In this document: positions 1 through 64,000 of the stretch, in pieces | Layout: each line of letters begins with the position of its first letter | How positions within the stretch are numbered: position 1 is the stretch's first letter | Origin: Curvularia clavata | Lineage: Eukaryota | NCBI GenBank assembly: GCA_023920165.1 | Contig: CP089275.1 | Location: 5,022,001 to 5,086,000 of the forward strand | Direction: 5' to 3' | Length of the DNA: 64,000 nt | Notes under the pieces: model-generated | The model's database searches: none | Told to the model about the DNA's origin: nothing | Seen by the model: only the letters and a program-made list of their open reading frames with translations | Position numbers and translations under genes: made by a program

Positions 1-2440
1 GGGGCTGGGAGATGCCGGTGGTTGACGATGCGGCAGCAGCGGCAGCAGCAAGTGCTGCAGCGTGGTTGGGGTTCATGCTTGCCTCATCGCCGTTGTACGT
101 GTGCTGGTCATAGCCTCTGTTTGGTTGTGAGGGAACACTAACCTGTGACCCCAGATTGTACGAGTGCACAGAGTTTACTGGCAGAGTTGTGTACGATGTA
201 GATTGTAAAGGGAGATTGGGATCAGTGGGCCCGCTCGTGGTTGTTGCATACTGATCCTGGTATGCGCTCTGGTCGTATGTCGATGCAGATGCATTGGGTT
301 CCGAGCGAGCTGGAGCCTGCATCGCAACACGGGCAAGAGACTCGGTCGCGGTTCGCTTGACGATGCTCTCGTTTATGTTACTAAGCGACTGATCGACAAT
401 TCTTGAAACTGCTAGCTTCAATCGATTTCCCGAGCCAAGGAAATGATCGCACTCGCCAAGTACATCTACCCATGAGGCCATATCGTCTTTGAGCTTAGTC
501 ATATCCGAGGGTGTCATCTGATCCTGCTTTGTCGAGGATATATACAGGGTCGTAAAAGCAGCTGCAATATAGACGACAGTATTTATCCAAGGAATATCCA
601 GACTCTTCTTGTTCATCAGCTCTGTGCAAATGTGCAGCATTCTTTGCGCTGCATGCTGACACTTGTCGAGATTCGAGTTGATGATAGCCGCATCGGTTGA
701 TCTGCAGATTCCGGGATGATGCAAGAGCAGCACAAAGGAGTGGTACCAGCATTCCAGGTACAGGGTAAATATTGTGTCGTGGTTGGAAGCATGTGATATG
801 TCGCGCAGCTCATAGGGCAACTCTTCTTTCCACTGCCGAATTCCTGCAGCAAGGCGTTTCAGGTTTTCCTCGTATGATTTTGTCGAGTGCCGAACAGCGT
901 AGATGGTTTTGTACAGCTCAACTTCCCAAATAGTATACTTGGCAATCTGAATGGCTGGTTGGAACGAGCATTGATGGAACGTGTCCAATTTTGCCTCTTC
1001 GCCAGGCAAACAGTCGTTCATGGGCTCAGGAAACTCGACATCAATGTCTTCATTGCTGATTGGCATGGGACGTCCCAGCCTCCCATTGAGATTAACTTGC
1101 AGGGCATTCAGTGTCCAAAAAACCCGCTTCCTCATCTCAATGTCGAGCTTGCTCAGTTTGCCAGTGTCATCTTCCCAGACCTTGACGGAGCGATGCAGGC
1201 CGAGTTGAATGGCAAAGAGATAGACAATTGACGTCATGATCCAGGCAGCGCCGGGCCTGGGGAAGTTTCGTAGATGATGGCAGATCATTGTCAGGGCACG
1301 GACGTCCTCCCAGCCATGGTCACCGAGAACGAGCTGTTTGAAGAAGGTCAAAGAGTAGTGGTAGTGGGCATGTGAATCACTGAGCATGGCGCTGCCGCCT
1401 TGGTCGCTGTTGCGGATGGCTATTTGGTAGGTAATGGTAGCAAGCATCATGTGGACTGTTACCGTCTCAGACGCCGATGGAGTGAAGTTGGGCTCGTTTC
1501 CGATTCTCCAAATCTACGTATTGTCAGCGGGTGGCCGAGGGACAAAGTATGGGTCAGACGGTACCAATTGCATAAAGGCAGGCTTGTGGACCAGCGCGGT
1601 GTATGGATTCATGGAGCGCAGATACCAGATGGCGTACTCTTTGAGCTCGTTGTAGGGCGGTAGCTGAGGCGTTTCAACCGGCTGGCCGCCCATGGCGATC
1701 TTGATGAGGGTGGAGTAGGACATGGCTTCCTTCTCGTACTCGGACTCGCAGGGCATGAAGTCGGTGATGTCGATCTCGGTGCCGAAGATGGAGAGCGAGG
1801 TGCCCTTGATATGGCTCAGCGGCAAGTCGCCAGGCGCAACACCCAGGTAGTTGTCGCCAATGGAGCCATGCTTGAACTGGGGCAGCGATTCTGGCTTGGC
1901 CGAGGGGGCGGCGGGCGCGTAGCCTGGCAGCGGGGAAGGGCTCGTCCGACGAGAGGCATCAGGCCACGAGGCCGTGTCGTTGGAGGCAGAGGACCACGGG
2001 TGCGAGGGTGTTTGCATATTGTTGGCAAAGGCAGGCGGTGGGCGGGGCTCGATGCCGTGCTCCTTCAACTGGGCCTGCAGGTCTGCAATGTGGGCGCGCA
2101 AGTACGAGTTCTCCGACTCCATGGCCTCGGCATGGCCACGAACCGTGGCGCGTCCAGTGATGCGGTCGGTGGTGCGACAGGGCGTCCTGTTCTGCTCGCA
2201 GGGCGTGCAGCCCTCGGGGCGGCCATCGCAGCGAATCTTGCGGACCTTGCAGCGGTCGCAGGCCTGGCCAGTCCGCTTGGAGTCTGCGAGCTTCTTCTTG
2301 ACGGAGCCGGAGAAGTCGCTGGCGGCATTGGACGTGGCCGTCGAGTTGCGGTGCTGTGGGCTCAGCGGGGTAGCATGCTCGACGCGCTGGATCTTGCTGA
2401 CGAGGTTGGGGTCGTCGTCGGCTGGCCGCTTGGTCGCCAT
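1..2440 (-). CDS. Zn(II)2Cys6 fungal transcription factor with middle-homology region; 3' end runs off the window
   Basis: ORF 1514-2440 contains ACDRCKVRKIRCDGRPEGCTPCEQNRTPC (C6 zinc cluster) followed by a coiled coil. An intron at ~1564-1514 (GTACCG...GCTGAC...TAG) joins it to a frame reading ...GAAWIMTSIVYLFAIQLGLHRS..., typical of the Fungal_trans domain. Confidence 0.9.
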
Positions 2441-3289
2441 GGTTGGACGTGAAGTCGACGGAGAAAGCCGGTGGGAACGACCGATGGCAGTTGGCCAGGA
2501 AGAGCCTGGTGTGGCTTGGGGCGATCACCTGTCAGACAGAGAGTGCAGATACATAGCCGCGCGTGGGCTCGAAGTCGCAGCGCTCGTCGGGCGGCGTGAG
2601 GCAGGGGGCGGAGGGGGGCGATGGGGGCGAGGGGCGAGAGGCAGCGAGCGAGACTGCGTGAGTGCAGCGCTTTATTTGGGCAGCGCAGGAAGAGAGGTGA
2701 GGGTGCGCTGCAGTGGGAAAGTGAATGGCCGCCGCGATGCCCTTGGTACAGTAGCCTCGGCGACTCTCCTTCATTGCAGAGGCACGGCCGCCGCGCGCCC
2801 ATGACGGGCTATTGGCCGCTGGCCTGGACGGCTCGGGCGCGGTGCCCTGACATGTTCGGCGAATTTAGCTTGCAGCGCCAGCGATCTCCAGCGCGCCCCG
2901 CCCTGATTCGCTGCCACGCGCGACCCATGGCGCGCCTCTCCCAGCCTTGGCGCCTCCGCCCTCCCAAACCAGCCAGCCCGCCCATGACTCCTTACCCTAG
3001 GCCATTGCTTGACTGCTGCGCATCACCACCATAACTCTGCCTCTCGCAGCCCTATAGCGTCCTCGTCTTGGCTGCCCCTCCTCCCTCCCTTGCTCCCTCG
3101 CTCCCTCTCTCCGCCACTTTCTTTTCCTCCCTCGAACCACGCACCCTCCCCTCCCCCTCCTTCCGGCCCGTTCGGCTGCCCTCGGCGGGGACCACGCTGC
3201 CCTTTGCAAACCTTCAGCTGTGCCGCCAACGTCGTAGCCCACACCGGCCTGGTGCCCTGCTGCACATCAAATCTCGTTCTGCGCATACC

Positions 3290-4450
3290 ATGGCGTCGGT
3301 GCGCACCTTCGAGCTACCGCACTACTACGTTTACCCCGTCCACGTGGCCCTCTTCAGGGATGTCGCCAACGCCTCACATCTCAGGCGCCAGCTGCTAGAT
3401 GCAAATCCGAATTTCGACTATGCCTTTTTGGACGCCTCCATGGTACGAGCCCTGTCTCCTTATCCCCGATTTGCTTTTTCCCGCCCGAAACATGGTCCCC
3501 TCCCGCACGCCCGCTACAGTCAGCTACCTCGATTGAGACCAAATCTCTCTCGAGAACGCTAATCCAGCCCAATGGATATCTGGCCTTTCGTCGCCCTCAT
3601 CTTATCCCCCCCGCCTGTCCCCCTTCTCGCCTCATGTGGCTGAGTGACATGCCCGACGCGCTAGCCTGACCCGCAATGAATGGTTCAAGCTCCGACTCCC
3701 CTGCGGCGCAACCACAGGCGCCGGGATCACAGAACGGTGTCGTCTGCCAGCATCTACCCAGATATGCTTCAACGTCACTCCGCCTAGTGGCTACGAAACG
3801 GGCCACAGCAGTCCGCACCAACCGCCGCTGCCACTTTGTTCTAGTGTCAAGACACAAGCAACGCCTCTGCCTGCCTCGTCGACTCAAGCTGCCTGTTCTA
3901 GCCCCCTCAAAACATAGCCACACGACCTACTGACTTGTCGCTAAAATAGATCATTTCACCCCAGCATCTCCTCTCCGCCGCCTTTATGGCTATACACAAC
4001 TTTGTGACGTCGCGTGCAAAGACGCGAACTCCCCACTCGGAGCTCGTCTTTCGCCTCTCCCCTAACAATAACATTGGTGAATCCTACAAAAGGTTTGGCA
4101 TTTCAGACGACTCCACGTCCATCATTGCCGTTAAGCTCCCGCTCTCTGCATCCGGCCCCGACGGCACCTACGCCCGGGATGAGTCAATCACCAATCACAC
4201 TGTGAGTGCTCATCTGGGCACGGTTGTCCAAGGGACCAGTGTCGAGATTGGCGATGATGGTCAAGAGCTCGGCATAGCATGCCAACTCGACAAGGTCCGC
4301 AAGGTCTATAAGCTCAGTAGTGCTGATGGTGGCGCAAAACCCACCAACGGTCTCAACGGTCATGAGGGTAATCACGGAAATGACATCCAAGCCCAAAAGA
4401 AGCACGTCGAGAGCCTGGTCCTAGGAATCATGGCCCTAAAGGGATCGTGA
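3290..4450 (+). CDS. CGI121: KEOPS/EKC complex subunit Cgi121 (TPRKB family); exons 3290-3442 and 3950-4450
   Basis: Exon 1 reads MASVRTFELPHY...LFRDVANASHLRRQLL...FDYAFLDASM, then GTACGA. The intron ends TACTGAC...TAG at 3949. Exon 2 reads IISPQHLLSAAF...KTRTPHSELVFRLSPNNNIGESYKRFGISD, a Cgi121 signature. Confidence 0.9.
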
Positions 4451-4721
4451 CCCGTCAATCGCTCAAACGGTTCCGCGGGTCACACGGGGGTACTGCCGGC
4501 TTCCAATGCACTGCTTACTGCCCCTCCGCCCTTGCATCATTGCTTGTCATTGTTTCTGTTGTTAGCATACACGGTAATAACAATTGACACCAACAAAAAA
4601 AACGTGTTAAATCAGTGCACACGTCAGACTTTAAAAAGTACTTCTCTTGTTTGCTCCCCCTCTATGCTACAGATTTCTCCATGATATAGATACACCCTAC
4701 ACCAAGAAAATTCAACTCAGC

Positions 4722-5592
4722 TTACAGCTCGCGGTACTCGGGCTTGAGGAAGTCGGCCATGTTCTTGGGCCTTGGGTATGGGTTCTCGTGGTGGTCGTGG
4801 TGGTCATGGTGGCCGTGGGCATCCTCGGCGGGGCCCACATAGTGCATCTCATACACGGAACCACACTCCATGCAGCGGGACTTGGGCTCCTCGCGAGTGA
4901 GAGTAATCCAGAGGACATTGTGGGAGTCGGCAGGGTAACCGGTGCAACCAACGTACTGCTCGTCACCAGCCGAGTTGACAGTGATGGGATCCTCCATCGT
5001 GCCTGCATTGTGTCAGCTTAATCGCCCCTCTCATCTAATTCCTCTTTTGCGCCTGGTACCGCGCGGTACCAGGCTCCATTCATCACGTACCGAGACGGCT
5101 GGCATCCAATGGCCTCATGTCGAAGATGTCGATACCCTGCATCTTTCCGAGAATTTCGAGACGCTCGAGACCGGTGGATTGTTCGGCATCCGTGGGAACA
5201 GTACCAGGCTTAGCACCGGGAGGGAGAAGGTCGGCTTCGGTCTTGATTTCTACACGCCAATTGCTTTCGTCAGCCATTGACGCTCTCATGATGCCATAAC
5301 CCCCATGATGCCATGATCATCCTGACGGACGGTGCGGCAACCGAGGTGCGGGCGCAACATACCCTCGAGCTTCTTGAAGCCCTCAAGAACACTGGGAGAG
5401 TTGGCCGAGTGACCAGTCTCCTTCTGCGCAATCTTGCTCTCGTCGCCTGCAATGCTGTCAATGGGACGCTACATCGTACGATAGCTGCGGGCCAAACCTA
5501 CGGCGAACAAACGACGTGCTGAAGGTGCGCTGGGCGAGCGCGCGGGGGGCCACCCGCCTGGCCGCAGTAATGGCAGAGCGCTGGAGAAACAT
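4722..5592 (-). CDS. COX4: Cytochrome c oxidase subunit IV (COX5B family), 4 exons
   Basis: Mitochondrial presequence MFLQRSAITAARRVAPRALAQRTFSTSFVR. Exons encode PGAKPGTVPTDAEQSTGLERLEILGK and VGCTGYPADSH...RCMECGSVY (zinc ligands). Confidence 0.95.
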
Positions 5593-5980
5593 GGCGAGAG
5601 CGATTGGGGTGGAGTGGAGAGGGTGGGCGTGGCTATAGAGCTTGCGAGTTCGTGGTCGTGGAATTGAGTTCCGTCACGAGAGAAGCTTGGCTTTGCGCTC
5701 GGCTTAGGTAAGCGTCAGCCACAGCAAAGCCACAGTGGATTGGAACTCTCTCCGTCTGTCCTTTACAAGTCATTGAATCATCAACCGCCCATTCCTGTAC
5801 AAGGTCTTATTGTAATCGTTTACTGCACTTCTACAGTGCTTTTTTGATCTTGGACGCTAACAAAAATCTTCTGACATGACATCTCGCTGTGTGCTACTGT
5901 CGCATCTCTCTCGTCTTACGTTTTCCTAATCTATCCTTGTGCTCTCACATACATCTAGGTCCTTCTTCAACCCACCAACA

Positions 5981-6770
5981 ATGTCTTTTACGCCCGCGCT
6001 AGTCATCGTCGACGTGCAGGAGGACTTCTGCCCACCAGTAAGTCGCTCACTTCGCTTTCTGACCGCTACTCACCAACCAGAGTGGTGCACTGGCAGTAGC
6101 AGGCGGCCGCGATATCGTACCGGCGATCAACGAGTTCCTCGATTACCCCTTCGCCCTGAAAGTGGCTACCAAAGACTCCCATCCTCAAGACCATATTTCC
6201 TTTGCATCGAATCACCCGTCGCCGAACAATAAACCTTTTGAGTCTGTAATTTCCATCGCAAACCCGCACAACCCAGAAGAGAAGCAGGAGACACGGTTAT
6301 GGCCCGATCACTGCATCCAGGGCACCAAGGGCGCAGAGCTGCTACCAGAACTACACACCACCAAAGTGGATCACATCGTGGAGAAAGGCCAGGACAAGCG
6401 CGTCGAGATGTACTCGGCATTCGCAGACCCCTTCAAGAGTCCGTGTGTGGCTAAGAGCGGTTTGGCAGAGACATTGCGCAAGGCCGGCATCACAGATGTC
6501 TACGTTGTTGGCTTAGCGGCTGATTATTGTGTAAGATACACAGCCATTGATGCTCAAAAGGAAGGCTTCAAGACATGGGTAGTTGGCGAGGCGACAAAGG
6601 CGGTCGATCCCTCCTCCATGGAAGCCGTGCTCAAGGAATACGAGCAGCACGGTGTCAAGGTGATCAGCAAGGATGACGTGCAGATGCTCAAGGTCAAGAA
6701 GCTACCCAGGAAAACTCCGGAACAGAGTGCAAAGGATGCGGACAAAGCTGGTGAGAGCGTACTGGACTAG
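5981..6770 (+). CDS. PNC1: Nicotinamidase/pyrazinamidase (isochorismatase family); intron ~6038-6080
   Basis: Motifs ALVIVDVQEDFCPP|SGALAV, TKDSHPQDHISF, LWPDHCIQGTKGAEL, KG...EMYSAF and VGLAADYCV (catalytic Asp, Lys, Cys). Confidence 0.93.
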
Positions 6771-7522
6771 CGTAGGATATCACAAATATGGCCATCTCAC
6801 CCAGGTATGCACTCTGCATGGCTGTTTGTTTAGGTCCTCTTTTACGATAGAATACGGACAGTCGTATGAATCCCTGCTCTGATATGTACCAATGGACAAT
6901 GTAGAATTACCAACCATCAACAGGGCGGGCAAGGGCGTATCACGCATGTACTTAGTCGGTTCCGCCGGAACAACAATGGGGCAGACGTGACCCAGTCCCC
7001 ACTATCTCGGACCCGAGCGTTCCATGGTCCGCTACAACACGTATACGAGTACGCATCAGGCTTGCTTCTATTCGAGATGTATCCGTGTAGCCTGCTAAAC
7101 GTATTGTATGCAACCTGGCGCGCACGACGCACGGCGGACAAGCCAGCTGCCCCGCAGCCAGGTGGGAGAAACCCAGCTTGGCTGTCGCCATAATGCTGAT
7201 CACATGAGTTCTCCCGAGGCTGCTTATACCTCGTTGCGCAGAACTTTTCCAGTCCTTCATTACCTGCACTTTTGTCCCTTGTTGATTGTTGTGCATGTTT
7301 ACCCTTTGCTGCCAAACAAGCGTAGCGCGGGGTCGCTAGTTTTTGTGAAGCGCCCCTCTCGTCATTGCTTAAGAGCCTGTGGACTAGAGCTCACCTGCGC
7401 CCTAAGCACCAAGACAGCCTCGATCGGGACCTCATTTCCAAGCTCCCAAACCTGCGATCCCCTTGCTCTATCGGCCTCTTTGCTCTCGCCTGTTACTCCT
7501 CTCCCAACAGCCTGCAGCCAGC

Positions 7523-9661
7523 ATGCCACATCTACCTGGCGTTTCCAAACATCGGCGAACTTCCCTCACAAGTGCGTCATACCCCGGCCGCCGGATGTAC
7601 CGAGTCTTCCGAACAATTTTCTGCGTACAACCTGAGGCTGATGATTGTTTCGCTATCTAGGCAGTCGCGGCTCCTCCATAGACGAGACTCGGCGGCATGA
7701 GAGCGGCGAAGATGTCACCAAAGAAGACGAGACCGTCATGGACTCGGAACAAGGCAACAGTACGTCTTTCCAACAGTGCCAAAGGCTGGTTTATGGACTG
7801 GCTAACAGCATGATACCCAGTGCTCTCTCATATCATATCCCAACTGCGACCTGGCGCCGATTTGAGCAGGGTGACTTTACCCACATTTATCCTCGAACCA
7901 CGATCGATGCTGGAGCGTATAACAAAGTGTGTAGCGAATGGAATCTTCGGAGCTAGCGACAAAAGCTGACTATTGTATAGCTTCATGGCACACCCAGAAA
8001 CGCTTCTCCCGATTTCCAAGGTGGAGGACCCTGTACAGCGATTCGTAGCCGTGACAAAGTTCTATTTGAGTGGATGGCACATTAAACCACCGTATGCATA
8101 TCCGCGACTAAAACACGCCCAGACGCAACAACTGATATGATTGCAGTGGAGTCAAGAAGCCGCTCAACCCCATTCTCGGTGAAATATTCACAGGCTACTG
8201 GGACTATGCGGACGGTACCAAAGGATATTACATCTCCGAGCAAACATCACACCACCCACCCAAGTCGAGCTATTTCTTCATGGCGCCCGAACATCACATC
8301 CGTATCGATGGTACTCTCAAGCCTAGGAGCAAATTTTTGGGTAACTCTGCCGCGAGTATGATGGAGGGTATTGCCATTCTACGGCTCTTGAACACCGGCG
8401 AACGATTGTGAGTAGCCAGGATAAGATATACATTCGGGATGCTTACAAGATATAGTTTTGTTACACAGCCCAACATGTATGCGCGCGGCATTCTTTTTGG
8501 AACCATGAAATACGAGCTTGGCGACCACGCCTACATTCGCTGCCCTGAGACCGGATTTAGTGCCGACCTTGAATTCAAGACCAAGGGTTACTTCAGTGGA
8601 ACATACAATGCTATTGGCGGTTACATAAAAGACGCAAACGGCAAGAACTTGTTCGAGCTTTCGGGCCAATGGAACGAGGAAATGTATATTAAAGACTTGA
8701 CTGTAAGGACTTGCTGTTTTTTTGTGATGGAGACTTGCTAACTCTCACAGACTGGCAAAAAAGAACTTTTATTCGATGCCGCGCACACAAAGCACACACC
8801 ACCCAGTGCTCGACCCATGGAGGAGCAAGATGAGCGAGAGTCGCAAAGGCTCTGGCATGAAGTGACGGAGGCTGTGAAGCGAAGGGACCAGGATGTCGCT
8901 ACAGACGCAAAGGCCAAGATCGAAGACAGGCAACGTCAAGAAGCCGCGATACGAAACAGCGAGGGTGTCGACTGGCATCCGCAACTCTTTAGACGTGTTA
9001 GGGGTGGTCATGGTGGAAGTGAAGAAGGCGAAGAAGATCTTGATTGGATTATCAATGCCAAAATGTGCGTATCCAACCCTCTCATATGCAACCTAAACTG
9101 ACCAAGAACAGCGACGGAAAGACTCCCGAAGAGGTTGTCAAGCAAATTTTGCAAATTCACGCCATACTCCCTGGCCAGAAGCCCGACAAGCAATTCAACA
9201 TTCCTTCGCGGACATCCAGTGTTTCTCAACCAACTGCACACGAGACCACTCAGCCCATCCAACAGGTGCCAACTGAGCAATCAACAGTGTCTTCTGAGCA
9301 CGTACACCCCGTAGAATCTCAGCCAACAAGTGTTGAGTCGGCGCCCGCAGTCACAGCACAGCAACAACAGCAGAGCGTAGGTCCTCCCAGTAACTTCGAC
9401 GGAACAACGGCTCATGCTCCGCTCCCCATACACAGCAGTAATCCCACCAACCCAAGCGATCCACAGCAACCACTCCTCGAAAAACCAGCTTCTCAACCGG
9501 AGACCGTATCTACAGAACACCAGCCAAAGTTTACCGATGAACTTCCCCCAAGCAAGCTGCTCCATTCGAACCCTGCAAAAGTCGCCTCGAGAGAAGATCT
9601 CCTGCGGAGAGTAGACAGCGAAACACAGGAGTCTGAGGAATTTCATGATGCTCAATCGTGA
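7523..9661 (+). CDS. Oxysterol-binding protein family member (Osh6/Osh7-like), multi-exon
   Basis: Exons encode [10 protein letters not shown], the OSBP signature SEQTSHHPP, and [21 protein letters not shown]...LSGQWNEEM, plus [12 protein letters not shown]...[10 protein letters not shown]. The start exon ([12 protein letters not shown]) is less certain. Confidence 0.9.
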
Positions 9662-12600
9662 GTTTTTTCCTTTTCTCCCAAAGATTTTTTTTTGGGGGTT
9701 CGTTGCCTTGAGCGCGTGTGTTATTTTTTGGCTGTCTATTTTTTGTTCTTTTTCTGAGCCGCACTGTTTTCTAATCTCCTTTCGTTTAATGATTTCTACG
9801 AAAGGCTCATTAGGTTATAGAACTGTCCAAGATATAGTGCCAGTAGTAGTACGGTCTAGGCAGAAGAGGCGATACTGCGGTCGAGGATGCTTTTCAACCT
9901 GCGTTCCTTCATAGAGTTGTGAGAAATGGACTATGTTGCTGTTGTTTGTTGTGTCTTGGGGGTCTTGTGTAGTGAGGCTTGATTGTGAGGTGGTGAGATG
10001 AGAGGTCGTTTCTGTGAGATGAAGGCTTTCGCGAGGAGGGGATGATGAAGTGACTGGGTGCTGCTGATGTGGTTTTTGTGATGGGGATTTGGTCTTGGGG
10101 AAGGGGATTTTGGGTATTGAAGTATGTCCTTTTGAAGTAATGTTAGTGACTCTTTTTAATAACATCTGCTGCTTTATCTTGACTCACTTTTTTTGAATTC
10201 GTCTCTATACTTGTACACATGTGACTATACGATTTAACACTTTCTTGCTACGACAGCAAAGAAGCAGGATTGTAATGTTGATACTTCTCAGCGTACAGTC
10301 TGGGCGGAGTTCCGAATAGTACGATGTGCTACCGAGGCTATGGTATTGCTCTTTCTATATACGGAGAAGAGGGGTATTTATCCCTCTCCCTCTCTCTACG
10401 TATGTGCGTTGAAGAGACAAGAAACCCAGAGCCAGGTAACTCATTCGTGTTTGTTGCCAGGCGCTTGGTAAGTCTGGGCAGTCGGACGCTACTCTATCGA
10501 GTAGTTGATGAAGTAGGATATGATATAGTATCTTATTCAATGTGTTCATGAGGTAGAAGATGGGGAGAACGAGGGGTGCAAAAGGCGAGATGTGTATCCG
10601 GGGACGTACAACGTTATGTGTCAGGCTCCTTTTTTGCGGGTTTTGCTAACAATATGTTGGCTTGGTGCAAACACGGCAGCGGCTTGGACTCAAAGTATAT
10701 GTATCTTTGCTCTCGTGTATTTTGCATTCTTAGAAATAGATCAGAATGCTTATATCATGGTTCTTAAATGACGATGTAGTTGCGGAGGCACGTAGCTTTG
10801 CCTTAAATATTTGCTTGCATCTCGTGAACAAACAGGTATACGACTTGAGGTGGAAATCGAAGGCCTGAAGGATGGGAGGATAATGTAGCGGTACAGCAGA
10901 AAGTGCTAATCCTTTTGGATTGACGACTGATTGTAGGAGTTTTTCGGCACGAGTGATATACGTAGACAATATCTAGACACATCAGTAGGCTTCTTTTAGT
11001 TGCAGACCTGCGCATCCTGTTGACTGATAGCTGAGTTGAAAAAACAGGAAGGCACTGCGTGCGGCTCTTTAGACAGAGCTTTCGCCTTCAAATTAGAATC
11101 GACAAGACCGAAAGTGATGCAGATAGACAGAATATCTAACATAGCCAGTCGCGACCGGTCTGACTGCTGTTATCTGTTCTTTAAATGGTATTCTACCTGT
11201 TCACGAGATTTCAAATTTAAGGTATTGTTATGGGGTATACCTTTCCAGGGAACTGTAAGTAGCCAAAGATTATTGTATTGCTTGAGGAGTAATGTAGCTC
11301 CAGACTATCTGCTTAATAGTCTCGGTGTACTGTCTACCATTCTGTTAGCTAAAGAAAGGTTAAACCAAGTCTGACCCTTTACAAATATATTTGAGTTGAC
11401 TCCAGAGTTCGGAACTTACTCATCGCATTTCTGAGAGATGTCCTTGCTGATTGATGCTGCTCCTTTTAGGTAGAATTCTACATCCGTGCTATCCGAGATA
11501 TTACGGAAATAGTTGTTACGGTAGCACGTCCTTGACTATGTAAATCGAATGCGGTGACCTGTCAATACACACAGACATTCAGGTTGTAGGATAATGTGGC
11601 ACGATAATATTTGGCATCATCTCCTAGAAACAACTAGTGCGATTCCCGTACAGAATCTGACTGTATCAATACATTATCTTGTACTTCAAATCTCACTCTG
11701 ACTGGAGTGGCCAATTATTTCTCTCTAGGTAATCCTTTGCAGAAGATGGTAAGTGGTTCTCAAGAAATGGTGCATGAATTCGAAAAGACAGGGTTACTAG
11801 TAGTCTTCACCCGTTTGCTCTTGTACTCCATTTATCCATCAATCCTTTCGTTTACAAATCATTCTAATTGCGGAATGATTGAAAGTATGCCAAGAATTGA
11901 AATCCTCTTCTCGCATATTCAATCGATTCACTGTTATCACACCCACAGTTTGTAACACTCACATCATTTATTAAACTTGTCGCCAATTTCTATGTTCGGC
12001 TGTGTAGCCGCATTCATTATTTCCCAATGCGGTGTCGTGCGAGGGGACCGGCTGCACCAGGCCAACCCCAAACTTTGCCCGGACATGTTCGGAACCGGCA
12101 ACCTCAACACCGTATTCATAATACGGCGTCTCCGTATTCCAACTCATCATGTCTTCCGCGGAGCGTTTGCATCCGGTTCGCAGCGCATAATCAACCCAAG
12201 AGATATGCAGCTACGCAGAATGGGTATCAGCCTCACATCTGAAACGCGCCATGGTTATGCCGGCCTCAGGTTTCATGATGACGTGCAGCCTTGGTTAAAT
12301 GTTGGGCGACAACTTCTTGTTTCCAATATCTCGTATCACTCGTCACTACGATTACAGTTACTACATAATTCTTACTTCATCTTTTCCGCAATATTGCTCA
12401 TGCGATAAGAGTTGGGCTTGCAGTTCTTCAAGGGGTCACGACCAACCATTTGTCACTGCTTCAAATCAGGCGAAGGACGGATAACAGAGACGCCGGTAAC
12501 ATTGGCATACGGCCTTTGGTGACAGGAGATACTGTCGTGGAGTACAGCAGGAGGAATACCTGTCAGGGCAATCGTCCCTTTTCAAAAGGGGTAATTCAGC

Positions 12601-15600
12601 ACTGAAGTCTTCCCACGCGATCGAGAAAGCACGCACGCCGAACCTGTAATGTCAGGTCACAGTGACGCGCGAGCAAGTCGAGCAATGAATCGGTGAGGGT
12701 AACGGCGCCGGCATGTGCAAAAAAAACAATAACGGGGGCATGCGGGAGTCCGGTGCTGCCCCAACGGCTGGAATCTGGACAGTGCAAAAGCAAATCGCCC
12801 CAGCATCGAGATCAACCACCACCACCAAGCTCTCCACACAAAATTTTCATCCCGCTAACGGTTCACCAGCAGAAGCGAGCGCTGAACGTGGCATCGCTGA
12901 GTCCCTTGCCTAGCACCTCACGCACGGTCCGGTCCACCCAGCCATATTCGCCGTCTTATTTGGCGGCGATTAATATACTACAGCTATATCAGCAAGTCTA
13001 ATATGGTCAGCACTGAGGCATTATTGGCTGGGTGAGGGGTCACAAGGTGAGGTGAACGTGTGGGATTCACTCGCTACCAGAAGGGGACCGCAGCATGCTT
13101 TCCGGTGTGCAGTAATGTCTCGGCCATCCCGGTCCAGCTGTGTTTGCCCCCGAGATGATTTATCTCTCCCGTTGGATGATCTGTGGAGCTTGCGCGTTGT
13201 CCGGCATGGGTCTCTGCAGCTCGAGTGCCTGAAGACGCTGCTGCAGCACGACGGAGTGCATCCGGCCAGCCTAATGTGAGTGATGAGGTGCTGCTGTTGG
13301 CGAGTGGAAGCGGATGGTTCACATACACCCGGTAGGAGTTGAGTGCTGCATAGTTTGTCCAGTCATGCCAATTGACGTGGCAGTGTGTTGTACTCAGTTG
13401 CCGAGTGGTCTCCCACTGTCGGGAGGTGAATCAGTAACAGCCCCGGGCTCATTTGTCCCAGAAGCCGAACATCTCACGAGGAGTCGTCGTACAATCAACT
13501 TCAGCGGTCGTCTCATGTCATAGTATCAAGAAATCTCTGAACCTCTGGCAGATTGTATGACGGTTCACTACCGAGGTTAGGAGAATCCTACAGACAAGCG
13601 TAAGTTTCGTCCGTATCCTGGACCCGACTTGTGGCCAATGGAACTCTAGATTTTGCACGCGAACCTTCAAGAAATTGTACACATGTGATAGAGCCCAGAA
13701 CTGTAAGGATTGTACGATGATGTTGTGGCCACGGCCAAATTTCCAAAGACTCAATCTCCAAGCGAGATGAAGAACGTGTATCGTGTTTCCTTCTCCACAA
13801 ACCCTCAACTGACTTGATTGAAACTTTGAGGCAAGATTAGCGAGGATCTTGTGGGAAAGAACGGGCAAGTTACCCTGTCATATAGAGTCTGTGTTTCTAA
13901 GTTGTGCGACTCAGACGTTTCTCTGTGAACAATGAATTGGGCCTCATTCATGACTAGCAACTTGTTCAGACAGTGGCCCTTGCTGTTCCCATGTTAATGT
14001 ACACAGCCTCATGGATTACGAGTCCTATGTCATCGCCCAAACCATCCCTTAATATGACGGAATAGACCAAGGGCAAACTTTGAGCCAACGAAGTCATGTG
14101 ATGTATGTGAAGTGATTTGGTTACCATGCTGGTTGACATCACCAAAATTCTGGTAGCCTTTGCAAATTCCTCGTCCAAAAATCTACGCAGCTTTCTGATC
14201 AACAAGAATGTGATATCAATCTCGCGTAGGCACGTGATCTTACTTTACGTCTAATCTAAGACGGTTTCAAGTCGTGTGTAACAGGATGTCAACTACTTAC
14301 TATTCAACATCTGATACACATATTATACTCTGACCATATTTTTGTCTGCTATGTAAAATAATTAGACAAACAAAATTCATGGTATGTATGACTAAGTGCA
14401 ATTATTTCTTTCCCTCCATCAAGCAACCACTGACAGTGGAGACATTCCCTTCAACCCATCCGCCATAGTCAAGAAAAGTAACTTTTGAATATCTCCACAG
14501 CACCACATACACGCGGCAAACAACCCAAACATCAAACCTTCTTTTTCTACAATCAGCCTCCCGACACCCATGCAGACGCCGACACCGCCGTGCTCTTTCC
14601 CTCGGCTTTTGGTTCTATCTGACCAAACGATAGTCTCGGGACGACCATACCGGCATGCACAACACAGCGGCGTCTGACATCGATCCGGTCAGTCAGACAG
14701 CCAGCCACCAAACCGCGGCGCACCAACGCCCACCGCCGGAGTATTACTCGTACCCGTCCATCGCTTCGCCAGGAACCCTCCTTCCCGCTTCACAGTACTC
14801 CGAAACGGTATCACATGCAGGCGTGTATTTGATCAGCCGAAAGCTACTAGCGGCCGGTCACTTGCCTAGTGTTGCACCTGCAGCCATGATGTATGGGCGG
14901 AACGAGGCCGATGCGACTATCGTCTGATAAAAAAGATACTCACAAACTAGTAGGGTCCCTTTGTGATTTTCCAACGACAGGGGTTCAAGAAAAGGTTAGT
15001 CTAGTGCTCGCGAGGTATAGGCAGGTACCTAGTGGGTTGGGTGGGGATGACGTTTTCCCTGACTGCTAACGTCTCCAACTCGGACCGTGGTCTTTGGTCT
15101 CCAATTGGGCAGGCATTTGATTGCTAGTGTGGTAACTCTTTTTGGCCTTACTTTGCCGAAACAGTGATATCCGTCTAGTTACAGGTCGTCTCTCGAGAGA
15201 GAGCATGTAGGTAGGTGTATGCTGTCCTGCTTGCTTGCTTGCTGCACGTTTGGCCATCCACCTTTGTAATCTGTTGAGACGCCCCGTTTTCTGCACGACG
15301 ACCCTGCCTAAGCACACTCACCGTCATCCACACCGACCGTCCGACCGACTGCAGCTGAAGCAGCATTCCTCCCGGGTCGACTTCGGCATCGGGGAGGGCG
15401 CTGCGATACCTTCCTCCGACTTGCCCGCGTCATGTCCCCTCCCTCTCTCTCTTTCGGTCCCTCTCTGATACTTACCCCACATTACGGTCAATTTTGCTGC
15501 AGCCGCGGTCCCTCACATGTGCAGACTATCACTGTACATCCAATACGCCTAACTGCCGATTGAGCATATTGTATCCATAGCACTATCCGCTTTAGCTTAG

Positions 15601-18600
15601 TGCCCTAACGAATGACCAAAGTTCCCAATATCACTGCCCAGAGCAAGACTTGCCACTTCTACCCGTGTCAAGAGCGAGAGAGGAGAAAAAAATCCCTCCA
15701 TCTCCAAAAGTCAACGTCACCGCGTCTGAAACGAGACAGAAAAGCACTAACGCAGAAAGTCGTTGCGAGCCCAAGCCGGTACGGACTTCCTCCCTTCCCA
15801 ATGATGCCCAGCGCAAGCGAGGAGACATGGCCCCATGCCCTGATTGCCTTTCCCTTCCCGCATCCGCCATCGGGCGTATTACGTGCTTTCCCAAACAGGC
15901 GAGGTCCACAGACCAGTTTGGCCCTGCTTGCTCTTCAATCTTCCCTGTCGTCTTTTTCACTCTTTCCCGAGGTCAAGCGAGCGGCAAAAGACGTTAGTCG
16001 GTTGCTTCGCTAGTCGCACACCCCCCATAAAACTAGCGTACTTTAGCGGTGTGCCGGTGTGTGAAGGGGGGCAGGAAGCGAGGCGAGGGAGGGGAGGCAA
16101 AAAGTATGTCACGCTCATGGGGAAGCGGCTTAGCTAGCTTAACGGCAGGGGGACGGCCTGGCGGGAAGTTAGTCTGTATGTAGGTGCATGGTGCGTTGAG
16201 AGTCAGGCAGGTATTGGCGAGCAATCAGCACGGAATACGGCCCATGGTAATGGTAACATCGGAGTCTTTCATCATCTTCAGTGACAACATCAGCACATTC
16301 ACGTGCCAGCGTATCCATCTTGGCTCTGAACAACATCCAGGTTGCCCTGCTCTTTTTTGTTTTCTTTCTAACACTTCCCCCTGAAGAGTCATTTACCTAC
16401 TGCCGTCCGCTCTCGAGCGTATGGAGATATCGTAGCGTACGCGTGGTCAGCCTCACCTGAGCCATTTCGCCTTCCCTCCCGGGAAAGCTGCTCCGCCTCA
16501 TCGTCTTGTTAAGACAAGGTTTCGCGCTGTTGTGGACCATTGGCGAACGGCTTTGAAGAGTGGAGGCGAGTCGATCCTAAGGACCAGGGTCCAGTGTGTA
16601 TCCGGTAGGGATTGTACGCTTTGAGAACAGTTCAGTACCTGAGCGGACTCCGTTACTAGTTTGGCTGTGTCGAATGCGAAAGAGAAAAAGAGAAAAGACA
16701 AGAAAAAAACATGGACAACAACAATGTCTGGTTGGCTGACACGGAGTTGCCTCCGTATTCTTTTTATCCCTCCCCCTTGAAAGATTGGGTGTGATATCAC
16801 CTTCTTCCTTGTTTGTTGCTAGCATTTCTTTTGCTTTTTCCCTCTGATGAACTCCGCGTTGCCTCGGCGTTTTTTGTCATTTGGCATACCAAGAATCTGC
16901 CCGCCTATTGATTACCAACAGGGTAAACCGTTGAAAAAAGGAATCTGCTTCCCACCCCCCTCTTCCCTGTTTACCCCGGTCCATCGCGCCTTTACCATAT
17001 CCGAGCTCTTCAATAGTTCCAACGTCGGAGCCAGATTCCCTTCCCGCTAATATTGCTCCGACGCCGCAAACGAAAGACCCTTGTTGGGAGTTAACTGGCG
17101 AGCGACGCGAAGGTAATCAACGGCATCCTAGTAATCGCGCCTTCTTTTTTCGCCTCCCGCGCGCGCATCCTACCCTCGCTTGCGCGTCTGCTTCCGCTGC
17201 TACCCTCTTCTGCTCTGCTGCTCCCTACCCTTTGTCTTTGTTGTTGTGCAGCCGTTTGGCGCAAGAGTAGCGAGGCGTGTGGGTGTGAGGAGGACAAGTT
17301 TGAATACTACCCCGGGCGTTATAGACAGGGGTCAGGACCCGTCCGCAAACGGTTTAGTTAGGACAGGGTTCCTAGTATTGAAAGTTGAGATCGCGCTTGG
17401 GCGGGTAGCTAGTACATCGCGACTATTACGATAATGGGGAGGTTGGAGTGACATTGGATGGAGAGATGGTCACCAGGTACACGTGTGTGGGTTTATTTGC
17501 CCCGTCAGGTGGTTGATAGTGGGAAGTGTTGGAGTTTCATCAGACACGTGAATGTTTCCTGGACAACAGGGAATGGGTACTCGGACATGGAAGACCCCAC
17601 GTGCACCTCGTTGCAAGTAGAGTGACAGGTTGTCAGGATATGGGCTTCAAGTCATGGAGCGAACGCAAGTTGCTCAGATGGCCGTCATGTGCGATCGCCT
17701 CGGAATGACGGGTTCCCTTTGTATGACACAGAGACGAGGTAGGGCATGTGCAAATCATCCTAGGTCTGATGCGTATAATGGAATTTTCCCCTGTGCTCAC
17801 CTATGGCAAGCAGTTCCCCTTGCCGTCTAGGCCCTGGCGTGATCATGTTCATCAGGTTATGACAGTAAGGCTGCGGCTACGACTGTCTCAGATTGAACTC
17901 ATCGTACTGTTGCGCACGTCAAGATCTGAAACGATAGGATGAGACAGGCACGACCCTAGGCTTTCAGACACCACATGGCGTGGTTTGCTGTTCGGCTGTT
18001 GTGAACATGCTGATATCCAGTGAGCTTGATGCATTGTCGTGTAGCAAGTTCTGATATATGAGACTGCTGTGTGGGTATTTGAATATTTTAAGAAATCTTG
18101 AAGCAAGTCATTTGAGTGCCGAGACTGAATTCGTACTTGTATTTCTCAAGATACCCTAGTAGCATAAGGTTGGAAGTAGTACAAGGTCGTGCATAAACTC
18201 AGCAGCTACCCAACCCAAGAATGAACATAACAATGGGACGTGACAAATCTGTGATTGTGTGAAGAGGTCATGAGAAAGTAAGCTGTTGGCCCTAAGTGCC
18301 AAATCGAAGGTAAGACAATATTCTGCAAATACATGCAAACGTAAAAAAGAGGTGCGTGACATCGCACAGAAAAGTAAGAACAAGTGGTTATAGAAGGAAA
18401 GGTAAAGTATGGTACAGCAGAGTAAATGACACCGCTTGTGTAGTACAAAGGAAAGGATGGGGTAAAAAAAAGCCAATGATAACACGCGCCTTGCGATCCT
18501 TGCCTGGGTATCTTCCCTTCTCCTGCTCAGTTGTTGGCACGCCCTCAAACACCTAGTCTGTTCTGGCAAAAATTGTCTTCCTGGAACAGTGACAAGCGCC

Positions 18601-19044
18601 GGATGGTTGCCAACTCTTTTTTTGTGTGTCGCGCCATCAACTCAAATACCAGCCACCTCATGTAATGTTTCCCATCCTACCCAGTCTTACCAACGCCGCC
18701 GCAATGCTCGACTTGCTTGTACTGTCGCGCGTCGAAAGATGTACGTAGTCCCCTAAATATATGCGGAAAAGTTGTAGGGAGCGTATGAATCGAAGAAGAA
18801 AGGCATACCGTGGCCCAATCGTGGTACGTCGTGTAAAAAAGTTTACCAATTAAAGAAGAATGCATGTATGTCCGAAAGAAGTGTTGCAAATGCAGAAACC
18901 GATCACACAGGGGGGCGTTTGTGACCAGCACAAACCCTGTAACTATCCCTTCTCCTCATGAACCTTCCCCAGCCGTCGGATCCCTCACCGCGCACGGAGG
19001 GCTTCGACTTGGTCCGCTAAGCACTCGAGTTCGTAGTCGGCGAG

Positions 19045-19947
19045 TCAATGATATCTTGTGCTTGGTTCACTCGAGCCGGTTCCTAGTTGCGACGAGGCAT
19101 ACGTGCTTTGATGTTGAATTTGTGAATGTTCCCCTTCTTGGGCTTCTTGTTGGGCAAGTTCCACAGCCTGAAGTTCCTCGGCCTTGTCTCTGCATGCGTT
19201 TGGCGAAAAGCCGCTGCCGACTTTTGAGGAGATGATGCGCCAACGGTCGTTCTCGTACTCCTGCATGGCATTGCGAAGCTTGTCAACCTGTTTTGCTCAT
19301 TGTGGTTAGCATGTCCGAGGTTGTGTTTGCCGCGCACGACGTCGCGCGTTTCATCATGGCTAGGAGCAACGACTTACCATTTCAGAGGTCCAAACTGTGG
19401 TCTTTGCTTTGAGTTTGGTGCAGTAACGGACCTGCAGCGTACCAGAACTACGGCCTGGGAAGAAATCGGCAATTTGCTTCCAAGTGAGGTTCTTCTTTTC
19501 TTTGAGGTCGACGAGTAACTGGTCGTCTTCGGGGGTGAACTTGAGCTTTGGTCCGCGAGGTCGTTGGGCGGGTGCAGGCATTCCCTCTTGGCCGACGACG
19601 CTAGGAGGGCCGTGATGGTGAGATGGAGAGGGAGGCGCACCCTCCATGGTGTGTTGCCTTTTATTGCGATGAGTGCTGGGCAGATGATGATGGTGGGTTG
19701 GAGGTAGAGTAGAATGCGGGGCCGGTGGTGGTGGTGGTGGCGGCGGTGGATACTGTTGCATCGAGTAACTCTGAGTCTGGTGCTGCAGAGAGACGCTTCC
19801 AGCTGCTTGCGCGTAGGGATTGAGTTGCTGCTCTAAGCTTGGAGTGAGTTCGTGGGGAAGATCTTCCTGGTGACTGCGCTTGCGTCCGGCGGTCTGCTGG
19901 GGCGGCGGATAGCCCACACTGTAGGACGAGGGAGAGTGTTGCGACAT
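19045..19947 (-). CDS. Myb/SANT-like DNA-binding protein 1 (two repeats); intron 19377-19288
   Basis: KLKFTPEDDQLLVDLKEKKNLTWKQIADFFPGRSSGTLQVRYCTKLK, then VWTSEM|VDKLRNAMQEYENDRWRIISSKVG. Canonical GTAAGT...GCTAAC...CAG intron. The start ATG is a best guess. Confidence 0.88.
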
Positions 19948-21210
19948 TGACTGATGGCGCAAGAGATGGGGCTGGTGTAGTGAATGTGTGTCGATGTCTG
20001 TGTAGGCAGGGTGGGAGCCGGCGCCAGCATGTTGAAGCGTCTGAGACGGGTGTGGCTGCAGGAAGGAGTGGTGGTAACCCGGAGGCAGTCCGGCATGGGA
20101 ATGGAGAACATTGGAATGTTCGACGTTTGAGGTTGGAATATGGTGCTCTTCCCCGGCGTTGGCTGGTACGCTGTAGTCGAGGAAAGGGCCTCGATAGGGA
20201 CTCGCCAGTGTTGCGAATACTCATGGAGACTACCAGAGCTAGGATGCTCTGGCAGGCCGCCGCTATGAGACCTGAGCCAGAAAAAGGGAACAAGAGAAAA
20301 TGGAAGTGGTAAAAAAGAGCGCCTCGTTTGAGTCAAGGATCGGAGTTGCGATGTGTCGCACGTGTTTGGGTGTCTCTCCAATACTTCTATATTGACAAAT
20401 GTTGGAGCAAGAAGAGCTTGGGGGGCATCGGACAAAATGTTATCGCGGGTGTTAAGCTTTGGGGTAGCCGGCTATAGGTGGCAGGCTTCCTTGTAGGGGC
20501 AAACAGACGAATAGCAGTTTCTTGTTGGGGACAGTGGTGAAATTATAACATGTTTGCGCCTGAGGGCAGAAGGCATTAAGAATGTCGGGCAGAACGTCCC
20601 CCTCCAAAAACCCGGTCCGTCTTGTGCGATTGCCACACGGACTCAGACTCCAAGCATGTACAGCAATGGGTCCTCTCCACGAGACGCTCTGTTCCTGAGA
20701 AGGACCAAATGAGCTTAGTAGGGAAGGGCCCAGGAACTGATTCTACGTCAAGCATAATGCGGTGATCAATGACCGGGACTGGGGGGGCCTGGCACACGAT
20801 CTGGACGAGTGCAATGCTGCCTGGCTCGTGTCGTGAGTGGCTGCTGTTGCAAAATGAGGTGGGAATGAGGTACATTGCCCGGCCAGCGGGGGCCAGCGGG
20901 GCCCGGGGCGTGCGCGGTCCATGCCATGTCGTTTATTTCTAGAATGTCACAAGAAAGATCTCCAGCACCGTTGCAGCGTCTGCAGGAGGGATCCTGGCGC
21001 AGCGTGGTGGCCAGAGGATGTGCATTGAGGATACTCTGAACTGGCTAGCAAGGCAGCAGGGGCGCAAATGGGCAATTACCCAAAAGGGGAGCGCCACCAC
21101 CGAGCCATTGTATGCCAGATTGCTGAGAGCAGAGAGTCGAGCAGGCGCGCAGCCAGGAGCGCGGGAAGAGCGCTCGGAACCTGCTCGGGGGGCAAATGCG
21201 TGCCGGGGGG

Positions 21211-21235
21211 CAAAGCAAAGCAAAGCAAAGCAAAG
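21211..21235 (+). repeat. (CAAAG)5 microsatellite
   Basis: caaagcaaagcaaagcaaagcaaag read directly from the sequence. Confidence 0.9.
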
Positions 21236-23405
21236 CAGGAGAGGGTCGCAACCGTTGTGACATGGTGGTGGGTGACAGGAGGGGTCCTCTTCATGCCTGG
21301 AAGCACCTTGGCCGACGGCGGATACCGTTGAAGCATGACGGTGCTTTGCGAGAGATGCGAAGCTTGGATCCAGGCAAGATGGGTGTGCCTCTGCCGGCAT
21401 TCAAGCTGCCGTAGCACCCGCGTGTAAGCAGTGGGACCGAGCGATGGGCAAGGGCCCTTTGGTCATGGTTCTCTAACGCATAGGCATAGCCAGCCTCAGA
21501 TTGGCTCATGCATAAGCCGTTTCAAGGTATAACTTCAGACCCTGTCCTATATGCGCTTCGTCATCCCCATCAGATGGGACTTGAACCAGCCACAAGAATA
21601 CCCCGACGCCCGCGCCGGATGACGCATTTCGGACGCAGTGCCGAGCCAGCAAGGCATTGTGCAGAGGCGGACAGGTCGCGATCAAACGTAGGCGCGCGCT
21701 GGATGAGCATGAGCGGTGGTTCTTGGCACGTGGCTAGTATATACCTGAGACAGGAGCCGGCGCTGGTTAGGGTGGACTGCGGCGAGGCGTTGTGGGGGAG
21801 AGTTGAGGTGAGCGAGTGGTGAGTCGACGTCGGCTGCCATTGATTCGGACCTGGGCGCGCTAGCATCGGGAACGACAGCGACGGGCGACAGCACAGCGCA
21901 GCCAGGCAAAAAAGGCTTGGCGGTGCTCGCTACTCAGGCCGGCCGTGATCTGCCCGCCCCGAGGGCGCCCTCGCATACCATCTCATCTCTCGACCGCATG
22001 CATGAGATTGAGGGCGCGGATGGCGCTGATGGCGCATCGTGAGCGTTGCCTGACGGCTACGCTGCCTCCGGAGACGAACCTCATCCTTCGCCTCCCACCA
22101 ACCCAGCCCTCCTGCACGTGACGCTGCTGCGACAGGCTGCACACAACGCCCCCCTGGCCGCGTCTGGGACCTCCCTGCCTATGCAGCCCTCGCTATGACC
22201 TCACCGTTGACTTTCAGGCCTTGCACTCCATGGCCTGCCAATCTTCAAGTACTCGACCAGCGGCGCATTATCCATTTAGGCTGATGCGGGCCTTTGGGAA
22301 CTATAGGCTCGACCAGATGCACCATGGAGCCCACTTCACCCTCGCCCTCAGTCAACACCCTTCCCAATACGCGGCCCTCATGTCATCCAGCCTGTTTGGT
22401 GAGCGGAGCGCGTGCAGGGCGACGAGCCCAAGTGGATTGCGCCGCAAAGTGGGCGACTGAGTTGACTTGACCCCTCCCCCCCCCCCAGTCGCTCATACGA
22501 TTTTTGCCCTTTGGCCGACATGACCGTCTGCCGTTGCAGTGCCAGTTCCCAAAAGGAAGCACACTTGAAGCGTGCTGCGAGCGCACCCACTGCACACCCA
22601 CTCAAGTGGCTCGGTAGCGTAGCCGGGGAGTCGTTCGTTTGGTAACTATGCCGTTACACGTGGCCGTTGTTACCAAGATCATCCACACACCACCTCTCTC
22701 ATTGCACGATCAAATGGGCGATCTTCTTCGCCGCGCAGCTGGCTATTTGTAGCACACGTCTAGGTGGGCGCCCGAATGTCTGTCTACCAGCAAACGGTAT
22801 GAAGCGCGCCGATCGGCATGCAGCGACACGCACCAAGCCGGCAGCGCATTCAAAATGTGGCGACAGGTCGAAACACTTTTGTTGAACTGTTACCAGCTCG
22901 CAAAACCCGCGATTCGTTGACGTGAAACAAACACATGATGGATACTGGCCAATAAGCAGTGCAGTTCATGGCTTCTTTTCCAGCGCATTCCCCACGTTTG
23001 ACACGCCATATTGCCATGGGTATACCATTGGTACGTAAGGATAGCCGATAATACTAAGTCCAGGATAGGGACACCCCCTCGCAAGTCTGTCCCTTGCCGA
23101 GCCCTCATCCGAAAGAAGAGCGAAACAGAAAAGAGAGAGAGAGAAAAAACTTCCAATCAAACTGCCAATGTTACCCAAAACACCCAAGCATTGTGAAAAT
23201 CAATGGAAAAGAAAACCTCGTATACGCCGCTGCCGAGACACCATGTCCCAACTCATCGACCAGGACGAACGGGTACCAGCAGCCGCTCTGCGCACGCAGG
23301 GCTCGACTGAGATACAGTGAGAGAAAGCAGGAATTGCCACGGACCTGGCCCACCGTGCTAATTGTGGAAAGACGGGAGCAGTCATGATGATGGCTCATGG
23401 GCCGG

Positions 23406-24438
23406 TCAATACTTGCCACCAAAGTTTTCCTTTGCGTACTGCTCGCATGCCTGGTGCACCCGTCGTTAGCACAAGAGTTGATGCTGGTTGGTCTGCAAGC
23501 GGAAACCATGAAGACGTACTTTTGCAGGTTTGCCGACCTTCTGCCCAATGACTTTCCACTTGTTGGTGTCGTACTCCTTGATGGCGGCAAGCAGCGCGGC
23601 ACTCTTCTTACTTATCAGCATACGTGCACAAGAAAGTTAGGGCGAGCACAACTCACTTCGTCCTCTGCGAATTCTGCGTAGTGCATGTCCTGGACAAGTC
23701 AGCAAAGGGGCTGCGCAACGATCGAGTCCTGACCATGTTCCTACCTTGTACCAATGCTTCTTTACACTTCCCTCGGTTCGCTGCGGGAATGTCTGCGATT
23801 CTACGGGTCAGTCGATGCTTGGTCGAGGTAGACGGCGTCTGCGCCGACTGAAAGAGACGGAACAGCAACGCCTCGCGGCCGTGTACGGTACCTTTGCAAT
23901 CTCGCTCCAGCTGTTGCCAGCATCTCGCATCTGTTTCAATCGCAATTCCTCGGCGGGCGTCCAAGGCGTGTTGGTGCGACTCTTTTTGGGCTTGGGCTCC
24001 TGGGCAACATCTGGCTGAAGAGGCGGAGGCAATGCTGCAGTGCTTGCTTGTGGTTCTACGCTCTCTGTCGCACCCGGCATGGGTTCCTGCGACTGTCCGA
24101 GTGTCACAGACTTGCGCTTCCGACTTGTAGGAGAAGACTGTGGCTGCTGGGGGGCGGCGGCGTGGGTATCTGGGTTGGCGGTGGTCAACGAGGTGGCTGG
24201 TTGGAGACTGGGCAGCTCTGGAGGCCCAGTTGGACGGCCGGTGGGCTGCAGATTTGCGGCAGCAGCGACGGGCGAGGGCTTCAAGCTACGCTTGGTGGAG
24301 GGCGGGGAGCTGTCGGGGGCCACGACGTCAGCGTGGGCGGCAAAGGCACAAAAGACCAAGCCAGCAAGAGAAAAAAAAGATGGAAGTATTGCAAAGAACA
24401 AGATAAAAATGCAAGGCAGCTGGAGAGACTCACGACAT
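23406..24438 (-). CDS. Myb/SANT-like DNA-binding protein 2 (two repeats), multi-exon with a 5-nt first coding exon
   Basis: ATGTC|GTGAGT...GCTGAC...CAG (intron 24433-24310). Spliced exons give KSRTNTPWTPAEELRLKQMRDAGNSWSEIAK|TFP.RTEGSVKKHWYK|DMHYAEFAEDE|...AIKEYDTNKWKVIGQKVGKPAK|ACEQYAKENFGGKY*. Confidence 0.88.
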
Positions 24439-27061
24439 GGCGGCAGACGGGGCTCAGTGAGGGTTAGCCAGGCGAGCCGCGACACTTGACAGCTTTCACT
24501 GGTGAGAATGAGGCGTGTCTACAGAGAGCAGTGTCATGCCCGTATATTGCAGCTTCGAGACTGCGTTTCAAAGGGTACGACGGCCAGAGTAAAGGCAGCA
24601 GAGCATCATGACATCCAAGCAGGGCGGTCGCTTGCAGGAGCGAGCGCTGATCAAGTACAAGGGATACAAAGAGGGTCAGGTTGGCAGCAGACGGGCGAAT
24701 GAGAAGCGGGCAGAGGCAACATGGTGGAGGACGAGAGAGACGCTGTGAGGTTGAGGGGCCGGGTGCTAGCGGGGATTGGCGGCGGGCGAGGGCGAGGCTA
24801 GGTACTCGTACATGTGAGAGAGTGAAGTCATCATGGAGGATGGGGTACAGATACGCGGGGACGCGGTGCATACAAGAAGCGGGGTAACAGGCTCTAGGGC
24901 CAGGCTTAGATGAACAGGTGGCTGGCTTCAAGGTTACGGCAACAGCAGGATGGGTGCTGAGAGGGCAGCGGGGGAGAGAGAGTGGGCAGCGCGTGACAGT
25001 GGTTTATGCATCTCCGACTTGATGCGAATGGCGCACTGCGGCTGGCCTGGATTGGGTGTTGCGACAGACGGGGGCGGGAGCGGGCGGCTGTGGTGGACCT
25101 GCGAGTAGAGAGAGAGCCAGAGACGGAGACGATGTGGTCATATTGTGCTGGCTGCAGGTGGGTGGGAGTGACCCAGGCCGTGGTCACGCCCAAGTCACTC
25201 AGCACCACCACTACAACACGGCGACAACAAGCAAAACAGCGAAGCGCGGTAGACGAACGACGTTGGCTAGCACGGTGCGGGGGTAGCGTGCAGGGGCCAG
25301 CCGCTGCTCCTTCCCATGGGCTCCGGCTGCTGCTGCCACTGCTGCCACTGCTGCTCGCTCGCGCCTTCCAGCCCTCATCGGTAGTCAACAACACAACAGG
25401 AAGTCGCCATGGGGCCACCGCGAGCGTCGCACAAACCCAACGACAGCCCAAGTTTACATCTCTTTCTCTCTTGTCCCTTTTCCTCTCACATACGCACACT
25501 CATACTCACCCACAGTCTCTCTATCTCTTTCTCTCTCACAACATCCCCATCTTCTTGACGCAATCCACAGCAACCCTCAATCTGACCATCCGTCCTCTCC
25601 AACCTGTAGGTATATATATATGTATATATTGTGCTGCTGTTTAGCCCATAGTGTGCGCGCGCAGCCGCCATCCCTGTCTTCTCCACACAGGCCACTGCAC
25701 TGCACAGGTGGCTTGCAACCTGTACCAAACGGCCCTTTCCTTTTTCTTTTTTTTCTTTTGCACACACAGACACAGACACAGCTGGGCGATGCGGGGAATT
25801 AAAGGCTGACTCGGACCTGCTGATGCCGGCGCTGCCTGTCGCCATTGTTGCTGTCGTCAGGCCACAACCAGACTTGTCAAAGGCTGGCTCCGCTCGCATG
25901 CCAGCCAAGCGTCTTCTCGAGCCGCCCTGACGCAGCGCCAGTATCACTCCAAGCCACACATGTTTGAGCGAACCGCTCTGCCACAACCCCGCTACTGACC
26001 GCCAGTAGCTCTACTGCACCTACGCCAAGCGCCTCCGCCTGAATGCGTGCCTGATTTGTCCATGGCTCCAGGCGGAACGCTGGCGATCCGAACATGATCG
26101 TTTCGCCTGTCTCACCCAGCGTCGTCATCCGTGCCTTTGCATGTTGCGCGTTCTCCCCCACCCTCTACATGTTCGGTCTCTGCTGTCAGAGCATCGTGTT
26201 CGAGAAAAATGGCGAAACCATAACCGCAGCCTGCCAGAAGGCTGCTGCCCCATGACTCTGCTCACCACTACCAACCCAGACATGCTGATGCACAGTCCTC
26301 GACGCGCCCTGTCACCGCACCCTCTGGGTTAGCCCCCGCCGTCAAGCCCGCACTGGGCGCTGCTTGTTTCCTGCGTGCCAAACAACGTCAAACCGTTGGC
26401 TCCTTCAAAACTGCATCAAGTCCGACGCGCGCGGTTTTGAAACTCGCCCCGTGGATACCGATGAGGCTCTGGTCTTTATGCGTCCCACGTCGGATCTCCA
26501 GGGCCCCAGGCATCAACATTGAATGCGACTACAAGTCCGTTCCCCTTCCGGCTTAACATGTCTCGTGTCTGGGTTCTTCCAAACATTCTGGCCACGAACG
26601 CCCGTCATGCCCCATACCGCCGATCAAGAATCGCGTAGCAGAAGCGACGGTTTGAAAACGTTGCCAATGTCAGAGATTGCCACTGGCAATCAGCCCGGTC
26701 ACTGGTTTCTCTACTGTCCCGTTTCTTGCCCTGTGCCCCCAAACTCTATAATTGCTCCGCTGCCCCAAGTTTCGAGGCCTCAACCGCATCTGTTCAATCG
26801 GCATCAGTCTTTTGTTTTCTTAGCAGCCTTGTAATACTCTCTTTTACGTTCCCACTGGTTTGGGCTGCCCTACATTCACTTAATCCACATTGCTGTGCAA
26901 TTACTTGTCCTTACCGGAAAACAACACAACATAATACCTTCTTTTTTTCAGAGCTAGACTCGATCACCACGAACAGACAGTCTTATTCGGACACGAATCA
27001 ACGACAAACATCTCGAACACACAAACACACCAGCTTTACAACTCCCAACATCGTCTCCACC

Positions 27062-28064
27062 ATGCTTCACCACCAGCCCCAGATTCTCTCTCCTCTCCCT
27101 GAGATGAACTCGCACTCTTCCACCGATCCTTCTGGCGTTCGTGCCCGCAAGATGTCGGCCGGTGGAAACAGGTCTTGGTCCGAAGAAGAGGTATGATCTT
27201 TTTTGTCTGTCTGTCAAACTACCTCCTAACATCAGCCAGGAAAACTACCTTCTTCAGACCCGCATGCAGAAGATGCCATACAAGCACATTGCTGCCCACC
27301 TCAAGAAGACTGAGCTTGCCTGCCGCCTCCACTACCACCAGCTCTCCCACGGCAGCCACCGCCGCAAGCGCAACAACTCTGTATCCTCGACCACCTCCTG
27401 CAGCTCCACGGGCACCTCTGCTGCCTATGGCATGGTTGCCGAGCAGGACGCCTACTCTCAGTCGTCTCGCCACAGCTCCCCCATGAGCTACACGGGCAGC
27501 CCCCATGTCCGTGCTGGTTCGGTATCAAACTCCCCCGGCCGTTCGCAGCACAAGATCCTTCTCCCCAAGCCTCGCACTCTTACCCCCTGTGGCTCGCCTG
27601 AGCCATACAACGGTCTCCGCATCAACACTGAGGTCGCTCACCAGCCCAAGATTGTCGACACTGACCGTCTTCGCTCCATCTACGAAGCCCGCCGTCAGCA
27701 GTTCTGGGCTACTGTTGCTGCCGACTACGGTGCTGATGTTTCTCCTGCTCAGCTTGAAGAGATCTGGCGCAATGGCTCCAATGCTGTTCGCCCCCCTACC
27801 CCTGACGCTTCCCCTGATGGCAGCATCATGCACAACCCCGTGTTCAAGCCTGCTCCGTTCCAGCCGTACATTTCTCCAGCTCAAAGCGAGCCAGCCAAGC
27901 ACGGCAGCCCCATGAACCCCAACGCTAGCGCAGTTTCTGCCCCAGAGCGCATGCCATACGTCCTACCCATGCCTGTACCATCTTCTGGTCGCCCAAGGTC
28001 CTGGAGCTCTGCCCCGAGGGATAACATGCCCATTGCCAGCCTGCTCAACGATGACAGGAACTAG
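27062..28064 (+). CDS. Myb-like DNA-binding protein 3; intron 27191-27239
   Basis: NRSWSEEE|ENYLLQTRMQKMPYKHIAAHLKKTELACRLHYHQL (Myb-like helix-turn-helix). A second conserved-looking block DRLRSIYEARRQQFWATVAADYG follows, and the C-terminus ends MPIASLL. Confidence 0.85.
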
Positions 28065-31000
28065 TCTGTTTCACTGTCTTTATGTCGTTCTGTACACCAC
28101 GAAAATCCTGTCATCTAAGCGCTAGGAATCTGCATATGGGATAGTACGGCTTTCAATTCTTTACTTTCGTTAATTCTCTGTTCAATCAAGGCTTTTTTTT
28201 TTCTTGCACGACTCAGCTGTACTCGGCATGATATGGCATATGCGTTTCTCCTGATACGATGCAGCGCGCGTTTCGGTTTCACCTGGGCTGGGTGGGGGTT
28301 CTTTCCATTAGCGTTTTTGAAATTTGTCACTTGTTTTCCACTTTTCTCTGCAAAACATGCTTATTGGCCATGGGATAAAACGGGCGTTTTGAGGTTGCAT
28401 GTCTCTTCTCCTCTCTCTCTGCATAAAAGTGGATACGACGTCGGAAAGTCAGGCCCACAAGTAACGTACCAAAATCCAGATGAATGTTTCAATCCTACAT
28501 ACAGACTCCTCTCTCCACTTGTTACATGTTGCGCTGATACAATGCATTCTGCTATGTGTTTGAGATGTATATTATAGGCCAGCATCTTTTGCGATATTGG
28601 TTCGTTCTTGTCCTGATAATCTCGCTTGAATACGGACTTTGCTGTTTTGGGCCACGGCTAAGCGACCGAGGTGTAACCTGTGTTTCGGGACTACCGAACT
28701 TCCCTTTGGACTTGCTTGAACTTGAACATCCTCTCGCCAGCCGTCGTAGCACCGCCACCGGCGCGACCGCAGTGCAAACTGTACATAAGACGTTATACCC
28801 TTAGCGCCCGATGCGCTGCAACGACCCTTTTTTTTTACTTATCCAATCGAGATGCAATGGTTCTGCACAACACCATTTGCATAAAACCGCCGCGCTAAGT
28901 GAACCAGCACTGAGCGGCTCAAGCGTCACGCCGCAATGTCACACGAAGCTTATCTTCATTCATATCGATCTCGATTGTGATCTTGATTTGTCGATGGCAA
29001 TATCCAATAAGTGAACCGTTTGGAGAGAGGCTCTTGGAAAGCAGTTTCCCAGACGCCGGGATGACGGGAACTTGGCGGTGCACAAGCCCTGAATGTCGGT
29101 ATTTTGGAATGGAACGGAGCGTAGCATGTGCTTTTGGCGTTCAATTACCGAACAAGAAGAAATGTTTCGTTGCCCCAGATATGATATTCTTTTGTTCCCG
29201 TGTGATCGTCTCCATTTTATTTTATTTTATTTTCGTTTTGTGAATCGTTCAGATCGGCGAACATGCAAAATAGCAAAAACAAGGTTTTGACTTTTGGTGT
29301 TCCAACACGGAGACGAAAAGAAAAAGCAACATTGGCGATCGTGTTCGTCGCATGCCATTTCAACAACGTTCTAGACTCTCCTCCATTGTTTTACTTAACT
29401 TATTTTCTTTTTCCCTATCTCCTTCCGACATGTGTCTAGACTCTCTCCACTCCCACCCATCATCCTACACCATCTTGAACACGCTCTGACCGTTCAGCGC
29501 TTGGTAGTATTTCCATCAGCAACCCCCCGTCGTCGGCTAGCGCACTCAGCCGTTCGCCGCAAAACGTTTCAAATACAATACCCACGGACAGCGCTACACT
29601 TACCAAACGAACCGTAATTGCGGCAAGCCAGCCAGTAAGAAAAGAGGGTTGGATCGGAAACAAGTACCCGTAGGCACCTAATCCCCGCATCATCTGAGTC
29701 TTAGGTAGCATGTATACTCAACGGCTATCTCAAGTTACATCGGGTGGTGAATGGGTTATCGAATTACCCCGCAAGAATGAAACATTGCATCTCGGTCGTT
29801 CTTTGTTCTTTTGCTTTTTTTTGCTCTGAGCTAGTCTAGTCTAGATTCCCAACCCAATCGTTGTAAGTTATCCTATTATGCAGCTGCGTAGAACGGGGGG
29901 TCCGTTATCCAGTATACAAGCCAATCGCCCTCACCCTCCTCCCCTTCCCCCAGACTATGCGCAATGCAATAGCGCCTAGAGAGTAGGTGTACCGATCACT
30001 CACACACACATACATAACTCGCTACCACAATTTGTATAGAGTATCATCGCGCATCTGCGCTCGTGCCTCAGCGCGCGCGCTAAGGATGCGTAGATTCACC
30101 TTGAAACAATTCCTCCCGCACCATGTTCTACATCTCAGCCAATGAGCATGTAGCAATGTTTTTTGGCATCTTGATAGGTCGCGCGGGAGAGGTGATTGGT
30201 TGGATGGAGGGTTGCGGTGAGGTAAAACAGGCGTTGAGGTGTTTTTTGGGCCATGTAGGATGTGGTGGTAGGTAAGAAGGCTCGATCGCTCTCCCCGCAT
30301 TTTTGGGTGGGGCAATGGGTTTGAGGGGGGTTTTGGCATGTTAGAGAGAGGGAAATATGGTACGATTTCTGCCATCTTGCCGTAGTTGCTGATGTTCATG
30401 TTGATGGATTGTTTTTGCTATTCTATTTGCTTGCGGCCATAGTAGTAGTGTGAGCGCTCATCGGCCCAAAGTAGATGGCGCCTCCTAATCGATAGCCAAC
30501 CGAAGATCATACTTGTGTGTGTTATTCAGCCTACAACGCTCGAATATTGTCATGTCAAAGTTACATGTCTTGACCTTCCGGTCAAGACCCACATTCAAAC
30601 CCGTCTCTCGGTGAATTGACAACCTTCCATTCGGCCTTTCTCTCACATGTATTTGGAATTCCCAACTCATTCACGTGCCTGGCCCTATGACGATATCCCA
30701 TCCAGGGTGTGCATATCTGGTCCCCATTTTTTGTCGTACCGAGTTACTTTTCCCTCGGGTTCTCCCTTGACCCTGAATATCGCCTCCTTTCTTGCATGAC
30801 GACAGGTGGGTGTGGCGCTTCTATTCTAGAAGCCAAAGAAGATAACCAGTTGCTTTTTTTGTGACATGCACACTGACCCCTACTTGCACCCCCCTTGTCA
30901 AGCCGCATCATCTTCGACTTACCGAACCATAGTGCACATCTCCCGTCCGTTCCCCGATGTCATTTACCAACGCGCATCCTGACGGGGGCTGACTCGCTGA

Positions 31001-31802
31001 TACGGACAGGTTATCTATGGTAAGCCAATTTCCGCAGCCATCATGTGGCTCGAATCTGTTCCCTGTAACCAGGACACCGTCTCCTCCAACCCGCAATCCT
31101 CCCAGCATTCCCCCTTGATCCTGCTCCCGGCGAGTCAGCAACCCATGTCACTTGTCCCGGCGCATACGCCAAGTTTGGATGCGGATCGACACTCCGGCAA
31201 TCATTGCGCATTCGCCGGGTCCCTCATCGCCGCTGCGACTCGACGTGTCGGGTTGTTGTTGTGGAGATTCGCGGTCTGAGCGCTCAGCGGCGTTTATGCG
31301 AACTGGGGTCGACGCTTAGTGGGGATTTTACGCGCTCCTCAGTTTCGAGGCGCATAATTCGTACTCCCACGCCACCGAAGCGCGCCATGGAGTGGAAGCC
31401 TTGTAAGGCTGATGACCGATATGCATGAACAGCTGAAGATTGGTACGTATTCCTAGATGGCATTTTACCTAGGCATATCCATGGAGCTCTCTCGGTCATA
31501 TCCGATCAGTAGAATGACAAAGATCAAAGCGTCAGGGAAAGAGGTCCGAAGACCCGTTTTGTTTGGATGTAGCCACTGCCAGGACCCAGAATATGCCACC
31601 CGCTGTCTGTACGTATGCATGCAGGCATGGGCGGCTGCTTCTGAATAAGGGTTTATTGGGACTGCGTCACCGAGCTGGGCAGCCCGAATCCAATACACTA
31701 TGCTCTTCAGGCTGCATTTTCGGTGCCCCACGGTATGATGAAAGGCCGATAGTAATGCCGCAGAATTCATCGTGGCTGAGCATCTTCAAGTGGCCGTCAT
31801 TG

Positions 31803-34032
31803 TCAAGGGCCGGACTCCGCTGCTGCTTCCGACTCGAGATGAGTCTCGTTGTCGGGTTGCGACCGTCTCCTGTCCTCAGGGTCTTGTTCCCCCTTTCCGT
31901 TACTCATCGACTTCACGCCGCTCCTTTCGATATCTCTCCTCAGTTCAGCTTCCTCTTTCGGATCCTCGGTACCTTTTGCGCTGTACTCTTGGTCCATGCG
32001 GTGCATGAGCTCTTCGCCCGGTAGTAATATGCTTCGGTCAATTGCAAAAGGAAGCCCTCGGTGCCTTCCCCGGAGCATGGCGAAAAGTAATACCACTTTG
32101 CTCAGGCTGGCAAAGTCGCCGCAAAGGCTATAGTTTTTGCCTGGAACACCGAGACTGAGACCGACGGTGCCATAGGCGGATGTAACTTCAAATAGTATGG
32201 AAAAGACACTGAATCCGGGATCCGCGTTCAGAATATGGCGCCTTTCGATGCAACATATTAGGAAGAAGACTAGAAACTGGAACCAGATGTCGTAAGCCAG
32301 TTGCTTCTGCAGGTGGGAGGCTATGCCGCCAGCGTTGTTGTTGTTCTCTTCTAGCCCGATCGACTTCTCTTCATAGGTGTTCGTCTTTCGTAGCGTAAGT
32401 GTCATAGGGTAGATAGAAATATACCTAAATATCGAGGAATAAAGTCAGCATGATCCAGGATTATCTTAACAGTGTGTGACTCTTACATTATAACAAGGTA
32501 TGCAACCAAACATGCTGGAGCTAGGGAACTGAAAGATATAATATAAGCACCGCTGGTTCTTAGTCCACTTGCTTGAAACAGACCATCGAGGATACGTGTG
32601 CCAGTGGAGAGAGCCTCAACGTCTGGCATGCCGATATTCAAGATCTCGAAGCAAAGCCAGGCCGTCACGTCAATGGCAAACTGAGTGAAGAACAGATACA
32701 GTGTTTCGCGAGCAGGAAAAAGGTAGATGAAGCATCGCCGTGGATGCTGCAGCAAAAATCCCATCGTGTTGTTGACCCGTGATTGTTTGGGTGCCATCTT
32801 CTTCAAGCCCCAAATAGTGATGCGGAGGAAGATGGGAAACTGTGTTTGGCCGGCAAATGCAATGGTTGCAGCTACCAGTAGAACATACGGGTAGCCACTG
32901 AAGGGAACAAAGTTGGCGTTCAATATGTTCAGACCGCCGTTTGCAAATTCGGTGACAACTTGAAAGAACCCCCACCATCCAGGATTGATAGTCCCAGGCT
33001 GTGAGCTGTATAGTACGCTCTGGATATTCCCGCGGTAGGCATATGGTAGGAGGAGAGTGGTCCCAAGTAGATACCAGAATATTTGGTACCCGATCAGAAT
33101 CAGTAACAAAGCCTGCAACGCACGATACTCGACACCTCCCAGCTCCATGCGATCTGCCTCGCTCAGATCCCGAAAACGGCCTCTAGAGTCGAGATGCGGT
33201 TTGAAAGAGATATAGTCATGCTGTTCAGGCTTCAACTCAGTAGCGAAGAAGTTGATAAAGCGATGGAACAGGTTCTGTGCGAACTGCGTCTCCCATGGCG
33301 TTGGTATGAAGCCAAAGCCTGTTTCGTAGTAGTACGTCCTTTTTCGTGATACTGGTTGGATTTTGATATTCGAGGGGCCGCCACTTTGAATCTGTTTGCC
33401 TTTTCCAATATGATTTTGAATTTTTCTCGGCCGGTGACGCAAGCTCTCGCTACTGCTGCTGTCCTCAATCGCATTTGGTCGACGATTTTCCTCAATATCG
33501 TGAACTAACCGCTGCATCGTATGCGATTGTTTTATGACATCTGCTAGCTTCTTGCGGAACAAGGCTCTCCTGATCAACACCACAGCTGTTGAAACAAAAG
33601 GTATGTTGCCAACCATCATGAGGATGGCAAAGGTAGCTTGTTGGTAGCCAGACAAGGGGCCGAGATCGACTGGATTGAGACCTGGATTGAAGTCAGTTGA
33701 TAGGTCGTATCAATTGCAACAAGTAACTTGCCTGTAGTCGTCATAGCACTACAGCATAGGAATAGCGCGTCTATGTAACTTAAATGCGCATCGCAGAGCT
33801 CTCTCGGTCCATCAGCAAGACCTTGCCCATACACAACAACGGATGAAAGCGCAATAACAACAATGAAATACAGCATATGCGCGCGGTAGAAATTCAGCCT
33901 GAACACCTCCTCTTTCATATACTTGATGAAATCATCTTTCGCCTTGCGCGGGTTCTGCAGCTCATCCAACGGATCCGTCATTACTGATTCGTCATCTACG
34001 TTGTCGTCAAGTCGCTGCCAGAACGAGCTCAT
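31803..34032 (-). CDS. Trk/Ktr/HKT-family (TrkH) cation/potassium transporter; introns 33731-33682 (GC-AG) and ~32485-32425
   Basis: Four pore-loop motifs: SAMTTTG|LNPVDL, EFANGGL, GLRTSG, FEVTSAYGTVGLSLG. Also LGGVEYRAL, FLLQHPRRCF and RGRHRGLP..IDRS. Confidence 0.92.
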
Positions 34033-34636
34033 GCTCTATGGTCTGGATATGGTAGCTTCGCAGTATCACTCAATATGGTTTGTCGGCGTCATCTGATCCA
34101 GTGTGCTAATGGATTGTTGGAAGCTGTGTTGTTACCTGCTGGTGTCTGCCGATGATGTCACTGCTTGTCATACACTGTAGCGTATTCTCTAAGCGAATGA
34201 ACAGGGTTAGCCTGACATGCAGTGGTGGTCAATCATCAGGTCCGCGAGTGTTGTGATTGGCTCATTGAATTAATCCTTTTCATTCAGTACATGGTAGTAG
34301 TGTTGGTTTTGTTGATGGGTCACATAGGCATGTTCTGCTTCAGACTAACCACACTTCCCTTTGATCATCGATTGGACTTGATTTACATATAGGCAATACA
34401 TTGGATAGGCTCATTAGTACAGTACACTCCTTTGCGCAATAGGCTCTCGATGGTGCAGAGATGCACGCACGCCATTGTACCTTGACATGAAATTTGAACC
34501 CCATCAAGAACACTCATTTACATAATCTTTGACAAAGGTAGAAAGGTTCATCTACCATAAACTAGATAGATGTCTTGTCACACGATTGCACGGCACTCAA
34601 GAGCACCAAAGCGTCTAGCTGCGTGATGGCAAGTCT

Positions 34637-35587
34637 TCACTCGCTGAAGTCGATCGGATATCTCAAAACTGGGTGATCATAAGGATAAAAATCAATCAGC
34701 GGAGACGAGTCCAACAAAAAGAGTTGAAGACGGTCTATCAATTCTGAGAACACTGCATCATCGCTGAAGATCTTAGCCGTCTCCTTGAAGTACTTGTCGT
34801 GATGTGGGTCCGCACAACTAGATGTGAAGTACTTGTCGATTTCGTCGCGTGAGATATTTGCTTTGACAATTTCCGTCATTCGGTCCAGAATTGGTTTGTA
34901 AACTGGTGGGATCATCATGAAAGTCAGCTCACACTTGACTCTGAAATGAAACAGGACTGCAAGGGTCCGACCAATCGAAGCATCACCGGAGCCTTGCTCC
35001 ACGCACATGGGCCCCATGGTTATTGTATCTGGGTCTGGTTCGAAGACGAGATGCTTCATTTCACCAACCAGACCTGATTTAGCGAGTAAAGAGAGTAATC
35101 GCCAGAGGGACAAGTCTCCTTTTGTGCTATCAGTGTGACTCTCCGTTTCCTTAGAAATCTGGACCCGGTGAAGGTACTCTGTAAGGAATTCGATGCGGGT
35201 TGTGGGATCACGCGCGAAGTTACTCGTGAACGCTCTGCGAAGTCGATCGTTCCAGCCGTTTCGTTCGGGAAGAAAGCACTCCCTGTACCACTCCAGACCA
35301 CAAGGGGTTTGGCATTCCAGGGAAGTTCTGGTGTAGGGATCTTTCTCATATACGGGTCGGTTCATCTCTGGGAATGCGGCTTTGTACACCATCAGGCGTA
35401 GTTCCTCTGGCAGTCCTGGCGAGTGGGTGAGACCAGTGTCCACAGCGAATGTGCAGAAGCGCTTGGTGGTTGGGGGTTGGTTCCCGTTTAAATCAGAAGT
35501 GTGCGAGACTGTGCGACTGTGCGTTGTATCGGTTGGACCGGTATCAGCGCGGATGTCACCAGGGTCATCATGCGTTGAGGGCGGCAT
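34637..35587 (-). CDS. Hypothetical protein (316 aa) with an F-box/2EXR-like LPEELRLMVY motif
   Basis: Single long ATG-initiated ORF with globular composition. No family recognised beyond the short motif. Confidence 0.6.
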   Translation of the reverse strand: MPPSTHDDPGDIRADTGPTDTTHSRTVSHTSDLNGNQPPTTKRFCTFAVDTGLTHSPGLPEELRLMVYKAAFPEMNRPVYEKDPYTRTSLECQTPCGLEWYRECFLPERNGWNDRLRRAFTSNFARDPTTRIEFLTEYLHRVQISKETESHTDSTKGDLSLWRLLSLLAKSGLVGEMKHLVFEPDPDTITMGPMCVEQGSGDASIGRTLAVLFHFRVKCELTFMMIPPVYKPILDRMTEIVKANISRDEIDKYFTSSCADPHHDKYFKETAKIFSDDAVFSELIDRLQLFLLDSSPLIDFYPYDHPVLRYPIDFSE

Positions 35588-36891
35588 GGTGTTGACCTCG
35601 CGGATATGCTTGCGTGCGGTTATAGGAGCTTTAGCTAGATTGTCCCTGTCGAAATATAGGGTTTGAGAGAAGAGGTTTGTAGGGCTTAGTGTGCTTTATA
35701 AAGGTAAATGTAAGGGGTTTGATGGTACGATGTAGCAAAGTTGGTTGATGTTGGTAGTGGAAGAGGGATCAAGTAGAGCTAGAGTGAGCTAAAGAAAAGA
35801 TATGGCAGCAAACGGGCAGTCACGTGGCAAGAGCCACGCTAACGAGTAGGCAAAGGTGAAGATGAAGATGACACGACCAATCAAGAGATGGGCATGTCCC
35901 GAATGAGGAAGGGTCTGTGGTAAGAATGACATAGCTAAGCAAAACGCACCCACACTCTACTGCGTTTGTGCGCTGGTTAGTCGTCAGAGTACCACTGTCA
36001 AGACGCGATTTGGTGAGAGTGCCCAACAAGGAAGTCACATTCATCGACACACGCAACGACGTTACCACCAAGGGAAGCTATACCAGGGCGGCAGCGATAA
36101 AGTCTTCTATAGATACCTTCTAACACCTTAATGTAACCACCTCATACATATACGCAGATGCACGTTTCTCGCGTTAGTTAGTTACCTCGAACAGGCGGTA
36201 CCTTGAATAGTCATATTCAGTCAATAAAGTCTTTACACAAGACAGGACTTCATTCCTTCTCACCGGTCAGAATGTGGAACACGCATAAGGGTTGGAATTT
36301 GTTCCTACGAGGCAGGTGTACACCTAAGCACAGTGTAGCGCTCGGATAAGCAAATGCCAATGTGGAGAAAAAAGCAACTGCAGGTGGAGTTTCTCGGCCG
36401 CGAAGCAAAGCTTTGAACCCTGGCGCGGTTCGGTGCATCTCAGCGCGTCCGTCCAAGCTCCAAGCTCCCCAACTGCTGCATCACACTCACATACCAACCA
36501 ACATCCATCACGCGACAGCAGAAAAAGCCGACGGAACAGTCACAGCTTGCCCGATATGGCGAATCCATTCCGACTCGGAATTCGGGATTACAAAGCAATA
36601 CATCCAGTTATTCTGGCTGTCCGCGATTGGGTCTGACTCGAAGCCCTTTCTCACCGTCAGATAGGCGCCCTGACAAAAGGCCGCGCACCCCGCAATGACG
36701 GAGGACTAGCCGCTCACGGATATGGTCATGGGGAGTGGGTCGTCGGCTCAGCAATGCGATCGCGCAATTCACATACAAACGATGTGACTGTTCGCATTTT
36801 CCCCAGCCTTTGACTTCTTCTACTTTTCTCCGTCGCAAAGCTTCAAACTAGTTGGTTAGTGAAGCATGCTCACGCTGCTCTTACCGGCGCC

Positions 36892-38907
36892 ATGACAGAA
36901 CACCGGCTACCAGTCAAGCAACTGGTAATCCTCTGTAGGTCTCTTGACCCCCAAGTTCGCATGCTCTGGGGTATTGCGGTCGCTGACCTGTTATGTGTAG
37001 CAATATGTCGCTTTTCCGAGCCCATCGCCTTGACGTCCGTCTTCCCATACGTGCCCGAGCTCATGGAATCTTTTGGCATTCCTAAAAATGACATTGCGCG
37101 ATGGGCTGGTATTTCGTCGTCGACCTTCTCCCTTTGCCAGGCGTTTACGGGACTCTTTTGGGGCGCGGCGTCGGACCGCTATGGCAGAAAACCGATTATA
37201 TTGTTTGGCCTGTTCAACACCATGTGGACTATGTTGCTGTGGGGGTTTTCTGTCAACCTGCCCATGGCCTTGGTTGCGCGCGCTTTAGGCGGTTTGTCGA
37301 ATGGGAATGTTGGCATCCTGCGAACCACAGTCGCAGAGCTTTGTCCGTGGAAGGAGCTGCAGCCTAGAGCCTTCAGTGTGATGCCGCTGGTGTGGACTGT
37401 TGGTGCGACTTTTGGACCTACCCTCGGTGGTGCCCTTGCGAATCCGCTAGGCGTAGACCTCCGGAAACCCCGAGGCACCTCGTTTCTCGAGAGGTTTCCC
37501 TATTGTTTGCCGAACATTGTTGCGGCCGTGTTCTTCACTGTAGGAATTGTAGTCGGCTGGCTGTTTCTGCGCGAAACGCTCGAGAGTAAGAAACACGAGC
37601 CGGACCTGGGACTCAGGGTCGGGGCGAGACTGACACACTTCGTCCGCAAATTAATGCATCTGAAGACGGACGAAAAGGGCGTTGGAGGCGAGCATGAACC
37701 GCTACTTGGTCGGCGGAAAGCAGTAGACACTGAAGCAGCAGCTTCGCCGCGTGTCAAGGCCACCCAGGAAAAGGCACCGTCGGTTCGAGATGCGCTGACG
37801 TTTCAGACATCAACCAATTTGGTTGTGTACACGCTGCTAGCCTTGTACTGTCAAGCATATGATCAAGTATGTCTGCATTTCTCAAGTCGAATTACTATTG
37901 CTGTTGCTAATCACGTGCAGTTGCTTCCCGTGTTCATGCACCATCCCGTGCAACTCGACTCAGACCCTGCTGTCTCGCTGCCGTTCAAATTTGCAGGTGG
38001 CTTTGGGCTTGAGTCACGTCGCATCGGAATTATCTTTACCCTCTTTGCCATTACGTCCACGATATGTCAATTTCTGCTATTCCCGCCTATTGCCCGTCGT
38101 CTTGGCGTGCTCCGCTGTCTCCGCATTGCTTTTGTCATTTTTCCCCTGGTTTTCTTCTTCACTCCGTTTCTGTCTTTGATCCAAGACCCGATTGGCCGGC
38201 AAATTGGCATGGTAATCTTGTTGGTGGTCCGCGGCGTTGCGGGCACATTTGCATTTCCCACGAGCACTATTATGCTTACGAACAGTGCTCCGAGCCTGCG
38301 GGTGCTGGGAACGATCAACGGGCTGGCTACGAGTTTCAGTGCTGTGGGTAGAGCGGCTGGACCGACGCTGGCTGGTGGACTGTTCACGTGGGGGGTCAAG
38401 CGTGGCTATGTGATTGTGCCTTTCTGGGTGCTATCCGTCGTTGCACTCGTAGCGTGCATTCCGACCATGCTGCTGGTGGAAGGTGATGGTTTTGGAGATG
38501 ATTCGGACATTGACGACGCAGAGAACACCGTCGAGGTCACAGAAGAGGAAGAAGAGGGTACTGTGGAGGACGCCAGAGCACGGCTGCTGCAAGACCGTGA
38601 GGACGCCCTGCAGTCCGAGTCCGAGTTTGGCGATTTGGGCGAACCCCCCAACTTGCTGAGTCTTACGACTACGCGATCGAGCTTTGCTATGGCATCGGAC
38701 GACGAAGACGAGATTGGAGAAGAGGCTGGCAGAGGACAGATAGGACACGGGCTAGAGGCGTCGAGAAGTCAGTCGCAAAGCAGGAGACGTGGTGTGCGGA
38801 GGCGGTCGTCGGTGCCTATCGGTATGGGGATAGGGTTCCGACGATACAGCTCGAATCTTGGCAGTACGGGCATTGGTAGTGGAGGAGCTAGCTGGGGTGG
38901 GGCATAG
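36892..38907 (+). CDS. MFS transporter (ZIFL/YCR023C-like) with acidic C-terminal tail; introns 36935-37000 and 37867-37920
   Basis: ICRFSEPIALTSVFPY, MFS motif A WGAASDRYGRKP, ARALGGLSNGNVG, and about 12 hydrophobic segments. Confidence 0.92.
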   Translation: MTEHRLPVKQLVILCRSLDPQVRMLWGIAVADLLCVAICRFSEPIALTSVFPYVPELMESFGIPKNDIARWAGISSSTFSLCQAFTGLFWGAASDRYGRKPIILFGLFNTMWTMLLWGFSVNLPMALVARALGGLSNGNVGILRTTVAELCPWKELQPRAFSVMPLVWTVGATFGPTLGGALANPLGVDLRKPRGTSFLERFPYCLPNIVAAVFFTVGIVVGWLFLRETLESKKHEPDLGLRVGARLTHFVRKLMHLKTDEKGVGGEHEPLLGRRKAVDTEAAASPRVKATQEKAPSVRDALTFQTSTNLVVYTLLALYCQAYDQVCLHFSSRITIAVANHVQLLPVFMHHPVQLDSDPAVSLPFKFAGGFGLESRRIGIIFTLFAITSTICQFLLFPPIARRLGVLRCLRIAFVIFPLVFFFTPFLSLIQDPIGRQIGMVILLVVRGVAGTFAFPTSTIMLTNSAPSLRVLGTINGLATSFSAVGRAAGPTLAGGLFTWGVKRGYVIVPFWVLSVVALVACIPTMLLVEGDGFGDDSDIDDAENTVEVTEEEEEGTVEDARARLLQDREDALQSESEFGDLGEPPNLLSLTTTRSSFAMASDDEDEIGEEAGRGQIGHGLEASRSQSQSRRRGVRRRSSVPIGMGIGFRRYSSNLGSTGIGSGGASWGGA

Positions 38908-39856
38908 ATACAAGCATAGTTTTTGTTTCCAGAGGGTTACTTGATGGCGTTAGTAGGGGTAGCAGCCATAGGCTGGTTGCGGCTGACAATGAAACACACA
39001 ACAATGACAGCAGAGAGAGCTAGCTTGGGTAGGGTAGCATGGCGTATGCAGCGTATAGCGTGCGTGAGGGTATCCACAGGTTGCACGGCGGAGATTGACA
39101 GGACGTTGCAGAGCAGAAGAGCAAAGCTGACGGAACGGGCGGCAGGTTTAGTGGCGGCGGGCTGGCCTATTGAGCGACCTGTCTCCACCACCACCATTGT
39201 CCCGCGTTTCGCAGCTGCACGTCTAGGGGCGCTCGACTCGACTGCAACTGGATAGCCTCAGCACCGGCGGGGCCCGAAAGGCGGTCCGCTGGCTAGACAG
39301 CTCAGCTCCCACGGGCTTGAGCTGGCCGGGCGGGCGTCTGCCAGCACTACCACGACTGCATCGTCGGCCGAGACTGCGACGAGACAAGGCGAGACCAGAC
39401 ACGGCCGCCCGCAGGCACGTCATGCAGATACAGCACATGTGGCGGTCAGAATGCAGCATCTGGAAAGATACGAGTTTGCGGCCACCAACAGGCAGTCGTT
39501 GTGCTGTAAATAGAAACCCCGGCGCACACGGCATGAGACGAGAGGTGTTAGCGGCAGATCGGCCACGGGCAGCCAGCCTGGATGCAGCAGCGTGACCCCC
39601 GGCTGCTTCTACACGCACGACTAGATAGACTTTGGCACGCCCCCTGTCCTTCTTTTACTGATCACCGCAATGCAACCCGCTTGCTTTTGCCATCGCTAGA
39701 CACTGCGCAGAGCTGTCTCGACGACGACGACGCACACGCTGGGCCGCCATGGGCTCGCTGTATACCTGACCCCGTCTCTCTTCCCTTGCTTTACTCCCGC
39801 ATCCCCAAGGCCCGCCCTTCTCTCCCGCCACAGTATAGAGGGCAACGGGCTTTACC

Positions 39857-42763
39857 ATGGTGGGGACGGCCAAGCATCACCACCACCACCCGGCGCCGAC
39901 GACGACGACGACAAGACAGAGTCCCCAGGGTAGAGCAAAAGGCGTTGCCTTTGCGAGCGATGACGCCACGCCTCAACCCAGCCGAGCCGTCTACCAGGAG
40001 CGCGCCCACTCTGCCTCGCTCAGCTCCCAGGATTCGTGCGATGACGACCTCATGGACACGCTGCTCTCGGCCTCGTCCATAGCCCACGCTGACACCCTCT
40101 CGTCCTCGGGCCACTCGACGGCCATGACCTCGGCCACCACCTACGATGACCGACCCAGCCCCGATGTGCCGCCATCAGCAAGCCCCGCGCCATATGCACA
40201 CCCCACCATCTCCCTCCTCGAGCTCGTCTCCAACACGGCCTCGTCGTCTGCCCTGCCCGACAGCTTCGATGTCAATGTCTCGCGCAAGGGCGGCTTTGTT
40301 GCCGTCTACTCGGCCTCCAACCTGTTTTTGATCAAGACGCTCGAGCTGCCTCGCCTGTGGGCCCGAACGCTGCAGGTCAAGCGCAAGCCTGTTGCAATTG
40401 ATATCACCGAAGATGGCTTTCTCCTTGCAGTGCTGTCACGGCCTTCCCAGGTTGATCTGTACGAGATCCACGGCGAGGGAAACGACCAGATCAAGAAGAG
40501 GAGGACCATTATGCTGGTACATGAAGCTGGCTCTGTTGTTGTGTCACCCGATGCACGTATACTCATCACAGGAAACAAGTTCGGTATCGAGGTCATAGCC
40601 ATCGGGCCCGAAGTACCAGAAACCCTGCGGCGAACGCTTTCGGGGCCTGCGGGGGATGCACTCGAATTTTCAGATGACGGGAGGACGCTGCTCATTACGG
40701 GATACGCACGAAAGTCGGATGGTTCTGCCTTGTTTGTTCTGCCGGGTCTGTATGATGGCCCTCTTACCGAAGAGGGAGAGCCAATACCGCAACCACCAGA
40801 AGCAGCGTGGACGGGCTCGGTTTTGTTCCCAGAAACGGCCAGGATAGCGCGCCAGGCTACACTTCTCCCAGATGCAGACACTGGGACGTTCAACGAACTG
40901 TTTGCCTTCAACTCCGAGGAGGATTCGTGGGGTATCTACGACATTGCCTGCCAGCGCTTTACCCAACGGAAAATGTTTCTCCCTGACCACCAACGTTGGA
41001 CGCGTTCGGAATTCGTCGACGACGCCATGCCTGCTGTATCTCCCAATGCCGATTTGGCAGCCGTTGCTCTGCGGATACAGGGCACGACCAACATCTGGAT
41101 CTATAAAGTCCCAGGGTGGGATTATAACCCAGCTGAGAAGGAAAAACTGGATACCCCGATTCAGCCTTGCTATTGTATACCAATACCAAGCGACCACGCG
41201 GCAATGATGCAAGAGATTTGTGTGCTGAGATGGGTCCGGCTAAACGCCAACGTTCAACGGCTCGTGGCTGTCGGCAATTCGAGCATAGTTCCTAATGAGA
41301 ACGAGGTCCCTGGGGCGCCGCTGGGATCAAAAGGGGTTCTCGTTGTCCTTGATTTCGACAAAACGAAGCCTCTTGGATATACCCCGCCAACCCCCTTGAA
41401 GACAGAGTACGACCTCGATCCGCTGTGTCCTGGGGAGATGTTGCCAGAAGGTCTGATTGACTTTGATCGTGAAGTTGAATTGGTGCGGACCAGAACCATT
41501 GCTCAGCGCAGAGCCCAAGACCGTAGTGGTTCAACATCACGGAGAAACTCGAGAATCGGATCTCGGCCTGTTCATCGCTCCCAGACGAATAGGAACGCAC
41601 CGCGGCCAGCAATGGCATCTGACGACGCTGAAGAACTGACACCAGAGGAGGCCCAGGCCATGTTTGAAGTGCCATACGACAATCAACAGCCAAGGTCGCA
41701 GACGTCACTGGCGAGAGCGGCTACTGTGGCAGCTGTGTCGCCTGCAAACCGTCGACATCTGAGGGCTTTGCCGTTTAGGCCACTGGAGTATCGTCGTGCT
41801 GATGGGCATCGAGAGCTTCCCCATGAGAGTGACGCGGATAACTGGGTGCCACCTCCACCCGCATACACGGCTACAGCGGCGGCGGCAGAGAGCGTTAGCT
41901 TGAGTCATCCTGACGCACCGCCGGTACCTGCAGTACCGAGTATGAACCCAGCTACGGTACCGTCTGTCCCTGCACTGCCCACCATGCCTGCAGTCGGGAG
42001 CCCTTCGCCGATGCCATCACGCCCCTATCAACATCGCCAACAATCCATTTCCTCGAGCATTTCCTCCTCTCATACAGCTCAAGACAGTCGCAGGCCATCT
42101 CTCATTCACCCATCGACCTACCCTGCTCCACAAGCTTCAGACCCGGTACATAGAAGACGAAGCTCAGCGAACCGCCCAGCGGGAAATCAGGCGCCGTACA
42201 GTGCTTTACCTTCAACACAAAATATATACCCGGCGCCTTCCACATCCGCACCGAGATCTCTCCCTCACCAACATCCTGTCAGAAGTCCGTTCACGGAACA
42301 CACGAATCTGGATCTGTACTCATCTCCAGCCGGACCAAGCCTGAATCCACCAGCTTCTTCTATCCGACACGTCTCCGCACCACAACCAGCGCCACAAGTA
42401 GCAACCCAAATCCAGCGCCGCCCTGTTCCACAACCCACCATAGCTCCTGTACCTCACACGACCACGAATATGCCCCCATTCGTCCCCCGCGCAACCGTCG
42501 ACCCTCGAAACGCCGCTCTACCATCACTAATCCCACCCCCTACCAATCTCTTCTCAGGACCTGGCCAACAACTTCCCAACAGCGCGCCTCCTTGTTCCAC
42601 CCATCCTGCGTCCTTTGCGCATAGAGCTGCCGCAACGCAGGGCAGAGGGAACTCGCTGAGTGCACGCAGTGGTGTTACGCGCATGGATCACGGACTTGTA
42701 TCCGATGGCAAGGATAAAGCCAAGAAGAAGGAGAAGAGGAAGACGGCGTGTGTAGTCATGTGA
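39857..42763 (+). CDS. 968 aa protein: WD40-like beta-propeller N-terminal half, Pro/Ser-rich tail, PPxY motif, polybasic CaaX end
   Basis: Intronless ORF with repeated beta-strand/turn motifs (AIDITEDGFLLAV, VVVSPDARIL, LEFSDDGRTLLI, AVSPNADLAAV). Contains WVPPPPAY and ends KAKKKEKRKTACVVM. Confidence 0.8.
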   Translation: MVGTAKHHHHHPAPTTTTTRQSPQGRAKGVAFASDDATPQPSRAVYQERAHSASLSSQDSCDDDLMDTLLSASSIAHADTLSSSGHSTAMTSATTYDDRPSPDVPPSASPAPYAHPTISLLELVSNTASSSALPDSFDVNVSRKGGFVAVYSASNLFLIKTLELPRLWARTLQVKRKPVAIDITEDGFLLAVLSRPSQVDLYEIHGEGNDQIKKRRTIMLVHEAGSVVVSPDARILITGNKFGIEVIAIGPEVPETLRRTLSGPAGDALEFSDDGRTLLITGYARKSDGSALFVLPGLYDGPLTEEGEPIPQPPEAAWTGSVLFPETARIARQATLLPDADTGTFNELFAFNSEEDSWGIYDIACQRFTQRKMFLPDHQRWTRSEFVDDAMPAVSPNADLAAVALRIQGTTNIWIYKVPGWDYNPAEKEKLDTPIQPCYCIPIPSDHAAMMQEICVLRWVRLNANVQRLVAVGNSSIVPNENEVPGAPLGSKGVLVVLDFDKTKPLGYTPPTPLKTEYDLDPLCPGEMLPEGLIDFDREVELVRTRTIAQRRAQDRSGSTSRRNSRIGSRPVHRSQTNRNAPRPAMASDDAEELTPEEAQAMFEVPYDNQQPRSQTSLARAATVAAVSPANRRHLRALPFRPLEYRRADGHRELPHESDADNWVPPPPAYTATAAAAESVSLSHPDAPPVPAVPSMNPATVPSVPALPTMPAVGSPSPMPSRPYQHRQQSISSSISSSHTAQDSRRPSLIHPSTYPAPQASDPVHRRRSSANRPAGNQAPYSALPSTQNIYPAPSTSAPRSLPHQHPVRSPFTEHTNLDLYSSPAGPSLNPPASSIRHVSAPQPAPQVATQIQRRPVPQPTIAPVPHTTTNMPPFVPRATVDPRNAALPSLIPPPTNLFSGPGQQLPNSAPPCSTHPASFAHRAAATQGRGNSLSARSGVTRMDHGLVSDGKDKAKKKEKRKTACVVM

Positions 42764-43472
42764 TTTGTGAGTCTGGGAACGGGAGGAACTTTTTTCCTGT
42801 ATATATGCGGGCAAAGGCGATGGGATGATGGCGAGTCACGATTTGCTCTTCATGATCACGTTTACGCTCCTGCGCCTTTTTTTCGTTTGGATTGATTGGA
42901 GTTACGTATATATACCCCCATATTGAGCCTTTTATTTTTGCTGCATTGTTGCTCATGATGAGTTTGACTGGGTTTTTGACTGTTCTATAGACTGTATCTT
43001 TTTCCCACTCCGTTTGGGTCTTTGGTGTTGGCTTGGCTGGGTTATTGGTGTTTGGTATAGGAAGAGAACGGAGGTTACGAGAAAATCAAGAAGAAAAGGA
43101 TCGAGACAGAGAAATGAAACAAAGAGCATGATTGATCGATGTACCTTGCTTTTCTCAGCGTCTTTAGTGTAGTGCGCTGAATTTCAAGGTATCCATGGAT
43201 CCATTCTTCTTGGCATATATTCACCCGTCTAGCCTATTCTTGGTGTTGGATATTGGCGAGGGGGATGATGTAAGACGGAGGAGGCCTGTGATTGACACAA
43301 TATGGGCCAGGGAGGGAGGGAGGGAGACGGCACGGCATTACACCGGGCTGAGTCAGACGGAGCCATGTATGTGATTGACATCCATGTTGCAAATTGAGTT
43401 TAAGCAACCAAAAGCACAGAGTAGGATCGGCAAAAACTAATATTTACTTTGTTGGATAATCCCTCACTAATA

Positions 43473-43983
43473 GCATCCGTCCCTACGTGCCGGGACGCAC
43501 GGTGTGACGGGACACCTTCTCGTCCGCAAGCTCGGATTGCTTTTCAGATTTTCAAATGTAGGCAAGCAAGATGGGCGTCCATTCTGCAGCTCTTATCTTC
43601 TAAGCATATTAGCCTCCGATGCCAAACATCGCGTTGTTGACTATGCTGTCGCTCGTTCTGTTTGTGCCGGCGACCAACTCTCCTTTATTAACCCCCTGTT
43701 CATTGGCGGTAATAGATTTTAGTAAGGAGCTTGGTGGGCTAAGGAAGGAACCGAGATGGCAGAGTCCAAGAATCCAGCCTAGAAAGGTCAACTTAAGGTG
43801 AGGTGTATGCATTCCGGCAGTTTCTCCGCGCTGGCGACAACAACGTCAAAACGCATCAAACTGGTTGTGCGACTTTAGTGACAATTGGTGGCGGTAGCGT
43901 GCTGAGATGTCTGGAAGCCGTATTGCGCGCTGTGGCTCAGGACCCTAGCTTAAAGATCTTTGCCTCAGGCAGCTCTTATTCCC
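43473..43983 (+). repeat. Left long inverted repeat arm (~510 bp)
   Basis: Collinear blocks shared with the reverse complement of 47486-48010, e.g. AAAGGT(C/T)AACTTAAGGT, CCGGCAGTTTCTCCG, GTAGCGTGCTGA, CGCTGTGGCT, CAGC(T/C)CTTATTCCC. Confidence 0.85.
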
Positions 43984-44224
43984 GATCTGTAGACAACTAT
44001 ACTTGAGACTCACTCCTAGCATAAGTAAGGTTTATCGTCACGCTGTGTAGATTTGTCGTGCAGAGTTCATTAAAACTCCTTACTACTTGGACAGTTATTT
44101 ATGTAGAGTTAGTGGGATATGTTGTTGCGTGTTAGCACATAATTACTTTTAAAAAGCATAACTACATAACTGAGCGAAGTCGCGACATCTGGCTTTGAGA
44201 CTTATATTGTATACGAAGATAAAG

Positions 44225-47200
44225 TTATAGGTCTTCCTTGTCATACTCCCTTCGCCAGCTATGTAGCGTATTAAGCGACGACTGCGTATCATAGTGTTGC
44301 TCGCCAAGGACCTGCTGGCGTAATTGAAAGCATGTTTCCATTAGTATACGAGCCTCCTCGCGGCGAGCTTGCGACTGTAGGGTGAAGGCAAGATTGCTCA
44401 TACTAGTCAGCGTGTCAGGATGCTCCTCGCCGAGCACTCTGTTCCTTATCTGCATTACTTGCAGAAACAGCTCTTCAGCCTCTTCCCATCGCCTTTGTTT
44501 CCTATACATTAACGCCAGATTGTCTATACTACTTAGCGTGTTAGAATGCTCACCGCCAAGCACTCTCTTTGTCGTTCGCATCGCCTGTATAAATAGCTCT
44601 TCAGCCTCTTTCCATCGCCCTTGCTTCCAGTACGTTAACGCTAGGTTGCCTATACTACTTAGCGTATCAGGATGCTCATCGCCGAGTACTCTCTTTTTCG
44701 TCCGTATCGCCTGTACGAATAGCTCTTCAGCCTCTTTCCATCGTCCTTGCTTCCTGTATATCGAAGCTAGATTGCCTATACTGCTCAGCATGTCAGGATG
44801 CTCCTCGCCAAGAACTCTCTTCCTTGTCTGCACCGCTTGCATAAATAGCTTTTCAGCCTCTTCCCATCGCTCTTGCTTCCTATACGTCGACGCTAGGTTG
44901 CTCATACTAGTCAGTGTATCAGGATGCTCCTCGCCAAGTACTCTCTTCCTTTTCTGCATCACCTGCATGAATAGCTCTTCAGCCTCTTTCCATCGCCCTT
45001 GCTTCCAGTACGTCGACGCTTGGCTACCCATGCTGCTTAGCGTATCAGGATGCTCATCGCCAAGCACTCTCTTCCTTGTTTGTATTACTTGCATTTCTAG
45101 TTCTTCAGCCTCTTCCCATCGCCCTTGCTTCCTATATATCGACGCAAAGTCGGATATACTAGTTAGTGTATCAGGATGCTCCTCGCCAAGAACTCTCTTC
45201 CTCATCTGCATTACTTGTACAAACAGTTCTCCAGCCTCTTTCCATCGCCCTTGCCTCCAGTACGTCGACGCTAGGTTGCCCATACTAGTCAGTGTATTAG
45301 GATGCTCCTCGCCAAGCACTCTCTTCCTTGTCTGCATTACTTGCACATTTAGCTCTTCGGCCTCTTTGTACCGTCCGTCACTAAAAAGTGTTCTAGCACA
45401 CTTCGATGCAAGATTCAATATCTTTTCATCGTTGCTATCCGCTAGACTATGCGACAGAGCATGCTGGGCATGCGGAAGCAGTCGTCTCCACTTGCTTCTA
45501 TTACTATGTTCATCGTTTGGAAATACTTGGAGTAACTGTGTGATAGTGCGTCGAGTCCACTGTACAAACTGACCCTGCGCTTGCAGCCGGTTGCGCAGAG
45601 TTTGATGGACTAGTCGATGAACATCAAGTGCACACTCAGCAGGTCGTCTAGTGACGAGCGCGTACTTGTCAAGTACTTTGACGGCATCTTCACGGGCCCG
45701 TGGCGAAGCTGCCTCTAGAAGATCGAGTGAGACGTCCTTTCGATCTACGCATGCAGTGATAAAGAGATAGTCTACAGCGACAGCATTAATATGGCGGACT
45801 TGGCTAATGGAAATAGATAGTGTAACAGCTATAGTCTTTCTTAGATTAGCTTCCTGTAGCTCGCTTTTCGACGAGCTATTACTGTATTCGAGAGCTGCTT
45901 CTTTGTGCTTATCTAACTGTACTTGGTACTGTTGCACTGTTATACTACTAGCGTTTATGCACGCTGCCGCTTGCACGACTGCTAAAGGCAGATAGGATAG
46001 CTCTCTTAGCAGATGCATAGCTTCCTGCTGCTCAGCGTTTGAAAGCGGCGTTGTTAAGCGGGTTTGCAGCATTCTAAGCGCCGTGTCTGGCGTTAGCTCG
46101 TGCAACGCTATGACGTTCTGTGGAGCGAGCGTCTTAGCTGTGTCCCTCTTTGTTGTTGTGAAGATAACAGAACACAGCTTAGAGTCCGGTAAAAAGTCGG
46201 TCAGGTCTGCAGCTCGTGTAGTGGACGAGCCGCTAGGCCGTAATGTGGTACCTTCTACGTTATCGTAGATTAGCAAACATTGTCGTGTGTTAATATCTGC
46301 TACACAGCGTTTTGCCACTTGCTTTGTGTCTGCCTGGTCGTCTTCGAAACCAGGGATACTAAGCTTTTGTGCAACGATGGCATAAGACCGGTAGAGACTG
46401 TCTATGTCGCTCGCGTCTATCCAGAAAACTGAGCAGCTTCTACGACTCTGCTTTGTCCTGTAGGCAGCCTCGAGCGCGAGCTGCGACTTGCCTACTCCGC
46501 CAGGGCCAACAATTGCTAGCGTGGTGGTGGTCTGCTCATCGTTGAAGAGCTTCGCTTCTAGCTTCGCCTCTAGCTCTGCGAGCTGTAGTTCGCGACCTAC
46601 AAAAGACTCATTTCGTGAGAATGGGATAATTGACGGCGCACTACTAGCTCCCTCAACTTCAGCCTGCAGTCTTCTTAATGCACTCTCCTTTCCTTCTCCA
46701 TACGTCGTAAGCATGGAGACGCCAAGAAGTCCAAGCAGGCAGTACACAATATCTTCGTCTTCAGTCGTTCTGCGATTTCCCACCCACCGCCTCCGCTCAG
46801 ATATGCTAAACTGCTCTAAAGGACAGTTGCGTAGCGCAGCAAGCGGAATATCAGTAATTTCGTGTATTAGCTGGTCGAGCGACGTTTTGTCACCTATGCG
46901 GCGTCCTTCACGCGAGAAAAACTCCACTGATACTGGCGCGATCAGCTCTTGAAGCGTCCAACCTCTCGTAAACCATTCGCTCTTTCGGAACGACGCTTCC
47001 CAGTCGCTGCATGCATCTATCTCCATCACGGCTGACAGCGGCACGTCTGACAAGAAGACGTAGCATCGGGCCGCGTCCCGGTACCACTGGAACATCGAGT
47101 TGATCGCCCTTGAGCGCTCGTTGTTGTTCCATCTGTCGATGCAGCATGTGTCGATCCAGAAATACTGTAACCCGTCCTGAGCCGCCTGTTCGGCACAGAA

Positions 47201-47374
47201 CTGCAACTTCCGATAGCCTTCTCCCGCTTTTATGTAATTGCCATTTGATACGTCTTCGATAAGGGTCTCAGAGTCGCTCCATCGGTGTGATAGAATGGCG
47301 TAGGGAGGGGTCGACTTGCCGCGAAAGTCTGTTAAGATGAGTCTGCCCAGCGCGTTAAAATGGAGAAGCCGCAT
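44225..47374 (-). CDS. Fungal NLR: HET effector domain + NB-ARC/P-loop NTPase + ~9 TPR repeats
   Basis: HET motifs PYAILSHRW, YFWIDTCCID, AINSMFQWY..A..CYVFLSDV and SEWFTRGWTLQELIAP. Walker A GPGGVGKS, Walker B LLIYDNVE, YLPLAVVQAA, then 42-aa repeats. Intronless, 1049 aa. Confidence 0.95.
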   Translation of the reverse strand: MRLLHFNALGRLILTDFRGKSTPPYAILSHRWSDSETLIEDVSNGNYIKAGEGYRKLQFCAEQAAQDGLQYFWIDTCCIDRWNNNERSRAINSMFQWYRDAARCYVFLSDVPLSAVMEIDACSDWEASFRKSEWFTRGWTLQELIAPVSVEFFSREGRRIGDKTSLDQLIHEITDIPLAALRNCPLEQFSISERRRWVGNRRTTEDEDIVYCLLGLLGVSMLTTYGEGKESALRRLQAEVEGASSAPSIIPFSRNESFVGRELQLAELEAKLEAKLFNDEQTTTTLAIVGPGGVGKSQLALEAAYRTKQSRRSCSVFWIDASDIDSLYRSYAIVAQKLSIPGFEDDQADTKQVAKRCVADINTRQCLLIYDNVEGTTLRPSGSSTTRAADLTDFLPDSKLCSVIFTTTKRDTAKTLAPQNVIALHELTPDTALRMLQTRLTTPLSNAEQQEAMHLLRELSYLPLAVVQAAACINASSITVQQYQVQLDKHKEAALEYSNSSSKSELQEANLRKTIAVTLSISISQVRHINAVAVDYLFITACVDRKDVSLDLLEAASPRAREDAVKVLDKYALVTRRPAECALDVHRLVHQTLRNRLQAQGQFVQWTRRTITQLLQVFPNDEHSNRSKWRRLLPHAQHALSHSLADSNDEKILNLASKCARTLFSDGRYKEAEELNVQVMQTRKRVLGEEHPNTLTSMGNLASTYWRQGRWKEAGELFVQVMQMRKRVLGEEHPDTLTSISDFASIYRKQGRWEEAEELEMQVIQTRKRVLGDEHPDTLSSMGSQASTYWKQGRWKEAEELFMQVMQKRKRVLGEEHPDTLTSMSNLASTYRKQERWEEAEKLFMQAVQTRKRVLGEEHPDMLSSIGNLASIYRKQGRWKEAEELFVQAIRTKKRVLGDEHPDTLSSIGNLALTYWKQGRWKEAEELFIQAMRTTKRVLGGEHSNTLSSIDNLALMYRKQRRWEEAEELFLQVMQIRNRVLGEEHPDTLTSMSNLAFTLQSQARREEARILMETCFQLRQQVLGEQHYDTQSSLNTLHSWRREYDKEDL
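44270..45400 (-). repeat. 126-bp tandem repeat array encoding TPR units (8 near-identical plus 1 degenerate)
   Basis: Consensus LASTYxKQGRWxEAEELFxQVMQTRKRVLGEEHPDTLxSMxN repeated, with high DNA-level similarity between units. Confidence 0.93.
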
Positions 47375-47485
47375 GGCGCTTGCAACCTGAGACTTGATTC
47401 TAGGTAGCCAGACTTGCGGGCATCTTTTGTGGTAGTGAGATTATGACGGGAGCGCAATTGGGGAAAACGACTGCCTGCGCAGCCT

Positions 47486-48010
47486 GGGAATAAGGGCTGT
47501 CAAAAGTTAGGCGAACGTGCGAGCTGTAATCCTCAGCCACAGCGAGCAATGCAGCCTCTGAATATTTCAGCACGCTACTGCAAGCCACTGCACACCAAGA
47601 GCAGCGCTAACTCTATGCCCGCGCAAACAGGTTCTGGCAATCTTACTGTTTGCACGGAGAAACTGCCGGGATGCGCACTCCGTACCTTAAGTTAACCTTT
47701 AGAGGCAGCAATCTCAAACTTTGCCATCTTAGCTTTCTTTCTGGGCCATTTAGCTCTCTACAAATAGTAGTTGTCACGAACAAACAAGGGTGTGTTAGAG
47801 GAGAATCGATCAACAGCACTAACAGAATGAGCGACATCGTAGTCACTAACACGCTTCTCAGCGTCGGATGGTGATGCACTAAAACAGTAAGAGCTATAGA
47901 ATAGATGCGCATGGCGACTGTCTTAATGTAAACGCGCTGGGAATATTCCGAGCTTACGGAAGAAAAAGTATCCCGTGACACCAAGCGTCCCGTCACGTAG
48001 GGACGGACGT
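47486..48010 (-). repeat. Right long inverted repeat arm (~525 bp)
   Basis: Reverse complement aligns collinearly with 43473-43983 and ends ...GGACGGACGT|TA. Confidence 0.85.
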
Positions 48011-48281
48011 TAGATACGACATCTAAGTTTTATGCATAAAACACAAGAATGACAAAAGATGGGAAGTTTGCACAGATAATGGGGGGATGACAAGACAGAT
48101 TGGTATATACTATCGAAGGCAATCATGACATTAACCAGAATTTCTTTCCGTTTGGTATCCTCCTCGAACAAAGGAGAAGACAAGAAGAAGAAGAAAGTGT
48201 GGTATCTATAAAATTTTCCTAGCAAAACTCAACCTCCCAGAGAAGAAAAGGCTCTAGAGAGAAGAAACGGAGGAGAGATGC

Positions 48282-49139
48282 TTAGAGCATGAAAGCAGCG
48301 ACAGCGGCGGCAGCACCGACGAGACCCATGCCGGCAGAGAGGCCAGAGGCGGCGTTGGTGGTCTGCTCGGGGAGAGAGGGGCTGGTGGTGTTGCTGACGG
48401 GGTAACCAGAGGGCTTGACAGTGGCGTTGTGGGAAGGAGTGCCAGCAGGAGCAGAGACCATGGTGGTGGGGTAAGGAGCCTGGGTGGGGTAGCCGCTGCT
48501 GGCAGGAGCAACGGGGGTGGCAGAGGCAGGGTAGCCAGCAGAGGTGGAGGCAACTGGGTAACCAGCGGCGGAGGAGGCAGCCGGGCTGGAGGAAGGAGCC
48601 GGGGCGCTGCTGGGAGCAGGAGCAGCGGAGGACGACTTGACGTCGCCGCACTTGCCGGCGGAGAGGCCGAACTGGGTGCTGTACTGGTACTGGCCGGTCA
48701 CGTCGTCGATGATCTGGAGACCGTAGCCGGTGTTGCCCTCGGTGACGGGCAGGTCGGAGGCGGGAGTCCAGGCGAGGCTACCGCCGTTGACGATGCCCTC
48801 GGCGAGAGCGGGACCGAACTTGACAACGTTGGTCGAAGGGCCCTTGAGGAGGAGGACGGAGACGGTGTTGGCGGTGGTGGGGGTCCAGGTGATGGTGAAG
48901 GGCTCACACTTGGGGACGACCTGGGAGAAAGGGTTAGCGCGTTGTTTTTGTTTGGTTTTGGGAAGGGGCCCAGTCGCACGCGTCGCACATCAGAAGGTGC
49001 GACGGTTGAGAGAGCATGTGCAAAGACGTACCTCGTTCAAAGGACGGGTGATGGGGTTGCCCTTTGGGTCGCCAACAGGGGCGTGGAGCTGGGCAGCGGC
49101 AATGCCGGCGAAGAGGACGATGGCAGCGTTGGAGAACAT
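48282..49139 (-). CDS. GPI-anchored Ser/Ala/Pro-rich cell wall protein (Kre9/Knh1-like N-terminal domain), one intron
   Basis: Signal peptide MFSNAAIVLFAGIAAA, then GNPITRP..|VVPKCEPFTITWTPTT...YGLQIIDDVTGQYQYSTQF. S/A/P-rich stalk and hydrophobic C-terminus after TNAA (GPI signal). Confidence 0.9.
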
Positions 49140-50638
49140 GGTTGCTTTGTTTGTTTGTTTTTTTGCGGGATTAGATTATCGCTGGGATATCAAGTATTAG
49201 AAGTAGCTTTGCAAAAGCGAGCTGGTAAAGAGTGACGGATGGTGAGAGGTTTCTGTAAAAGAAAGGCTGAAGAACCAAGAAGTCTTCGAAAGGCTTGCAG
49301 TAGTAGATATATTACTGAAGGATGGCGCGAGAGAGAGAAAGAAGGCAGCAGGCGGCGCAGCATAAGCTCTCTTATTGAAGGCCCCCAAACGGTCCTATGC
49401 AGGGATCCAGGGCCAGCCTAGCGCTGACTCGGCGCTGCCACTACCCACGTACCTGCATTCGCCCGCTAGGCCCGAATCCGCCTTCAGTCTGCCCGCTGGG
49501 CGAATCGCAGCATGGCTGGGAGATTGCATCCAGCTCGCGTCGTGTCGTCGACCTCCCGCCTGTCCTGGTGGCGCTACCGGTGAGCGCCTGGCACGGCCTA
49601 TTTCTGGAGATTAGCCCTGGAGTGGTGCCAAAGGGATGGACGCCTGAATCAATCGCAAAGGAGCTTCGCGCCGGCCAGTCTGCTGCTAAGCTGCTGCTAG
49701 CAACAACTTGGCTGGTTAGCTGGCACCCGCGGGAGATGAGCGCCCAAAGCATCGCCGCGTTGACGCCTACGGCTCACCCATCGCGTTCGCGTCCGGGATG
49801 GCATTGGCACCGAGCGCGCAGTTTGCCATTGCATCACCCGTCACAAAGCGCCATTGACGTTCATCGCAGTTGCTCCAGATGTGCGCGCGCACCCGAGCCC
49901 CTGTATGACACCGCCATGCAGCATTAGGCCCAAAAAACCGTCATGCGGGCTATCGAAAGCCTCGCCCCTGGCCTGAAGAGTCCTGGTGTCTAGGCCTCCA
50001 GCTGCACAAGAAGAAAAAAATAGGAGCAATGCGCTTGCCAGGCCGCCGTCGTCTTGCATGTCTCACTCACACATAGCCGAGCTGTTACTGTACCATAGAT
50101 GATGATGTTCTCCCCCCCAGCACCAATAAGCCCGCAAATTACCGCCGGTTGCCAAGAAGGAACCATTCTGCGACTCCACACGTGCGACACGGTCATTTGC
50201 GGTCGTTTCAGTATGCTTGTTGGGATTCTTCATCTCTTTTATTCGAGAAAATAAACTATAGTGGTTGTGTCATATGTACAAGCTGACATGTGTGTACCGA
50301 GTACTCCTCCTTGGCTACTCTCATGCCGTCGTCGCACCATGGGCATACAATTTGCCCAGACGTTCAGCTCGTAGAACTGTGGTATTGAGGCGTCTACTAT
50401 CCAGTTCAGCTGTCGAACCATGTGCATTGCGCCTCCCCAAGCGGGGCCCCGGGTAAGAACGAGGGAACGCTTCGGGGTATTTCGAGGCGCAATGGCATTC
50501 GTATCGTATCATCGTCAGTGCGTGGTATGCGCGCATCCTAGTGAAGCGAGCGAGCCTCATGCATGGGCTGGGATAAAGAAGAAGGAGAAGAGCAAAAAGA
50601 TACAAAAGCATCAAGCGCACGCTACAACATCAAACTGC

Positions 50639-51947
50639 TTAGCCACACTGGCCGGGGTCTGGTGGAAGTCAGCTTCAGGCTCATACCATGTCAAAACATA
50701 CCAAGGAGAGGGATTTACTCACACTTTCGCGATGTCAACGGCTGCGGGAAGACACCGTTGGCTAGAAGGGCCTTCATGTCCCATTCTGGGGAGCTCTCCG
50801 TCTTCCATGTCCAGAAAATCCATCCGTTGGCCATCTCAAACGCATCCAGCTGTGCCTCAATGTAGCGTCTGACGTCGTTCTTGTAGTCACCGGACAGGTT
50901 GGCCACAGTTCCGCTGTACTTGCCATCACAGCTGCCGACACGCGAGCTTCCTTCAAAGGTACCATCGTAACGCGCGCCCCGGTCCTTGCCGTTCAACCAC
51001 TTGGTGCAGTCGGTCAAAGCACCAGTCCATTCTCCGGCAATGGTCCACTTGCCAGTCGATGCCATTTGCTTACCAAAGCCGCAAGCAGTCTTGACGTGGT
51101 CGTCGACGCTCATGGCAACGGCCGACGTGTCGAAGATTTCGTAGTGGTGAGTGTCGAGAAGCAGGTTCCACATGCCACTACCCCAGCTGTTCCACGAAGT
51201 CACTCCCTGGAAGGCGTCGTGGAACGTGACAGCAACGCCAGAGTCTTTAAGGTTACCCCAGCCGTCCATGTAGAATTGTCGGACAGTGTCCATGTTCAGG
51301 TTCGGGCCCAGAGGCTCGTTAAGGAGCTGGATAGCGGCCACGGCAGGATGTGAGGCGTGGTCATCGCGGATCTTGTTCAAAACCTTCTTCGTGTAGTCGA
51401 CCGAGTCGCCCTGAGTCCAGCCAACGGAGCCCCGCTTGCCCGAGTTGTCGAAGCCGTTCTGCGACTCGGGTGCGCCGTGAAGATCAATCATGACCTTGAG
51501 GCCTGCACCTTGGGCCCAGTCCAGGGCTTCGCCAAGCTTGTCATAAGCACCGGCGATGTATGGCATGCCGTCTCGAGGAAGTACGCTCCACCACCCAATC
51601 GGAATTCGCACAAGGTTGAGACCGGCAGCAGCCATCTGCTTGAAGTCGTCTGCTGTGTACCATGTGTCCCAGTGCTTTTGCAGCATCGACTTTGCAGCAT
51701 CGCGGCCCATGGCATCAGCGAGTGTGTATTCATCAATCGCGGCGTTGCCCTCGAAGATGCTGGGTGTAATCCAGGGTTCAAGGACGAACCACCCACCCGT
51801 GTTGACTCCGCGGACCTTTTGTCCACCAAAGTCAAAAGATGGTGCTTTGTAACCCGATGTTTGTCGTTTCACGGATTCCAGTGGAGATGCGTTTGTGCTC
51901 ATAGCGAGTAGGCCAATGGCCGCTGCGGTGGTCCAACGTCCGACCAT
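50639..51947 (-). CDS. Secreted exo-1,3-beta-glucanase, glycoside hydrolase family 5 (Exg1/ExgA-like); short last exon
   Basis: Signal peptide and KR cleavage site. Motifs VRGVNTGGWFVLEPWITPS, VRIPIGWW, IDLHGAP.SQNGFDNSG, LLNEP (acid/base), AGEW (nucleophile) and GWIFWTWK. A terminal GTGAGT...CAG intron gives ...RKYPGQCG*. Confidence 0.95.
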
Positions 51948-54684
51948 TGTGAGGTAAAGTGGGTTACACAACTGATCCAAGACTGAAGAGCTCGTATGTA
52001 TTCAAAAGGGAAATTGGATATAAACCGAGTACTATGTATAAGCTTATGTGCTCGGTGTTACTGAAGTTTCAAGTTGAGTGAAGCTTATAGAGCTGGGGTC
52101 ATATCACCTTTTATGTAGTGATTTTCACCCTGGCAATTCTCCCCAAGCCCAGCATACGCCAGCGCAGCAGCCAAGTGCATTTGGCCCGTTTTTTGCCTCC
52201 AGTCTTGCCGATGCACCAAGGCATGCATTTGGTGCTTGCTTTGCGAGGTAGCGTTGATCCTCACTTCGTGGAGTTGCATCCTAGTTCTTAGCGGGGTGCT
52301 ACCCTAGACACCAGCAGACCAAGGCGTCGGCAAAAGTACAAACCGTAGTTCAGCCGACGAATGGGAATTCGGTTATGTTGAAGAGGCTGTCTATCTTTAC
52401 TCGTTCGGAGAGAAGTTGGTTGGCCACTCACGCAATGACGCAACGGCTTGGAAAGAAGGGAGAAACAGCCATGCTTACAGCTCAGACTGCCGATCTAGCC
52501 TGTTCAGGAAGCTGTCGCGGAAACATGCTACGGAAATACTGGACCCAACGCCTCAACCATGATTAACGTGGAGCGTAAGATCTAGGGTCATGTGGAATCA
52601 GGAGGTACAACACAGAGGTACTTGCGCTTGGCAGGTAGTCGGAAGACCTCAGGTACAGGGCACTGATTGGCTAAAAGGCTGCGGCGATGATGTCGGGGAT
52701 CGGCGAGTTGCAGCCAGTTGTATGCCGAGTCCATGCTACGGTCAAGATGCCGAGAGGCTCCCAACAGTGCTTGGAGAGCTTTGGTATACAGCTGGAGCAT
52801 GGCGGTGGATTCCTTGGCCTGTTAGCGTACGAAGTAGTATGTATGTGTCGCCGAGACTGCATGCAAATATCTTGGGTCGGATCTCGTAGCTATGGCGTGT
52901 CAGTCAACTACACGCCGTTAGGTTGCTGCAGTGTCATGCGTATGTACATACGAAGTACATACCCTTCCCTGCAGCGTAACCGGTGTGCCAAAACCAGCAT
53001 TGCGGGGAAAACACACAGCAAGGACACTTTATTGGGCCTCCCTGTGGACCCTATGATCTGCAGTGCACGTGACCCTTTATGCCCTTTGCCCGAGTTAAAG
53101 ATCTACAAGTACAAGAGCTTAAGTCCTTCCAATGGGATGGGATGTGTCAAGCCATCGTGGCACTGCCTGGCTCAGGCATCACGCGGAGACGGGTCGTTGC
53201 CGCATAGATTAAATTGACGAGCATACTTGCGGTAAAAGAAACGCACATAATAGTCGGATAAACGGGTTTGCCTCAACAACTTCTCTATATCGGCTGTTGT
53301 TGGTTATTACCGTTCAACTGCCATATATGTCTGCCCATCACAGCACCTGCCCTGCCAACATCGGACGGGAATGTACATGCAACTGGCTTACTGTCGTCGG
53401 CAGCAGTGGTTCGGCGGGAATGAGCGTACGATGGCGTGCGATCTGCACAGCTTAGTGCCTGTGGGGAAGACGCACGATACTTGTTCTAGCGCAGTTGTCC
53501 GTCGGAACCAGATCAAGGAGCGCACATCATACCTGTGGCTTGTGACCACACAAGGACTTCACGCTTTGTTAGCGGGATGTGCGCTGCCTGACCCGGTTCT
53601 CGGCGTAGGCCGAGGTACATGTGCTTCGGGCACATGGCCGACCGCGAATCTGCACGCTGCCATGCCTCTCCGTTGGCGTAGCTAGTGATGCAGAGTATGC
53701 TCGGCGTCATTGATCACGATGTCCCTTGCTGTAGTCGGCGACGGAGAGGGCCAAGCGAGACGCGTTGCTGTGTTGGGCAAGGCGAAGAGACGAGAAACCC
53801 GGTAAACTTGGTGGTACATATGTGGAGAAGTTTGGTCGACGGTGAGTACGATAGTGGACCGGTGGTGACGATGTAGTGACCAGGCTTCGACAGAATGACG
53901 CTGGATGCTAGCAGAAGTGTTTTTCACGGCCGGGACTCTAGTGGGTCAAAACTTTGGGTTTTTCGTTGTGATACAGAGGCTACGGGGTAGAGGAAAGCAA
54001 TTCCCTTTGGGTATATCTGCCGTCACGTGACACAATCTCTTCCACAACTGGCGAAGCCAGAAAATCAAAAAGAGCTTACCTACAGACAAGCTAGCCAAGT
54101 GAGTGGTGCATGACCGTGACAACTACATTTACTCTCAAAAGTGGTAATTTTACTATAGTTAGTATTTCTTTTCTATCTGTTTTTTACCTCTAGTCCGCCT
54201 GTGGCGATCAATACTTTACAGCTCACCCCCCAACCAAAAATCAAAGATTGTAGTCGAAGTAGCGATTCAAGCCTTGATTGAACTCGAGCTCCAGAACACT
54301 GCTACAATATCGTGTAGGGTGGTTTTGCAGACCGCTATTTCCAGTCTTACCAATTGTGGGATAGAAAGTAAAGCTCCGTTGTACGGCGGATGGGTCGTTC
54401 CGCGTACACGTGATGTGAGTGGTCGCGGGTCGCTCTTGCCGATGGTGTTATTTTGCTGAGGTAAGAGCGACGTTTAGCAGATTTGGGCGAGGGGATACAG
54501 TACCGTCATTTTACCATAGATCCGTACGCCCTCTTCCAAACGCCGATTTTCGAGGTGAGCTCCACTTGTCCCCCGTGCTTTCGCTTGCTTGTCCAACCCG
54601 TCTGCTTGCGCTTTCCATGCGCATCCGACTTCATGGTCACAATTGCTACTAGGCTAACCTCCACAATGGCAGGCTGCCGCCGCC

Positions 54685-56229
54685 ATGGGCAGACATGCCA
54701 ATCCGGACATCCGGCGCGCCTTTGCTGAGTTCCAGGACCAGGAGACTCCCTCCAAATGCAACAAGGTCCGCTGTCGCCATTGCGGCTACGTCCGCGCAAA
54801 GAACACGACGCGCCAGATCGAGCATCTGCAAGAGTGTCAGGCCTATCTCGCCTCGTCGGATGCGCAAGCCCACCTGGTTACCCAGCAGCAGCAGCAGCAG
54901 CAACCGCAACAGCAGGACGGGACGCCGGTAGAGTCCAGCTTGACTCCCGTTTCTTCTAGCCAGATATTCAGTGGCCAACAGCCCAATCCAAACCTCCAGG
55001 TCCAACGGCGTGGCCCCAACACCAAGCGCGCCCGCGACAGCCAGCCTATTATTGCACCCAAAACTGCTCCACCTCCCAGTCTTACTCCCTCTCTGACGTC
55101 ACATCTGCTCAATATCTACGCTGGCATATTCCGACAAGCGACCCAGCGACCCTTCTTGTCCCACGCAGGCTGCGGATCGCTGGGAGCTGAACCACTGCTG
55201 TCGTGGCTGGTACAAGACGGACACTATGCGCGTGGGCATATACGCTTCGCGGGACAGTTGCTGGCCAAAATTCGGTTACCTCAGATACCCAATTCCCAGT
55301 TCCATCCCATGTATCGGACCATGGATCTCCTCATCTCAGCGCTAAACAATATGCGTCGGGAAATGCAATTTTATGAGATTACCGCAACAAAATACGGCTT
55401 GAGTCTTCCTTCAGATCCCCCTAATCCTGCGACACGGGCCCTACTGGATCTCTTGATGAGTGCGAGTAGCTCGAGTGCATCCCTCTTAGAAGGCATGGTT
55501 GTGCTTTGGGGGACTGAGCACGTACGTTATTCCAAAAAGAAACTGTGCGCCTGACTGATTTCTCTTCAGGCCTACCGCTCGTCGTGGCAATATGCCTCAA
55601 CGTTTTCTAGCTCCCTTCCCGCTTCAACCAGTGAACCCCACATCGCTGCTTTGCACCAAGCTATTATGCCCAACTGCACGTCGCCCGCTGCTAATAAGTT
55701 TCTCGATGCAACACGTGCACTTGTTGACGAACTAGCCAATATCACTACCACACGGGATGGCAAAGAAGAAATGATACGCTGTGAAGAACTCTTTCGGCAG
55801 ATATGTTGGGTCGCGGAGCGATATTGGCCTGCTGTTGATGAGAACGGCGCTACCATGGGCAGTAACATGCAAAGCGGAATCCCCAATCCGCGACCAATGC
55901 CTATGAATCGAAATCCCGTGCACCCAAACATGGCGGCACAGAACATGCACGGTCCGGGTATCAATATGCACGGCAACGCGGTCAATAGCAACATGACGGG
56001 CCCGCTTCCGAACCCCAATATGCATGGTCACGTGAGCAGCAACATAAATAACAATCCAAACGCCAATGCAGGTACCAGTAATGCACAAAACCAAAACTAC
56101 CCTTCGCAAAGTGGTCCGATTAATGCTGGTGTTCGCAAGGACAGTACATCTTTAAGCGACAATAGGACGAAGCAAAATATGTTGCAGCGGGGCAGCATGG
56201 ACAGTTCGAGTCAGGAATCGTCACCTTGA
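54685..56229 (+). CDS. BED-type zinc finger + TenA/THI-4 (heme-oxygenase-like fold) domain protein; intron 55522-55569
   Basis: N-terminal KVRCRHCGYVRAKNTTRQIEHLQEC and a polyQ run. Then ATQRPFL...G.GSL...L.WLVQD..Y, LEGMVVLWGTE|AYRSSW and FRQICWVAERYWP (TenA/Pet18-like). Asn/Met/Pro-rich tail. Confidence 0.8.
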
Positions 56230-57049
56230 AAAGCATAGACTTGGGGACATTTTTTCGCCTAGCAAAAGTCAAGATTTTACGAGGAGGTTTGGAGGCAACG
56301 TTAGCACCGCTCTATACGCGTCGTCCAAGGACCTCCTGAGTTGTCTTAGAAAATGGGTTTTTGGTTGGATTGCCTTTGTTTTCTTATTTTACTCCGTTTC
56401 GCTTCAACTTTATATCCCACATATGGTACTGTTCTTCTTTAATCTGTGTATTGGTAGTCATGAATATCATGAAAAGTGACGGCCGTTGTCGGCAGTGTAA
56501 ATGTTACAGGCTCTTGTGACAACCACAGCTACTATAAGAAAGCAATGATTTTACTATAACGTTTTGCGTGGACGTTGTCCTTAACAAAATGCAGGTCACC
56601 CCAACTATTACGGTTGATCAAGTATGATTTGACATTATCAAAGTACGTACACAACCAGAGTTATTCACTATCTATTTTGTTGGTAGTTTGACTTTGTAGG
56701 AAAGCTCTTTAATTTTCCGGTTTCACCAGTTGTAGGAGAGAAACCTGAGAAGGAGCAATTGAAGTTTTGACCGTCTTAGATCTACAAAAATGTTGGTTGT
56801 TTAGCATGTTATCTTGACCTTGCATTCAACTCAATTGTGCACTAAAACTTCCACTCAACTCGTACTTCTCTCGCCTTCTCTTGCCTTTTTTATGTTTTCT
56901 GATCATCTCCTACTTTCTTTTACCCTCCCATACCTTTCTGTATAAAAAGTAAAGTATTTTAAGAGTCTACACTCTTACGATACTAAAGCGGGTTATCTTA
57001 CCCAAAGGAGGCGATACCTATCTTTCTCAGACAAACAAATTCAAGACGA

Positions 57050-57400
57050 GATAGACAAGAGCGGGCTCAGCTACCGTGAGGGAGTAGCCAATTCTATCAC
57101 CTATGCCCAGACGTCTACATGGACCCTAGAGCCCTCGACCTGATTAAGCGCGGAATTGGATAACTACTAAATGGCGGACTCTCCTACAACTAGTCCCTAA
57201 AACAGGAACAACAAAACGAGCTCGCCTACAAAGACAAGCTAATAACACAGAGATGACATACAATTGTTGCAATTGATGCTACTTTTGAACGTAGAGTGTA
57301 TTTGTAGGTAGTCATTATCTGGTTCAACTAGTTGTGGGGGAGGGGTGGCTGACTACCAACCGGCGGGATGGCTTGGCGTTCCAATTCGCTGAACAGTTTG
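57050..57400 (+). mobile_element. Possible degenerate 3' end of a pogo/Fot1-like DNA transposon
   Basis: TpA-rich, ORF-free tract ending GGGGTGGCTGACTACCAACCGGCGGGATGGCTTGG. This resembles the doubled-motif right ends of fungal pogo elements; no partner end was found. Confidence 0.3.
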
Positions 57401-57683
57401 GCTGTGGTAATTGTACACGGCGAAAATCAGGCACTTTATCTATACCTTATATCTAGCTCATGTTTGTTTCTTAGAGCTCCAAGTTAAGATTTTTGTTCAA
57501 GAGCGTTTTCTTGTAATCTTAGGTCAAAATCACTAGACCAGACACAGAGAAGGATCGATTTGTAATGCAAATATTTGTATTGCTCAAGTAGCGTTATTCG
57601 CTACAAAATTTCATAATATCATTTCTCTTTTCCAATATGCAAACAATCTTTAATCTCCAATGATACAAGACCATCTAAAGAAT

Positions 57684-59724
57684 CTAAGCCGTCGGGATAG
57701 TTTCAACAGGGCTCTTCTCAATAATTGGCGGAGGCTCAGGAATCTTCTGGCGGAGAATCTTGCTGCGGAGGAAATACGGAACCTGCTCCGTAATCTGGTA
57801 GTGAAGATAGGTCCTCGTGGGCACGCTAAAGACCTGGTCCAATTCCTCAAGCGTAAGCTGCTTGGTCTCACGGAGAAAGCAGAAAATCATGCCCCAAGCA
57901 ATCAGATTGAGACCGGCGTAGAAACCAAAAGCACCCGTCTGGGTCATGACAGACACCATGCGAGGGAAGGTAAGGGACAGGACACCAGCGAAGGTGTTGT
58001 TGATGCAAACAGCCCAGGCCATGCCCTGCTCACGTTGGATGGTAGGGAAAACTTCGGCAGAGTACTGGAATGCGACGGGGCCTTCTCCGAGCGAATACAT
58101 GATGGTGAAGAGGTAGATAAATAGGACGACGGGCCCGACTCTGGCGGCTTTGCTGACGGTATCAGGCTGAAGGAGCGACAAACCGGCTGCCAGCAAGAAG
58201 ATGCACATGAAAGGGAAAGTCTGAGAGACTGAGTTAGTGGTGAAAGCTTTGATAGGAGGCTTGAAATTCCACTTACCCACATGCAAAGAGTCCTGCGGCC
58301 CTTTGTATCGATGAGGAATAACGTGGGAATAGTAAAAACGACCTGAATAGCACCATATCCGAGAGATGCATACAATGCCTGATCCGTGCTGTAACCGGCC
58401 TCGCTGAAGATAGTCGAGCTGTAGAACGAAATGATGTTGATACCGCACATCTGCTGCGCAATCATGACGGTAGAGGCACCGTAATTGGCACGCCTGATTC
58501 GCGGCACACGGAAGCAGTCGAAAAGACGATCAAAGTAACCGGCTCCTTGGGCAACGGCCAATTCGGTCTCGTAGATGACATAAGAGTAGTAGTAATCACG
58601 GGCGGCGATGATGGGATGCGCACGCAGTTTGTTCATGGATTTGAAGCCTTGAGCTACCTTGCCGTGCTTCATCAGCCAACGAGGTGACCTAAAGTAGTTG
58701 TAAGCATTTATTTGGTCTAGCATCCGAAAAAATAGCAGATACGTACTCCGGACAGAAGTAAATTCCAACCATCAGAATGAAGGAAGGGATAAAGGCAGAG
58801 CCAAGTTGCAAGCGCCACGAGATTCTGCCAGTGTCCTTGACAATGACATTGGCGCAGAAACCCAGGAAAATACCTGTATACATGGATTAGTTATGCCTGA
58901 AAATTTCTGAGATAGGCGGTTTTCTTACCAATGACGACCCAGAGTTGCCAAAACATGACCAAAGCGCCTCGAATACGATGCGGTGCCATTTCGGCGGAGT
59001 AAATGGGGACGGTGGCGTTCTTTGCACCGATACCGATACCCATGATGAAACGAGCGGCGAACAAACCTTCCCATGATTGAGCGCAAGCAGAGCCGATGGG
59101 AGTGGCTGTAAGGCAGAGAGCGGTGAGGAAAATTTCACCCCTACGACCAAGATACTTGTTGAGCGGGTCAACGATGAAGGCGCCGATGAGTCCAGCAGTG
59201 AGGAAGATGATGGCGTTGATGAGTCCAACGATCCACTCGCCCCAAGCACCTCGCTGGTTCAGACCAAACTCCTCTGGAAAAGACAAGTTGGCACCGTTTG
59301 AACCGGTTTGATCCCAGCCTTGCGTGGCAGCTCCAATGGCACAGAGACCGATGGAGTACCACAGCATCCTGGGGCCGTGCCACTTGTGGTCACGCTCGTA
59401 GATGAGAGCACTCCGCTCGTCGCTGTCGAGGTCGGTGAGCATCTCGAAGCGCTCCGGGTCGCGGGCAACAAGAGCCGCTTTGCGGAACAAGGTGGTGTGC
59501 TCGCTCATGCCATGTTTCTTGGCCCATTCCTCAGCAGCGTAGGCACACTCCTCTCGGGATTGGCGTGTTAATGGGTTCTCGACGACATTGTGAGCGACGG
59601 ACGAGCGGCGAGCGCTAGCGTCAGCAATGTGCTCGGTGGTGGGAGAAAAGGCTGTCTCCTTCTCTGGGTGAGAGAGGATCTCCTTCTCATTGTGGACGTT
59701 GGGCTCACTGTCCTTTCCGTCCAT
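57684..59724 (-). CDS. Sugar porter family MFS transporter (polyol/inositol-like), 3 introns
   Basis: AATQGWDQTGSNGANL, LGRRG, PIYSAEMAP..IRGALV..WQL, PESPRWL, QQMCGINIISFYSS, IDTKGRR, YSAEVFP, ETKQLTLEELD. Confidence 0.95.
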
Positions 59725-62228
59725 TTTGTTGAATGGTGTTTGGCAGGTTCACGGATTGGGAAGAACCAGCTACACGAGTGTATGACAACGAAGGAGTTGA
59801 AAAGAAAAAAGGGAAACAAGCAAGAGGTGAGTTGAGGACGCTGATCTTATACCTGGAGGAGGCAAAGAGTGAAAGGGAGGCCTAAGAGTGGAGCCTCCAA
59901 CGGGTACACAGCAGCTTGTAGCAAGTTCCGATAGCCAGAGCCAAAAGGCACTAAACAGCGTTCACCTGGAGCTGGCCAACGACATGGCATTGAGGCAAAG
60001 GAGGGGTATGGACGCGCTAGGTGGATTGTTCATGGAGATCTCCACATCAAGTCCCCATGGAGTAAGTGTCGAGCTAATGGCGGTTATCTTAGCCACCAGG
60101 CTTGTTTGTAATGCCTTGGCACCAACCCCAGGCATCGCGCCTCCCGATGGATATGACCTCATTCTCTGCACCCTCGGCCAGCCTCCCGCGTTAAGTCACG
60201 CCACAGAATGCTACCTTGTGGCCTTGCACATGGTAACCGAATTTCTTTCTTCTGAGGTGCTGTCAGCTTACTTTGTTGCAGGACTTTGTTATGCCTGCTG
60301 ATGGGGTTGCAGGCACAGAGACCCAGGGCCCAGTACTCTAGACACATGCATCTGTCCCAACACAAGCGGTCACGAACCCGGTCCTATGCAGGCCGATGCT
60401 GTCCCTGCACAATTCTCGCGGTGTGCCATCTTGAATTGAGGCTTGTCGGGAGCGGGAATTAGGCTCTTGGGACGACATGCTTAGTGGCACGATCGGCACT
60501 ACGCTTGCCTCACCCGTCACCCGCCAGCCGCTTAAATCACCGCCCAGAGTGAGCACGCTGCATGCCACCACCTCCGTCACCACCATTTCAAACACCGATC
60601 CTGGGCCCTTTGGTTGCCGTGTGCCGTGTGCATGTATCCTACTCCAGCTTATTGCTGACGATGCGTGTGGTGGGTGACTCTGGATTGCCGCCACCTCGCA
60701 GCACATGACAGTCGCCATCAAAAGAGACTTTGCGGCAAGTCTCGACCAAGACAAGCCGGCGGATGGCGTACGCGCGGCGACGGCTTGGGCACCTTGCCTC
60801 GTCTTATCCCAACAACCCAAGGCATGGCCAAAAGCTTAGGACCGTCTGCGTTTCCGACCAATCGTCGTCGTGTACAATGTGGGTCTGGTGTGCTTGCACG
60901 GACACACACACGTTTCTGGTGGGGACGCCTCCAAACTTTTCTCCAGGTCTTTGTCTCCAGCATCCAGCGGCGGGGTGCGAGTCATGCATTGTGGAGAGGT
61001 CCTCTGCTTACGTACCGGAATACGACCTGTCGTGTTTTGCAAAATTAAAATTGTTTGATAAGGAACAGGTTGTCGTTCGGTCGTTCATCACCAGAGCAGC
61101 CAGGGCAGCCTGCAATACTGGTCAATCGGAAACAGCCTGACCCGCGGTAAACGCGTTCCAGAGCAGTCGCAGGTCGTGGTCGCATCTTGCTTGTGATCGC
61201 TCTATGATTGCTCCAGCAGAACCTACCGCTCGCTGGGAGTTCTAGAAGTGCCGGTCACACTCTGCTGCGCCGCGGACGTCGGTGTCTCCGTTGGTTCATG
61301 AGGCTACTATTCAAGCGCATCTCAGAGCTACGTGCTGTTGCTGCCGGGACCCATGATTACCCCACATTGGCGCCTCCGGATTACCCAACATGGCGATTCT
61401 CTCCTCTCTAACCCTAGCAAATAGCCTCAGTAAGCCCGGTCTTTGCAACTCCGCCCTGGATAGTCTGCTGTGTAGCGTATCTAAATCTTCAGACCACGCG
61501 ACCCTCCTATCCGTGCGCATTTTAAAATGAAACCTTGTGAACCTCCGTGGAAACTACAAGAGCTGCATTTGCATGTGCGAACTCTGCCCTTTGCCAAGCC
61601 CATAGACAGCACTAATACACTAATACTACGTTGGAATATACGTTGGAATAAAATCATTCGCTACCGAACTTTGAAATATCAAGATCGTGGGTGAAGGACC
61701 GATCGTTGATCTTCGGACCCCTTGCATAGATGCGTGCTCTCAACCTGTTTGGCTTAAAAAGCGCAGTGTCTCTTAACTTCAGTCTTCTTCTTACTAGTAA
61801 CAAGATAAATACTAAACGTGACCCTCATGCAAGCAATACAATGCACCATAAGACTCTCCTAAACGTTTATCCGGTACACGGACGTTTTCGTCCAATGAAC
61901 AAAACAAGCTAGCCATCGGACATGCACATCATCGTTAGCATCGTCACACTGCTGACTACCTTGTACGTTTCCGTACCTTTCAAATCTTGTACTAAATATG
62001 CCGTCTTGTATTAGGAGAAGAAGAAAAAAAGAGCCAATAAAGCTAAAGCTATACGCATACATATATACATACATCTTGCAGATGAAGCTTTTCTCCGCAC
62101 ATGCCCTCTCGAAATAAAACTCACTCAAAAAGTCTCCATTCCGCAACTCGGCTTCGTCTAGCAAAAACGCGCGAGCAATGCAGGGCGTCCAGCGACCCAA
62201 CCCCATGGACTCTGTCCCCCCCCCCAGT

Positions 62229-63543
62229 CTAGCTTCCCCGGCACTCCTCGGAGCGCTGAGGCAGACTACTCCGTATCTCCTTCAGCCGCGGCGTAATCAT
62301 CTTCTTGACCACCATGCTATTCATCTTCTTGCGAATCGTGTCGTACTCAATGCGAAACAATGATTTAGTGCTCTGCTCAAACTCGTGCGCAGTTGCTTTC
62401 TGCAGCCACAGCGATTCCAGTAGGTATATGTACTCGTCCCAATTGTCTGGACCTGTCAAGAGGACCCTTGTTAGCATATTATTATTTTTGTGGCGTGGGT
62501 AGGTCAAGCGGCGGCGGGGATTTTTTACCAAGAGCTTTGCGTATGCCTTCTACTTCCAGAGGTACTTCGTAATCGTAAATGGAACGTCTATGATGGTGGC
62601 TTGATTGGGTCGGCGATGTTGCCCTGGTGGCTCGCTTCTTGGCTGGTCTGCATCGAGGGGTGCTCGCGCGTGTCTTCTCTTCGTCGTTACGTGCTTTGCC
62701 ACTGCTTGTAGTCTCGGCGATATTGTTTTTGTTATCTGTTTCTTCGCCTGCTTTCTTTCTCACCTCTACTATCTCAACCTCATGGCTCTCCTCGTCGTGA
62801 GAATCTCTCGGCCTTTTCTTTGCTCTGCTAGTCTCTGACAGCACACTCGGAGATTGTACCAAAGCTCCCGGGCGCCCATCATCTGGATCTTGACGAAGTT
62901 TCTGCACTGGAGTCGTAGCCTTGGTGGGTGTCTCTGCTCGGCTGGTCGATCGCTGCTGTCTGGGCTTCGGGAACTTGCGACTAGTGTTTTTGGGTAATGA
63001 TATTCCTGCGTAAGATTTTCCTTGTAGCGGTGCTTTTCTCGGAACATCGTTTGATGGGAGACGGCTGATTGTCTTACCTGCCGGTTTTGGAGTAGACTGT
63101 ACTGCTTGTACCATATTCACTGCTGATGGCGCGCCTTGCATTTGTCGTGGGAGTACAGGTATACGGACAGCTTGAGAGTCGCTGCTATAGGAAACCAGAT
63201 TGACTTTGGTCAAATCAGAACTGAGGCCAAACGTACTGCTATACATAGCAGGCGAGGATGGCAGCTCTGGCCGATGAGGTGATGAGTTAAAATGCAGGCC
63301 TAGCCACATGTATGCGTTACCGGGAGGACGAGAGACAATGGATGGCATATCAGGGTATGAGCCGTGGTGTTTGATGTCCAGACTGGGAAAGCAAGGTACT
63401 CGGTTGCTTGTGCTGGGTGTGGCTGCCGGGCGAGGTATCATGTTTGGGACAGTGGCAGCAAAGGCGTGCTGCTGCGGAGTCATTGCTGTAGACGGCGGAA
63501 AGGGATGTTTCTGTGATGGCGGCTTCTTTTGTGGAGACGTCAT
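62229..63543 (-). CDS. Hypothetical protein: long disordered N-terminus plus a small helical C-terminal domain; one intron (~62529-62452)
   Basis: ORFs 62482-63543 and 62229-62531 join via GTAAAA...GCTAAC...CAG, giving ...VEGIRKALG|PDNWDEYIYLLESLWLQK... Confidence 0.65.
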
Positions 63544-64000
63544 TCAGGACAGGTACGCGGCGATGGTCCAGTGAGTGTATGGCAGGAGCAATGGTGCGGT
63601 GAACATGCAACGCTATACTGATCGTACAGAGCAGCGAAAAGGGTAGCGATATCAATCCCCAGGCCTTGTATATGAGAGTGTGCAGTTGATATTGAGAGGT
63701 GAGTGTAGCGCTTGAGACAAGGAGCGCTTGCTGTGGCGGGATTTGGGTATACAAACCACACGAAGGCTTTCACCTCTCCTTTGGTCCTCGTGCCATTGGC
63801 TGCCTAGCACGATTACAGCCACAGATGGAATGACATCATACTCACAACTGAAGCTGCGTGAAACTAAACATTAAGTACGCTCATACACGGACCATAGACC
63901 CTTGGTTATCAGAGCAAGCAAGCTGACAAGGAGCGCAGAAGGGGCTGATCACATGACCCCTCACGCAATGGAAACTAGCGACAACAGTTTGAAATGTCGA

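Follow-up and report, generated by a model that had tools for sequence, protein, structure and literature searches.

An intact NLR gene between transposon-type inverted ends in Curvularia clavata: a candidate passenger of an old, non-autonomous Tc1/mariner insertion

Is the complete NLR gene that lies between inverted repeats at this locus the passenger of a small DNA transposon? Fungal NLR repertoires turn over fast, and giant Starships were the only concrete NLR vehicles that we found named in the literature searched, as far as the available text of those sources goes. No NLR in a small terminal inverted repeat (TIR) element or a non-autonomous element was found described in that literature. 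The unit lies in a 64-kb stretch of DNA from C. clavata, hereafter the window, and was originally predicted to be a pogo/Fot1-like 'pack' element with the NLR as its sole cargo. Its parts, in window coordinates, are as follows.

43471..43472, no strand: TA, left copy of the candidate target-site duplication (read directly)
43473-48010: NLR unit from arm to arm, 4538 bp
43473..43536, plus strand: core of the left terminal inverted repeat, begins GCAT (family consensus ACGT)
43491-43496 and 43508-43513: CGGGAC pair in the left core, 17 nt apart
43473..43998, plus strand: left (gene-downstream) arm, non-coding (nhmmer profile positions 1-540, E 5e-159)
43999..44224, minus strand: AT-rich spacer from the stop codon to the left arm, 37% GC
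44225..47374, minus strand: intact intronless NLR gene, 1049 aa (HET residues 25-110, NB-ARC 271-505, TPR_10/TPR_12 array)
44262..45443, minus strand: tandem TPR repeat array, 126-nt (42-codon) unit, 8 register-shifted copies
47375..47467, minus strand: leader from the right arm to the ATG (aligns with metagenomic relative L002, variable in other relatives)
47468..48010, minus strand: right (gene-upstream) arm, ending in ACGT (nhmmer profile positions 1-541, E 3e-161)
47987-47992 (CGGGAC) and 47970-47975 (CGGGAT): mirrored motifs in the right end
48011..48012, no strand: TA, right copy of the candidate target-site duplication (read directly)

The gene between the inverted repeats is complete and has the architecture of a fungal NLR, both as originally predicted. 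An N-terminal HET domain, a central NB-ARC domain and a C-terminal TPR region occupy one open reading frame (Pfam matches: HET, 1e-12; NB-ARC, 6e-12; TPR_10, 2e-131 in nine stretches), and the copies within the TPR array are 64 to 82% identical to the reference copy. NLR relatives number 7539 at E ≤ 0.001, and the best named ones are from Pleosporales. The gene is shown to be under purifying selection, with dN/dS of 0.17 to 0.28 over the first 660 codons in comparisons with three metagenomic relatives (L002, L003 and L005). Apart from this gene, the element has two ORFs of at least 80 aa, one antisense within the TPR array and one of 89 aa within the right arm; neither is a transposase, as the prediction had also held. 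The unit sits between the 3' ends of two convergent genes, again as described: a 968-aa DUF7165 gene on the plus strand, ending at 42763, and, on the minus strand, a Ser/Pro-rich gene with its frame end at 48282. Run X7 shows splicing of the intron of the latter (48919-49029).

One hypothesis places the NLR as cargo in a larger mobile carrier, for instance a Starship, with the arms as incidental repeats inside it. Starships frequently carry NLRs, according to the portions available of two papers (PMC13449251; PMC9156397). Against this, the genes nearby in the window are of ordinary kinds (transporters, TrkH, a Zn-cluster factor, GH5 and DUF7165), sequence composition is even across the region, and the 14 scanned ORFs of at least 200 aa in the 64-kb window gave no recombinase or transposase match, including to the captain domain DUF3435. 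Homology with relatives, moreover, ends at the arm tip. We regard a larger carrier as highly improbable.

The inverted repeats themselves are much longer than the outer 64 nt first reported. That outer repeat holds, with 66 nt (43471-43536 and 47947-48012) found 83% complementary by an inverted repeat search, but it forms the tips of arms of approximately 530 nt each. The arm profile spans 43471-43998 and 47468-48012, blastn aligns the two arms over 358 nt at 69% identity (E 1e-32) and a further 52 nt at 79%, and the arm-pair score is 132 bits, compared to a maximum of 23.8 in 100 shuffles. Identity is approximately 63% overall and 82% over the outer 62 nt. The tips are thus better kept than the arm interior (51/62 versus 281/463, or 82% versus 61%; Fisher p = 7e-4), where conservation is patchy, and the upstream arm contains no additional, inner TIR. 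Both arms stop exactly at TA on their outer sides. The end sequences, TA/GCAT on the left and ACGT/TA on the right, agree with the original reading, as do the doubled motifs: CGGGAC at element positions 19 and 36 on the left and CGGGAC/CGGGAT on the right.

Open frames in the arms reach approximately 94 codons in three arms and 82 codons in the left arm of the window. Substitutions lack codon periodicity (2.95, 3.0 and 2.78 per site class), and the arms are therefore judged non-coding. Repeat-induced point mutation (RIP) was likewise ruled out as the cause of arm divergence; transitions run both ways, the indices are unremarkable and GC content is about 50%. Rfam gave no match in 43000-48500 (E up to 1), no further arm copies were found in the 64-kb window, and the spacer region (43990-44240) has no relative in the 80 metagenomic loci examined or elsewhere in the window. 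The left arm probably contains the 3' UTR of the NLR, and an X7 contig (43613-44621) connects the left arm with the gene's 3' end. Parts of the element have no cover in X7 or X11.

Copies outside the window indicate how arm and gene are linked. The arm is present at four of the 80 metagenomic loci with NLR relatives (L002 to L005), which are four of the six closest NLR relatives, with coding sequences 76 to 79% identical to that of the window; the other two, L001 and L006, have 2 and 312 nt of upstream sequence. In 4/4 the arm lies upstream of the NLR, in the same orientation and with the same starting base. TA stands just outside five of six family termini (TG in L005), for which the probability of at least 5/6 is 7e-7 at the window TA frequency of 0.042, and CGGGAC occurs at positions 19 and 36 in 5/6, the second site being absent in L004. 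The flanks of the five NLR-linked copies have no similarity by blastn or tblastx, and the copies are therefore at different sites. Arm and coding identities rise together, from 0.66 to 0.71 and 0.76 to 0.79 for the window against its relatives, through 0.71 and 0.82 to 0.83 for L002 against L003 and L004, to 0.88 and 0.89 for L003 against L004. Therefore, arm and gene were copied together. Between the window and L002, arm, leader and coding sequence form one unbroken stretch of homology.

The source genome holds further copies. Ten of its contigs (set X1) match from 43476 inward and thus begin at the family terminus; their outward sequences are unrelated, and the consensus ...GTAACG corresponds to TA/ACGT. 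Together with the five NLR-linked copies, these place multiple copies at different sites and support membership of the arms in a multi-copy family. A sharp common terminus, an outer TA and paired subterminal direct repeats support their identification as real transposon-type ends.

The constant position of the arm might suggest instead that it is a conserved promoter and 5' UTR module of the NLR lineage, with the left arm a local inverted copy of it and no transposon involved. The invariable upstream placement in one orientation, the unbroken homology with L002 from arm to leader to coding sequence and the patchy conservation inside the arm all fit such a module. It leaves unexplained the base-exact outer boundary with TA outside 5/6 ends, the unrelated flanks, the pair of direct repeats right at the tip, the ten source-genome contigs that start there and the left arm that ends exactly at the tip beside TA. 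This reading is already disfavored, and we consider it improbable.

With regard to class, the putative pogo/Fot1 assignment draws on the flanking TA, a candidate target-site duplication, and on the direct-repeat layout of the TIR. The outer 62 to 66 nt of the arms, 82 to 83% identical, form TIRs of tens of nucleotides with paired direct repeats, and fungal Fot1/pogo-type elements have paired 17-bp direct repeats inside the TIR, according to the excerpt available of one study (PMC2836289). The claim that ACGT ends are a hallmark of the group was not found stated in the literature searched, where literal terminus motifs gave only chance, primer-like matches in unrelated papers. No DDE/D transposase with a CENP-B/Tc5-type domain was detected within the element, the window ORFs scanned or the 80 loci; none of the 14 scanned window ORFs (200 aa or longer) matched a transposase family, and the 80 loci showed neither a transposase with these termini nor further termini. 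Scans of viral contigs and of prokaryote genome contigs for the terminus pattern gave zero matches each. Usual Fot1/pogo TIRs are much shorter than arms of 530 nt.

The 'pack' interpretation was borne out in its transposon-type ends, its multi-copy arms and the arm that travels with the NLR, but not in a second copy with arms paired around cargo. Other copies of the arm exist upstream of the NLRs in L002 to L005, and further ones in X1; among the copies examined, paired inverted arms around an NLR were seen in the window copy alone. The contigs of L002 and L003 end inside the gene, and L004 and L005, the only relatives readable past it, gave no downstream arm in a profile search with E up to 10. 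An X1 paralogue contig (record 2, 3094 nt) extends approximately 900 nt past the stop codon with no left-arm piece at 80% likeness or above among the pieces listed. Summed X1 contig depth at likeness of at least 80% is 307 to 427 in the left arm versus 89 in the flank (3.4 to 4.8 times), and in the right arm only 1.4 to 1.9 times flank. Therefore, the closest relatives of the left arm are elsewhere and do not include its own partner, at 63% identity.

These observations bear on a second hypothesis, in which two events and no package produced the locus. The family unit would be the NLR with a single transposon end, a TIR-bearing piece joined to it on the upstream side. This unit would have multiplied through duplication (segmental or ectopic) or through transposition (one-ended or aberrant), and the window NLR would have no functional TIR pair. 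The left arm would represent either one end of another family member or a solo fragment, brought into tail-to-tail position downstream of the NLR by insertion or recombination. The downstream arm is absent in both relatives with a readable 3' side, L005-window homology ends approximately 20 nt ahead of the window stop codon, the left arm has several genomic relatives at 80% or above while its partner shows little extra depth, and the arm tree does not unite the window arms. An arm-frame pseudo-protein profile also found 20 ORF clusters in JGI, ENA and Logan metagenomes; these matches lie on differently sized contigs, none with two arm ORFs, which lends slight support to separate events. Two of the 20 clusters lie on contigs sized like NLR-match contigs (19859, P0131/P0004; 4946, P0148/P0042), a weak link. 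However, a second insertion would have had to fall, inverted, within approximately 750 nt of the stop codon and to lose all but its first 530 nt with the gene unharmed. Five copies that share a 5' boundary at TA to the exact base call for a transposase-like cut, and an enzyme of the cut-and-paste type requires two ends. Visible decay in L004 and L005 also makes their missing 3' arms weak evidence: the L004 NLR is broken and frameshifted, with homology ending in the TPR array at about 3755-3771, and L005 has a gene of 893 aa with a stop at 3411 and approximately 350 nt deleted from its arm. On balance, an origin in two events seems unlikely, although appreciably less so than a promoter module.

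We favor, with confidence slightly above even, an old, fixed, non-autonomous Tc1/mariner cut-and-paste insertion with pogo/Fot1-like ends and the intact NLR as its only gene, a reading that leaves the original interpretation partly supported. The maximum likelihood (ML) distance between the window arms is approximately 0.68 substitutions per site, and the window NLR is separated from its relatives by a dS of 0.67 to 0.89; together, these values fit arms that were alike when the window copy arose. In the arm tree, the topology that groups the window arms has a p-AU of 0.19 versus 0.53 and 0.58, with all three topologies in the 95% set. Because of the arm distance, the element is considered old, a relic of past dispersal and not a currently active vehicle. 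It is present here in all runs examined, and contigs bridge both junctions in 3/3 DNA runs (X1, X3 and X11). The empty site with a single TA that the original prediction anticipated did not appear: no joint that skips the element was seen among the 15 of 92 joints listed, which come from near-identical genomes only.

As to mechanism, we infer a DDE transposase whose own gene lies elsewhere. It would have bound the two direct repeats, 17 nt apart, in each terminal repeat of approximately 60 nt, cut at the ACGT ends and inserted the 4.5-kb unit into a TA between the convergent neighbors. The arm upstream would travel with the NLR gene, and this right arm presumably carries the NLR promoter and 5' UTR; the downstream arm would hold the 3' UTR. 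Terminus, upstream region and NLR would have been copied as a unit to further sites, both in this fungus and in Pleosporales-like relatives, and the presence of that unit at several sites points to an NLR-carrying element family and not to a one-off. The NLR family was probably spread by transposition. After insertion, the arms would drift at a roughly neutral rate while the gene stays under purifying selection.

Several known systems resemble this putative element. Like Fot1, Pot2, Tan1, Aft1, Trem and their non-autonomous derivatives, it has TA flanks on both ends and a multi-copy family with unrelated flanks, and its TIR of approximately 60 nt with two direct repeats about 17 nt apart matches the Fot1/pogo layout in the available part of PMC2836289. 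It differs in having no internal transposase, with none found with its ends in the element, window or 80 loci, in inverted homology of approximately 530 nt and in an interior occupied by a whole host-type gene of 3.15 kb instead of a deletion remnant.

Plant Pack-MULE and other Pack-type TIR elements are non-autonomous, contain captured host sequence and are mobilized in trans, features that the NLR unit appears to share. Pack elements mostly carry gene fragments, belong to the Mutator, CACTA or hAT groups and make longer target duplications, whereas the NLR unit holds one whole gene under purifying selection between TA-type ends. ToxhAT (approximately 14 kb) and Starships, the latter often with NLRs, also carry complete fungal genes as cargo, to judge from the sections available. 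Starships are giant and moved by tyrosine recombinases, in contrast to a single-gene unit of 4.5 kb with TA flanks and pogo-like ends.

Promoters of accessory genes harbor fungal miniature elements (MITEs), mimp among them, and one fungal MITE is reportedly moved by a Tc1-like transposase. Like them, the upstream arm is short, TIR-bearing, non-autonomous DNA just upstream of a fast-evolving accessory gene and is possibly regulatory. A MITE, however, is a complete small element beside a gene, whereas the NLR gene lies between the ends.

A broader proposal falls just short of an even chance in our estimation: that Pleosporales harbor a family of TA-inserting TIR transposons of approximately 4 to 5 kb, each with a complete, expressed NLR as sole passenger, driven by the element's own arm and mobilized in trans by a pogo/Fot1-type transposase. 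If this is true, fungal NLR repertoires would expand and disperse by cut-and-paste of single receptor genes, a route beyond tandem duplication or giant Starships. Such an element would rank among the rare classical DNA transposons of eukaryotes that carry an intact host-type gene under selection, and one of its ends would serve a gene family as an unchanging 5' region. Small, TIR-bounded and with a whole NLR inside, it would offer a simple, testable mechanism for the dispersal of allorecognition and immune genes.

The 4538-bp unit at 43473-48010 lies in an ordinary, gene-dense region and comprises an NLR gene between two arms, as follows (a slash marks the element boundary):

Ending at 42763, plus strand: DUF7165 gene, neighbor on one side of the unit
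43473-43998: left arm, downstream of the NLR gene, with its end reading TA/GCAT...
44225-47374, minus strand: uninterrupted NLR ORF of 1049 aa
47468-48010: right arm, upstream of the NLR gene, with its end reading ...ACGT/TA
Frame ending at 48282, minus strand: Ser/Pro-rich gene, neighbor on the other side

Since the DUF7165 gene is on the plus strand and the Ser/Pro-rich gene on the minus strand, the unit sits between two 3' ends, as the original prediction had it. The NLR ORF encodes HET, NB-ARC, and nine TPR_10 stretches, and its TPR part corresponds to a 126-nt tandem array. A 260-aa ORF antisense to this array (44790-45572, plus strand) repeats with the same 126-nt period and is therefore most likely a by-product of the repeats, not a gene. 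The Ser/Pro-rich neighbor (48282-49175, minus strand) encodes a secreted-looking Ser/Pro/Ala-rich protein with a hydrophobic N-terminal start and a hydrophobic C-terminal tail, putatively annotated earlier as a GPI protein, and carries 57/114-nt internal repeats at 48440-48631. Elsewhere in the window, two adjoining ORFs (31803-33619, minus strand) match TrkH at profile positions 112-351 and 363-501 and probably form a single cation-transporter gene with an intron between them. Of the 14 ORFs of 200 aa or longer scanned in the window, none matched a transposase.

A repeat search recovered the predicted 64-nt inverted repeat as 66 nt at 83%, and this is just the tip of a far longer inverted repeat. 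By blastn, the arms align to each other in a 358-nt stretch at 69% (E 1e-32) and a 52-nt stretch at 79%; they score 132 bits, compared to a maximum of 23.8 bits in shuffled controls, and a profile built from all arms spans 43471-43998 and 47468-48012. The doubled subterminal motif was likewise confirmed, as a CGGGAC-type motif at element positions 19 and 36 of both ends. Arm-arm identity is 63% overall, with the terminal 62 nt significantly more alike than the remainder (82% versus 61%; p = 7e-4), which suggests that the element tips were under constraint for a time. A coding role for the arms was rejected, as they lack codon periodicity; they also carry no RIP signature and match no Rfam family. 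ORFs within arm-like DNA are filed in metagenome gene sets as "hypothetical protein" (clusters P0121-P0140), and the name of one cluster member (P0143), 16S rRNA methylase, is likely a mis-annotation of a non-coding transposon arm.

Arms as long as the 530 nt seen here are atypical of the Fot1/pogo group, and the literature consulted on that group gave no support for ACGT ends as diagnostic of it. As described in PMC2836289, fungal Fot1/pogo-type elements insert at TA and have two 17-bp direct repeats within the TIR, which the doubled motifs and flanking TA of the window unit match.

Relatives of the NLR number in the thousands, the best named being from Pleosporales. Comparing 80 metagenomic loci that encode relatives of its first 700 residues, we found the arm in four (L002-L005), whose CDS are 76-79% identical to the window; the other two closest loci, L001 with 2 nt upstream and L006 with 312 nt upstream that show no arm, are too short on that side to judge. 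At each of L002-L005, the arm is 5' of the gene in constant orientation, with homology starting at the identical base. Outside it stands TA in three and TG in one, so that, with both ends of the window unit counted, TA borders five of six termini (P = 7e-7). Neither blastn nor tblastx detected similarity outside the termini across copies, and the copies fall in the same order by arm identity as by CDS identity. Given the common start base, the unrelated flanks, and the matching ranks, arm and gene have been copied jointly, at different sites but with a boundary exact to the base. Such a boundary is the product of a transposase cut, not of random segmental duplication; that the arms are a pure promoter module fits poorly and is improbable. 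Three of the copies (L003, L004, and L005) are on contigs sharing one accession prefix, with CDS 86-89% identical and unrelated flanks. In their source the family has been copied at least twice and, given the frameshift in L004 and the arm deletion in L005, is now decaying.

Further copies were seen among public contigs aligned to 42000-49500 at a likeness of at least 80%. For run X1, possibly the source assembly, 10 contigs align from 43476 toward the gene, and beyond that point, on the outer side, their sequences are unrelated. They have a consensus ending in ...GTAACG, and other copies therefore read TA/ACGT, as at the right end of the window unit. Summed contig depth in X1, which is not copy number and is taken just as a sign of several more contigs with a likeness of at least 80%, is 307-427 over the left arm versus 89 over the flank, just 128-173 over the right arm, and 125 over the spacer beside the stop codon. 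Paralogous contigs also align to the NLR gene body. The left arm stops precisely where the family's termini do, beside a TA, so it too appears to have been placed by a transposition-type event.

That event could have been a second one, the family unit being one end plus the NLR, a possibility we hold tentatively as the main rival. The window unit is the only copy in which two arms are seen, the closest relatives of its left arm elsewhere in the genome (X1) outrank the partner arm, and the arm tree is a star that does not unite the two. L004 and L005 continue 3.6-5 kb past the gene, and a search as permissive as E 10 reveals neither arm nor terminus on that side; both, however, are decayed copies, L004 being frameshifted with homology that ends in the TPR array and L005 having an intact gene (893 aa) but ~350 nt lost from its upstream arm. 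Homology between L005 and the window stops ~20 nt short of the window's stop codon. An X1 paralogue contig extends ~900 nt past its own stop with no arm piece among the pieces listed.

We saw no sign of recent movement. Contigs of X1 and of two other public runs (X3 and X11) each span both junctions, and the empty site that was sought is absent from the 15 joints listed of 92, a comparison among near-identical genomes. The maximum likelihood distance between the window arms (~0.68) is near the dS between the window NLR and its relatives (0.67-0.89), which would make the arms about as old as the window copy; dN/dS of 0.17-0.28 indicates a gene kept functional.

A fourth run, X7, behaves as an RNA run, since the intron of the right-hand neighbor (48919-49029) has been removed by splicing and depth is zero in one bin. 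Some X7 contigs of low depth align to the NLR, including one (43613-44621) that joins the left arm to the 3' end of the gene; they hint that the NLR is expressed with its 3' UTR within that arm. Another X7 contig (depth 273) differs from the window at 47936, 48086, and 48193 and appears to span the right junction (~47731-48257, from the distances of these differences to the contig ends); ~280 nt of the right arm may thus be covered either by an arm-derived transcript or by the 3' UTR of the Ser/Pro-rich gene. At 43527 in the left arm, the window has C but most other aligned contigs of all four runs have G, including two from X7 (summed depth 137/152), so other arm copies appear to be transcribed.

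The arms, TA ends, and NLR-linked family partly support the proposed non-autonomous "pack" element with the NLR as sole cargo, for which a transposase would act in trans. A second two-arm copy, an empty site, and, within the window and the 80 loci, a transposase partner were not found. A full-text literature search returned no description of an NLR carried alone by a small TIR element, its matches being Starship, ToxhAT, and NLR-evolution papers; a Starship context fits poorly here and is very improbable. According to PMC13449251, some NLRs are more TE-associated, and TEs may move NLRs. The simplest account of the window unit, and the one toward which we lean modestly, is that a single non-autonomous Tc1/pogo-like element would carry the NLR gene between its two ends.
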